Origin: Malacoraja senta
Lineage: Eukaryota
Direction: 5' to 3'
Assembly: GCA_038087875.1 (NCBI GenBank)
Contig: CM075988.1
Coordinates: 21,206,001-21,270,000, forward strand
DNA: 64,000 nt
Both the position numbers and the translations under genes were made by a program. The stretch's first letter is position 1, and every line of letters starts with the position of its first letter. Shown here piece after piece: positions 1-64,000 of this stretch. A model generated the notes under the pieces. It did not search any database, had not been told where the DNA came from, and saw nothing but the letters and a program-made list of their open reading frames with translations.

Positions 1-2430
1 TTATTAAATATAAATAGTAAAGATTTCCAATTCATTTACTAAATTCAGTATTTATTATTAAATGGTTATTATTTTAATAATCGATCTTAGGTAGGCATAA
101 TTCTCCCGTGCCTTTCATCCGCAGTATGCGTAATACGAGTAACTATGTTCAACTCACGTGCCGTGGACGCTGCTTCAAGCCTCCACTTACAACGGGCAAT
201 AAAGGCAGCTGAAATCCTACCTTTGCACCGTGGACTGAGCGCAAGGTGCTGCACATGGCCACAGGCGTGCGCGTTTTTTTTAACGATTTTTAAAGATCGA
301 CTGACTGACCAGTGCCTGCCCTGAGTAATTACTCACGGCACGTGGCTGACATACCCACACACGTACACATAAAAAACAAACAGTAGTCGTGCAAAAAGAC
401 AAAACCAATGCCCCCAGGCAAACACAGGCCAGGTTTTTTTTTGATAGGTTGATTGTTGGACAAAGGCCAGAGTTGAAAGCAATCAGATGAGAGCCAAAAG
501 GATAAAGAGTTGTGAATTGTGAATCTGGAGGAAGAAACGTAGGCAGAGGGGGAGAAACCCCATTTTGAAAATAGTCTACGCCTTTATTCCTTCTACCAAA
601 ATGCATGACTGCACACTTTGCTACGCTGTATTCCATCTCCCACTTCTTTGCCCACTCCGCATGGTAAGATGTGCCAAGACCTAGCAACTGGAAAACAAAT
701 TTGCATACAGCTGGAGTCACTCAGAGGGCCATGCACCATCTCTGGAGAGCATGAATAGTTGACAATTTGGATCTAGGAGATTCCCGACCTGTAACCTTGC
801 CTGTTCATCTTCTCCAGAGATGCTGCCTGACCCTCTGAGTTACTCCAGCGGTTGGCGATTTTTTTTTATCTCCCATTTCCGAGGTCCTGACCTATCTTAT
901 GTTATATTATGTTGAGTGGGCAATGAAGTGGCAGATGGAATACAGCAGAGCAAAGTGTGCAGTCACGCACTTTTTTTTTAGAAACCAACATTTGCAATTC
1001 CTTGTGTCTCTAAGGATCTGGGTGTTATTTTAGTTTAGTGCAGAGATACAACTTGGAAACAGGCTCTTCAGCCCACCAAGTCCGCGTCGACCAACGCTAA
1101 ACTGTACGCTCGTTCCGCGTTATCCCAGTTTCACATTCTACTCACTAGGGGGAGATTTACTGAGTCCGATTAACCTCCAAATCCGCATGTATTTAGGATG
1201 TGGAAGGATTGTGGATGATCAGCCATGATCACAATGAATGGCGGTGCAGGCTCGAAGGGCCAAACGGCCTCCTCCATGTACCTACCTATTTTTCTATGTT
1301 TTTATGAAACCCGGAGGAAACCCACGCGGTCATGGGGAGAACGTGCAAACTCTGTACAGACAGCACCCGTTGGGTCCCCCTTCATTCTTTGTGTCCCCCG
1401 CAGGGGCCCTTTTGTTCTCGACAGCCATTTAACAAGGAGATCCCGTGCGCAAGTCAGACTGGGTTTCATTCTCTGATAGCCCTATACTTGTGTTAGATAA
1501 ATAGTTCTATAAACAGCAGTTTATAAATAGTTTTCCTTTTATAGATCAACGGCAAAAGCTGAAATACACTGATTAAATCCAAGGCATTTTGAGGCTTTGG
1601 CATAGTCTATTAAACCAGGCTTCAGAAATAGCCATAAATTGCATCAATGTGTGTGTTGGACAGTTTAGAGCAGCTATTTGCAGACAAAACCATTCATCTG
1701 TCTGTATAAATGAGTCACTTTTTCGAAAATGAATCTGTTATGGGGGGGTTTTATTCCAGATTTTTTCCCCCAGCCTAATTTGCTATCTCATTACATTATA
1801 AACATCTTAGACGACAAAGGCAGTGATTTATGTCAGAGAGAAATGATGTAAAGTCTGGTTCGTTTCGTTCTCAATCACAGTTTGTATTTACATTGCAGTT
1901 AATTGCCATCCTGATGTTTCTCCACAAATTTTCAGCACTTTGCACAATATTGCTGACGGCAGTGGAAGGCAGATTTAGCCGAACATAAATGCAAGGTGTT
2001 TCTCGGTTCAGTAGCTTTCACAAGCAGTATGTCTATTTAATTGGAACACGGCACCCTGCCCTGTTAAGCTTAAACCGTCCAATAAACAATGACAAATTAT
2101 TTTTCGAAGGAAACAAGATGTTCCAAGCTGTTTCCCAAGAGTATTTCCCAACAAACGTAGACTTCAAGCCGCGTAGGGAGATGTAATGAGTGGTGAGAAG
2201 ACACTTTTGGTCAAGGGTCTATATTTCAAACATGAGACGAGGGAGCAGCTTGTGTGTTTTTAAGAAATTTATAGAGATATAAAGTGCAGAAACATGCCCT
2301 TGGGCCCACGCCGACCAGCGATCCCCCACACTAGTTCTACAGAAGCCAATTAACCTACAAACCTGGATAGACACAAAAGGCTGGAGTAACTCAGCGGGTC
2401 AGGTAGCATCTCGGCAGAAAAGGAATTGGT

Positions 2431-2458
2431 GACGTTTCGGGTTGAGACCCCTCTTCAG
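2431..2458 (-). ncRNA. Minimal hammerhead ribozyme core (Penelope pseudo-LTR)
   Basis: Minus strand CTGAAGA-GGGGTCTCAACCC-GAAA-CGTC. Confidence 0.6.
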
Positions 2459-2734
2459 ACTGAGAGTTAGGGTAAAGGGAAACCAGAGATATAGGCAGTA
2501 ATCTAGAGAGATATAGAACATATTTGTTCTATATATCTCGTTTCACTTTGCTGTAGTCTTTGACGTTTACACCTTAGCAAAAAGGTTGCGCTGTTCAACC
2601 TTTCGCCATTCTACACAATTGATCAGCCACTTGTTAATTTTACAACATTTCTTCCGATTTAATGAGACTATATTCAAGTACAGTACATTTCCAGTTACAC
2701 AAAACTTCACATCTCTTACCGAATCTACTAACAT

Positions 2735-3275
2735 AGAGTCATAGAATTATACAGCACAGAAACAGGCCCTTTGGCCCAACTTGCCCACACCGACTAAGAT
2801 GTCCCATCTACGCTAGTCCCACATTTGGTCCATATCCCTCTAACATTTTCCTACCCATGTACCTGCTCCAAATGACTTTTACCAAATATCAGTAACCTGC
2901 CTCAACTACCTCCTCTGGCAGCTCGTTCCGTTCACCCAACACCCTTTGTGTGAAAACGTTGTCTCTCAGGTTGCTATTAAATCTTTCCCCTCACATGTTA
3001 AAGGTAGGTCCCTCTTGGTCTTGACTCCCCTACTCTGAGTAAAAGACTCCACGCACTCACCCTATCTATTCCCCTCATGATTTTATACAGCTCGTCAAGA
3101 TCACCCCTCAGCCTCCTGCGCTCCAAGGAATAAAATCCTAGCCTGCCCCAACCGCCCCTTATAGCTCGGGCCCTCAGGTCCTGGCAACATCCTCGTAATT
3201 CTTCTCTGCACTCATTCCAGTTTAACAACATCCTTCCAATAGCTTGGAGACAGACCAACCTGAGCACAATGCTGC
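2735..3275 (-). mobile_element. CR1 LINE 3' fragment
   Basis: LGFYSLERRRLRGDL..YKIMRGIDRV. Confidence 0.9.
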
Positions 3276-3631
3276 AAATAACATCTTTAAGTAATTCTTT
3301 AAATGTTTATTCCGTAGCTTGCTGCAATATTCAGTTTGATTTGTAGAAATTGTACACTCTATCTGTCAATTAGTTGCTAATTTATTTTGTTCCAGGAATC
3401 AGCTCTTGGTAAATGTTATTCTAATGATGATATTATTCAAAGCACCAGTGAAAATCGGAATGAGTGATTAAGTCTCGAGGGAGTTAAACAAAGAGCTTGC
3501 TCTTTTGTGTCTTACTGGGGTGCTATTGATGCAGGGGAATTAAATTGATTATCTATGCAGAGATCGTTCATGTTTGACACTCAACCCATCCAAAAGAGAG
3601 CAAAATTATTACTGGATGCATCACGATCTCT

Positions 3632-3934
3632 TTTAGTTTAGTTTAGAGATGCAGCGCGGAAACAGGCCCTTTAGCCCAGCGCATCCACAACGACCAGCGA
3701 TCCCCGCACATTAACACTTTCCTACACACAATATTTACATTTATACCAAGCCAATTAACCTACAAACCTGTACGTCTTTGGAGTGTGGGAGGAAACTGAA
3801 GGTCTCGGAGAAAAGCCCACGCAGGTTATGGGGAGAACGTACAAACTCCGTACAGACAGCACCCGTAGTCAGGATTGAACTCGGGTCTATAGCGCTGTAA
3901 GGCAGTAACTCTACCTCTGCTCACCACCATGCCG
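3632..3934 (-). mobile_element. HE1-type V-SINE
   Basis: Reverse complement of the same consensus with a (tagtt)n tail. Confidence 0.9.
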
Positions 3935-5166
3935 TTTTCTCTACGTCCCCAGGGATTTAAGAGGGACCTCAGAGGCAACTGTTTCACTCTCAGAGGGTAG
4001 TCTCTATCTGGAATGAGCTGCCAGAGGAAACTATAGAAGTGGCTACAATTACATATATTGAAACATATTTGACAGATATATGGATAGGCAAAGTTTAGAG
4101 GACTGTGGGGCTAAATGCAGGTAAATGGAACTAGCCCGGGAATGGTTTCCCCCCCCCTTCCTTCTCGGCGGTCCCCCGCCAGGTTCCTCCAGCACTTTGT
4201 GCTTTGCTCAGGGTTCCAGTATCTGCAGTTCCCTGTGTCTCCATCTCATTGCTATTCTGGCGGCCATCTTGCCTCGTGGTAGGTAGCTCCAACCTGCACC
4301 TCAAGTGGCCGCTGCAGAAGATTGTCCAGCAACAGCACTGGGCATCTCAGATGGAAACTAAAAGTGTACAGGCAGCATCTCTGGATAGAAGGCATGGGTG
4401 ACCCACAGACAGTCTGAAGAAACATAGACAATAGGTGCAGGAGTAGGCCATCCGGCCCTTTGAGCCAGCACCGCCATTCAATATGATCAAGGCTGATCAT
4501 CCAAAATCAGTAGGAAAGAACTGCAAATGCTGGTTTAAATCGAAGGTAGACACAAAATGCTGGAGTAACTCAGCGGGACAGGCAGCATCTCTAGAGGGAA
4601 GGAATGGGTGACGTTTCGAAAGGTCTCGACCCGAAATGTCACCCATTCCTTCTCTCCAGAGATGCTGCCTGTCCCACTGAGATACTCTGGCATTTTGTGT
4701 CGACATCCAATATCAGTAGGTAGACAAAAGTGCTGGAGAAACTCAGCGGGTGCAGCAGCATCTATGGAGCGAAGGAAATACGTGAAACACATCCAATATC
4801 AGTACCTCGTTCCTGCTTTCTCCCCATAATCCCTTGATTCCAAGAGCTATATCTTAACTCTCTTGAATATATCAAGAAGGGTCTCGACCCGAAACGGCAC
4901 CAATTCCTATCCAGAGACGCTGAGTTACTCCAGCATTTTGTGTCTATCTTTGGTGTAAACCAGCATCTGCTGTTCCTTCCTGCACAATTATAGGGTACAT
5001 CTGTTTTATAAATGTCTTCTAATCTAAGCCTACTATCGACCCAGTTGGAGTCAAGGAGATTCAGTAGTGTGTACAAGTCCACTGTGAACAATTTTACTGC
5101 AATGAAGACACAATAACTGTTCAAATACTGACAGAGATAACATAAAACAAGTGCCAATCTAAGATA

Positions 5167-6300
5167 CAGTGCCTTCCATAATGCTTGGGACAAAGACCAA
5201 TCATTTATTTATTTGCCTCTGTGCTCCACAATTTGAGATTTGTAATAGAAAACATCACATGTGGTTAAAGTGCACATTGTCAGATTTAAAAAAAGGCAAT
5301 TTTTATACATTTTGGTTTCACCATGTAGGAATTACAGCAGTGTTTATACATAGTCCCCCCATTTCAGGGCTCCATAATGTTTGGGACACAGCAATGTCAT
5401 GTAAATGAAAGTAGTCCAGTTCCTTCTCTCCTCCATACTTTGCTCTTGCCGTCACTCTGACATAAGTTAATCTTTGTCTCATCTGTCCTCAAGACCTTTT
5501 TCCAGAACTGTGGTTGCTCTTTTAAGTACTTCTTGGCAAACTGTAACCTGGCCATCCTATATTTGCAGGTAACCAGTGGTTTGCATCTTGCAGTGTAGCC
5601 TCTGTATTTCTGTTCATGAAGTCTTCTGCGGACGGTGGTCATTGACAAATCCACACCTGACTCCTGAAGACTGTTTCTGATCTGTCAGACAGGTGTTTGG
5701 GGATTTTTCTTTATTATGGAGAGAATTATTCTGTCATCAGCTGTGGAGGTCTTCCTTGGCCTGCCAGTCCCTTTGCTGTTAGTAAGCTCACCAGTGCTCT
5801 CTTTCTTCTTAATGATGTTCCAAACAGTTAATTTTGGTAAGCCTAAGGTTTGGCTGATGTCTCTAATAGTTTTATTCTTGTTTCTCAGTCTCATAATGGC
5901 TTCTTTGACTTTCATTTGCACAACTTTGGTCCTCATGTTGATAAACAGCAACAAAAGTTTCCAAAGGTGATGGAAAGACTGGAGGAAAGACTAGGCGCTG
6001 AGAGCTCTCTTATACCTGCATTAAGGAGGCATTTAAACACACCTGAGCAATTACAAACGCCTGTGAAGCCATGTGTCCCAAACATTATGGTACTGTGAAA
6101 TGGGGGGACTATGTATAAACACAGCTGTAATTTCTACATGGTGAAACCAAAATCGATAAAAATGGCCTTTATTAAAATCTGACAATGTGCACTTTAACCA
6201 CATGTGATTTTTTTTTTAAAATCACAAATCTCAAATTGTGGAGTACAGAGGCATATAAATAAATGATGGGTCTTTGTCCCAAACATTATGGAGGGCCCTG
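5167..6300 (-). mobile_element. Tc1-like DNA transposon, internally deleted copy
   Basis: TA|CAGTGCC...GGCCCTG|TA. About 225-bp TIRs with inner and outer direct repeats ccataatgtttgggaca. Transposase fragments on the minus strand (HTH region, VLRTDETKINL). About 480 bp is missing relative to the copy at 20154. Confidence 0.95.
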
Positions 6301-6774
6301 TAGCTCATTTTCTGGCCCTCCAATGGATTTGACCAAAGTTGAAGTGCTTCATTTAAACTGCAGCCGGCAGCTCACCACAAGTGAGCTATTTACTGCATTT
6401 TGATTTAGTGAAGGAAATATGCAGTTACAATCATTGCATCGGGAGTCTGGAGAGTGGATATTGATGGGGGAGAATGGAGCAGTAATTCTTCGGACCAAAC
6501 TAGAGTGTACTTGCAAGATGATACTGCGGTAAGGTTTTGAGTTCCAGTTATTGCACAGCACCAGAATGGATCGACTCATTTTCAACTGATAAGAGTTGGA
6601 AAGCAGATGGAACCGTACGACAGATGTCTGCTGTTATCTCACTTAATTGCTTCTACTTCATAGAATGTTTCATATTTAATGGCTGTCTCCTTTCCCTCTC
6701 CCTGCAATACCTCTTCCCCTCACCACAGTGTGGCTGAATAATTGACTCACTCTTAGTGACTATTCATCATGGTA

Positions 6775-7035
6775 GTTTAGTTTAGAGAAACGTCGCGTAG
6801 ATAGGCCCTTTGGCTCACCGAGTATGCATCGACCAGCGATCCCTGCACACTGGCACTATCCTACTCACACTAGGGACAATTTACAATTATACCAAGCCAA
6901 TTAGCCTACAAACCTGAACATCTTTGGAGTGTGGGAGGAAACCAGAGATCCTAGAAAACAAAATCCACACAGGTCACGGGGAGAATGTACAAACTCTGTA
7001 CAGACAGCAACCGTAGTCAGGATCGAACCCGGGGC
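6775..7035 (-). mobile_element. HE1-type V-SINE
   Basis: V domain, B box and tail. Confidence 0.85.
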
Positions 7036-7036
7036 T

Positions 7037-7840
7037 CTTACATAAGATATTGGTGAGGCCACATTTAGAGTATTGTCTTCAGTCTTGGTCACCATGTTCT
7101 AGGAAAGATATCAAGCTTGAAAGATTTCAGAGAAGATTTACCAGGATGTTGCCAGGACTCGAGGGACTGTGCTATAGGGTGAGGTTGAGCAGGCTAGGGC
7201 TTTATTCCTTGGAGCGCTGGAGGATGAGGGGTGATTTTGTCGAGGTATCCAAAATCATGAGAGGAATAGATCAGATAAACGCACAGCGTTTCTTGCCCAG
7301 ATCAGGAGAATTGAGAACCAGAGGACATAGGTTTCAGGTGAGGTAAAGATTTAATGGGAACCTGAGGGTAACTTATTTACACAAAGGGCCGTAGGTGTAT
7401 GGAACGAGCTGCCATGGAGATAGATGAGGCAGGTACCATCGCGACGTTTAAGAAACATTTAGACAGGAACATGGATGAACAATAGGTGCAGGAGTAGGCC
7501 ATTCGGCCCTTCGAGCCAGCCCTTCATGGCTGATCATCCCCAATCAGTACCACGTTCCTGCCTTCTCCCCATATCCCCTGACTCTGCTATTTTTAAGAGA
7601 CCTATCTAGCTCTCTCTTGAAAGCATCCAGAGAACCTGCCTCCACCGCCCTCTGAGGCCCAGCTGCTCCATTCTCTCAGTATATGACAGTCCCGCCATCC
7701 TGGGAATTAACCTTGTAATTAGGGCAGGTTTGTAGGTATATGGGCCAAAAGCAGGCAGGTGGGACTAGTTTAGATGGGACATGTTGGTCAGCGTGTGCAA
7801 GGTAGGCAAAGGGCCTGTTTCCATGCTGTATGACTCTATG
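7037..7840 (+). mobile_element. CR1 LINE 3' fragment with an inverted CR1 tail nested at ~7477-7715
   Basis: VRPHLEYCLQSWSP...RMRGDFVEVSKIMRGID. Confidence 0.88.
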
Positions 7841-9699
7841 ACACAAAGTGCTGGACCAACTCAATGGGTCAGGCAGCTTCTCTGGAGGACGGTCAGACAA
7901 AATTCCTGTTTTCTGTTTTCCAGCACCAGCCATTTCTTTTGGTTGCTCACCTTATAATGAGTTATTGCCCTCCACATTTCTCACTTCTACAGTTCGGATG
8001 CATTCCATTAGTACAGCCATTTTCTTTGATCCCTCGATGCTAGTGTGTTCTAAAATCATTATTCCGGCAATTGTAGTGCCCGCTGAGGTAACTGCGGCAA
8101 ATTTATCTTTTAATTTATCCTGCACAAAGGCCAAGGAAATACCACTGTGATCAAATGAAAATGTGTAAGGAGAGGTGATCTTATCTGATACTTTAATTGA
8201 AATGGAAATTGGCGTAAATACAAATTAGATTAGAAGGAAATAGATGGATTCCTATTTAGTTGCTGCAGGGTGTTTAGGTAGACGAACAAAAGCAAAATTA
8301 ATATCACTGACAATTTGCATGCTGTACAGATGTACATACCAAGCTGCAGGCAATACGGATTAGATGTGTTTATATATCAGTGTATCCCATCTACTTGTAA
8401 AAGTGCTTCATTGAAGTTATTTGAAATCGAGCAGAAAATCTGTTCCAATGAAAGAACAGACAAGTTAATCCTGTTTTGTTGATGATTTTATCTTTAATTG
8501 TCATCAACGTGTAAAGAGTGACAGCTCCAAATGGATCATTGCATCCAAAGCAAAGAAACTCCCAATAAAGAGTGTTGGTGCTGAAGCTTAGCTTTGGTAG
8601 ATTGTGGCTCTAGCACCGCATCCAACAAGGACGATACACTTTTGGTTTAAACCTGCAGAAGGCACAAAGTACTAGAATAACTCAGCAGGACATGCAGGAT
8701 CTCTGGAGGACATGGGTAGGCTATAAGGTCATATGTGATTGGAGCAAAATAAGCCCATTCGGCCCATCAAGTCTACTCCGCCATTCAATCACGGCTGATC
8801 TATCTCTCCCTCCTCACCCCATTCTCTTGCCTTCTCCCCAAAACCCCTGACACCCGCACTAATCAAGAATCTACCTATCTCTGCCTTAAAAATATCCACG
8901 TTTTGGACCGGGACCCTTCTTCAGACTGTCTGAAGATCAGAAATGTCATATATCTATGTCCTTCAGCGATGCTGCCTGAGTTACTCCAGCACTTTGTATC
9001 TTTATTTTTGCAAACCAGCATCTGCAATTCCATGTATCTTGATTTTAAACGTATCTCAGTGTCATATATATATTCTTTCTGATCAGGAGACATAATTTTT
9101 TTATGCTTGCTGTTTTCATCCAAGAAATTTGGACTGTCACAATTGATTGAAACAAACGGATGCCCTGGACAAAATGTCTAATGGCAAATAAACTGTCGGC
9201 AAATACAAGAAAACAGATTTCTTTAAAAAAAAGAAGCCAGTTTCCTCTCTAAGGTAAATTAAAAATAAATAGCCTGGAAGCTTACCCTGGTGTATTATAC
9301 GCAAACATTATTCCCATAACATGTATCTATACACTGTAAATGGATCAATTATAATCATGTATTTTCCCGCTGGCCGGTTAGCACGCAACAACAAAATGTC
9401 ACTGTACCTCGGTACACGTGACAATAAACTAAACTCAAACCGACCATTCACAGTGTACAGGTGTATGATAAAGGGAATAACGTGATTAATATTCAGTGCA
9501 ATATAAAGTCCAGTGAAGTCCAATCAAAGATAGTCCGAGGGTCTCCAATGTGGTGGATGATAAGGATAGGCATGATGAGCAGTTACCAAAAAGAAACATG
9601 GTTTGGATGAATGAATGAATAAGTTTATTGGCCAAGTATTCACATACAAGGAACTCACCAACTCGTTAGATTGTAGACTGAGTCTACAGCCAACCAGAG

Positions 9700-9925
9700 C
9701 TCACCTTGTACACCAGCACTATCCTGCACACGATAGACAATTTACGTTTTTACACGCCAATTAACCCACAATCCTGTACGTTTTGGAGTGTGGGAGAAAA
9801 CCGGAGCACCCTGAGAAAACCCACACGGTCACAGGGAGAACATACAAACTCTGCAGATAGCACCCATAGTCAGGATCGAACACGGGTCTCTGGCGCAGTA
9901 AGGCAGCAACTCAACCACTGTGCCA
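9700..9925 (-). mobile_element. HE1-type V-SINE
   Basis: V domain and tRNA head. Confidence 0.85.
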
Positions 9926-10918
9926 CATCTGGACTGTGGAGGAATGTAACACAACACATGTCTGTATATTGCTAACCCTATTTCGGAGCCTTAATTCCTT
10001 ATAGATTAGTCATAAAACCTGTCTACATGCTAAATCTGTGTGCTGCTATTTATGTTCCGTTAACAGATTGGGAAACCTGTACATCTGTGTCGCTAAGATG
10101 GTAAAATATGGAACCAATTTTGTCCACTGTTTCATTAACAAACCTTATTTCTTGCTTGCACTAACTTGTTCTGAAGATGCCATCGTCGGTTACCCTGTTT
10201 AGTTCTCGTATTCCCCCCGGGTTTTCTGACATCCCCCCCCAGTGCAGCTCGAGGCAATGTGCGGGCTGGATATTTGATATCCGCCATCTTGAACCAGTGG
10301 TCAATGTTTGGCCTCTCTGCCATCTCGCTCAGATGGAAGGATTGCACGGAGTTCAAACTGAACGCCATCTCAGTGTGCACAACATCTCAGACAACATCAG
10401 TTTATTAAGAGAGCGCTGCGTGCTGTTTGTTCGATATAGCTGAACATATCGAATCAAAGATGGGGAAAGTAAAAATGAATTATTGATTCAAAGTTAAATT
10501 GAATGCACTGTGTTCCTCAAATTTGAGGATCGTGTCCTGTGTATTAGTGCCATTGGGTACATGGTTTTGTTCCCACAATAAATTAAACATCGTAAAATAG
10601 TCCCGGTCATACTGAGAATAAGTAGAAAACTATTTTTAAAGACAGTGAAATGTGCCAGTGTTTGGTTCAAGATGGACGTGAATCTTTATGTAAAATATCC
10701 AATTTCTCAATCTTTTCTTGCAAGTCAGAAAATGTTTAAGCAATTTCTGCATCATCATTTGACACATATGATCAAAAGGGCAAGGATGCATTTTCTGAAC
10801 CTGTATTAATATCAGTAAAGATGTGTAGAAATTATCAACTAGTAATCAAATGAATAGGTTTCATATGTATGCTGTTCTGTTTTGTGAATGCTAACATTGC
10901 TTCAGTTGGCTAAATTAA

Positions 10919-11636
10919 AGGGGATGTCCCACTGCGGGGACCTAATTGGCGAGTTTAGAAGAGTTTGCCCTCGACTCAAACTCGCAGCATGGTCGACACG
11001 TGGTCCTAGGAGGTCCTATGAGGTCACTGGAACTCTCCTTCATGCTCGAGGGAAGTTCCCGCATACTCGCGGCCTCAGTTTGGTCGAGGAACATTTTTCA
11101 GCATGCTGAAAAGTTTTCCGCGAGTAAAAATTGGTCGGCATGGTTCTTTTGAACTCGTAGTGCAGTGGAGTGGGGTCGCTATGTAGTTATAGGTAGTCGA
11201 GGGCAGCCGTAGGCAATCTCCTTCGCTGACCGGGCATTTTAATTGGCTCATTGGAGTTTTCAGGAGCAAGGAAAACCGACCAGTAATGTTAAATGCCCGC
11301 TAAACTTTATTATAAGTTGTCTGGCTTCTTAAACGTGTCTCCCCCCCTTCTCCCCCCCCTTCTCCCCCCCTTCTCTCCCCTTCTCTCCTCCCCCCCCCCC
11401 CCCGCGCTCTCTAAAGGACTTACCGTACACTGTGCAGCTGTCTTTTACCTTTCTGTTCATCGTGGGTTTCAGACAGCGCTCCCCCGCTTTCCCTGGCCCC
11501 CGCCTTTGCGAGGTGTTTGTGTGTGTGTGCCGGTCGATCCAGCTCGCGGTTTCATCGCTGACGGTCGATCCAGCTCGAGGTTTCCCAGGCGAGTGCCCTT
11601 GAGCTTGAAGGTCGCAGACAGTCGCTGAAAGGCCCT
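10919..11636. mobile_element. PIF/Harbinger-type non-autonomous element (right TIR partly deleted)
   Basis: TAA on both flanks. Left end AGGGGATGTCCCACT. Left ~250 bp is similar to the element at 54358. Internal C/T-rich tract. Confidence 0.7.
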
Positions 11637-12409
11637 TAACGCTCTTTCCCATTCCTCATAATACATTAAATATGACAATGAATAGTTAACATTTTTGCTC
11701 CTAATAATGTGTATGTATGATTAAAAGCATAAATTATCTAGCTGTTTGAAATAAGTGATGTACAATGCAGATTGGGAATTTAGTGTTAATAAAATGTTGA
11801 TAGTCCTGCCTTTGCTCTTTCCGAACAAGCTACTTGGAATTGGGAAGATTGGAAACTGTTCAAAAGAGTGGACGTTGTCGTTCCAAATCATCACTGATTT
11901 CTTGTTGATTGTGAATTACCAAGAAAAATGGACTCAAATGTTCACTTATTTCACCTGAGAGAATGCCTCGGTTTTGACATGAGCCAACAAGGCGTACCTA
12001 GTTGTTTCCCCAATATTGGCTGTGCAATGTAGAACGAGGCTGCTCACTACTTTGATTCTTGGTCTGCTACAATAGTTGACCTGAGTCCAGGGATATCACA
12101 GATAAAGACCACTTCTCCTGAGGGGAAGGTTCTGGTCAGGCATCCAAGAATCTCCAACCTTGACTGATGATGCATAGCACATCATATCCAAGGCTGTGGG
12201 CTGTATACAGTCACTTCCGCTGGTGAATTACGATAACTTGGGCAAACCTGAAGGGTTTTGAGCTGCAACTCACTACGATAGTGCTGACAGATTCAGGGTG
12301 GGAAGAGCGATAAATGGTGAGCAGATCCTCTGTTGATTATGGGCAGAGCTGCCGTGGGAGTTGAGTTTGGCTCTTCACTGCAGAAGCACTCGTCCCCTCT
12401 CATCACCAA

Positions 12410-12985
12410 TGGTTCAATGGTTCCTTTATTAACACGTGTACCAAGGTACAGTGAGATTTAGTCCATACAGATCATTAAGATTATTGCCATAGATAAGTAC
12501 AATTCCCAACTAGGTACGAAATGCAGGGAAACATCCCACTGAGTGTATGTGTCGGAGTTGCCACGTTTTGCTGCTACTTCTTTGAGCAGGCCCAGCTGCA
12601 GTTGGTCATAAAGGCCTGTTGCCTCCATCCAGTCGTCCCGCGAACGGTTGTCCCTCTCCTCGCCTGGCCATCTTCAACCTTCGTGGCCCACGGGATGTCC
12701 TTGAGGGCCCTGGTTCTTCCCCCCATCCCTCGTCCAGCGACCGTCATCCACTTCCTCCACCGTTCCTCTCCGGTTCCCGGTCTTCCGGGGGAGAGCAGGG
12801 GCCGGGCTCGGCGGCTTCCCTTCCCTCTCCCGGTTCCGCGGCGGGCGGGCGAGCGATCCAGGCCTACTGTCGGTGTACGTCACGGCTCACCGGGGACCTT
12901 CTGCCATGCACCATGGAAGATCCCGGCAAAAACAGCTCCTATGAACACATTGGTGAGTGTGAGAAATTCTCTTCCATCAATGGCA
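12410..12985 (-). mobile_element. GC-rich non-LTR/SINE-like element with Rex1-type tail
   Basis: Minus-strand end cactgtaccttggtacacgtgttaataaaggaaccattgaacc. Shares gcgatccaggcct with the 55150 element. Confidence 0.5.
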
Positions 12986-14784
12986 GGTCATTAGGTCATA
13001 AGGAATAGGAGTAGAATTAGGCCGTTCGGCCCATCAAGTCTGCTCTGCCATTCAATCATGGCTGATCTATCTCTCCCTCCCAACCCCATTCTCCTGCCTT
13101 CTCCCAGTAACCTCTGACACCTGTCTTTGGATGAACATTAGTCAATCCTCTACTTAAGATAGCAAGCTCAGAAAGTTCTGAGGTTTTTAAGTGTCCTTCA
13201 CATTGCTGGGCCGGAGTGATGTTTTCAAAAGAAGGTTCTATTTTAATTCATGAGTTGTCATCACTTAATTATGGAAAGATGTAATCAATTTCAAAGACAG
13301 TAAACTGGCAGATTCTTTATCTAAGAATGTTGTTTTTATTTGTTAATAGTAATTTAAAAAAATGTGGAAAATTGACGGGATCCCTAGTGAATTATAAGAT
13401 ACGACTTTAAGTTTACGTTACGGTTCTAACGCGACTAAATATTACTCCAGTTTTTATTTGTGTGCAGTGCAATACTAATGCCATTTTGCTTTTTATCGAA
13501 GAAAATGTCAATTTATTTATGTTTTATTTTAATGCAGCATTAATACCATTTTCTATTTCAACTAAGCAGAGTACCACTGACGACTTTTAATGCAACCAAA
13601 GTGGCCGGATGCAACATCACAACCTTTTTAAAAATCAGTGTGTCTTTTCCACATTAAAACTGCAACTATGCACTTTTCGCCGATGTTTTAGGGGTTAAAT
13701 CAGAGAAACAGCCCTGTAGGAATCAATCAACACCTGAAGTGAATCAATTTGTTTCCAAAAGTTTTTTCCACAAGCATTGAGCACTGAGAGATCCTGTTGG
13801 CATTTCAGAAATGGATTCTTTATTTTCTCATTAGATTCCTTCCAGCCATGTCTGCAGGTCTCAGCTAACCGTGGTCACGTGACTGTCATCTATTAGTACA
13901 TAGTTCGTCCGATACAGAACATCATTTGTAGCGTGCTAAATACTCCAGGATGCAGAGTAAAGAGAACTTCCCATTGCAGTGTTTATGTTTAAGTCACTTC
14001 CACATCATCCCGCATCCATTGCACAATTGCTAAATTGTCGCCCTGACATCACATGCATGGAGGAATAAGATTTGTACACGTTTCCACTCGTGGTTTTCCT
14101 GGACCAAGCGGGGAAATCACCAGTGGCGAAAAGTGTAAAATTCTAACATTGTTGTGAGTTTTTTTGGGGGGACGATTAAATTCACAACATGTGATGGAAA
14201 CCCGCCTGGAAAGTGTGTGTGAGAAAGTTTTGCTGCTCCCTGCCATTGTAACCCGGCAAGGTTTCCTCTGTACATGTTATTTGAGAAAACCGCAAGCAGG
14301 TTTCTTCCTCGGATAACATTTGTCAGTCTGTTCTGTTTTGGATCCCGTTTTTTTTGTTTTTTTTCCCCCGTTTCCCGGAAAGATTGTTCAAGCTTTGCCT
14401 GAGACTGCTTGCATTTCTGCAACAAAAACGCTTTGCGATTCTTCATTTATTTTTCTTTTCAAATTGTTTTATAACGACTAAACATTCTCGTTTACAATTA
14501 CAGCCAGAGGAAATATTGCTGATCTGTGTTGCGACCAGAGAGCTTGACCTTAAAAAAAAAAAATAACCCCAACGCCCCATTTGTATTTGACTGTTTTTTG
14601 GTTTGGCTTTTTTGGTTTATTCAGTTTGTGACTCTATTTCTGCCCATGTTTACATCAGTTTTAATTTTATATTTTCCATGTGCTCTCCTCCACTTTCCTT
14701 TCAACCAATCATGTACGTGCGTATCATGTGACTTTGTCATGTGGCTTGCATGGAACTGATGATGTCGTCCTCGCTGGTGAACAG

Positions 14785-14787
14785 AAG
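14785..14787 (+). CDS. NCAM1: Candidate NCAM1 3-nt AAG microexon between exons 12 and 13
   Basis: ggtgaacag|AAG|gtaaaa. Long upstream T/C-rich AG-free tract, TGC motifs and TGCATG (14747-14752) in a TE-free block. Position matches the known tetrapod NCAM1 AAG microexon. Confidence 0.7.
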
Positions 14788-16146
14788 GTAAAATCTTTGT
14801 TCTAAATTGAACACATTCAACAAGTTTCTCCAAAAGGTTCAATAGAGTTGAGCAATTATGGACATTTTAACAATTGCCTGGTTGAATACATTTCCGGTGT
14901 ATTGGCCAAAATGTCGCCGAGCACGTCTAATTTTTGAAAGATAAATGCCTTGGTGACAGCTAGAAGGGTGAAAGATAAAATGGTAATTGTTCAATTGATA
15001 CTGTCAACCACAACATTAACCATGCTTTTAACTGGGTAATAAATAGGCCATTAATCTATTTAGAGTGCCATTGAAGTGGTAGAGTTTAACCTCAACATGC
15101 AAGGGAGCTTTCTCCTCATTTACCCACGCTTTTGATCAAAAATGATGACTCCTGCACATGTCCTCCCTCTTTTGTGCCTCAGAAATTAAATTTAATTGCA
15201 CTTGGAAAGCAACTTTCGTCAATCTTCAGTTATATTATCACGAGCTTAGTTCAATCCAAGCTTTCAGATGTAGGCTTTTAATAATTACTTTTAATAATGT
15301 AGGCTTTTGATAAATTTATGTCCCCAGCTCTGCTTCCCAAAAGATGAACAGTGGAATAAAAGATAAAATTAGTAACGGAAACTTTATTTTTAATAGACAA
15401 TAGACAATAGGTGCAGGAGTAGGTCATTCGGCCCTTCGAGCCTATTGTGAATACTAAATTACAATTGCACTGATAATTTTAAATACTTTTTTAAAAAAAC
15501 AGCTTTTTGAACGGGTTATAATCCAGAGCAGGAACTATGGACGACATCTTAAAAAATGGGTTTGTTCCAAAAGTTACATTTTTTAATTTATTTGAAATAA
15601 AGCGGGATTTATTTTTCCCTAAGTTATTAAATCCCAGAGACATGCGGAAAGGAACAATTTGAATTGTGCTCTGGTGTTTTTCATGAACTTAGCCAGTGTG
15701 CCTGGAAGATCTATATAGATAATCTTAACGCTCCTAGTTGGACTTGGCAGATCTTGATCACAGCCCTCGTGCACGTCAGGGCAGGGTGAAAGCAAATCTG
15801 TGAGGCATCATCGCACAAACAACAGAAAAGAAACCCGACATTCTCACTTTCTTGAAGGAGTAACCGTTTGGAGGATTGCCGTTCACGAGAAACATATAAT
15901 GCTAAATAAAAAATAAATATTACACAGAAGCAGCAAACTGTTATGCAACCTCATTGAAGGTTTTGTAATGGTCTTCACATTTTAGCAGTGGCCGTTTCTT
16001 GTAATGATAATTTGCAACTCAACTTCCTTAAGGGGTGGGAACGTCCCAAGCTGAACTCATGGCATCAGGTCCAATGTAAATATGCTTTCCATTAATATTA
16101 AAATAATTCTCCAAAAATGTAACTTCTGATGAAGAAATTCTGTTAA

Positions 16147-16745
16147 GATATACATAGATACATAGAAAATAGGTGCAGGAGTAGGCCATTCGGCCCTTCG
16201 AGCCTGCACCGCCATTCAATATGATCATGGCTGATCATCCAACTCAGTATCCCGTACCTGCCTTCTCTCCATACCCCCTGATCCCCTTAGCCACAAGGGC
16301 CACATCTAACTCCCTCTTAAATATAGCCAATGAACTGGCCTCAACTACCCTCTGTGGCAGAGAGTTCCAGAGATTCACCACTCTCTGTGTGAAAACGTTT
16401 TTCCTCATCTCGGTCTTAAAGGATTTCCCCCTTATCCTTAAGCTGTGACCCCTTGTCCTGGACTTCCCCAACATCGGGAACAATCTTCCTGCATCTAGCC
16501 TGTCCAACCCCATAAGAATTTTGTACGTTTCTATAAGATCCCCTCTCAATCTCCTAAATTCTAGCGAGTATAAGCCAAGTCTATCCAGTCTTTCTTCATA
16601 TGAAAGTCCTGACATCCCAGGAATCAGTCTGGTGAACCTTCTCTGCACTCCCTCTATGGCTATAATGTCCTTCCTCAGATTTGGAGACCAAAACTGTACG
16701 CAATACTCCAGGTGTAGTCTCACCAAGACCCTGTACAACTGCATT
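16147..16745 (-). mobile_element. CR1/HER1 LINE 3' end, young subfamily
   Basis: ORF2 C-terminus LYRVLVRLHLEYCVQFWSP...RRLRGDLIETYKI, plus the 3' UTR and short tail repeats. Confidence 0.95.
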
Positions 16746-16853
16746 ATCTGTTCCAATTTTGAGCAAAAAGGCAATTGCTACCAATATATATATATATACA
16801 TTTTGTGTTATTATCTAATGTGCATTAATTTAAAGCAAATTTATATAATACGC

Positions 16854-17277
16854 AATTGACTTTGGTAAATAGATTATATATAAACATGTAGAAATGTGTT
16901 TAAAAGCAAAAGTAATCTGCAATAAATTTTATATAATTAATTTTATAATTAATTAACAGATTAATTTTATATGTGTGTGTGTGTCTATATATGTATTATA
17001 TAGATATACATATACATATATAATATATATGTAATTGACTTTGGTAAATAGATTTTATATGTAAACACATCAGTGTTTAAAAACAAAAGTAAAGGCTTTA
17101 AATATAATAAATTGTATTTTTATAATTAACTTTATAATTAACTAGATGACCCCTGGACCAGTTGGGTCCCCGTTAATAACAGATTAATTCTTATATATTT
17201 ATTTGTGTGTGTGTGCCTATGTATATAACTTATAGATATACATACACACATATGATACGTATAATAATATATGTATA
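16854..17277. repeat. AT-rich imperfect tandem duplication (~180-bp unit) with (TA)/(TG) microsatellites
   Basis: aattgactttggtaaatagatt starts at 16854 and 17033 with collinear downstream sequence. Confidence 0.85.
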
Positions 17278-17839
17278 ATGTTTTCAATAAAAAAATCTGC
17301 CTGCCTGCCTGTATCAGGCAACCATAGCATTTTAAGGTTAGGGATGTAATGCCCCCTATAAAATAGTATATTAAAAGTTAAATCTTCCAAGATGAAATGG
17401 GTTTAGTCAGGGTCATATTCTGTGACAGGGAGGAGAAAATCAATAAATGGATGGAGATGAATCTTCTGTCGTGCAGACTGCTTTGTGTTTGCACAAAGAT
17501 GGACATTTTAATCTTCTTGTCATTTCAAGCAAATTGTTGATCCAGTGTTACTTGTTTTTACACAAGGGCCGTGTGCTGGTGCTGAGTATACAGGTTTAAA
17601 ATATATGTGATCCCTTAATATTACTAACATCTGGCTTAAGCTGTACAAACACTTCGGAGAGCAAAGAGACCTTTTTTCCCTTTCCTCCGTAGTGCTTCCC
17701 TGCATTAAAAAAAAGAAAAGAATATTAAATTTGTCTTCGTAAATTCCCTGAGAGTCAGTCAGTCACTTTGTTGTGAATTTGCTGCGATTTGTTACCGAGT
17801 CCCCTGGTTTTGAAGAGGGAAGCACATGTTGGTGCAGAT

Positions 17840-18720
17840 TGCAGACTAACACCTGTACCTCACAGCATCACTGCATGTAGTCTTATCCCTCCTCTTGAAG
17901 CCTGTCGGGCGACATCTAGAGTTTACGAGGCTGAGACCTGAACCCCCACCCCCACCTCTGCATGCCTTTTGCGTAGTGGATGCAGACGACTTTTGCAGCG
18001 TGCATCAGCTGTGCGTTTGTTTATATTACTTTTGCATTGATTTGGTTGCCATCGAACAGACTCCTTTCAGCAAGCAAACAACCAACATTTTTTTTTTCAC
18101 ATAGGCATCGTCTCTGAAGTGTCCATTGCCATTTACACTCGATGCACTTGACCCAGGGTGGCGGGGGAAGGGTGTCTTAATATTTGGACGTTGCTTTGGG
18201 CCCAAATTCCTTGCAGCTCCCTCGATGAAATCGGCCAAGAGTCCGGGAAAAGATCCCCGTTGACAAATCCTACTGAACCAACATTCCTGCAGCTTTGGTC
18301 TAGCCAACCTCACACTCTGTTGTCGGAGAATTTGTCCGGTACCCTCAGCAGAATGCAAAAAAAAAAAAGATTATCGGCTAAGGGTTTCTGTGTCAAGTCA
18401 TTAATCGAGGTGAAAAAGCACCAAGTGTAAATGGGACCATTACATGCATGCTAACTGAATCTTTCTCTTCATCTAGAACCAGAAACTCATGTAGTTCCAT
18501 ATTCCTAGACAACATGACGTTCCACAAATTGCTGCATGACTAAGCATGATTTGTGCTGGTGTTTTCTTCTTCCTTAACCTATTTATTTTGCCCAGAAGAG
18601 GAGTAAAGCAACTGTTAGCGATTGAATTATGTAGAACTGTCACACCATCAGGAATCAGCCTTCACAAGGAGCAGCCATTTTGTTTTCTGTTTCTTCCTTT
18701 GGAACCTCACTAACCTGTTA
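17840..18720 (+). promoter_or_regulatory. Candidate intronic splicing-regulatory cluster (RBFOX and QKI motifs)
   Basis: TGCATG at 17872, 17959, 18445 and 18533; ACTAAC at 17845 and 18709; lies in a TE-free block upstream of exon 13. Confidence 0.5.
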
Positions 18721-19691
18721 AGTTACAGCAAAACACTTGATTTGGATAATGAAGCTACTCTCTTGATAAGTTAACCAAGATTCAAATTTATGTGTTTACA
18801 GAATGTTAGCATTTTAAGATCAAGATTAAGATTAAGATAAACATAATCAGCAGAGTGAATATGTGGTGGTGATTCTAATAGTGAAGATCAACAAAATTAT
18901 TAATGATCATTTGCTTTTAGTTAATGTCATTTCCACTTTATTATTCAAACCCACTTTGGTGTCACTCACAAACACAGTGCCTTATAAAATAAAAGGATCA
19001 TTATCATTATTTTCCCGACTCTGATCAAATATTGTAACATAAACATCCAGAGTATTTTGGGAGTGTTCTCTGTAGACAAGCAAGCAGTGATTGCAATCTG
19101 CAATGAGGCGTTTCATACGATAGCAAAATAATATTACCTGCTAGCCTCTTTTTATTTGGGGACAAAAACAAAAGTGTGACATGTTTAATGATCAGCAAAA
19201 ATCCCGTTGCAATTATGATCACATAATTTCTCGTCTTTGTAGAAAGCCCACGAACAGATGAGTGGATGAGAGAAGGCTCACATTAAGTCAGAATTTGCTC
19301 TGTTAATATATAACGGGCTATGAATTGCTTGACGTGCAGGAACACGAAGACTTGAATTTATCTTGACCTCTTCGGATATTTTTAGTTGCATTGGAACAAG
19401 AACAACATTGGCCGCATTCAGATCTGCCCCTCTCACACATAAATAAATAACTAGAATAACCCAGTCACTGCAATCTAGCTTTCTTATTACACCCTTGAAA
19501 TGCAGTTCTCTTCTCAGGAAGTTATTTGAATCCTTGTGAAAATTGTTTGAAGCTTTTTCTTTAAAGCAATAAAATAGTTGTCAGCCGACCGAAATCTCAT
19601 GCTGTCTTTTGAGCTGATGCAGTTTGATTATTAGATAAGGACATTTGGATTACCCGATAAGAAATGTGGTGTTACCAACATTGACTTGTAG

Positions 19692-19816
19692 GAGAACCAA
19701 GCCCACCTAAACTTGAAGAACATGTACTGGGAAACGGAAATATCTACAAAGTCAACTGGATCAGGCAGGACGATGGAGGTTCCCCCATTCGACATTACCT
19801 GATCAAATACAGAGCT
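19692..19816 (+). CDS. NCAM1: NCAM1 exon 13, N-terminal half of second fibronectin type III domain
   Basis: ttgtag|GA GAA CCA...AGA GCT|gtgagt, 125 nt, phase 1 to 0. Encodes EPSPPKLEEHVLGNGNIYKVNWIRQDDGGSPIRHYLIKYRA, matching NCAM1 EPSAPKLE..QDDGGSPIRHYL. Confidence 0.97.
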
Positions 19817-19904
19817 GTGAGTAAACCACGGTGCAGACCGAACCCTTTGATGTACGACGTTAATGTGATAAATATTGTGTGCTTGACTGTAGCAATTGTA
19901 ATGT

Positions 19905-20137
19905 GTAGGATGTGTAATACTGCAGATGCTAGTTTAAACCGAAGATAGACACAAAATGCTGGAGTCACTCAGCGGGACAGGCAGCATCTCTGGAGAGAAG
20001 GAACGGGTGACAGTTTCGGGTCGAGACCCTCGATCAGTCTGAAGAAGGGTCTCGACCTGAAACTTCACCCATTCCTTCCCTCTAGAGATGCTGCCTGTCC
20101 CGCTGAGTTACTCCAGCTTTTTGTGTCTATCTTCAGC
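19905..20137. repeat. Penelope pseudo-LTR inverted repeat (hairpin)
   Basis: Two inverted copies flanked by the 14-bp direct repeat agcaattgtaatgt (19891-19904 and 20138-20151). Lies about 90 bp downstream of exon 13. Confidence 0.85.
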
Positions 20138-20153
20138 AGCAATTGTAATGTCG

Positions 20154-21760
20154 CAGTGCCCTCCATAATGTTTGGGACAAAGACCCATCATTTATTTATT
20201 TGCCTCTATACTCCACAATTTGAGATTTGTAATAGAAAAAAATCACATGTGGTTAAAGTGCACTTTGCCAGATTTTAATAAGGGCCATTTTTATACATTT
20301 TGGTTTCGCCATGTGGAAATTACAGCAGTGTTTATACATAGTTCCCCCATTTCAGGGCACCATAATGTTTGGGACACAGCAATGTCATGTAAATGAAAGT
20401 AATCATGTTTAGTATTTTGTTGCATATCCTTAGCATGCAATGACTGCTTGAAGTCTGCGATTCATGGACATCACCAGTTGCTGGGTGTCTTCTCTGGTGA
20501 TGCTCTGCCAGGGCTGTATTGCAGCCATCTTTAGCTTATGCTTGTTTGGGGGGGCTAGTCCCTTCAGTTTTCTCTTCACTTGGCCACTCTAGAATTTACA
20601 ATTGTTTAGCTTTTAAAAACTCCTTTGTTGCTTTAGCAGTATGTTTGGGATCATTGTCTTGCTGTAGAATGAACCGCGTAAATGAGTTTTGAGGCATTTG
20701 TTTGAACTTGAGCAGATAGGATGTGTCTATACAATTCAGAATTCACTATGCTACTACCATCAGCAGTTGTATCATTTATGAAGACAAGTGAGCCAGTACC
20801 TTCAGCAATCATACATGCCCAGGCCATAACACCCCCACCACCGTGTTTCACAGATGAGGTGGTATGCTTTGGATCTTATGCAGTTCCTTCTCTCCTCCAT
20901 ACTTTGCTTTTGCCATCACTCTGATATAAGTTAATCTTCATCTCATCTGTCCACAAGACCTTTTTCCAGAACTGTGGTTGGTCTTTTTAGTATTTCTTGG
21001 CAAACTGTAACCCAGCCATCCTATTTTTGAGGCTAACCAGTGGTTTGCATCTTGCAGTGTAGCCTCTATTTTTCTGTTCATGAAGTCTTCTGCGGACAGT
21101 GGTCATTGACAAAACCATACCTGACTCCTGAAGGCTGTTTCTGATCTGTCGGACAGGTGTTTGGGGATTTTTCTTTATTATAGAGAGAATTCTTCTGTCA
21201 TCAGCCGTGGAGGTCTTCCTTGGCCTGCCAGTCCCTTTCCAATTAGTAAGCTCACCAGTGCTTTCTTTCTTCTTAATGATGTTCCAAACAGTTGATTTTG
21301 GTAAGCCTAAGGTTTGGCTGATGTCTCTAACAGTTTTATTCTTGTTTCTCAGTCTCATAAGGGCTTCTTTGACTTTCATTGGCACAACTTTGATCCTCGT
21401 ATTGATAAACAACAATAAAAGTTTCCAAAGGTGATGGAAAGACTGGAGGAAAGACTAGGTGCTGAGAGATCTCTTATACCTGCATTAAGGAGGCAATTAA
21501 ACACACCTGAGCAATTACAAACACCTGTGAAGCCATGTGTCCCAAACATTATGGTGCCCTGAAATGGGGGACTGTGTATAAACACTGCTGTCATTTCTAC
21601 ATGGTGAAACCAAAATGTATAAAAATGGCCTTGATTAAAATCTGACAATGTGCACTTTAACCACATGTGATTTTTTTTCTATTACAAATCTCAAATTGTG
21701 GAGTACAGAGGCAAATAAATAAATGATGGGTCTTTGTCCCAAACATTATGGAGGGCACTG
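20154..21760 (-). mobile_element. Tc1-like DNA transposon, near full length (1.6 kb), inactive
   Basis: CAGTGCCCTCC...GGAGGGCACTG|TA with IR/DR-type TIRs. Broken transposase ORFs 20987-21415 and 20651-20851 (KHGGGGVMAW, QQDNDPKHT). The SPDLNPIE motif is deleted near 20580. Confidence 0.96.
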
Positions 21761-21974
21761 TATGTACTGAAAATGTGAATATCCATGAACATATTTTTAT
21801 CAGTGTTTTGTTTGGGAGTAGTTTGGTTTTGTTGAGAGATATAGTGTGGAAACAGGCCCTTTGGCCTGTTGTTCAGCCTACTATCTCTGTCGGTCAATCA
21901 GTGTTTTTACCACTACCTCAGAACTATGATGATAGTGAAAAAAATATCCTGTTTATGGTTGAAGTTTTGTTTTG

Positions 21975-23450
21975 AGAGGGACAGCATGCAAACAGGTCCT
22001 TCAGCCCATCTTGCCCATGCTGACTATCATGACCTATCTACACTAAACCCACCTGCTTGCGTTTGGCCCATATCCCTCTAAACCTGTCCTATCCATGGAC
22101 TTGTCCAATTGTTGTGATAGTACCTGCCTCAACTATTTCCTCTGACAGCTCGTTCCATACACCCACTACCCTATATGTAAAAACATTACCCCTCAGGTTC
22201 CTATTAAATCTTTCCCCCCTGCACTTTAAACCTATATCCCCTGGTTCTCGATTCCCCTACTCTTGGTAAAAGACTATTTTTACTCTGGGTAATTTACCCA
22301 ATCTATTAGAGTCATAGAGACATACAGTGTGGAAACAGGCCCTTCGGCCCCACTTGCCCATGCAACATGTCCCAGCTACACTAGTCCCACCTGCCCGCGT
22401 TTGGCCCATATCCCTCTAAACCTGTCTTATCCATGTACCTGTCCAATTTTTTTCTTAAATGTTGCGATAGTCCCTGCCTCAACAACCTCCTCTGGCAGCT
22501 CCTTCAATACACCCACCATCCTTTGTGTGAAAAAAGTTACCCCTCAGATTCCTATTAAATCTTTTTCCCTTCACCTGGACCTATGTCCTCTGGTCCTCAG
22601 TTCCCCTACTCTGGGCAAGAGACTCTGTGCGTCTGTCTACCCAATCTATTCCTCTCATGATTATATACACCTCCATAAGATCACCCCTCGTCCTCCTGCC
22701 CTCCAAGAAATAGAATCCCAGCCTACTCAACCTCTACCTATAGCTCAGACGCCAGAATCTAGCAACATCCTTGTAAATCTCCTCTGTACCCTTTCCAGCT
22801 TGAGAACATCTTTCCTATAACATGGTGCCCAGAACTGAATATAATACTCTAAATGCGGCCTCACCAACGTCTTATAAAGCTGCAACATTACCTCCCAACT
22901 TCTATACTCAATACTCTGACCAATGAAGGCCAATGTGCCAAAAGCCTTTTTGACCCTATCTACCTGTGACACAATTTTCAAGGAACTATGTCCTTCATCC
23001 CTCTACTCAACAACACTCCACAGAGCCCTACCATTCACTATGTAGGTTCTGCCTTTGTTAGACTTCCAAAATGCAACACCTCACATTTCTGTGTATTAAA
23101 TTCCATCGACCATTCCTCAGTCCACCCGCCCAAATGATCAAGATCCTGTCGCAATTGTTGACAGCCATCTTCACTATCTACAGTACCACCCACTTTTGTG
23201 TCACCTGCAAACTTACTAATCATACCATGTACGTTCTCGTCGCAATCATTGATATAGATGATGAATAGCAAGGAGCCCAGCACCGAACCCTGAGGCACAC
23301 CACTAGTCATAGCATCCAGTCCAAAATAACAACCTTCCATCATTACCCTCTGCTTCCTTCCATGAAGCCAATTTTCTATCCATTCAGCTATCTCTCCTTG
23401 GAACCCGTGCGATCTAACCTTCCAGTTCAGCCTACCATGCGGAACCTTGT
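21975..23450 (-). mobile_element. CR1 LINE fragments including a degenerate RT domain
   Basis: KVPHGRL...SGVPQGSVLG..LFIIYIND...SKFAGDTK; LYKTLVRPHLEY. Confidence 0.93.
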
Positions 23451-24507
23451 TAGAAGTGCATGTTTCCAAGCTGCATCTCTAAAGTCTAATTGAAGTTTTA
23501 AATATTTGTTAAAAATCATATTTGTGTTTCAAAGTTGGAACATGGGGTTTCGGAGCTCAGCGTGAGAAGAATAACCTTGCAGTGAATGTGGAAGGGTAGC
23601 TATCAATGCTTAATGCAATGGGGGACATTGGATTGGGTCTGTTCATAAGATCATAAGGAATAGGAGTAGAATTAGGCCATTCGGCCCGTCAAGTCTACTC
23701 CGCCATTCAATCACGGCTGATCTAACTCTCCCTCCTAACCCCATTCTCCTGCCTTCTCCCCATCACGGCTGACACCTGTACTAATCAAAAATCTATCTAT
23801 CTCTGCCTTAAAAATATCCATTGACTTGGCCTCCACAGCCTTCCGTGGCAAATAATTCTACAGATTCATCACCCTCTGACTAAATACATTTCTCCTCATC
23901 TCCTTCCTAAAAGAACATCCTTTAATTCTAAAAGTACTGCAATTGCAGCTTAGAATGATGAATGAGAGTCACCTCACCAACAGGCTGGGACATCTGGGTT
24001 ATAATCAGTTTACTGCCTCCACGCAATATATCGGTGATCAATTTTAAACAAAGCGCAAATTTCATTAGCAAAGAATTAAGGCAAATAAGTACTGATGAGT
24101 TCTACATATGAACTGTACTATAGACCCCTCACTGCCTATGTTGCATGTACGTCCATTTTAAAAGATCATCGTTCTGTTTCTACTGAAAATGCACTCATTA
24201 TTTTTTTTCAATAACATGCTCATGTTTCTGTACTGGGCCATTAATGCACAATTTTCCACTCACCCATAAATTAATCGATATTGTAAGTGAGAATTTTGAA
24301 AATCCATGTACCTCATGGGTTCCTTAAACCAATATTTTAATTTGCATTCATCATCAAAGTCAAATCATTGCGTTCCTGTATCATGACTCGGTCATATTGA
24401 CCCCTTAATGCTGATAGCTCATGAAATCATGAGGGGAATAGATATGGTGAACGCACAGAGCTTTTCCCAAGGAAGGGAATCAGGAACTAGAGAGCATAGG
24501 TTTAAGG

Positions 24508-25634
24508 GAAGGTAGTGCATCCGCGGATAACAAGGGAAATCAGGGATAGTATCAAAGCAAAAGATGATGCGTACAAATTAGCCAGAAAAAGCAGCACACC
24601 AGAGGACTGAGAGAAATTCAGAGACAAGCAGAGGAGGACAAAGGGCTTAATTAGGAAAGGGAAAATATGAAAGAAAACTGGCAGGGAACATAAAAACTGA
24701 CTGCAAAAGTTTTTATAGATATGTGAAGAGAAAGAGATTAGTTAAAACAAATGTAGGTCCCTTGCAGTCAGAAACAGGTGAATTGATCATGGGGAACAAG
24801 GATATGGCGGACCAATTGAATAACTACTTTGGTTCTGTCTTCACTAAGGAAGACATAAATAATCTGCCGGAAATAGCAGGGGACCGCGGGTCAAAGGAGA
24901 TGGAGGAACTGAGTGAAATCCAGGTTAGTCGGGAAGTGGTGTTGGGTAAATTGAATGGATTAAAGGCCGATAAATCACCAGGGCCAGATAGGCTGCATCC
25001 CAGAGTACTTAAGGAAGTAGCTCCAGAAATAGTGATAATTTTTCAAAACTCTTTAGATTCTGGAGTAGTTCCTGAGGATTGGAGGGTAGCAAACGTAACC
25101 CCACTTTTTAAGAAGGGAGGGAGAGAGAGGGAGGGAGTGCAGAGAAGGTTCACCAGACTGATTCCTGGGATGTCAGGACTTTCATATGAAGAAAGACTGG
25201 ATAGACTTGGCTTATACTCGCTAGAATTTAGGAGATTGAGAGGGGATCTTATAGAAACGTACAAAATTCTTATGGGGTTGGACAGGCTAGATGCAGGAAG
25301 ATTGTTCCTGATGTTGGGGAAGTCCAGGACAAGGGGTCACAGCTTAAGGATGAGGGGGAAATCCTTTAAGACCGAGATGAGGAAAAACTTTTTCACACAG
25401 AGTGGTGAATCTCTGGAACTCTCTGCCACAGAGGGTAGTTGAGGCCAGTTCATTGGCTATATTTAAGAGCAAGTTAGATGTGGCCCTTGTGGCTAAAGGG
25501 ATCAGGGGGTATGGAGAGAAGGCAGGTACGGGATACTGAGTTGGATGATCAGCCATGATCATATCGAATGGCGGTGCAGGCTCGAAGGGCCGAATGGCCT
25601 ACTCCTGCACCTATTTTCTATGTTTCTATGTATC
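24508..25634 (+). mobile_element. CR1/HER1 LINE with the RT domain deleted, nested in an older CR1 (24420-25790)
   Basis: KSPGPD..HPRVLKE..PEDWRVANVTPLFKKG is joined directly to EGVQRRFTRLIPG. taagg is duplicated at the junctions. Confidence 0.93.
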
Positions 25635-26483
25635 TAAGGTGAGAGGGGAAAAAATTAATAGGAACCTGAGGGGCAACTTTATCACACAGAGGGCAGTGGG
25701 TATATGGAACGAGCTGTCAGGAGAAGCATATGAGGCAGGTAGACTAAAACATTGAAAAGACATCTGGACAATTACATGGATTGGAAAGGTTTTTTTTTTG
25801 AGTCAGAGATTACTGCACTTTATCTGGCACTAAATATTTTTCCCTTTATCCTGTAAATGGACACTGTGGACGGCCTGGTTGTCATCATGGACAGTCTTTT
25901 CGCTGACTGGATAACTTGCAACAAAAGCTTTTCACTGTACCTCAGTGAACGTGACAATAGACTAACCTCATCTAGAGGGATATGGGCCACACATGGGGAA
26001 GTGGGAGCAGTGTAGCGGCAGAATTTTATATCGTTCAAGAGATTACTCCCTCTAGCTGCGAAATGGACTACATGGTTAAGGGGAATGTCTTTGTACGCAT
26101 GTAAGCTCTCTGTCGGGGACCTTCAGAGCTTCTTCTCAGATAAATCTTCAAAACACAGTCCATTGATTAATAAATTATTTATTGTTGATGAAAAACAATA
26201 AGGTACATCCAAACTTCTTCCGACTCGTACACTATAATCTTCATCCAACTCCAGCTTATTGCATTAAACATTAGAAAACTCTCCGTGTCTCCGTTGCACT
26301 CCGCATGGTCAAAGGGTAAACCTCCCCCATGCTGGTCCAAAACTAAACTAAAAACTAAGCTTCTGCACAAGAAACTTAGCTCCAAACACGCCCTAAAATA
26401 CGTCATCAATCCCACCCACAATATAGCGGGCAGTCTAAAATTTAAAGACACATGCCAAGCCAAATGGCCACTACAAGCAGTTT

Positions 26484-26975
26484 AGACAATAGACAATAGG
26501 TGCAGGAGTAGGCCAACACCGCCATTCAATGTGATCATGGCTGATCATCCCCAATCAGTACCCTGTTCCTGCTTTCTTCCCATATCTCCTGACTCCGCTA
26601 TTTTTTAAGAGCCCTATCTAGCTCTCTCTTGAAAGCATCCAGAGAACCTGCCTCCACCGCCCTCTGAGGCAGAGAATTCCACAGACTCACCACTCTCTGT
26701 GTGAAAAAGTGTTTCCTCGTCTCCGTTCTAAATGGCTTACTCCTTATTCTTAAACTGTGGCCCCTGGTTCTGGACTCCCCCAACATCGGGAACATGTTTC
26801 CTGCTTCTAGCGTGTCCAAGCCCTTAACAATCTTATATGTTTCAATGAGATCACCTCTCATCCTTCTAAACTCCAGAGTGTACAAGCCCAGCTGCTCCAT
26901 TCTCTCAGCATGTGACAGTCCCGCCATCCCGGGAATCAACCTTGTAAACCTACGCTGCACTCCCTCAATAGCAAG
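26484..26975 (-). mobile_element. CR1 LINE 3' fragment
   Basis: QRRFTRLIPGMAGLS...RRMRGDLIETYKIVKGLD. Confidence 0.92.
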
Positions 26976-28304
26976 AATAACACGTTTAGATGGGACATCT
27001 TAGTCAGCTTGGACGATTTAGGCCAAAAGGCATGTACTGTAGCTGTGCTCAATGACTAACTCATACTCGAATTGAGTGCTTCTATGTTCAAATTTGGCAT
27101 TATTTGCCATGAGTTCCTTGTCCGTGACACAACTTTTGGAATCTGATGAAGTTTATTCTCACAACGTGGAAAACATGCTTCAAACTGAACAAAACTACTT
27201 GGCATCGTAGTTTAGTTCAGGTTACGAAAGATACTTCAGTCTGAAGAAGATGTCCCGACCCGAACCGTCGCCCGTCAATGACCTCTGGAGGTGCTGCCTG
27301 ACCCGCTGAGTTACTCCAGCACTTTGAATGTTTTTGTGTAAACCGGCAACTGCTGGTCCTTGTTTCACCAAACTTCAGTAGGTATCTTACACCCAGAAGC
27401 AAGTCGGCTCCAAGCCAAAATAATTTAGCTGTAACTACTGAATATTCCCATGAAGATTCTCGAATCGCGGATTCATAACTTGTCTACTGACAAACATACT
27501 GAACCTCCAATTACATTGTTCTAAACCTCTCTACATCACCGTCTATATCTCTCGTTTCCCCTTCCCCTGACACTCAGTCTGAAAAAGGGTCTCGACCCGA
27601 AATGTCACCTATTCCTTTCCTCCAGAGATGCTCTCTGACCCGCTGAGTTAGTCCAGCTTTTTGTGTCTTTCTTCAATAACATTGAACTGCCCAATGGATA
27701 AGGCTCCAATCTGGATGGCGGTTGGATTACCAATTGATGGCTACCTTGAGCAAATATTGCCTGTTCGTCTCTATCCCTCACCAAACGTAGAGTTTGTTGG
27801 GCAAGAAGCAAGCTGACAGTGGAGAAAGACAACTTCCTCAATTCACCAAGAAGTATCGCGCAATTTTCCTGCTACAATATCTAAGCGTTTATTAATTGCT
27901 GAATGGAGGAAGGAAACAATTCAAGCCAGTTATACGACTATCAAGTTCTGGAGAAGAAAGAGGTCCCTGATGCTTGTTCCAACGCTCGTTCAGATGAGCT
28001 CTTGCTGATAAGCTTTTTCATTGCCTCTATAGGCTAACCGATTTGTTAGTTCCTGAACCACTATCTAGCTCATTAGAGATCCTTGGACTATCTTTGCCCA
28101 GAAACATCAACCTTATCTGGAATTTGCTTGCTATGAGCATCAAGGATTTTGAGGCAGCAAATTCCAAAGATCCACAGTATTCACTGAAGAGAATCTCTCC
28201 TCTCTGTGTTCAGCGATCAATTACTTCTCCTGAGAATGTCCCCGATTTAAACCTTCCACCCTGAGGAAATAGCCTTGCCGTATCTATCTGCTACAGTTTT
28301 ATTT

Positions 28305-29037
28305 ATTTTTAGAGATACAGTGTGCAAACAGGCCCTTTGGCCCATGGAATCTGCGCCGACGACCATTCACCCCGTACACTAATTCTATCCCACACACTAG
28401 GGACAACTTACCGATGCAAACTAACCTACAAACCTGCACTTCTTTGGAGTGTGGGAGGAAACCGGAACACCCGGAGAAAACCCACGTGGTCACTGGGAGA
28501 GCGTTACAACTTCAGTACAGACAGCACCGGGAGTCAGGATCGATCCCGGGTCTCTGGTGCTGTGAGGCAGCAACTCTACCGCTGCGCCACCATGCTGCCA
28601 TCAGGGTCCAGTATTTGGTGAAGTCACACCTTGTTCCTCTACAGTCTCCCACGTCCACAGAGCAATCTTGCTTCAGTCCCTCGCATCTCTCTAGTATCTC
28701 TTGTCCTTCACTCTAAATTTGGTTTAGTTTAGTGTCTTTAGTTTTAATTTAGAGATACAGCGAAGAAACAGGCCCTTCAGCCCACCGAGTCCGTGCTGAC
28801 CAGCGATCCCCGCAGATTAACACTATCCTACACACACTAGGGACATTTACATTTATTTCAAGCATATTAACCACAAAGCTGTACATCTGTGGAGGAAACC
28901 GAAGATCTCGGAGAAAACTCACGCGGTTACGGGGAGAACGTACAAACTCCGTACAGACAGCACCGGTAGTCAGGATCGAACCCGGAGTCTCTGGCACTGT
29001 AAGGCAGCAACTCTACCGCTGCACCACCGTGCCGCCC
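28305..29037 (-). mobile_element. Two HE1-type V-SINEs (28305-28600 and 28745-29037)
   Basis: Each has a tRNA head, V domain and tail. Confidence 0.88.
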
Positions 29038-30377
29038 TTGGTTGTAACAAAATGCCTTGCAATGCTGGTGTGGAACTGTTTCCTACTGTCCTACAACCAT
29101 CAGAACCTTCTGAAGAAGGGTCTTGACCCCAAACATCACCTCTTCCTTTTCTCCAGAGATGCTGCCTGACCCGCTGAGTTACTCCTACATTTCATGACTA
29201 TCTTTGGTGTAAACCTGCCTTCCTACAGGTTCTTAAATCGACTAATCGTACTAAACCTAAACCTAATCACACTAAAACCTTATCCTACCTTGGCAACAGA
29301 AGGTCCCGCCTCTTGCACCTCCATGGACCACAAAACAAAAACAACTTATGTGCCTTTTCTTTTCCTGTCTTGCAGAATTTAGTATAATTTATGTTCTGTA
29401 TGTTGTCTGTGTTTCTGCCTGTGATGCTGCTGCAAGCAGGATGTTCATTGTACCTGTACTTCACCGTTCCTGTGTGCCCATGGCAAGGAAACCCGACCAG
29501 ATGCCACCCACCTTCACAGTTCTTAACTTTGCCTCTCAGCTCTTTCCACTCCTACTTTGGCATCGGAGGCAATTTCTGATGTTATTCCATATTCTGTATC
29601 ATTCAGACCGATCAGCAATCACTGCCATGCACTACCTCACGGAGTCACAGAGCCAAACAGGTCAGAAACAGGCCCTTCGGCCCATCTAGTTCAGCCACTG
29701 TTGGTGTACTGGGCCACTCCCATTTCCCTACATTTGGCCCATATCTCTCTAAACCTTCTCTATCCCATATATCTATCCAAATGTCTTTTAAAAGTGTATA
29801 ATGAAGCTGATTTTTTTAATGATAATAGAATGAGTCCTAATTATGATGTGATACATCTATTATCTTTAGAAGTTCAGATCATTTTCTCCAGATGTTGGTA
29901 TGAAGTGCATGTAGTTGGATTAAATGAACCTACCATTTACAACTCTGTGGGTGCAATCCCTAAATTAGCATCTCTAAACGTTAGTATCAACCCTGCAAGT
30001 TCACTGCTATAGATCGGAACTGGAATGGAAAGGATTAACTTAGAGAACTTGGGTGGAGGCAGCAGCAAAGGTATGGCTTATTGTGCTGCAAAGGTGATAC
30101 AGATTGTTCCAGGGTTGGACACAATGCTGTAGGAGCAGCACTCAGGGAGAGAATGCTGAAAGGTTCATCCGTTGTAGGCAATATGGATAGAACTCTAAAC
30201 TGAAAGAGGTGCCATCTCTCTGGTGGGATTATCCTATGGTGTCAGGGGTTATGGGGAGAAGGCAGGAGAATGGGGTTAGGAGGGAAAGATAGATCAGCCA
30301 TCTACCTTTGGAGTTGACTTGATGCGCCGAATGGCCTAATTCTGTTCATGAAACATTGCAAGGGAAGGTAGCCTTGG

Positions 30378-30577
30378 NNNNNNNNNNNNNNNNNNNNNNN
30401 NNNNNNNNNNNNNNNNNNNNNNNNNNNNNNNNNNNNNNNNNNNNNNNNNNNNNNNNNNNNNNNNNNNNNNNNNNNNNNNNNNNNNNNNNNNNNNNNNNNN
30501 NNNNNNNNNNNNNNNNNNNNNNNNNNNNNNNNNNNNNNNNNNNNNNNNNNNNNNNNNNNNNNNNNNNNNNNNNNNNN
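30378..30577. other. Assembly gap (200 N)
   Basis: Run of exactly 200 N, typical of a fixed-length placeholder for a gap of unknown size. Confidence 0.99.
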
Positions 30578-30885
30578 TGCATAAATCTGAAACAAAATTG
30601 TACCATTGTTGATGTAGAACACGAGGGGAAAAAAAGCTATTTAAACAAAATGTCAAAAAGTCTGAATTTATACGCCTGCACACTCGGGTTTCAATTGAAC
30701 CAAGCTAAGATGTCCGCTGATTCCTCTATAAACTCTTGCCCTGCGACTCTCTTCTTTACGCAAGGATCCGTCACTCTCCATCATTTCATTCCATCAGTTT
30801 GTTTCTCTTTCTGTACCTCCCGTTTGTTTTTTGTTTGTTTTTTTCTTCCTTCCTTCCTCCAACAATCATTAATGTATCTTGGCAG

Positions 30886-30924
30886 CCTGCTGACTGGAAC
30901 CAAGGCTGGAAGGAATTGGAAACT
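30886..30924 (+). CDS. Candidate alternative NCAM1 exon (39-nt cassette PADWNQGWKELET, or short terminal exon)
   Basis: About 85-nt AG-free pyrimidine tract, then ggcag|39 nt|gtatgt, with AATAAA at 30942-30947. No homology support. Confidence 0.35.
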
Positions 30925-32297
30925 GTATGTGTTATGAACTGAATAAAAACTGTGCTTTAAAGTGTTGCATCTGGAACAGCGACAAAGAGTTTCGTACAAA
31001 AGTTATTGTTGATTTAAAGTTTAATTTGAAAGATAAAAAGATTTAAAATGTAATTTTTGAAGAGAGTCATGTTCCATGAATGAAGCCCCAGGTGCTTTTG
31101 CTGTATTTTGCCAATTAGTATTTTAGTTGTTGTTGCAAGCACACGCAGACAAAGCTTATCTCAATACAACAGCTTGATTAAATATGTTTTAATTTTCCAC
31201 CAGTTTGCTGGCATGTGTACTGGAGGCTTCTGGAAGTGTCAAGTGTTTTTTTCCAATGCTTTCTCTCACTGCTTGTAAGCAAGTTACTGTAAACCCTTGA
31301 TGTCTGTCTGGCTGCTTATATGGTAGATTTGCCTTATATGTGGAGAACCTAATTTGATCGTAGTTTTTAACAGATGTTTTTAAAGAAGTGTCTTGATAAC
31401 CAAGATTTATGAAGGTAGTGTTAAGATTTGCTGAAGATGCACAACTGACTAAATTCTATTTCCTTAAATAAACAGTTTTCACGAAGAGAAAGTTAGTTCT
31501 TCTCTACGCATTTTTTTTTATTTATTCGATTTCATAATTCATGTCCCTGTTAACATTATATGGCTGAGAATCATATTTTTCATTAAAACACAACGCAGCA
31601 ATGAAATCAATCTTGTATAGAGATCTTTTAATTGTGCGGTCTTTGGCAGCATCTGAAAACGAATGTGCTTATCTAAACCTCTCAAAAACAGAATCAGGAT
31701 GTTCCTGGAAAGATTTGGACAAATTCAAGGCAAAACATGTTGTTCGCTCCGGAAAAAACAGCTTTATATTTCTGCTGAAAACTCTTGTTGGGTTAATCTT
31801 TGCTCATAATTAATGGGTGATGAGATGTTAAATATGAATTGGTGACGCATTGAAAAAACATGTCTGTATTGTAATCACAAAGCATGATATCTGCATTGTT
31901 CCGACTTGGAATTTGCAGCTGGTGACGTTTCTAACTTTGTCCTTTCTTTGGCTAAAACTTTTTTTCCACAGAAAAGCATCCGATAAACACTTTACTAATC
32001 TAAACAAGCGACTTAACAGGAACGATAAGGTAGACAAAAAATGCTGGAGAAACTCAGCGAGTGAGGCAGCATTTATGGGGCGAAGGAATAGGCGACATTT
32101 CTGGTCGAGACCCTTTCCTCAGGCTGTTATAGGCGACGTTTCGAGGCCTTTAACAGAAATGATAATGCAGTTTTAACTCCAACAGCAATGATATCTTTAA
32201 GCAGTGCCCCGTCCCACGACACATGTGTTTATTGGATGAGATTTCGTTGTTTGGAGAAAATTAAAATGAGTGCAGTTCAAATTGGTTGAGATCAATA

Positions 32298-32642
32298 TGC
32301 GTAGGAAGGAACCGCAGATGCTGGTTTAAACCGAAGATTGACACTAAAAGCTGGAGTAACTCAGCGGGTCAGACAGCATCTCTGGAGAAAAGGAATAGGT
32401 GACGTTTGGGTTTAAATCCTTCTTCAGACTCAATGGGTGACATTTCGGGTCGAGACCCTTCTTCAGATGGGCCTCGACCCAAAACATCACCTGTTCCTTT
32501 TCTCCAGAGATGCAGTCTGACCTGCTGAGTTACTCCAGCATTTTCCTTCTTCCAGAGATGTTGCCTGTCCAGCTGAGTTACTCCAGCATTTTGTGTCTGT
32601 CTTCAGTGGAAACCCAGCAGTTAAAGCAGTTCCTTCCTGCAC
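32298..32642. repeat. Cluster of Penelope pseudo-LTR fragments in both orientations
   Basis: Repeated ctggagtaactcagc / gctgagttactccagc units. Hammerhead core on the minus strand at 32439-32466. Confidence 0.8.
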
Positions 32643-33697
32643 ATTGAATGGCGGAGTAGACTTGATGGGCCGAATGGCCTAATTCTCCCCCTATAACCTA
32701 TGAACGCACAAACTTGGCCATTTATTTGTTTTCAGGGTCTTCATTTGCCAGGGGCCAGCAATTATTGTCCATCCCTAATTTCTCCAACGGAGGTGAAGCT
32801 GAACACATTGCATAGACTCTGCTGCAGATGGGATTTGAACCTGGGTTTCTGGGGAGCTTGTTCAGATTAATCTCGTAATTTAACTACTGCATCACCACAG
32901 CACACAAAGCTTTTACTGGAAGGCACAAAATGAGAAGATAGGAAGGAGAAACCTTGAGCACGATAACCTGTGGAAAAGGAGCATCTTCAAGTCTAGGCAT
33001 TGATCACACAGCAAAGTAATTTCCATGCTTACATCATTTTTAAAAATATTATTACATATCCTACAGGGCACAATTCATGGTATCCGCATCATGTGCAAAA
33101 ATAACCTATTTATATTTAATTGGTTTTGTACAAATCAGCAAGTATTTAACAAGATTTTGCATGCCAAATCCAAATGTATTTATCCTACATGCACGGATAT
33201 TCCCCGGCTGAAATGATATTAGTACGAGCGTGTTCCATCTTATTTAACAACAACAATTCTTGCCCGGCAATAATCGACTGTGACAAATCACAAATCACAC
33301 AGAGCAAATCAAGGGGTCAACCACCAAACTGCTGATCATTCCGTGACAAGGGATTGAATCATTCCGAGTTGATGCCAGTGCCAAATGCAATTTGTGCATC
33401 TTCTCTGTCAACAAACAGCAGGAAATTGGGTTGCACTGAGGCAACTTGATCTCAGCCAAAGATAGGCGCAAAAAGCTGGAGTAACTCAGCAGGTCAGACT
33501 GCATCTCTGGAGAAAAGGAATAGGTGACGTTTTGGGTCGAGGCCCGTCTGAAGAAGGGTCTCGACCAGAAATGTCACCTATTGAGTCTGAAGAAGGATCT
33601 TAACCTACAAGCTTTCTACATTCATACACTCCCCGTCCCTTTACTCCGACACCTCCCTCCACTGAAAGTCAGCTAACCAGTTCCATAGATCGCAACA

Positions 33698-34022
33698 GGG
33701 CGGAACGGTGGCGCAGTGGTAGAGTTGCTGCCTTACAGCGAATGCAGCTCCGGAGACCCGGGTTCGATCCCGACTGCGGGTGCTGTCTGTACGGAGTTTG
33801 TACGTTCTCCCCGTGACCTGCGTGGGTTTTCTCCGAGATCTCCGGTTTCCTCCCACACTCCAAAGAATTACAGGTTTGTAGGTTAATTGGCTTGGTGTAA
33901 ATGTAAAAATGATCCCTAGTGCATGTAGGATAGTGTTAATGTGTGGGGATCGTTGGTCGGCGCGGACCCGGTGGGCCGAAGGGCCTGTTTCCACGCTGTA
34001 TCTCTAAACTAAACTAAACTAA
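33698..34022 (+). mobile_element. HE1-type V-SINE (tRNA head, V domain, CR1-like tail)
   Basis: A box TGGCGCAGTGG, B box GGTTCGATCCC, V domain ggagtttgtacgttctccccgtg, tail (aaact)n. Confidence 0.92.
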
Positions 34023-35554
34023 AACAATGGGATCCCATGCCAACAATTGGCCTATCGGGGAATCTCCCCGCCTGTGGTCATTTGTTGCTGGCCCTGATTT
34101 GTCCTGGTCTTTTCCTTCCCCCAATCAGTCTGAAGAAGGCCCAACACAAAATGTTACAAGTTCACAATTATAGGAGTAGAATTAGACCATTCGGCCCATC
34201 GAGCCACTCCGCCATTCAATCATGGCTGATCTCTGCCTCCTAATCCCATTTTCCTTCCCTTCTCCCCATAACCCTTGACATCCGTTCTAATCAAGAATCT
34301 GTCTATCTCTGCCTTAAAAATATCCACTGACTTGGCCTCCACAGATTAACTACCCTCTGACTAAAGTTCCTCCTCACCTCCTTTATAAAAGAGCGCTCTT
34401 TGATTCAGAGGCTATGCCCCCTGGACTCTCCCACCAGTGGAAACATCCTTTCCACATCCACTATGCCTTTCATTATTCTGTAAGTTTCAATGAGGTCCCC
34501 CCTCAACCTTCTAAACTCCTGGAGTTATCTATCCATTTTCTCCAGAGATGCTGCCTGACCCCTTGAGTTACTCTAGCATTTTGTGATAGACCGGTGTAAA
34601 ATGGCCTAATTCTGCTCCTATCACTTATGTACTTGTGAACGATCTTTGGCATAAACCCGCGTCTGCAGGTCCTTTTTAATAACATTCCTTCTATTCAGAT
34701 CCAGACAGGTCATCCATCATTGACAAGTCTTCACCACCATCTCATGAATCTTTCAGTCACTCTCGGCTTCCGCTGTTTCATGCACATTTCTCCCTCCTCT
34801 CTGCAACTTATTCCTAACCTTTCTTAACCCCTATAAATCACCAGCAGCCTTGGTGAGTTACTCCAGCAGTTTGTGTCTATCTTTGTTATACACCAGCATC
34901 TGCAGTTCCTTTTTATTACATACCACATCCCTCCAACTGTGTGCTGGCCAGAATCACATACAATTTCCTTCGCTCCATAGATGCTGCCTCACCCGCTGAG
35001 TTTCTCCAGCATTTTTGTCTCCCTTCGATTTTCCAGCATCTGCAGTTCCTTCTTAAACGTCACATACAATACTCCAGGTTTTCCTTAACCACAAGGCTAG
35101 AACATAGCGACATGAAGTCCCTGCTCTTGTACGCTGCACCTTAGCCGATGGAAAGCTTGCCTTCATCTGCTTTCTTCACCCCCCCCTCTCCCCTGATGTT
35201 TCAGATTGTTTTCAGACATTCATGGACTTGTACCTCAAGGATTCTCTGCCTATCTCCTCCCCAAAGGTCTCTACTGTCATCAATTTCCAACAGGCAGATG
35301 AATAAAAATGCTCAGAAATGTCAGAAAAGGCATCATGATGTACTCACACCCTTCATAGCTGTGTCACCCTTTGTCTTCTGATGTGGTTTGAGAGGAGCTT
35401 AATAATAGTCTTAAGCCAGCATTTGTCACATCTTGTGGCCACGTCGCATTGATCATAAGCAGAGAGCTGTGCAATCTCCTCTGGCATTGAGAAATGGCTG
35501 CCAAAGACTAGAGGGCGCAGCTTTAAGGTAAGAGGGACAAAGTTTAAAGAATAT

Positions 35555-36680
35555 GTTTAGTTTTTAGTTTAGAAAATACAGCGTGGAAACAGGCCCTTTC
35601 GGTCCACTGAGTCCACGCCGACCAGCGATCACCCGTACAACAGTTCCATCCTGCACACGCAGGACAATTTACACAAGCCCATTAACCCACAAGCCTGTTC
35701 GGCTTTGGAGTGTGGGAGGAAACCGGGGCACCCGGAGACAACCCACGGGGTCACGGGTGGAACATACAAACTCCACCAGTGGTCAGGATCGAACTTGGCG
35801 CTGTAAGGAAGCAACTCTACCGCTGTGCTACCATGCCGCCCACAACATTTCTGCGAGGCAACTTTTTTACACGCTGCTTCCACTGCATATACATCTTTTC
35901 TTAAATGAGGGGACCATTGCTTGGTTCTCACTAACCTCCCCCCACCCCCCAATGCCGGGTCCTTCTTTGTTCTCAATGGCCCTTAAATGCTGTAATAACT
36001 GAAGAACTGCCTCTCCACCCTTTCCCCTTTCAAATGATAGATGTTTGGTTTGCTTTCTTGAATACCTGCTGTGACTGCAAAAAGCCTGTTACAGATTGTG
36101 CAGTAGATTACCGTGGCCTGTCTGGAACTCAGAACCCTGCAATCCCACGCCACTAGGATAGCTTGCTCTTATTTACTTCTCATTTCAGAGAGAGGTCTGC
36201 CACGTTATCCCCTGTTTGCCAACTCTGCTCACTCTACTGAGCCTAACGTTGACCTGACTCTTCTGCAAGTTAGTATCCTACCTTTGAATATAAAATTGTA
36301 GTGTTTAATAAAACACGCTACAATTGTACCACAACGCGAGTCATCAGCAAAGTTGGCAGCATTCCCATTAGCACCTTTATCCAAGTCATTTGCATAGATT
36401 GCGGGACGGTGGCGCAGCGGTAGAGTTGCTGCCTCACAGCGCCAGAGACCCGGGTTCGATCCTGACTACGGGTGATACCTGTACGGAGTTTGTACGTTCT
36501 CCCCGTGACTGCGTGGGGTTTCTCCGGGTGCTCCGGTTTCCTCCCACATTCCAAAGACGTGCAGGTTTTGCAGGTTAATTGCCTTCTGTAAATTGTGCAG
36601 GATAGAGCTAGTGTAAGGGTGATCGTTGGTTGGCGTGGACCGAAGGGCCTGTTTCCGCTCATTGTCTCTAAACTAAACTA
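35555..36680. mobile_element. HE1-type V-SINEs (35555-35840 on -, 36401-36680 on +)
   Basis: Oppositely oriented copies about 560 bp apart. Confidence 0.85.
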
Positions 36681-36786
36681 CATTTGTAAAATATTGAGGC
36701 CCTCAGGATTGATCTAGAGAACCCGTTGGGTTCTGCCAACCAGAAAAAGACCCGCCATCAAACACTAACCACTAAACACTGGTGGG

Positions 36787-38210
36787 GGTAACCTTTTCAC
36801 ACAGAGGGTGGTGGGTGTATGGAACGAGCTGCCAGAGGAGGTAGTTGAGGCAGGGACTATCCCAACGTTTAAGAAACAGTTAGGCAGGTACATGGATAGG
36901 ACAGGTTTGGAGGGATATGCCCAAAACTCGGGCAGGCGGGACAAGTGGAACTGGGACATGTTGGCCCGTGTAGGCAAGTTGGGCCTGTTTCCACACTGTA
37001 CGACTCTTGTGACTATGACACACCAATACGCTACCTGCACCACTGTGGACTATTACATTCTCCAGTAGCCTTTGATGCAGCAGGTGAGATGAAATACATC
37101 TGATAGTTTCAAAACTGACTGCTGGTTTTCCTTGCAAAGCTTTCCTGCATTAGATAACGATTCTTTCTCAGAGCTTCAATTCCATTATCATCTCAAATGT
37201 CAGATTGTAAGAATATGATGGTTGAAAATGTAATTTGCAGGAACCTTCATTGCAGAAGTTTTCAATTCTCCTGTAATGTCAGACCAGCTTTAATAACACT
37301 GGCAGTTCACAGATGAAAATCCATCTCTAATTTTCAATGTACTGCCGTGACACAAAGGAAGTAATATGATTCTAAGGCATAAATTGCGCTTTAAAAAAAC
37401 TACCAGTCTTTTCAGAAGTCATACAAAAGTGGCATTAACTGTCCAAATGTTTGGCAGCAAAAATTGGGAGAAATTCTAGGAATGGGTCCCACCGATAGAT
37501 ACTGGACAGTTTTCTTACAGAATAAAGTACACTCTCATCAGATTTTTTGCTGCATTTAGTTATCCAGAGTTCGATGAATTCAGATTTATTTCATACTTTG
37601 CATGTGTTGTCCATTGCCTTGTGTTTAGTCAGCCTGGCATATAAGATTACAGCACAGGGACAGGCCCTTCGGCCCACAGTGTCCATGCTGGACATGATGC
37701 CAAGATGGACTAATCTCCTCTGCCTGCACGTGATCCTTATCCATGCATGTGGCCACCTCAAAGCTCCTTACATGCCACCATTGTAGTTTCCTCCTCCACC
37801 ACCACCCCCGGCAGCACATTCCAGGCACTCACGGTGTGAAATAACTTACCTCGCACATCTCCTTTAAACTTTGCTCCTCTCATCTCAAAGCTATGCCCTC
37901 TGGTCTTTGATGTTTCCGCCCTGGGTCGAAGGTTCTGAGTGTCATTGCTTCTCAAAATGTTATATTCTTTGTTATGTTATCGGGTCTCCCCTTGACCTCC
38001 GACGTTCTAGAGAAGACAATGCAAGTTTGTTCAACCTCTCGTTATAGCTAATTTATACCCTCCAATGCAGGCAGCAGTCTGATGAACCCCCTTTCTGCAC
38101 CCTCTGCAAACCGTCCACATCCTTCCGGTAACGGGGGCGACCATAGCTCCACGCGGTACCCCAACTTGCTGAAAGCAAGAATACCGCATGCCTTTTTTAC
38201 TACGCACTCT
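36787..38210. mobile_element. CR1 fragments (36787-37018 on +, 37640-38210 on -)
   Basis: VGVWNELPEEVVEAG and TRGHSF motifs, CR1 3' tails. Confidence 0.8.
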
Positions 38211-38645
38211 ACCAGCGTAGAAACTTTAGGAGAGTCTTTTCGTAAGAGATAGATGGGAATGGGCATTAAATCAATCCATTCCAATGTGCTCTTCATATAT
38301 TTGTAGTGATGGATGTTTCTACGAAAAACATTAACATCAGATCTTGGCTCCATGTTACAGGAAAGATGTTGTCAAGCTACAAAGGGTGCAGAGAAGATTT
38401 ACGAGGATGTTGCCTGGACTCAAGGGTCAGAGGTTGAGTAGGCCGGGACTCTATTCCTTGGAGTGCAGTAGGATGAGGGGAGATCTTATAGAGGTGTATG
38501 AAATCATGAGAGGAATAGATCGGGTAGATGCACAGAATCTCTTGCCCATGGTAGGGGAATCGAGCACCCGAGGACATAGGTTTACAGTGAAGGGGAATCG
38601 ATTTAATAGGAATCTGAGGGGTAACTTTTTCACACAAAGGGTGGT

Positions 38646-38789
38646 CTTTTCTTCTTCTTGCGTATGGCGTGCACATCCTAAAGTTGTAGGACAACTTGTT
38701 CTATTTGATCTTATTTGATTGTGCACGCCAGGTTGATTGCATTTGTTGAAAACAAGGTGGACCACGTGAAGGTTGCAATCTCCCACCCC
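38646..38789 (-). mobile_element. 144-bp non-autonomous retroposon (Ingi/Vingi-like tail) inserted into a CR1 fragment
   Basis: TSD acaaagggtggt (38634-38645 and 38790-38801). Minus-strand tail gccatacgcaagaagaagaaaaag. Perfect 11-bp stem 38665-38675/38720-38730. No Pol III A/B boxes. Clade assignment is recalled from tail similarity. Confidence 0.8.
38735..38789 (-). ncRNA. HDV-like self-cleaving ribozyme (predicted)
   Basis: Minus strand: P1 GGGGTGG/CCACCTT with G.U at pair 1, P2 GATTGCA/TGCAATC, P3 ACC/GGT, L3 TTCACGT, single P1.1 C-G, minimal P4 TT-TTC-AA, J4/2 CAAA with putative catalytic C at 38745. Confidence 0.8.
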
Positions 38790-38886
38790 ACAAAGGGTGG
38801 TGGGTGTATGAAAGAAGCTGCCAGAGGAGGTAGTTGAGACGGACTATCCCAAAGTTTAAGAAACAGTTCGACAGGTACATGGATAG

Positions 38887-39500
38887 TAGACAAAAATGCT
38901 GGAGAAACTCAACGGGTGCGGCAGCATCTATGGAGCGAAGGAAATAGGCAACGTTTGGGGCCGAAACCCTTCTTCAGACTGATGCGGAGGAGGGTGGGAG
39001 GGGGGGGGGGGGCGGGAAGAAGAAAGGAAGAGGAGGAGCCAGAGGGCTGAGGGAGAGATGAGAAGGGGAGGAGACAGCAAGGGCTACCGGAAATTGGAGA
39101 AGTCAATGTTCAAGCCACTGGGGTGCAGACTACCCAAGCGGAATATGAGGTGCTGCTCCTCCTATTTCCGGTGGTGCTCACTCTGGCAATGGAGGAGGCC
39201 CAGGACAGAAAGGTAGGATTCGGAATGGGAGGGGGAGTTGAAGTGCTGAGCCACCGGGAGATCAGGTTGGTTAATATCTCCTCCCCTTCTCAGCTCTCCC
39301 TCAGCCCTCTGGCTCCTCCTCTTCCTTTCTTCTTCCCGCCCCACCCCCCCCCCCCACCCTACATCAGTCTGAAGAAGGATTTCGGCCCAAAACGTTGCCT
39401 ATTTCCTTTGCTCCACAGATGCTGCCACACCCACCCGCTGAGTTTCCCCAGCATTTTTGTCTACCTTCGATTTTTCAGCATCTGCAGTTCCTTCTTGAAC
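38887..39500. mobile_element. Penelope-like element, 5'-truncated with inverted pseudo-LTR
   Basis: 16-bp TSD acaggtacatggatag (38871-38886 and 39501-39516). Minus strand encodes the C-terminus typical of PLE GIY-YIG regions (VAQHFNSPSHS...EEQHLIFRLG...GLNIDFS). Two inverted terminal repeats. Confidence 0.9.
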
Positions 39501-40674
39501 ACAGGTACATGGATAGGACAGGCTTAGAGGGATATTGGCCTAAGCAGACAGGTGGGACTAGTGCAGATGGGACATGTTGGCCGTTGTGGGCAAGTTGAGT
39601 CGAAGGGCCTGTATCGTTCTATGACTGCGGTATGGCAGACTATTTGTTTTAACTAATGTGTAGATGATGCAAGGAGGCAGCCTATTGCCAGCATTGGCGT
39701 TGCTAATTTACAGCTGCCCATGTTACACGTTGGGACATAATGTGTGAAAGTGAGTTACTAGGCTTCCATTTAAACAAATGGTTCTGGTAATGTGATAAAC
39801 AAGGAAGGAGACCAGGCGGCTTATGAATACTGGCAGAGTCTTATATTGAATTACGAGACCAAGGCCATGTTTATTTCTTCCTTATTATTGTCTGTGCCAT
39901 AAAATTATGCCTTTTTGTGGCTTATCTAATCATTATACTCCAGGCAAGATGCACTAAAGAGGTTCGACCGCTGGAGAAAATAAAATACTTTTAAGTCACG
40001 TTTCTGAAGCTAAATAAACATGACATCTCCCGAAGAGGTTTGAGTATATTATTGTCAGGTATTCCGAGGTACAGTGAAAGGCTTTGTTCCTCACGCCGTT
40101 CAGTCAGATCAGGTAAAACGGTGCAAGAATTCAGGGCGGGCACGACGGCGCAGCGGTAAAGCTGCTGCCTTTCAGCGCCGGAGACCCGGGTTCGATCCTG
40201 ACTACGCGCACGCTGTCTGTACGGAGTTTGTCCATTTACAAGTTACCATTTTACCGAAGCCAAGTAACCTACAAACCTGCCCCGTCTTTGTAATGTGGGG
40301 GGGGGGGGAAACCAGAGCACCAGGAGAAAATCCACGTGGTCACAGGGAAAAGGAGGTGGCGGCACTGGGCCTTCACACGTCTTTGAATTCAGTAAATTGT
40401 TCCCAGGCTAAGAAGGATTCCGAAGGGTATTTTTCTTTTAACTACCGTTCTCCTTTAGGCAATGCTTAATCTGTGCTAAACATCAGATGGAGAAAACAAG
40501 TTAGGTGGAAAGGGGTATGTGTACTCGAGGTGGGACTCATCTGTGTTTGTGGGTGGACCAATGGTGCCATCACTGCCCGGGGTGGTGTAGGACACACCCA
40601 GCAGTCTCCACGTGTGTCAAATGGTGGGTGAGCCCGCCAGCACAAAGGACTAATCTAGTTGACCACAACTGACC

Positions 40675-41832
40675 GCTATTGTGAGCAGGTTTTGGGCCCC
40701 ATGTCTGGGGAGGGATGTGCTGGCGTTGGAGAGGGTCTGGAGGAGGTTTACGAGAATGATCCCAGAAATGATTGGGTTAGCATACAATGCACATTTGACA
40801 GCACTGAACCTGCACTCACTGGAGTTTAGAAGGATGAGGGGGTGGGGGGGACCTCATTGAAAGTTACCGAATAGTGAAAAGCCTGGATAGAGTGGAGGTG
40901 GAGGGGATGTTTCCACTAGTGGGAGAGTCTAGGACCAGAGGCCATAGCCTCAGAATTAAAGGACGCACCTTTAGAAAGGGGATAAGGAGGAATTTCTTTA
41001 GTCAGAGGATGGTGAATCTGTGGAATTCATTGCCACAGACGGCTGTGGAGGCAAAGTCGATGAATGTTTCCAAGGCAAAAATAGACATATTCTTGATTAG
41101 TATAGGTGTCAGGGGTTATGGGGCGAAGCCAGGAGAATGGGTTTGAGGGAAAGATAGACCAGCCGTGATTGAATGCTGGAATGGACCTGATGGCCCGAAT
41201 GGCCTAATTCTGCTCTGAGAACTTAGACTATAACTTAGTGTAGGATAATGTTAGTGTGCAAGGATTGCTGGTTGGTGTGGACTCGGTGGGCCGAAGGGCC
41301 TGTTTCCATGCTGTATTCTTGTGATTGAGGCAGTGCAACGTAGGTTCACAAGATTGATCCCTGGGATGGCGGGACTGTCATATGAGGAAAGATTGAAAAG
41401 ACTAGGCTTGTATTCATTGGAGTTTAGAAGGATGAGGGGGAATCTTATAGAAACATGTAAAATTATAAAAGGACTGGACAAGCTAGATGCAGGACAAAAT
41501 GTTCCCAATGTTGGGCGAGTCCAGAACCAGGGGCCACAGTCTTAGAATAAAGGGGAGGCCATTTAAGACTGAGGTGAGAAAAAACTTTTTCACCCAGAGA
41601 GTTGTGAATTTATGGAATTCCCTGCCACAGAGGGCAGTGGAGGCCAAATCACTGGATGGATTTAAGAGGGAGATAGTGCTCTAGGGGCTAGTGGAATCAA
41701 GGGATATGGGGAGAAGGTAGGCACGGGTTATTGATTGGGGACGATCAGCCATGATCACAATGAATGGCGGTGCTGGCTTGAAGGGCCGAATGGTCTCCTC
41801 CTGCACCTATTTTCCATGTTTCTATGTTTCTA
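40675..41832 (+). mobile_element. Two tandem CR1 3' fragments
   Basis: MFPLVGESRTRGHSLRIKG...VNLWNSLPQ occurs twice. Confidence 0.9.
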
Positions 41833-42409
41833 TCTCTAAACTAACTCCAGACCCCTTTACAGTCTTGGTGCACCAATGACATAAGATCTTTGGCATCAGG
41901 GAAGTGTGTGATGGAATGTGGTATCAAGTAGTCCAGTAACAAATGGTGATCGGGCCTCAAAGGGAAAACTCTCCATTAGTTGGATTGGTAACTCCTGCAC
42001 AGAAATAATGTTGTGGTGATTTGTGGTGGGTAGGTCATCTGAACTTCAGGACATCACATGCGAAGTTCTTTGGGGCAGATCGTGAGGCTCCATTATCTTC
42101 AGCTGCTTCAGCGATCTCCAGACGTAAGGATTTGTTTAAGAAAGAACTGCTGATGCTGGAAAATAGACAATAGACAATAGGTGCAGGAGTAGGCCATTCG
42201 GGCCTTTGAGCCAGCACCGCCATTCAATGTGATCATGGCTGATCATCCCCAATCAGTACCCCCTTCCTGCCTTCTTCCCATATCCTCTGACTCCGCTGTC
42301 TTTAAGAGCCATATCTAGCTCTCTCTTGAAAGTATTCAGAGAACCGGCCTTCACCGCCCTCTGAGGCAGAGAATTCCACAGACTCGCAAAGCTCTGTGTG
42401 AAAAAAATC

Positions 42410-42576
42410 GAAGGTAGACAGAAATGCTGGAGAAACTCAGCGGGTGAGGCGGCATCTATGGAGCGAAGGAATAGGTGACGTTTCGGGTCGAGTTTCGACC
42501 CGAAACGTCACCTATTCCTTTGCTCCATAGATGCCGCCTCACCCGCTGAGTTTCTCCAGCATTTTTGTCTACCTTC
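42410..42576. repeat. Penelope pseudo-LTR near-perfect palindrome
   Basis: About 80-bp arms with 2 mismatches and a loop of only a few nucleotides. Confidence 0.9.
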
Positions 42577-42835
42577 CGGGCGTGAGGATGTTGGCTGTTG
42601 GATGTTGCGTTCTGTTCCACTCACATTTCCTTGGTTCATGAAATATCTGTGCCTCGTGCCAGATGTGCGCAACGTCCAAGCTGGTGCTGGGTTGCGGCAA
42701 GTAACATCAGCACCAAAACGGTTTCAGTCAAACCATCTCCTTTGAACATTCAATGACATCAACAGCAGGGATCACCATTGACCAGAAACTGGTCAGAAAT
42801 ATAAACACTGTGATTACTAAGACAGATTACGGTTA

Positions 42836-43132
42836 GCACAGGGACGCAGCGGTAGATCTGCTGCCTCGCAGCGGCAAAGACCCGGGATCCATCCTGACTT
42901 TGCCGAGTTTGTACATTCTCCCCGGTGACCCGCGTGGGTTTTCTCTGGGTGCTCCGGTTTCCTCCCACATTCCAAAGACGTACAGGTTTGTAGGTTAATT
43001 TGGCATCGGTAAAAAATTGTAAACTGTCCCCAGTGTATAGGATAGTGCGAGTGTACGGGGAGCGCTGGTTGATGCGGACTAGGTGGGCCGAAGAGCTTGT
43101 TTACGCATCGTACCTCTAAACTAAACTAAACT
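42836..43132 (+). mobile_element. HE1-type V-SINE
   Basis: tRNA head, V domain, (aaact)n tail. Confidence 0.88.
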
Positions 43133-43449
43133 AGCGCAAAGCAGGATAAAAATGCCCTGTCATAGACATCTTGACAGTACCGATTGAGCAAATGCATCAT
43201 ATAAAATTATTCTATTAGTTCGCCCTCACTGAAATGATTCAATTTCAATCAGTCCAGATGTGAATAGATGCCAAGATATATAACGATTTCAAAACCAGTG
43301 GGAATCATGTTGTAATGTTTACTTCTTGTGGTGACCGTGAAATCGATCTGTGGATGGAGATCGTTCTGAAAGTTGGCGGAGTGAATGTGGCCGACCGCAA
43401 ACAGTGAAGTTCTCGTGTTTAAGCTCTCGAATTCCTCCGCTCTGTCCGC

Positions 43450-43988
43450 CTAAACCTGCCTGATCCCCCGGTTACTCTACACTTTAAGTCCCCCTCCCAT
43501 TCCCACGCTGACCTTTCTGTCCTGGGCCTCCTCCATTGTCAGAGTGAGGCCCAGAGCAGATTGGAGGAACGGCACCTCATATTTCGCTTGGGCAGCTCGC
43601 ACCCCAGCGGTATGAACATTGACTTCTCTAACTTCAAGTAACCTTTGCTTTCCCTCTCTCTCCATCCCCTCCCCCATCCTAGTTATCCAACCAGTCTGAC
43701 TGTCCCCCCGATTCAATTTTCTGTCTGTGCTTCATTTTCATCTTCTGGCTAACATTAATCTATTCTACATTTTCCTTGAACGGCATCCTCTTTGATGTCT
43801 CGTTTTCACACCTGACACTTCCTTATCTCCGAGTCTCCCTCTCCCCCGACACTCAGTCGGAAGAAGAGTCTCAACCTGAAACGTCACTCATTCCTTCTCT
43901 CCAGAGATGCTGCCTGCCCCACTGAGTTACTCCAGCATTTTGTGTCTATATTCGTTTTCATCCAGCATCTGCAGTTCCTTCCTATACA
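43450..43988 (+). mobile_element. Penelope-like element 3' fragment (ORF C-terminus plus pseudo-LTR)
   Basis: HFKSPSHSHADLSVLGLLHCQSEAQSRLEERHLIFRLGSSHPSGMNIDFSNFK*, followed by a degenerate hammerhead-containing terminal repeat. Confidence 0.88.
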
Positions 43989-44750
43989 TTATTAATGCTA
44001 AAATCGCTTGAAGTACATAGCACTGTTCATAAATGATAGGAGCAGAATTAGGCCATTCGGCCCATCAAATCTACCCCACCATTCAGTCATGGCTGGTCTG
44101 TCATTCCCTCTTAACCCCATTCTCCTGCCTTCTCCCCATAACCCCTGACACCCGCACTAATTCAGACCAATTGCAGGGAATTGCTTCCAAGTATTTCTAT
44201 GATCCAGTGACAGAAATTCTTCCTGTGTTGTATACTTTGTACACCATCATTGCAACACTGAACTTCACTTCTAAAATTCACTGGTGGGTGGATTTGAGTT
44301 CCGAGGGGAGTCTAAAGGCCACTCACAAAGTCTGAACTCTGCAGGGCTGGAGAGAAGGAATGGGAGAGGTTTCGTGTGGAGACCTTTCTGATGCTTCAGC
44401 GTTAATAATATTAAACAAAGTATTATCCAAAGAATTGATGGTTTACAGCAGCTAATTTGATATCTCAGCGTTATTAAGTTACTGCAGCCACCTCAGACGT
44501 TGAATAATAATGCTCGGTTAATGGAGGGACAAGAGATTGCTGATGTCGGTGTCTTCAGCAAAGGTTGGAGATCTCAGTCTAGTAAATCTTGGTGACACAA
44601 GGAAATGCAGTTGCTGGAATCTCGAGCAAAACACAAAGCGCTGGAGGAACTCCGTGTGTCAGGCAGCACACGTGGAGAGAGTGGACAGATGATGAGTTGG
44701 TTGAGACCCTTCCTCAAGACTGGAGTAGAGGAGAGAAAGCTGGTAGCAAG

Positions 44751-45155
44751 CAAAGATCCCATAGCAAGCAAGATGGTCCACTCGACGAAAAAGACGTAGT
44801 ACGGTCATGGGCAGATTCATGGGTAATTTAAGGCCCCATTTCCGTAACCGGCTTCCGTCTCCGCACCAAAGATCCCATAAGATACTAGTGCGGAGACGGA
44901 AGCCGGTTACGGAAACATCCTCGTAAAAATAAAAGTTATTTGGTAAAAACCTTCTCCTCATTTTCAGAATTATAATTTATTAACACAAACTGTTCCCCCG
45001 CAACGTTGATTACACTGCGAGAGGGATAACCAAAGTCGGGTCAGGATTACTGAAATGGATGAAAAAAAGGCCCACGTTCCCCTCCGTTGCGTACTACACG
45101 TCAGCCCATTGCATTTAGCAGGAGTGGTCTATCTTGCTCCGCTATAGGATCTTTG
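44751..45155. mobile_element. hAT-type non-autonomous DNA element
   Basis: About 33-bp TIRs starting CAAAGATCC. 8-bp TSD gtagcaag/gtagaaag. Internal ~28-bp-arm hairpin at 44840-44914. Confidence 0.75.
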
Positions 45156-45565
45156 GTAGAAAGAGGCGAGGAGAAACATCATCTGTCCATTCCCTCCACA
45201 GATGCTGCCTGACCCACTGAGTTCCTCCAACACTTTGCTTTTTCTTAATATGCTAAGTCAACGTTTGTTGTAAACTTCACATTTTTTTGCGTGTTGCTCC
45301 ATTAGAAATAATCTTGGGCATGTCTGTCCCTGAAAGCGTCTGGCCGTTCTAAATGTGTAGGAAGGAACTGCAGGTGCTGGTTTAAACCGAAGATAGACAC
45401 AGAATGCTGAAGTAACTCAGCGAGACAGGCAGCATCTCTGGAGAGAAGGAAAGGGTGATATTTTGGGTTGAGACCCTTCTTCAGATTGTTTCCATATCTT
45501 TGTTGTACTTGATACTGCACCATTATGTTATCAGTTCTATATCCTTGCTTTCATAACGAAACTAA

Positions 45566-45866
45566 GGCGGCACGGTGGTGCAGCGGTAGAGTTGCAGCCT
45601 TACAGCACTTACAGTGCCAGAGACCCGGGTTCGATCCTGACTACGGGTGCTGTCTGTATGGAGTTTGTACTTTCTTCCCGTGACCGCGTGGTTTTTTTCT
45701 CCCAGACCTTCGGTTTCCTCCCACACTCCAAAGACGTACAGGTCTGTAGGTTAATTGGCTTGATATAAATGTAAATAGTGTGTGTAGGATAGTGTTAATG
45801 TGCGGAGATCGCGGACTCGGTGGGCCGAAGGGCCTGTTTCCGCGCTGTATCTCTAAACTAAACTAA
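45566..45866 (+). mobile_element. HE1-type V-SINE
   Basis: A and B boxes, V domain, tail. Confidence 0.9.
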
Positions 45867-47262
45867 AAACAAAAACCTTGATGAATGAGACTGCAAAATG
45901 GAGTAAGCGGAATAAATCAACGATGTGGTGTCGTCTAATTTTATTGTTTGACAACAGGATGTTAATATGTGCATAATCTTCATGTTCACTCTCAGACTGC
46001 TGAGGGTGACTTAATTCTGGTGCAGAGTTTTATGGTTCATTGCTGATATGAATGAAATGGAAATATTTCATTTTATGTCGACCGTGAAGTTAATGCATGT
46101 TGTCAAGTTATCTAGCATGTACGCTCCTTAATACAAATTGCAATCTGTTCCTGGCGTTAGACTTTAGAAACAGACTCGGGTCTCTGGCGCTGTAAGGCAG
46201 CAACTCTAACACTGCGCCACCGCGCCGCTCTACATTCTCGACGTCATTCCTTGAGGTGGAGTGTGTATTGTGATATCTTGTGTCCCTTATATACTCTGAT
46301 TATCGAAACCATTAAACAATAATGGGATCTACTGCAGTTCCAAATGATCATACACACTCATGACAGGCAATAATTCTTGCATCCCTGTGGTGGAAACGTT
46401 GCAGAAGACAAGCACGGAAACAGAAAATGAAGATAACCTTCAGGAATTCGAACTCTAAAGAACACCAAGATGTTAGTTTAAATTGTCATGTGCATCGAGG
46501 TACAGTGAAACGCTTTTTTGTTGTGTGCAAACAGTCAGCGGAAAGACTATAGATGATTACAATCAGTGTACAGATACATGCTAATGGGAATGCTTAACAC
46601 TAGATAAAGTCCAGTGAAGTCTGATTAATGATGGTCCGAGAATCTCCAATGAAGGATTATTAGTTGCTTCTGACCTTTCTTCAAATCCATTCACATTCAC
46701 TTCTCACTGGAATTGTTTCCCTACTCATCAACATTGTGGGAGAAGGAATTTTCCAACTTCTAATTCAACTCCCACTGAGACACTGGGGCTGAAAATTGCT
46801 TGTCTGATGTATGTGCTAAATACATCAGTGGAACCAGTTTTAGTTATGGTCACAAGCTATCCACGTTACTACCATGTGGGCTCAATGTATACGGCACAAG
46901 CCAAAATGTTGGCCCTTCATTTTAAGGTTTCAGTCAGGTAGGTATTATGTTTTTCCGTGTTGCTCCATTAGAAATAATCTTGGGCATGACTGTCCCTGAA
47001 AGCGTCTGGCCGTTCTAAATGTGTAGGAAAGAACTGCAGATGCTGGTTTAAACCGAAGATAGACACAAAATGCTGGAGTAATTCAACTGGACAGGCAGCA
47101 TCTCTGGAGAGACGGATTGGGTGACGTTTCGGGTTGAGACACTGACCCTTCCGAAGATGGGTCTCAACCCGAAACGTCACCCACTCCTTCTATTCAGACA
47201 TGCTGCGTGACCCGCTGAGTTACTCCAGCATTTTGTGTGTGGATCTTTACTACATTCCTGTA

Positions 47263-47403
47263 CAGCTGCTCCTCGACCTGCGATGGGGTTACGTTCCGAT
47301 AAACCCATCGTAAACCGGAAATATGGCGTGCGGCTCGCTGCCGTTGCCGATCGTAAAGTCGAAATATCGCAAGTGGAAGCATCGTAAATCAGGGGAGCAC
47401 CTG
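47263..47403. mobile_element. Tigger/pogo-like MITE
   Basis: TA TSD. Imperfect ~23-bp TIRs CAG(C/G)TGCTCC...CGATG. Confidence 0.75.
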
Positions 47404-47864
47404 TATTGGGAAACTGGAGATCACGGGGATGAGTGTACCAAAACATGAGTTTAGTTCCTACCGAGCTGGGTTTGAATAATGTTGTTCGACTGATAAAGGT
47501 GAGTATGAGGCTGTTGGGGATTTGTAATTCACCAGTCTTCAGGGAAAGAGTCGCCCTGCCCTTTCCTTGTCTGGCCTACGAGTTAATTGATTCCTCTGGA
47601 AACTGAGTTCGCTGAGGCCTTGGTTGTATCGAAGCACAGAAAGAGCACCAAGTCGAAATGGAAGATACCATACCAATTGGTTTGAAAGAAAATTGGTTTG
47701 CAAAGAATATAAGTAAATAATGAAGATATACGATGGAGAAATTAAGATATGTCGCAGTTGTGTTGGACATCGGTGAGGCAGCACTTGCAGGATTGTGCTC
47801 AGTTTTTGTCACCCTGCTTTTGGAAAGGTGCTGCTGAGCTGGAAAGAGCATAGGGAGGACAAAA

Positions 47865-48203
47865 GGATGACAGATGGCGCAATGGGCTAAGTGTTCGGCT
47901 GGCAACCGGAAGGTAGCCGGTTCGAATCCCGCTTGGAGTGCATACTGTCATTGTGTCCTTGGGCAAGACACTTCACCCACCTTTGCCTGCGTGTGAATGT
48001 GTGTGAGTGATTGGCGGTGGTCGGAGGGGCCGTAGGCGCAGATTAGCAGCCACGCTTCCGTCAGTCTGCCCCAGGGCAGCTGTGGCTACAGAAGTAGCTC
48101 ACCACCACCGAGTGTGACTGAGGAGTGAATGAATAATGCGATGTAAAGCGCCTTGAGTATTAGAAAGGCGCTGTATAAATCCCATCCATTATTATTATTA
48201 TTA
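47865..48203 (+). mobile_element. tRNA-derived CORE-SINE (AFC-like) with L2-type tail, copy 1
   Basis: A box TGGCGCAATGG at 47875, B box GGTTCGAATCC at 47919, CORE motif tgtgtccttgggcaagacacttcac, tail tgtaaagcgccttgag..gaaaggcgct plus (TTA)n. Confidence 0.88.
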
Positions 48204-49134
48204 AAAGATGCTGGAGTAACTCAACGGGTCAGGCGGCATCCCTGGAGAACATGGATAGAGGTGACGTTTCAGGTCGAGACCTGATGATTCCTGACCCGCT
48301 GAGTTACTCCAGCATTTTGTTTCTTTCCTGGGTAAACCGGCATCTGCATTTCCTTGTTTCCAAATGGGAGATGGAGGGCCTGGCCCCGTGCTGTGTGACT
48401 CGATGATTCTCGATGTCCCTAACTTAATATGTACTTGATGTTTATCATTCAATCTTATCAAACAGCTGTTTTCAACATATGCAGTCATAGAAACAAATAA
48501 AATAGGTGCAGGAGTAGGTCATTCGGCCCTTCGAGCCATTCAATATGATCATGGCTGATCATCCAAAATCAGTACCCCGTTCCTGCCTTTTCCCCATATC
48601 CCTTGATTCCATTAGCCCCAAGAGCTAAATCTAACTCTCTCTTGAAAACATCCAGTGAATTGGCCTCCACTGCCTTCTGTGGCAGAGAATTCCTCAGATA
48701 CCCGACTCTCTGGGTGAAAATGTTCTCCTCATCTCAGTTCTAAATGGCCTAAATTCAATCATTATTGTATTTGAAGACGAGAAGGAGGGTGGCGAATCTG
48801 TGGAATTAATTGCCACAGACCAAGGCCAAGTTAATGGATATTTGTAAGGTGGAGATTGACAGATTCTTGATTAATAAGGGTGTCAGGGGTTATGGGGAGA
48901 AGGCAGGAGAATGGGGTTGAGAGGGAAAGATAGATCAGCCGTGATTGAACGGCGGAGTAGAGTCGATGGGTCGAATGTCCTAATTCTGCTCCTAACTATG
49001 AATTTATGAAAAGGGCAAGGTGTGAAGTCAGTTGGATGGGGGAGTTGATGCAAACAACATCACCTCAGCTGTAGTGCAGTCATGGTAATAAAAAGGGGGC
49101 CAGGTGTGGTGATCAGACCTAGGTTTTGCTTTTA

Positions 49135-49415
49135 GTTTTATTTTAATTTAGCAATACAGCGCAGAAACATGCCCTCCGGCCTACTGATCAGCGATCCCCG
49201 CACGTTAACACTATCCTACACACACAAGGGCCACTTTTATATTCATACCAAGCCAATTAACATACAAACCTGCACGGTACGTCTTCGGAGTGTGGGAGGA
49301 AACCGAAGATCGCGGAGAAACCCCACGCAGGTCACGGGGAGAACGTACAAACTCCGTACAGACAGCGCCCGTAGTCAGGATCGAACCCGGGTCTCTGGCG
49401 CTGTAAGGCAGCAAC
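49135..49415 (-). mobile_element. HE1-type V-SINE
   Basis: V domain and B box. Confidence 0.87.
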
Positions 49416-50995
49416 ACAGGTGGGCCTGGAGTGAGCTGGAAGCTGTGATTCTCAGCCCAAAATGTGGGTGCCCGATATTTCTATTCAAGTAAAACTCATT
49501 TCAAACGATGACTGCCTCAAGATCTTGTCCCTTTAAATTACGCAACCTTCCCCCCCCCTTTGTGACGTACCTTTTGAACTGTGGATTGCCAATATAATCT
49601 CTAAATCGTGACTTTTCGATCGGGTTTCCATTAAGCAGAACAGAAATGCCCTGCCTGTTGACAGCATCGTTAAAAGCACAAAATATGACAGGGAAATGGT
49701 GTTAGTGGCTGGTGTAATTTTCCAATGGGCGATATTTCATCATAATGCCCGTGCAAATATTGCCAAACAAGTCCCAAATTGCATGTTATGCGACATGCAC
49801 GCATTTAAATGGGTTTCCCCTCATCCACTTTCTCTGCGTTAATGTTTCAGAGTCAACACAGCAGCCGCGGATGAAATTGGCCTTGTTCAGTGCTGGAGGA
49901 CTCAATTATCCAGTCATTACTGCATTGCTGTTGAGGGAGCCGTTTGCCCGCACATTGCCCGCTGTATTTTCAACATTACGATTGTGACCACACTTCAGAA
50001 GTACTCCATGGCTGTAAAGTACTTCATAGAGTGTTTCGAGGTTGCTGAGTCAAAAACGAAAACACAAACATTGCATTGTTAATCAAACCGAGCTGATACA
50101 GGGTCAATTGCAGGAGATTTGCCTTCCGTTTTGCAAGCCCAGGCAATTCTTTACGTTGGTTGCGAAAGAAGGAACTGCTGATGCTGGTGTACACTGAATG
50201 GTGGAGTAACTCAGCGGGACAGGCAGCGTCTCTGGAAAAAAGGAACAAAAGGGGAGAGGATAAAGGCTTTAATGTTTAGTGCAAGGTAAAGACCAGTGAA
50301 GTCCGATTAAAGCTAGTCCGAGGGTCTCCAATGAGGTAGATGGGAAGTCAGGACCGCTCTCTGGTTGGTGAATGGACGGTTCCACAGTTACCTTGCAACA
50401 GCTGGGAAGAAACTGCCTTGAATCTTGTGGTGTGCGTTTTCACACTTCTGTCCTCCTTGCTTGATGGGAAAGGGGAGAAGGAGTGACCAGGGTGAGACAG
50501 GTTATTGATAATGCTGGCGGCCTTGCTGAGGCCAACCTTGAAGTGTAGATGGAGTCAGTGGAAGGGAAATTGGTCAACGTGATGGCCTGGGCTGCATCCA
50601 CAACTAGACTGGTAGAAGATCGCAGTAGACCGTTGCTGCGGCACTCGAATACGTTATGACGCTATTCGTGTTCAAGGATCGTCAAGGTTGACTTTGAAGC
50701 AAGTCAGAACACAAGTGGGGCAAGCTGTAACGGTTCTGAAAGTGATGCACGGTCCTGATGTTGCAGGAGTGTGCTGGAGACAACAACTTGTTTGAGACTG
50801 TGTCAGCATTCACCTTGCCTGCAACTCTGTGAATTCAATGCATGATTTAAAGGGAAACCGACAGAGTTTCCCTGGATTCACTTGGACAGGAACATGGACA
50901 GGAAAGGTTTAGATGGATATGGGCCAAATGGGACTGGTTTAGGAGGGGCATCTTGGTCATTGTGGGCTCCACCTTTCCTTGGTCATCGGTCAAGT

Positions 50996-51023
50996 CTGAA
51001 GAAGGGTCTCGACCCGAAACGTC
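50996..51023 (+). ncRNA. Minimal hammerhead ribozyme core in a Penelope pseudo-LTR
   Basis: CTGAAGA-AGGGTCTCGACCC-GAAA-CGTC. The insertion 50991-51085 is flanked by the 14-bp repeat ccttggtcatcggt (50977-50990 and 51086-51099). Confidence 0.7.
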
Positions 51024-51893
51024 ACCTATTCCTTCGTTCCATAGATGCTGCCTCACCCGCTGATTTTCTATAGCATTTTTGTCTACCTTGGTCATCGGTG
51101 ATTTGTTCTGAACCTGTTTGTACCTCTAGTTTCCCTCTCCCCTGAATCTCAGTCTGAAAAGGGGTCTCGACCCAAAACGTCACCTATTCATTTTCTCTGC
51201 CTGACCCGTTGAGTTACTCCAGCAATTTGTGTCTATCTTAGGCATGGACAAGTTGGGCTGCAGGGCTTGTGACTCGATGACTCGATCTCCCCAATTTAAC
51301 GCATGCCCGATTCTTACCATTCTGCCTAGTTTAAGATAATCATCCCCAGTTGGGAACAACCATTTCACTATATGCAGTCAATCATCATTGCATTTGAGCA
51401 TTTTAAACAGTAGACACAGCAGTTCTTAATGAAATCTGATACTGTTATAGCTGAGTATTAGTTGGTCTAAATTAAACAGGTTATATGTGAGTTGCATTGC
51501 ATTTGCAAGCAATTTGGAATGTATCAATTGCAGTATTGAAGCAAGGCTCAGTGTTAGATTGAACCAATTAGTTCTGCTTTCTTGGTGGTGTATCTCACAG
51601 AAAGGAAATTGTACTTTTCAGAGTTAATAAGAACCACCACCAAGAGATACTTAATGGGTCAGAGCGAACAAGGAGATTTGGCTTCCTGCGTGAAGCCCCT
51701 GTGTTTTGCATGGTCGTCCGGCCTCTCTTAGAGTTACTGGAGTGGAAAAAGCCCATTACATTACCATGTCTATGCTACCTAATGGTCGTGCTGGAGGAGA
51801 TAATGGAGCATGCTGGCTGTAGACGTATTGAGGCCGGTGCTTCCACACTGATCACTGATCACTGATCCAGTTCATAGGAGGATCAAAGTCACG

Positions 51894-52877
51894 TTTAGTT
51901 TAGTTTAGAGATACAGCGCGGAAACAGGCCCACTGACTCTGCGCAGACCAGCGATCCCCGCACACTAAAGGCCCTGTCCCACTTACATGTCCTTGGCATG
52001 CAAATTACGCGACCTCGTCGTCGTGTTGAGGCACACGGGCATCGTGTGGCCGCGCGGGGCCGGTCCCACTGAGAAGCGCGGTGGGGGTATGTAGTTGTGC
52101 GCGGTATCGTGCGGCGCTCCGAAATGTTGTAGCGAACAAAATGTTCGCACGCCACCGGCATATCGCGTAACTGACAGCCAAAGTGGGACAGGCCCAACAC
52201 CCTGGCGCAACGCAACGTCTCACCTCCAACAGCAGCAGAAACAGGCAAACGATCGCCGAGCTCGGCCTGGGGCTCATGGCCGTTGCGGTCTGGATCCGCC
52301 CCCACTTCTACCCCCAGAGCGGGGCCAAGAAAATTGAAGATAGACACAAAATGCTGGAGTAACTCAGCGGGACCGGCAGCTTCTCTGGAGAGACGGAATG
52401 GGTGACGTTTCGGGTCGAGACCCTTCTTTCAGACTGAAGAAGAGTCTCGACCCGAAACATCACCCATTGCTTCTCTCCAGAGATGCTGCCGGTCCCGCTG
52501 AGTTACTCCAGCTTTGTGTCCATCTTCAAATGAAGTCACACGCTCCAGACGGCTGTGCGGACGCATGAAGTCGGCGCGACCTTCGCGGGACCGTCGCGCG
52601 ACCACGAGGTCGCGTAATTAGCATGCCAAGGACACGTAAGTGGGACAGGGGCTTAACACTATCCTACACACACTAGAGACAATTCACATTTATACCAAGC
52701 CAATTATCCTACAAACCTGTACGCCTTTGGAGTGTGGGAGCAAACCAAAGATCTCGGAGAAAACCCACGCAGGTCACGGAGAGAACATACAAACTCCGTA
52801 CAGACAAGCACCCGCAGTCAGGATCGAACCAAGGTCTCTGCTGCGGTAAGGCAGCAGCTCTGCGCCAACGTGCCGCC
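51894..52877 (-). mobile_element. HE1-type V-SINE split by a Harbinger MITE
   Basis: The SINE halves rejoin as gatccccgcacac-TAA-cactatcc when 51969-52656 is removed. Confidence 0.88.
51969..52653. mobile_element. PIF/Harbinger-type MITE inserted in a V-SINE and carrying a Penelope hairpin
   Basis: TAA TSD (51966-51968 and 52654-52656). About 50-bp TIRs AGGCCCTGTCCCACTTACATGTCCTTGGCATGC. Confidence 0.9.
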
Positions 52878-53015
52878 CAATGTGGGTCTCAATTTATTTT
52901 CAAATCTAAAGATGTAATTGAAACTCCGCCTCTCTGTCTCTGTCAAATCGTCCCTTAATTTTAATTCAATTGTTGAATCACAAGGCATTTCAAAATGCTG
53001 GAGGATTTATCTGAA

Positions 53016-53077
53016 GAGTGTTTAAATACTCTGGGTGGGAAATGGTGAGTGTTTAAATACTCTGGGTGGGAAATGGT
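53016..53077. repeat. Perfect 31-bp tandem duplication
   Basis: gagtgtttaaatactctgggtgggaaatggt x2. Confidence 0.95.
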
Positions 53078-53179
53078 CTCTGTGGAGGTAGCAGTAGACT
53101 TCATTTTCCCTTTCAAAAATGGACAAATGCACCAGCAGAACTGTCACACCCTGTGTATAGAGTGAACTCAGTGTGTATG

Positions 53180-53430
53180 GCCACATGCAAACTGCAGGAG
53201 CAGCACCTCATATTCCGCTTGGTTAGCTTCTATCCCAACGGTGTGAACATTGAATTCTCCAGTTATAGGTACTTCTACAAACACCATCTATCCTCCCCAA
53301 CCTTCCCTTCCCTCTCCCCCCTCCTCTAACTGACCTAGCACCGGTTTCTCCCCTCCCCCTCCACCTACATTCCTCCCTCCAGCTTCATAATTTGCAACTC
53401 TTCCATCCTCAAGCTTCACAACACACAACT
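53180..53430 (+). mobile_element. Penelope-like ORF C-terminal fragment
   Basis: KLQEQHLIFRLVSFYPNGVNIEFSSYR. Confidence 0.75.
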
Positions 53431-53819
53431 CTTTACCCTTGGCGTGTGGGAGGAAACCGGAGCACCCGGGAGAAACCCACACGGTCACAGGGAGAACGTG
53501 CAGCCTCCGTACAGACAGCACCCGTGGTCAGGATTGAACCTGGGTCTCTGGGGCTGTGAGGCAGCAACTCTACCGCTGCGCCACCGTGTCACTCAGGCAC
53601 AGCAGTGCAGTTGCTGCCTTACAGGTTTTGCAGATGTCTGAATGAAGCATAGTGACTTCTCTGGAGACAATGATAGAATATTTGTCATCTCTCACCATCC
53701 CACCAAACTAGGAACTTCTCATAGTTCAGACACAGGGGCTTTCTTTAGACAAGCAAGGAATCGCAGGTGGTGAAATCAATATCTGGTGAAACCAATATCA
53801 ACATCAATCAAGATGTTTA

Positions 53820-54169
53820 GGGACGACAGATGGCGCAATGGGCTAAGTGTTCGGCTGGCAACCGGAAGGTAGCCGGTTCGAATCCCGCTTGGAGTGCATA
53901 CTGTCGTTGTGTCCTTGGGCAAGACACTTCACCCACCTTTGCCTGCGTGTGAATGTGCGTGAATGTGTGTGAGTGATTGGTGGTGGTCGGAGGGGCCGTA
54001 GGTGCAAATTAGCAGCCACGCTTCCGTCAGTCTGCCCCAGGGCAGCTGTGGCTACAGAAGTAGCTCACCACCACCTAGTGTGACTGAGGAGTGAATGAAT
54101 AATGCGATGTAAAGCGCCTTGAGTATTAGAAAGGCGCTATATAAATCCCATCCATTATTATTATTATTA
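53820..54169 (+). mobile_element. tRNA-derived CORE-SINE (AFC-like), copy 2
   Basis: Nearly identical to 47865-48203, with one extra 10-bp gtgaatgtg repeat unit. Confidence 0.88.
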
Positions 54170-54357
54170 ATATCCATCCTGCTGGGTTGTAAGCTGCCCA
54201 AGCGAAATAAGCCCAAGCTGGTCCTCCACAGAGGCCCGAAACGTTGCCTATTTCCTTTGCTCCATAGATGCTGCTGCACCCGCTGAGTTTCTCCAGCATT
54301 TTTGTGTACCTCCACAGAGGCTGCCTGACCCACTGAATTCCTCCAGATTCTTTCTTA

Positions 54358-54869
54358 AGGGGCTGTCCCACTTGGGTGACCTAATCCGCGAGTTTTGGCG
54401 AATTTGCCCTCGACTCACACTCGCAGCATGGTCGACACGAGGTCGTAGGAGGTCTTTGTAACTCTCCTTCATGCTCGAGAGTGGTCTCCACGTACTCGAG
54501 GCCTCAACTAGGTCGCGGCGTTTTTTCAATATGTTAAAAAAATGCCCGCGAGTAAAAAAAGGTCGCCATGGAAAAAAATCGATGTTTTTTTTTACTCGTA
54601 GGTTTAGTCGAAATAGATCGTAGTAGGTCGGCATGTTAGTCGTTGGTAATCGAAGGTAGTCGTATATAGTCTTCATCATAGTCGAAGGGAGGTCGAATAT
54701 GATGGAAGGAGGTCGTCTTCACTCTCCACTATTCGGTGTCCAATTTTCCCGAAGTTAGTCGCAGCTAGTCGAAGCTGGTCTTCAACATAGTCGAAGGAGG
54801 TCTTCTACATGTCATTTTTTAAAACTCTTCTAAACTCGCCAATTAGGTCGCCCAAGTGGGACAGCCCCT
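54358..54869. mobile_element. PIF/Harbinger-type MITE
   Basis: TTA TSD. TIR AGGGGCTGTCCCACTTGGGTGACCTAAT / ATTAGGTCGCCCAAGTGGGACAGCCCCT. Confidence 0.9.
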
Positions 54870-55149
54870 TTAATATTAATTCTCTAAACTTCAACCGAGA
54901 ATCAAAGTTACGGTTTCAGCAACTGTGGATGTGTGTTCTTCCCCCTTCCCCGCATCCCTTGAAGATCCAGAATGACTGACGTAAGTGCCAGCAAATCCTC
55001 AGATTACTTCATCAATTGTTTTGGAGTGAAGATTTTCTAGTCGGGCCTTGTCCCTGGGTGTGTGGCACCTTAGGAGTTAGGAAAGCATCCTCGTGTGTCA
55101 ATTAAAAGGCCAATAATAATTGCAGGTAGACAAAAATGCTGGAGAAACT

Positions 55150-55645
55150 CAAAGTCAAAGTATCCTTTATTGTCATTCAGACCTTTCGGTCTGAACGAAA
55201 TTTCGTTGCCTGCAGTCATACATAGAATAAAATAACAAAACACACAATAGACACAAATTTAACATCCACCACAGTGAGTTCACCAGGCACCTCCTCACTG
55301 TGATGGAAGGCAAAAGTCTTAAAGTCTTTGTCTCTTCCCTCCTTGTTCTCCCTCTGCGCTGAGGCGATCCAGGCCTCCGATGTTGTGACCCCGCCGGGTG
55401 ATGGTAAGTAAGTCCCGCGGCTCAGCCGTGCTCCGCGAACGGGCCGGTTCAAACTCCGCAGCCCGGGGCGGTCGAAGCTGCCGAAGCTGCCGCCCTCCAG
55501 TCCAGCGGACGAAGCTGTTGTTGCGGGAGCTCCGTAAAAACAGGTAAACCAACCTGTGACCTGCGAGCTCCCGACGATGTCGTCCACTGGCCCGTGGCCG
55601 AACCTCCGAAGTCGGGCCGCCGCCTCAGCCCCGAAGTCGGCCAGC
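55150..55645 (-). mobile_element. GC-rich non-LTR/SINE-like element with Rex1/L2-type tail, nested in a Penelope hairpin
   Basis: Minus-strand tail: TTCAGACC-GAAA-GGTCTGAA stem-loop, AATAAA, (ctttga)n. The host insertion has the 17-bp TSD caataataattgcaggt (55111-55127 and 55713-55729). Confidence 0.65.
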
Positions 55646-55867
55646 CTCACCCGCTGGGATTCTCCAGCATTTTTGTCTTCCTTCGATTTTTCCAGCATCT
55701 GCAGTTCTTTCTCAATAATAATTGCAGGTTTCAATTGATCAAATCTCCTTCACGCATGTTTCTGGTCCAGTTACGTGCAAGTTGTTTGTTTCGGGCACAT
55801 TTTTAAAAAAAACATTGAGATTTAAAATTGGATCATTATTGGGAATAATGGCCTGCATGTTTTCCAG

Positions 55868-56078
55868 AAGCAGATGCATCCAATGACTCCGGCCTGGGAA
55901 CAGGGGCCATCGTGGGGATACTGATCGTCGTGTTCCTCCTCTTGCTGGTGGCCGTGGATGTGACCTGCTACTTCATCAACAAGTGTGGTCTGCTCATGTG
56001 CATCGCCGTTAACTTCTGTGGGCAGCCGGGGCCAGGGTCGAAGGGCAAGGACATCGAAGAGGGGAAAGCTGCTTTCTC
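55868..56078 (+). CDS. NCAM1: NCAM1 exon 16, transmembrane segment and cysteine-containing juxtamembrane region
   Basis: tttccag|AA GCA GAT...TTC TC|gtgagt. Encodes ADASNDSGLGTGAIVGILIVVFLLLLVAVDVTCYFINKCGLLMCIAVNFCGQPGPGSKGKDIEEGKAAFS. Confidence 0.97.
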
Positions 56079-56174
56079 GTGAGTAGCCTAAAGCCGGAGC
56101 TGCCCTGAGGTGTAGCGGTGGTTGTGTCCGAAGCACAGCTCGCCATTACGGAAACCGCATGGGCCAAATGACTG

Positions 56175-56628
56175 GAAAGAAAGACTGGATAGACTTGGCT
56201 TATACTCGCTAGAATTTAGGAGATTGAGAGGGGATCTTATAGAAACGTACAAAATTCTTATGGGGTTGGACAGGCTAGATGCAGGAAGATTGTTCCCGAT
56301 GTTGGGGAAGTCCAGGACAAGGGGTCACAGCTTAAGGATAAGGGGGAAATCCTTTAAGACCGAGATGAGGAAAAACTTTTTCACACAGAGAGTGGTGAAT
56401 CTCTGGAACTCTCTGCCACAGAGGGTAGTTGAGGCCAGTTCATTGGCTATATTTAAGAGGGAGTTAGATGTGGCCCTTGTGGCTAAAGGGATCAGGGGGT
56501 ATGGAGAGAAGGCAGGTACGGGATACTGAGTTGGATGATCAGCCATGATCATATTGAATGGCGGTGCAGGCTCGAAGGGCCGAATGGCCTACTCCTGCAC
56601 CTATTTTCTATGTATCTATGTATCTATG
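56175..56628 (+). mobile_element. CR1/HER1 LINE 3' end, young subfamily
   Basis: Nearly identical to the copies at 16147 and 25131. Confidence 0.95.
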
Positions 56629-56649
56629 TAAATCGGTTTCCAGCGTGCA

Positions 56650-56868
56650 AGAAAGAACTGCAGATGCTGGTACAAACCGAAGGTAGACGCAAAATGCTGG
56701 AGTAACTCAGCGGGTGAGGCAGCATCTGTGGAGAGAAGGAATGGGCGACGTTTCGGGTCGAGACCCTTCTTCAGGAATGGGTGACCCGAAACGTCGCCCA
56801 TTCCTTCTCTCCACAGATGCTGTCTCACCCGCTGAGTTACTCCAGCATTTTGTGTCTACCTTCGGTTT
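56650..56868. repeat. Penelope pseudo-LTR inverted repeat
   Basis: Arms 56674-56759 and 56783-56868 are nearly perfectly complementary. Confidence 0.87.
56747..56774 (-). ncRNA. Minimal hammerhead ribozyme core (Penelope pseudo-LTR)
   Basis: Minus strand CTGAAGA-AGGGTCTCGACCC-GAAA-CGTC, inside the inverted repeat 56674-56868. Confidence 0.62.
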
Positions 56869-57034
56869 CAAACATTTCTGCTTCGGGAAATTATGCACGA
56901 AATTCATGTAACATATGACGAGCATTTGGCTGTACTCACTGGAGTTTAGAAGGATGAGGGGGCACCTCATTGTAACGTACAAAATAGTAAAAGGCCTGGA
57001 TAGGGTAGTAGTGGAGATGATGTTTCCACAAGTG

Positions 57035-57617
57035 CAGGGGTCGGAAACCTTGTTCTGCATAGGGGCCAGGACGCATGTCTGTGAGCGGATGGCGGCCAAC
57101 ATCTATCACGTGTTCACATGGATCCCGCCCCAGATGGCAGGCATCAAATCACGTGTTCACATAGATCCCACCCCTTCAAGGACGCCACCCGGAGCACTGG
57201 CCCCTAGTTACGGGCGCTCACGAACACGGCGTACCTACGGACCATTGCCTTGGCTCTGTCCTGAAGGCGGTGGCTCAAATACTCACACTCACTTGTCCCA
57301 AGCCTATTGACAACCCCGATCCCGACAGTGAAGCCCAGACACAGAAGGTGCGCGGTTGTGCCGGCGGCTTTGCGTTGGCTGCGGTACAGCCAGAGCTCGG
57401 CGCTCGGGCGCTCGGCGGCTCCACACTTGTGGCCACCAGCGCAGGCCTCCTTGTGTCCTTACGTCACCGTGCCTGGGCGCCTTGGGCCCGGGAGGTACCG
57501 GAGATGAAGGAAGTCTGCGGGCCGGATGACTATGGGAAAAAAAAATACGCCTGCAGGCTGGATGATTTGGGGTTACGGGCCGCATTGGGCCCGGGGGCTG
57601 TAGGTTGCCGACCCCTG
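57035..57617. mobile_element. hAT (Charlie-like) non-autonomous element inserted in a CR1 fragment
   Basis: TIR CAGGGGTCGG(A/C)AACCT. 8-bp TSD cacaagtg/cactagtg. GC-rich interior. Confidence 0.88.
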
Positions 57618-58393
57618 CACTAGTGGGAGGGAGTCTAGCGCCAGAGAATTCAAGGACATTCCTTTCGGAAGGAGATGAGGTGTGGAATCAGTGGAATACA
57701 TTGCTACGGACAGATTAGGAGGCCAAGTCAAGGGATATTTTGAAGGCGGAGATAAAAAGTCTTCTTGAATAGTACGGTTGTCAGGGGTTATGGGGAGAAG
57801 GCAGGGGAATGGAGTTAGGAGGGAGAGTTAGATCAGCCATGATTGAATGGTAGAGTAGACTTGATGGGCCGAATGGCCTAATTCTGCTCCTATCGTTTAT
57901 GAACTTATTAGGGATGTAGAAACTGCATCGGTTTCTATTTGGAGGATATTGTGCATGAAGTTTGTGTGAATGAATGAATGAGCTGGAATAATAAATGTGG
58001 CCTGGAGAATTTTAGCTCCAGAGATAGAGGTTTAGTATAGATCAGAGATTCTTCACGGAAATAAGCCCGACCCACTGAGTCCGCACCGACCAGCGATCCC
58101 CATTCACTAGCACTATCTGACACATCAGGGACAATTTGCAATTTTTACTGAAGCCAATTAATCTACAAACCTTTACGTCTTTGGAGTGTGGGAGGAAACC
58201 GGAGCACCTGGAGGAAACCCACTCGGTCACAGCGAGAGCGTCAATTGTCCCTAGTGTGTCGGATCGTGCCAGTGTGTGCGGGCGATCGCTGTTCGGCGTG
58301 GAGTCGGCGGGCCAAAGGGCCTGTTTCCCAGCCTTAATCCCCAAATCGTCAAAATAGAATGCTGCAAAGTGCCGCCCTTGCATTCCTTCTCAG

Positions 58394-58510
58394 GAAAGAT
58401 GAGTCGAAGGAGCCGATCGTGGAGGTGCGGACTGAGGAGGAACGCACACCAAATCATGACGGGGGCAGCCAGACGGAACCGAATGAAACCACTCCACTGA
58501 CGGAGCCTGA
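58394..58510 (+). CDS. NCAM1: NCAM1 exon 17, cytoplasmic domain
   Basis: ttctcag|G AAA GAT...CCT GA|gtaagt, 117 nt. Encodes [39 protein letters not shown]. Confidence 0.98.
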
Positions 58511-59345
58511 GTAAGTGCCAACCAGTTTGAGAAAGTCCCTGCTCTGTCCTGTACATCCAAGCAGTCCTTGTTTGGTTTGATGTCTGTGGCTCTATGGTTG
58601 GCTAATAATTCCCACTCGCTGTATTGCTTCTCCAAATTCCACCAGTTTCTTTACAGTGGTCAATTCAATTTGGCTTCTGTTTCCTTGATGGCAACTCCCA
58701 TCTTAAAGTAATGTCAATGGACTTAGTACAACAGCCAAGGCCAAATTCAAAGCCCGTAACTGCGAATGACGAATCTCAAGGAATCAAAACTTGTAAACAG
58801 TTTAAACTGAACTAGCTCAGCTCAAAACTAAGAAATCATTAAAATCTGATGTGGTTTTTATTTAATGAGTCTGAAAGCATTGACTTGGAAATTAAGTTTA
58901 TTAACAACCCTTTGGCATTTATCTGTTTATGATTGGCTGCACATGCATGAATATCAGAAAGAGATTAAATTTCCCTCCATCAAATGAACATTAAGGCTTG
59001 TACACATAATAATTCTCAACTTTAATCTGAAAGTGCTTTGCAGATACATAATTTGACACAAACAAAAGTATTTTCCTTTGAGTTAATCTCAGAAAGAGGA
59101 ATTATGCAACCACTTGTCTGTAATAGCTTTGTTAATCAGGATTATTGAAAGTTGAGTCCTTCCCTGTTTTGTGTTAAAGATTTTTAACTGTTTGTGGTAT
59201 TGTGAATGTAAGACAGTTGTGTTTTCACTCCTACTGTACGGTGGTTAGTTAATGTTGTACGTGGCAGTCTGATTGGGTCTGTTTGTGTGCTTATGTTTCT
59301 TTCTGCCACTGTTCTATCCATTTTCTACTCCTGTTATCCTCACAG

Positions 59346-60178
59346 GCATGCAGCAGATACCCAGGCCACTGTTGAGGACATGTTGCCTTCTGTCACCACA
59401 GTAACCACTAACTCTGACACTATCACTGAAACCTTTGCCACCGCTCAAAACAGTCCGACAAGTGAAACGACCACACTCACTTCCAGCGCCGCTCTCCCGG
59501 CCACGACCACCCCAGAGCCGTCACCCGCCACTAACGCCGCGCCGCACACGCCCAAGGCCGCCGCCGCGGCGTCGCCCGCCGTGCCCAGGCGGACGGCGCC
59601 CCCAAAGTCGCCCCCCTCGTAGACCTCAGCGACGCTCCGGCCTCTTCCTCCGCACCTCCTCCTCCTCCTCCTGCTGCCAAGGCCTCCTCCTCCGCCGCCG
59701 CTCCGGTCTCCAACGCCGGCCCTGCCCCGCCGCCCGCGGCCGGTAAAGCCAAAGAGGCTTCGCTAGCTCCGGCCGGCGGCGGCGGCGGCGCCAAACCCAA
59801 ACCCGCCACCACCGGTCCCGGCAACCCGGTTGCGGCGGCGCAGCAGCGGCAGTCACCCAAGCCGGCCGCTCTCGCGGCGGCCAAGAGCCCCGAAGCTGCC
59901 GCTCCGAAGCCCAGCCCAGTGAAGAGCCCGGGGGAAGCAAAGAATAACTCCACCAGCGTGAAGAAGGAGGCTGCCACGGACGGCAGCAAAAAGCCCTTCA
60001 AGGGCGAGGACTTTCCAAATGACGGAGGGACCTTCAAGACCTCAGACATTGATCTTGCAAAGGATGTTTTTGCAGCTCTTGGCAATTCTTCTCTTCCCGC
60101 TATGGGTGGCGGGAAGGCTCCTGACCTTGCTCCCTCTGCTACTGACGCCGTTTCACCACCTGCTCCAGAGAAGGAAGA
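59346..60178 (+). CDS. NCAM1: NCAM1 exon 18 (NCAM-180-specific cytoplasmic cassette), apparent 1-nt frameshift near 59560-59590
   Basis: cacag|G CAT GCA..., encoding HAADTQATVEDMLPSVTTVTTNSDTITETFATAQNSPTSETTTLTSS. In the shifted frame it continues PKVAPLVDLSD...GGTFKTSDIDLAKDVFAALG...APEKE, ending GA|gtatgg. Length is 833 nt, one short of a multiple of 3. Confidence 0.93.
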
Positions 60179-60354
60179 GTATGGGCCTTTTTCACACTAA
60201 TCGCTACTTGCTTGTCATTGTCTTTGTTGTGGTTCTCTTGTGCTTTTGTGTCCTGCATAATCCTGCATAAAACCTGGTCACTAACTTCACAGCAAATAAC
60301 AGCCTCAACTGAACCCTTTCCTCCCAGATCGTTGAGATGACATCCCGTTTTAAC

Positions 60355-62990
60355 GCAGTCATAGAGTGATACAGCACAGACACAGACCCTTCAGCCCAAC
60401 TCGTCCATGCAGACCGAGATGTCCCATCTAAGCTTGTCCCATTTGCCCATATCCCTCCAAACCTTTCCTATCCATTTGAGTTGAGTTTATTGCCACGTGT
60501 ACCGAGGTACAGTGAAAAGCTTTTGTTGCGTGCTAACCAGTCAGCAGAAAGACAATACATGATTACAATCGAGCCATATAGTTTAGAAATACAGCGTGTC
60601 AACAGCCTCTTTGGCCCACTGACTAGGGACATACTAGGGACAATTTACAGGAGCCAATGAACCTACAGACCTGCACGGCTTTTGTAGTGTGGCCGGAGCA
60701 CCTGGAGGAAACCCACACAGTCACAGGCAGAAAGTACAAACTCTTTACAGACATCGCCCGTCGTCAGGACCAACCCCGGGTCTCTGTCTCGAAGGCAGTA
60801 ACTCCATGACTGTGCCACCGTGCCTAACATGCTTCGGGAAAATCCGGCATTCTTTGGTGCTTAGGCACGGCAGATGGGGCTAATTATTTGGGACGGGTTT
60901 AGTAGCTTCCGTAACTGATCGTAATTCTGTAAACATGTCACCTAAATTTGCAAGGATCATTCCAATTAAACAATAACATGTTGCACCGAGTTGCCTTTTC
61001 GTTCAACATGAAGCTCTTTCCAGTTGAATTGCAACATCACAGGCAATTTAAATTATCTTTAATTGTAGTGGGGAAAATGAATTTGCTAATTCGTGTCAAC
61101 AGCATATTCGTTAGTGTTTGACACAACTTTGCAGCTCACGTATTAATGTGCTCACTGTATTGGTTGGGCTGAAGGGAATAAACTGACTTCAGCTTTTCAT
61201 TAATATTGAACCTGCCTTCCGAAACAATTACCCTTTGCATAAGTAGAATTTTAAATGTAAATTACAACCAAGTTAAGCTTCCCAACCATACCTGTTGAAC
61301 AGAAGGCGGTGGGAATATGGAACGAGCTGCCAGAGGAGGTAGTTAAGGCAGGTACCATAACAACATGTAAAAGACACCTGGACAGGTACATGGATCGGGC
61401 AGGATTTAGGCCAAACGCAGGCAGGTTGGACTGGTGTAGATGGAACATGTTGGTCGGTGCGGGCAAGTGGGGCCGAAGGGCCTGTTTCCACGCTGTATGA
61501 TTCTATGACTATGACAACAATCAAGCCGTCCACAGCGTACAGAAAAAGGGTAAAGGATACAACATTTAGTGCAAGATAAAGTCCAATAAAGTCTAAGTAA
61601 AGGTAGTTCAAAGGTCTCCAATGAGGTAGATGGGAGATCAGAACCGCACTCTAGCTGATGAGAGGACCGTTCAGTTGCCTGATTACAGCTGAGAAGAAAC
61701 TGTTCTGCATGGTCAAGTTGGGACGAAAGGGCCTGTTTCCGTGCTTTTTGGCTCCATAAATTCAAAATTATTTCAATTGGTGTTTCTTGCAATTTGGCCT
61801 CTAATCATACAACCCAACAAGTTAGGTCTGGGTTTAAGCATTAAACTTACCGCAATAGGACTTGGTGAGTAAGGTCCAAGAATCTGCAGATGGAGCAGGC
61901 ACCCAAGAATGGAGAGCACTGTCTTATGCTGCGGATGAGACAGCTTAAGGGAATAACTTCAAGGGATTCCTGACCTGAGATAGCAAACTAGTAAACAGCT
62001 AGTACGAAGCGTTTTAGATCATTTCCTTTGAGAAACAAGCCCCATGTCGACCAGCGATCACCCCATACACTAACGCTGCCCTACACACTAGGGACAGTTT
62101 ACAATGTTTTACCAAACCCGAGTAACCCACAAACCTGTACATCTTTGGAGTGTGCGAGGAATCCGGAGAAAACCTACACGGTCACAGGGAGAACATAACA
62201 ACTCCGAACAGGCAGCACCCGTAGTCAGGATTGAACCCGGGTCTCTGGCGTCGTGAGGCAGCTTTGAGAACTCTGGCAATCAGTGAGAGACTTGCATTGA
62301 TCGAACACCTTTCAACTGCAACTTAGCTTCTTTTTGCTTCATTTCCAAAAGTGTCAGCATTTCAAAGCACTTTCCACTGATGTTTGAGATGAGGTAGACG
62401 GTAGGTCAGGACTGCACTCCAGTTAGCTGGTGTTTAGTAGGCTTTTAACAAATACTGCCAACCTGCCCTTCATATCCTGAACCATCTTACCACAACTAGG
62501 GAGCATTCCTCAACCACTATTGAAGACCCTCGGACTATTTGTGACTGGATTTACCTTGCACCAAGCGTTATTCCCTTTATAATGTATCTGTACACTGTGG
62601 ACGGCTTGATTGTAATCATGTATTGCCTTTCCACCGACTGCTTGGCACACAACAAAAGCTTGGTATAGGTGACAATAAAATAAACTCAACTCAACTCAAA
62701 ACCAATGAAAATTAATATGATCGGCTTCACTCGTGCCAGGTTTGTGAGAGGAATCCATCGCTGCTCAGTGCAAGCGATCGCTGGGCGGTTGTGGACTCGG
62801 TTCCATTGAGGTTCTAAGAGTAAACAAGCGGTGAGTGCTACAGCCAGAAGTTCAGTTCAGTTTAGTTTATTGTCCCGTGTACTGCTTTTGTGCCGCGAAA
62901 AGCTTTTGTTGCGTGCTATCCAGTCAGCAGAAAGACAATACATGATTACAATCGAGCCATTGACAGTGTAGAGATACATGGTAAGGGAAC
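60355..62990. repeat. Mixed CR1 tails, V-SINE remnants and Rex1/Babar-like 3' ends in intron 18
   Basis: Recurrent cactgtacctcggtacacgtgacaataaactcaac tail, also seen at ~9300-9430, 25810-25965, 46470-46650 and 50270-50600. V-SINEs at ~60580-60820 and ~62040-62260. CR1 at ~61300-61512. Confidence 0.7.
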
Positions 62991-64000
62991 AGATTTAAGA
63001 ATGTGGAGCGATTGTAACATGTGATTGTAGATCGGCTTCTGTGGCCAGCACGCAAATGGTCGCCTGGGCTGGCCGCCATCTTGGAAGATCATTCCCTTCC
63101 CCACTATTAGCCTCAGCGATCAAGGCCAGCTACCCTTCCCCCGCTTTTCAATTAGAACCAGCCTTGAAATGGTCGATCATGGAAGTGCTGATTCATTGAG
63201 AGATCCTCAGCACTTTGGTAAACACACGGATAAACATGTTTCTAGTGACCCTCTGTGCTGCCCACATCTCCTCTGGTGCCTTCCTCTTGTCTGAATAATG
63301 ACCACGTTTCATGCATGGGTTGCCTCATCATTCTGCATGTGTTTTGTACACAGATTTCTGCTTCAGGGGGAATTTCAGATTTTGTTGTTGTTGTCAAAAT
63401 CGACTTCATTTTTTTTTTCCCCATTTGCTTCTGGCCAGTTACTGCAATGATCTTGTGTCCTTCAGAATCTCATCTCCTGCGTGTTGTGCAGTAAATTAAC
63501 CCTGAAAGTGATCACAAAGAGACGCCCTTAGGTGCAGTAAACACTGATGTACAGTAAGGTGCAGTTACTCTAATCCTTCTCTGGTTCCCAGTCGGGATTT
63601 CCGTTTGAATGAATAAGTTTATTGGCCAAGTATTCACATACAAGGAATTTGCCTTGGTGCTCCGCCCACAAGTGACAACATGACATACAGTGACAGTCAG
63701 GAATGACACATACAACATTAATGTTTAATTTGAGTTGAGTTTGAGTTTTGAGTTGGGTGTTGGAAGTGCTAAGACTTCAGTTATTGTTGTGCTTGGGAGT
63801 AACTACCTCTTGTTAGCCCGTTCGTTGGTCACGCTGTAAGCAGAAGCACATCTGACCCGTCCGCTCACTATGGGCTTCCAACTCCAGTCTGCTTGAACCG
63901 AAGGCACAAACCCAATGTCCGGGGAACTTGCCTCCAGCTAAAGCCCATCTGCACCGCACCAAGGTGGCACCATTGTGCCTCCACCATTGCTACCGACAGT

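What the first reader, a model, noticed from the sequence alone, without database searches (positions are those of the whole stretch)
38646..38789. 144-bp retroposon made of an HDV-like ribozyme, a stem-loop and an (AAG)n tail
Seen in sequence: a TSD-flanked insert in a CR1 fragment. Its first 55 nt on the minus strand (GGGGTGG GA GATTGCA ACC TTCACGT GGT CCACCTT G TTTTCAA CAAA TGCAATC) satisfy the HDV-like nested double pseudoknot: 7-bp P1 with G.U first pair, perfect 7-bp P2, 3-bp P3, 7-nt L3, single P1.1 pair, tiny P4, and C-A-A-A in J4/2. The predicted cleavage site (5' of G at 38789) coincides with the element/TSD junction to within one base. The rest is an 11-bp stem and a catacgc(aag)n tail, with no Pol III boxes and no ORF. 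Established: R2, RTE and Ingi/L1Tc-type retrotransposons use 5' HDV-like ribozymes to process their transcripts. Inference: a minimal non-autonomous element that cuts its own 5' end out of host read-through RNA and borrows a Vingi/Ingi-like LINE machinery. I cannot tell whether this family has been described in elasmobranchs.
Basis: partly seen in the sequence, partly recalled or inferred. Interest (0 to 1): 0.85.

Follow-up and report, generated by a model that had tools for sequence, protein, structure and literature searches.

The report
Short retroposon headed by HDV-like ribozyme
A 144-base mobile element found about 8,000 times in this genome starts with a very small RNA fold of the self-cutting HDV/CPEB3 ribozyme type, which probably trims the element's own front end before a partner LINE copies it back into DNA.

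Summary
Window 38646-38789 (minus strand) is a retroposon copy flanked by a 12-13 nt target-site duplication, inside a CR1-type ORF2 remnant. The family has about 8,000 copies in the genome. Of 30 copies read, 27 start with the same GGGGTGGGAG.

The first 54-55 nt fit a P4-less HDV-like double pseudoknot. Three results argue against chance. A strict descriptor gave 0 full hits in 30 Mb of random sequence. P1, P2 and P3 covary with five other ribozyme-headed families in this genome. A covariance model built without this family finds exactly 38789-38735 as the only significant hit in the window.

Those sister families pass Rfam's CPEB3_ribozyme threshold (up to 64 bits). One of them is a 3.1-kb APE+RT LINE with the same (AAG)n tail and 9-12 nt duplications. 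Its 5' end matches published Vingi 5' ends, so a Vingi-like partner is supported.

Self-cleavage, the source of transcription and trans-mobilisation were not tested. This is a new variant of a known kind. By-product: the mammalian CPEB3 ribozyme looks like a domesticated Vingi 5' ribozyme.

The parts
38790..38801 (-). 5' copy of the target-site duplication, ACCACCCTTTGT on the minus strand
38783..38789 (-). P1 5' strand GGGGUGG; predicted cleavage is 5' of G38789, the first base of the element
38781..38782 (-). J1/2 (GA)
38774..38780 (-). P2 5' strand GAUUGCA
38771..38773 (-). P3 5' strand ACC
38764..38770 (-). L3 UUCACGU, identical to the L3 of the Rfam CPEB3_ribozyme consensus; its C at 38768 would pair with G38753 (P1.1)
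38761..38763 (-). P3 3' strand GGU
38754..38760 (-). P1 3' strand CCACCUU (most copies have CCGCCCU or CCACCCU)
38753..38753 (-). G37, the 3' partner of the single P1.1 pair
   Evidence: both columns are invariant, so this pair is untested by covariation
38746..38752 (-). 7-nt linker UUUUCAA in place of P4 (UUUCGA in most copies)
38742..38745 (-). J4/2 CAAA; the presumed catalytic C is at 38745; the second base is polymorphic in the family (A, G, U, C)
38735..38741 (-). P2 3' strand UGCAAUC; end of the ribozyme
38665..38730 (-). Body: a 10-bp stem (38721-38730 with 38665-38674) closing an A-rich interior; a possible RT-recognition hairpin
   Evidence: MFE folds only; its function is inferred
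38646..38659 (-). (AAG)n tail, AAGAAGAAGAAAAG
38634..38645 (-). 3' copy of the target-site duplication

Best explanation
The insert is one copy of a young family of about 8,000 short (~140 nt) non-autonomous non-LTR retroposons.

Its first 54-55 nt encode a minimal, P4-less self-cleaving ribozyme of the HDV-like class. It belongs to the sequence group that also holds the mammalian CPEB3 ribozyme and the 5' ends of Vingi-clade LINEs.

Proposed life cycle:
1. A copy is transcribed as part of a longer RNA started upstream (inferred; no promoter was found in the element).
2. The ribozyme folds and cuts 5' of G1, giving an RNA that starts exactly at the element's first base (inferred from the fold, its covariation and the fixed 5' end).
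3. The 3' hairpin and (AAG)n tail are used by the endonuclease/reverse transcriptase of a compact 3.1-kb APE-type LINE. That LINE lives in the same genome and carries the same kind of 5' ribozyme and the same tail (the LINE is shown; its use by the SINE is inferred).
4. Target-primed reverse transcription runs to the cleaved 5' end and leaves 9-13 nt target-site duplications (duplications and full-length copies are shown).
For: Fixed 5' end and retroposition marks:
- 27 of 30 copies start GGGGTGGGAG and 26 of 30 have exact TSDs.
- 7,952 5' ends against 8,449 3' ends genome-wide.
- An empty-site joint with 13 shared letters appears in 4 of 4 runs.

Fold:
- My strict descriptor (7-bp P1 with G.U first pair, 7-bp P2, 3-bp P3, L3 C, G37, CNAA) hit 49 places in 357,020 bases on both strands. 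All lie in this family (47 rows, 46 distinct places) or LINE A (2).
- The same descriptor with A, G or U in place of the catalytic C hit 0, 0 and 1.
- In 30 Mb of random sequence, 43 positions passed the P1+P3 stage and 0 passed the full descriptor.

Covariation on 17 sequences of 6 families:
- 93.3% of cells are paired, against 38-47% when partners are slid by 1-3 columns.
- 15 of 22 pairs show changes on both sides, against 0-4 when slid.
- 0 of 500 shuffles reach the observed covariation score.
- P1 has 3, P2 has 6 and P3 has 2 compensatory pairs.

Blind model R1 (14 sequences of the other five families):
- One significant hit in the 64-kb window, at 38789-38735, 25.2 bits, E 6.7e-4, end to end; the next best is 11.3 bits.
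- It finds 29 of 29 other copies at their first 54 nt, at 23.9-30.0 bits.

Rfam:
- The only families matching the 65-68 nt stretch at E up to 10 are HDV-F-prausnitzii and CPEB3_ribozyme, in the same register and starting at G1.
- L3 UUCACGU and the following CCCUGU are identical to the CPEB3 consensus.

Partner LINE A:
- 3,107 bp; Exo_endo_phos_2 plus RVT_1; Cys/His end; stop codon about 32 nt before the tail.
- 3 of 3 full-length copies have (AAG)n tails and 9-12 nt TSDs abutting GGGGATC.
- Copies are 96.4-99.5% alike over up to 373 nt, so the LINE is also young.

High-frequency family variants sit where the fold tolerates them: U5 pairing with A or G at position 32, the L4 CpG, and the second base of J4/2.
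Against: - No cleavage assay and no RNA 5'-end data exist. No listed run is on record as RNA, and the runs laid are contigs, which cannot show ends.
- The SINE ribozyme scores far below Rfam gathering thresholds: 12.3-14.4 bits against 35 and 44.
- Whether so short a P4 replacement is active in this sequence context was not tested.
- The SINE shares no sequence with LINE A beyond the ribozyme core and the tail.
- No LINE with the SINE's exact 3' 24-mer or 15-mer, or its ribozyme 3' half, was found. The partnership therefore rests on the tail, TSD size, ribozyme type and similar age.
- The 17 sequences in the covariation test were picked from 32 for an intact 5' strand (15 left out), which inflates the percentage paired. 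It does not create the compensatory changes between families.
- The sister minimal family B starts with four G, and the U that should pair with G1 has no partner. The cleavage-site rule is therefore not uniform in this group.
Confidence: 0.75

Rival explanations
1. The fold is a real but now dispensable relic of a LINE 5' end. The uniform 5' end is set by transcription initiation at G1 from an internal or acquired promoter (as Pr77 does together with the ribozyme in L1Tc), not by self-cleavage.
For: - No cleavage data exist.
- L1Tc/NARTc combine a promoter and a ribozyme in the same 77 nt (abstracts of PMC3383444 and PMC3185411 in the listing).
- The P4-less form may be slow.
- The Rfam scores are low.
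Against: - No A or B box, no tRNA-like head and no small-RNA family match.
- All three helices are kept by compensatory change while the rest of the element has no likeness to the LINE.
- 46 distinct copies still satisfy a strict descriptor with the catalytic C.
Confidence: 0.12
2. The 5' structure matters for retroposition but not through cleavage. It would act as a stable 5' knot that protects the RNA, stops reverse transcriptase at a fixed base, or binds the LINE protein.
For: - The review PMC13708176 (passages) describes the R2 ribozyme fold as giving cap-like protection against 5' exonucleases in template RNAs.
- Covariation shows selection for the fold, not for catalysis.
Against: - The catalytic C, the G.U pair at the cleavage site, L3 and J4/2 are also kept. 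A purely structural knot would not need them.
- These roles can coexist with cleavage.
Confidence: 0.1
3. Chance resemblance: an ordinary SINE whose first 55 nt happen to fit an HDV-like descriptor.
For: The Rfam E-values are only 0.4-0.9.
Against: - 0 full descriptor hits in 30 Mb of random sequence.
- The blind model hit at E 6.7e-4, at the exact coordinates.
- Covariation with five sister families.
- L3 and CCCUGU identical to CPEB3.
Confidence: 0.01

Closest known systems
NARTc and RIME, the non-autonomous partners of L1Tc/ingi in trypanosomatids, with the L1TcRz HDV-like ribozyme in their first 77 nt (PMC3185411, PMC3383444, PMC4035085: abstracts in the listing; also named in passages of PMC5786205)
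   Same: A short ORF-less non-LTR element that keeps a 5' HDV-like ribozyme, whose cleavage site is the element's first base, and that depends on a LINE of the Ingi/Vingi group.
   Different: Those are plain internal-deletion derivatives sharing both ends with their LINE, occur in protists, and have a ribozyme that overlaps a promoter. Here no sequence outside the ribozyme core and tail is shared with the LINE found. The ribozyme lacks P4, and the host is an animal genome with CR1 elements.
R2 SIDEs, internally deleted R2 elements that keep the R2 ribozyme (PMC3414825, abstract in the listing)
   Same: A non-autonomous element with a 5' self-cleaving HDV-like ribozyme and a 3' end used by the LINE protein.
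   Different: R2 is site-specific in 28S rDNA and is co-transcribed with rRNA. This family is dispersed, with variable TSDs.
Vingi-clade LINEs, their internally deleted derivatives, and SINE2-1_AMi (PMC5786205: main-text passages; supplement alignments)
   Same: The supplement prints the 5' ends of Vingi-2_Gav (2-74), Vingi-4_Crp (1-64) and Vingi-1_BF (8-69), plus Vingi-2_SPur 395-451. All carry GGGGCCAT..AGCGTTC(A/T)CGTCGCGG.CCCTGTCAG...CTGCGAAT.CT, the same motif as families D and E and LINE A here. Vingi-2_Gav is 3,128 bp against 3,107 bp for LINE A. Vingi is one of four clades said to make bipartite non-autonomous LINEs.
   Different: That paper's list of clades with a 5' ribozyme (R1, R2, R4, RTE, Ingi, LOA) does not include Vingi, and it does not call this motif a ribozyme. 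The present SINE has replaced all three helices and lost P4. No RT phylogeny was made here.
Mammalian CPEB3 ribozyme (Rfam RF00622)
   Same: Same fold. L3 UUCACGU and CCCUGU are identical and J4/2 is CGAA in most copies. Sister families in this genome score 37-64 bits against a gathering score of 35. A decayed family D copy (L102) is identical at 54 of 67 aligned positions, including the P4 stem CAGAUUCU/GAAUCUG (my count on the alignment printed).
   Different: CPEB3 is a single-copy intronic sequence conserved in mammals, with a P4. This one is a multi-copy retroposon head without P4, scoring 12.3 bits.
Minimal (P4-less) HDV-like ribozymes and theta ribozymes of gut phages (PMC10879173: passages and section 7)
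   Same: An HDV-like core of about 50-55 nt with no P4 helix.
   Different: Those are reported almost only from Caudoviricetes, often next to tRNA genes. Their eukaryote search covered human, mouse and protists. This one heads an animal retroposon and descends from a P4-bearing Vingi/CPEB3-type ribozyme.

Membership tests
HDV-like (delta-like) self-cleaving ribozymes | Strand order of a nested double pseudoknot: P1, P2, P3, L3, P3', P1', P1.1, (P4), J4/2, P2' | tested here: met
   L3-anchored parse of the window copy and three other copies: P1 7/7, P3 3/3, P2 7/7
HDV-like (delta-like) self-cleaving ribozymes | Helices supported by compensatory change | tested here: met
   15 of 22 pairs changed on both sides; 93.3% of cells paired against 38-47% when slid; 0 of 500 shuffles reach the score. 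Caveat: 17 of 32 sequences were chosen.
HDV-like (delta-like) self-cleaving ribozymes | G1 at the cleavage site forming a G.U wobble at the base of P1 | tested here: met
   G38789 with U38754. G.U at this pair in 10 of 17 aligned sequences; the other 7 are 6 unpaired and 1 gap, and include all four family B rows, whose first aligned base is a flanking U.
HDV-like (delta-like) self-cleaving ribozymes | Catalytic C as the first base of J4/2 | tested here: met
   C38745. Descriptor hits: 49 with C against 0, 0 and 1 with A, G and U. This is sequence presence only.
HDV-like (delta-like) self-cleaving ribozymes | Score at or above the gathering threshold of an Rfam HDV-like model | tested here: not met
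   RF02682: 13.5 and 14.4 bits against 44. RF00622: 12.3 bits against 35.
HDV-like (delta-like) self-cleaving ribozymes | Divalent-ion-dependent self-scission, abolished by C-to-U at the catalytic C | not testable with these tools
   Needs a bench assay.
CPEB3-type ribozymes (RF00622 sequence group, shared with Vingi 5' ends) | Conserved core: L3 UUCACGU, CCCUGU after P1', J4/2 C-N-A-A | tested here: met
   Alignments. A model built without this family gives 25.2 bits, E 6.7e-4, at 38789-38735.
CPEB3-type ribozymes (RF00622 sequence group, shared with Vingi 5' ends) | P4 helix | tested here: not met
   Only 6-7 nt lie between G37 and the catalytic C.
Minimal P4-less HDV-like ribozymes | No P4, with the core otherwise complete | tested here: met
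   Family B in the same genome has nearly the same linker (GUUUCCA-CCAA against GUUUCGA-CAAA in the copies read; CGAA in 13 of the 47 SINE rows).
SINE in the strict sense (Pol III head from tRNA, 5S, 7SL or snRNA) | Small-RNA-derived head with internal A and B boxes | tested here: not met
   No box within 2 mismatches, no tRNA, no small-RNA family at E up to 10.
Bipartite non-autonomous LINE (RIME, NARTc, SIDE, Vingi derivatives) | 5' and 3' ends derived from the autonomous LINE | tested here: inconclusive
   The ribozyme core and the (AAG)n tail are shared with LINE A, and nothing else. No LINE with the SINE's exact ends was found. The parent may be another or an extinct family.
Bipartite non-autonomous LINE (RIME, NARTc, SIDE, Vingi derivatives) | Marks of LINE-mediated insertion: TSD, 3' repeat tail, occasional 5' truncation | tested here: met
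   empty-site joint.
Vingi clade (for the partner LINE A) | Compact single-ORF APE+RT element without RNase H | tested here: inconclusive
   3,107 bp. PF14529 and PF00078 were the only Pfam hits on the two ORF pieces. Cys/His end. The ORF of the copy read is broken into pieces, and the stretch between them was not scanned.
Vingi clade (for the partner LINE A) | RT groups with Vingi in a phylogeny | not tested
   No reference RT set was at hand. The protein atlas gave only generic RVT_1 clusters.
Vingi clade (for the partner LINE A) | 5' end homologous to described Vingi 5' ends | tested here: met
   Comparison by eye with the alignments printed in the supplement of PMC5786205.

The most novel reading that the evidence does not exclude
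The CPEB3-type ribozyme is the ancestral 5'-processing ribozyme of the Vingi clade of LINEs.

- The same motif stands at or near the 5' ends of Vingi elements of gharial, crocodile, amphioxus and sea urchin, as printed in a 2018 supplement.
- In this genome it heads a young 3.1-kb LINE and at least five further ribozyme-headed families; two of them, this SINE and family B, were read end to end as short elements.
- On this reading, the single-copy, memory-linked CPEB3 intron ribozyme of mammals is a domesticated Vingi (or Vingi-derived SINE) 5' end.
- The present 8,000-copy SINE shows that the same lineage could shed P4 and rewrite all three helices while staying mobile. That would make it the smallest natural eukaryotic HDV-like ribozyme candidate.

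I found no paper saying this: 'Vingi' with 'CPEB3' returned 0 papers, and 'CPEB3-like' with 'ribozyme' returned 1 unrelated paper. Of the three papers holding both 'Vingi' and 'ribozyme', all were read in passages and none makes the link. The library lacks most subscription journals and the Repbase and Dfam notes.
Probability: 0.7. Interest if true: 0.85.

Novelty: new variant of a known kind. Interest (0 to 1): 0.72.

Why it matters
- **Mechanism.** It shows how a promoter-less 140-nt element can reach about 8,000 near-full-length copies with a base-exact 5' end. That extends ribozyme-mediated 5' processing from R2, RTE and L1Tc-type elements to a very successful short retroposon of an animal genome.
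- **Ribozyme biology.** It offers a natural 54-nt, P4-less HDV-like candidate outside phages. It comes with P4-bearing sister families from the same genome, which serve as built-in comparisons.
[quoted passage not shown] The families here, and the published Vingi 5' ends, supply such outgroups. This makes the origin of the CPEB3 ribozyme directly testable, and bears on the debate about where the HDV ribozyme came from.
- **Applied use.** Vingi elements are being developed as gene-insertion tools that keep their 5' UTR (PMC13708176). Knowing that this UTR starts with a ribozyme has practical value.

Tried and rejected
- **Earlier notes of this scan:** nothing on this genome, this sequence or these words.
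- **RNA evidence:** no RNA holder is listed. The four runs laid are contigs, and the table of molecule starts and ends is empty, so nothing can be said about RNA 5' ends.
- **A LINE sharing the SINE's exact ends.** I used IUPAC 'not this base' patterns beside the 3' 24-mer, the ribozyme 3' half and the 3' 15-mer. They gave 25, 44 and 7 places, all deleted, 5'-truncated or nested SINE copies. A look for other (AAG)n tails in the 357 kb held found 7 places, none a LINE end.
- **blastn-short of the SINE against LINE A:** only the tail and 7-10 nt chance words.
- **Rfam over 451 nt:** no ribozyme hit; only narrower scans with laxer filters showed the HDV-like matches.
- **A free, unanchored structure parse:** it slid by one base in several families and was replaced by an L3-anchored parse.
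- **Protein atlas on the RT:** generic RVT_1 clusters only, no clade.
- **The '102,231 first-look candidates'** are not a copy number. A 22-nt core pattern of the GCG-P3 families occurs only 135 times.
- **Papers not held**: Ruminski 2011, Webb and Luptak 2011, Webb 2009, Kojima 2011. What I say of them is recalled or taken from papers that cite them.
Full report
**1. What is there**

On the minus strand the window reads ...ACCACCCTTTGT | GGGGTGGGAG...AAGAAGAAGAAAAG | ACCACCCTTTGTG.... The 144-nt insert (38789 down to 38646) is therefore bracketed by a 12-nt direct repeat. It is 13 nt if the ambiguous G is counted.

The flanks translate into one decayed reading frame...RGDLIEVYEIMRGIDRVD...RGNFFTQRV before the insert and ...KLPEEVVE... 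after it. I recognise this from memory as the C-terminal end of a CR1-type ORF2.

When contigs of four public runs were laid on the region, all four contained records that join 38632 to 38789. These skip 156 nt, with 13 letters common to both sides. That is the uninterrupted form of the host repeat and confirms both the insertion and its duplication.

**2. It is a large, young family with a fixed 5' end**

- The genome that holds the window (G000, 1.94 Gb) gave 831 first-look candidates. All 40 that were scored are 94-100% identical, and 36 of 40 begin at query base 1.
- The first 31 nt occur 7,952 times with up to 2 mismatches, and a 31-mer near the 3' end 8,449 times. The reversed controls gave 0. 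Most copies are therefore full length.
- In 30 copies read with flanks, 27 start GGGGTGGGAG; the other three differ only in the first one or two G.
- 26 of the 30 have an exact direct repeat of 6-12 nt (19 of them 10-12 nt). In 19 the repeat abuts G1 directly and in 7 it lies one or two bases off.
- Tails are (AAG)3-5.
- Severely 5'-truncated copies with their own duplications also exist (L052, L046), as expected of target-primed reverse transcription.
- The window copy is a slightly decayed member. Most copies have C at position 35 and G at 32 of P1', a CpG in the linker and one U fewer. In three of the four runs the second base of J4/2 is mostly G, giving CGAA instead of CAAA.

**3. The fold**

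- ViennaRNA finds P1+P3 as the best fold of nt 1-37 (-10.0 kcal/mol), and P2+P3 plus a separate 10-bp 3' stem for the whole element.
- I wrote a strict descriptor: 7-bp P1 with a G.U first pair, 7-bp P2, 3-bp Watson-Crick P3, C at L3 position 3, G after P1', and C-N-A-A before P2'.
- It hit 49 places in the 357,020 bases held (both strands). Of these, 47 rows are copies of this family (46 distinct places, since the window and L001 are the same locus) and 2 are copies of the LINE described below.
- The same descriptor with A, G or U at the catalytic position hit 0, 0 and 1. I took this control idea from the theta-ribozyme paper (PMC10879173, section 7).
- In 30 Mb of first-order Markov sequence modelled on the window, 43 positions passed the P1+P3 stage and none passed the whole descriptor.
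- The chance that a retroposon's first base fits by accident is therefore negligible.

**4. Rfam**

- A 451-nt scan found nothing relevant.
- On 68 nt of the window, the only family at E up to 10 is HDV-F-prausnitzii (13.5 bits, E 0.92). It aligns end to end from 38789 to 38735, with P1 and P3 aligned as proposed.
- On a copy closer to the family majority (L020), the only two families are HDV-F-prausnitzii (14.4 bits) and CPEB3_ribozyme (12.3 bits, E 0.4), in the same register.
- Both scores are far below the gathering scores (44 and 35), so formal Rfam membership is not met.
- However, L3 (UUCACGU) and the CCCUGU that follows P1' are letter-for-letter those of the CPEB3 consensus.

**5. Sister families and covariation**

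Searching the whole genome with RF00622 scored 59 candidates. 39 of them were at or above the gathering score, the best at 64.2 bits. I fetched 28 of these places as short stretches. They fall into at least five families, each with its own helices:

| Family | P1 | P2 | P3 | P4 |
|---|---|---|---|---|
| A | GGGGAUC/GAUCCCU | GGUAGAA/UUCUACC | GCG/CGC | 8-bp |
| B | GGGGUC/GGCCCC | GGAAAGA/UCUUUCC | GCG/CGC | none |
| C | GGGGGUC/GACCCCU | AGUAGAA/UUCUACU | not noted | long |
| D | GGGGGCC/GGUCCCU | AGCAGGA/UCCUGCU | not noted | CAGAUUCU/GAAUCUG |
| E | GGGGGCC/GGUCCCU | AGAAGGA/UCCUUCU | not noted | not noted |

L3, CCCUGU and C-N-A-A stay constant across the families.

Eight of ten of these loci pass the CPEB3 gathering score when scanned on their own.

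An alignment of 17 sequences (3 of this SINE and 14 of families A-E) was scored against the pseudoknotted structure:

- 93.3% of cells are paired, against 38-47% with partners slid by 1-3 columns.
- 15 of 22 pairs show changes on both sides, against 0-4 when slid.
- 0 of 500 shuffles reach the covariation score.
- P1, P2, P3 and P4 contribute 3, 6, 2 and 4 compensatory pairs.

Caveat on selection: the 17 were chosen from 32 parsed loci for an intact 5' strand. Fifteen were left out: one duplicate ribozyme, two without the L3 motif, and twelve that were 5'-truncated or decayed.

The SINE differs from all sister families at P1 positions 5-7, at six of the seven P2 pairs and at two of the three P3 pairs, always with the partner changed too.

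**6. Blind test**

A covariance model (R1; 67 positions, 15 pairs: P2, P3, P4) was built from the 14 sister sequences only.

- With filters off over the whole 64-kb window, its single significant match is 38789-38735 on the minus strand: 25.2 bits, E 6.7e-4, model positions 1-67. The runner-up scores 11.3 bits, E 1.3.
- Over 29 other loci it finds 29 of 29 copies at their first 54 nt (23.9-30.0 bits), plus one stray at E 0.99.

The SINE head is thus a divergent member of this ribozyme group.

Its linker and J4/2 (GUUUCGA-CAAA in the copies read, CGAA in 13 of the 47 SINE rows) are close to those of the other P4-less family B (GUUUCCA-CCAA). This suggests a single loss of P4 followed by wholesale compensatory change.

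**7. The likely partner**

Family A is a LINE.

- One copy (L096 plus L101) is 3,107 bp long. It starts GGGGAUC directly after AATCACAACCT and ends ...ACACGAAAAGAAGAAG followed by the same AATCACAACCT.
- Two further copies have GACAGAACAAAA and CAACAAAGA as duplications, with the same tail. So 3 of 3 full-length copies examined show the pattern.
- The copy read encodes an Exo_endo_phos_2 domain and RVT_1, and ends in CECGEEDHTMQHCLVC...* about 32 nt before the tail. Its frame is broken in that copy.
- Copies are 96.4-99.5% alike over up to 373 nt, so the LINE is young like the SINE.
- Apart from the ribozyme core and the tail, the SINE has no likeness to this LINE. No LINE carrying the SINE's exact ends was found. 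The pairing is therefore an inference from tail, duplication length, ribozyme type and age.

Clade:

- The supplement of Kojima 2018 (PMC5786205) prints the 5' ends of Vingi-2_Gav (positions 2-74), Vingi-4_Crp (1-64), Vingi-1_BF (8-69) and Vingi-2_SPur (395-451). All carry the same GGGGCCAT...GCGTTCACGTCGCG...CCCTGTCAG...CTGCGAATTCTGCT motif.
- Vingi-2_Gav is listed there at 3,128 bp.
No RT tree was made.

**8. How it most likely works**

A copy lying in any transcribed region is read through. The nascent head folds and cuts 5' of G1. The RNA, now starting at the element's first base and closed by a compact knot, is bound at its 3' hairpin and (AAG)n tail by the LINE's protein. The protein nicks the target and reverse-transcribes to the 5' end.

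- Shown: the fold and its selection, the fixed 5' end, the duplications, the tail, and the existence of a matching LINE.
- Inferred: catalysis, the source of transcription, and the partner.
- Rivals, in order: a promoter sets the 5' end and the fold is a relic; the knot serves structurally without cutting; chance.

**9. Comparison with what is known**

Non-autonomous elements with a 5' HDV-like ribozyme are known: NARTc and RIME with L1Tc/ingi, and R2 SIDEs (abstracts). Kojima 2018 names RTE, Ingi, Vingi and R2 as the clades that spawn bipartite non-autonomous LINEs. [quoted passage not shown]

New here:
- the family itself;
- its lack of any LINE-derived sequence beyond core and tail;
- its P4-less 54-nt ribozyme. 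Minimal HDV-like ribozymes are so far described almost only from phages (PMC10879173);
- the recognition that Vingi heads are CPEB3-type ribozymes.

**10. The wider lead**

Bendixsen et al. [quoted passage not shown]

- Retroposon heads in this genome reach 64 bits on the mammalian model.
- A decayed family D copy matches the Rfam consensus at 54 of 67 aligned positions, including the P4 stem (my count).
- By eye, the printed Vingi-2_Gav head differs from the consensus at 2 of the first 40 positions and at none of the last 14.
- The simplest reading is that the mammalian ribozyme is a domesticated Vingi-type 5' end.
- I found no paper that says so (passages read). The library misses most subscription journals, and I could not see Repbase or Dfam notes.
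- I did not verify what kind of animal the genome belongs to.

Noticed in passing
G000 places, e.g. loci L093-L121: The genome holds retroposon heads that pass Rfam's mammalian CPEB3_ribozyme threshold: 39 of 59 scored, best 64.2 bits. The same motif is printed for Vingi 5' ends of gharial, crocodile, amphioxus and sea urchin in a 2018 supplement. This points to a Vingi origin of the CPEB3 ribozyme.
   Followed up: partly
L098, L099, L100, L113, L117, L120: Family B is a second P4-less, ribozyme-headed short retroposon, with tail ...GATAAGAAG and TSDs seen in L098 and L100. It begins with only four G, so the U that should pair with G1 has no partner. In 5 of 6 copies the base before the element is T, and in two cases this T belongs to the TSD. 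Either its P1 is 6 bp without the G.U pair, or the first base is lost on copying.
   Followed up: no
G000:C2:2650559-3776432: Six forward-strand copies of a core variant GCGTTCACGTCGCGGACCCTGT lie within about 1.1 Mb of contig C2, with a seventh related one on the other strand. This looks like a local or segmental amplification rather than dispersed retroposition.
   Followed up: no
many places, e.g. G000:C1:33492166-33492187: About two dozen listed copies carry GGCCCCGTT instead of GGCCCCTGT after P1'. This may be a further family or a shared deletion in the junction that forms P1.1.
   Followed up: no
L066:1470-1720; also L058 and L081: The 55-nt ribozyme head is followed directly by unrelated sequence. 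In L066 that stretch reads like a LINE ORF (...KKDGLHLNPRG...). These are either nested insertions or chimeric, template-switched copies.
   Followed up: no
window 38744 (J4/2 second base); copies: The base after the presumed catalytic C is polymorphic in the family. Among the 47 SINE rows, G occurs in 13, U in 2 and C in 1, with A in the rest. In the laid runs G makes up 39-98% of depth. The variation sits where HDV-like ribozymes tolerate any base.
   Followed up: partly
window 38881-38990; also the 3' flanks in L028 and L092: A hairpin-like repeat (GACAAAAATGCTGGAGAAACTCA...GGCCGAAACCCTTCTTCAGACTGA) lies next to the CR1 remnant and recurs beside other SINE copies. It is an abundant repeat of this genome that I did not classify.
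   Followed up: no
L101:2535-2734: The LINE's ORF stops about 32 nt before the (AAG)n tail, so its 3' UTR is extremely short. This may explain why its non-autonomous riders share little more than the tail.
   Followed up: no
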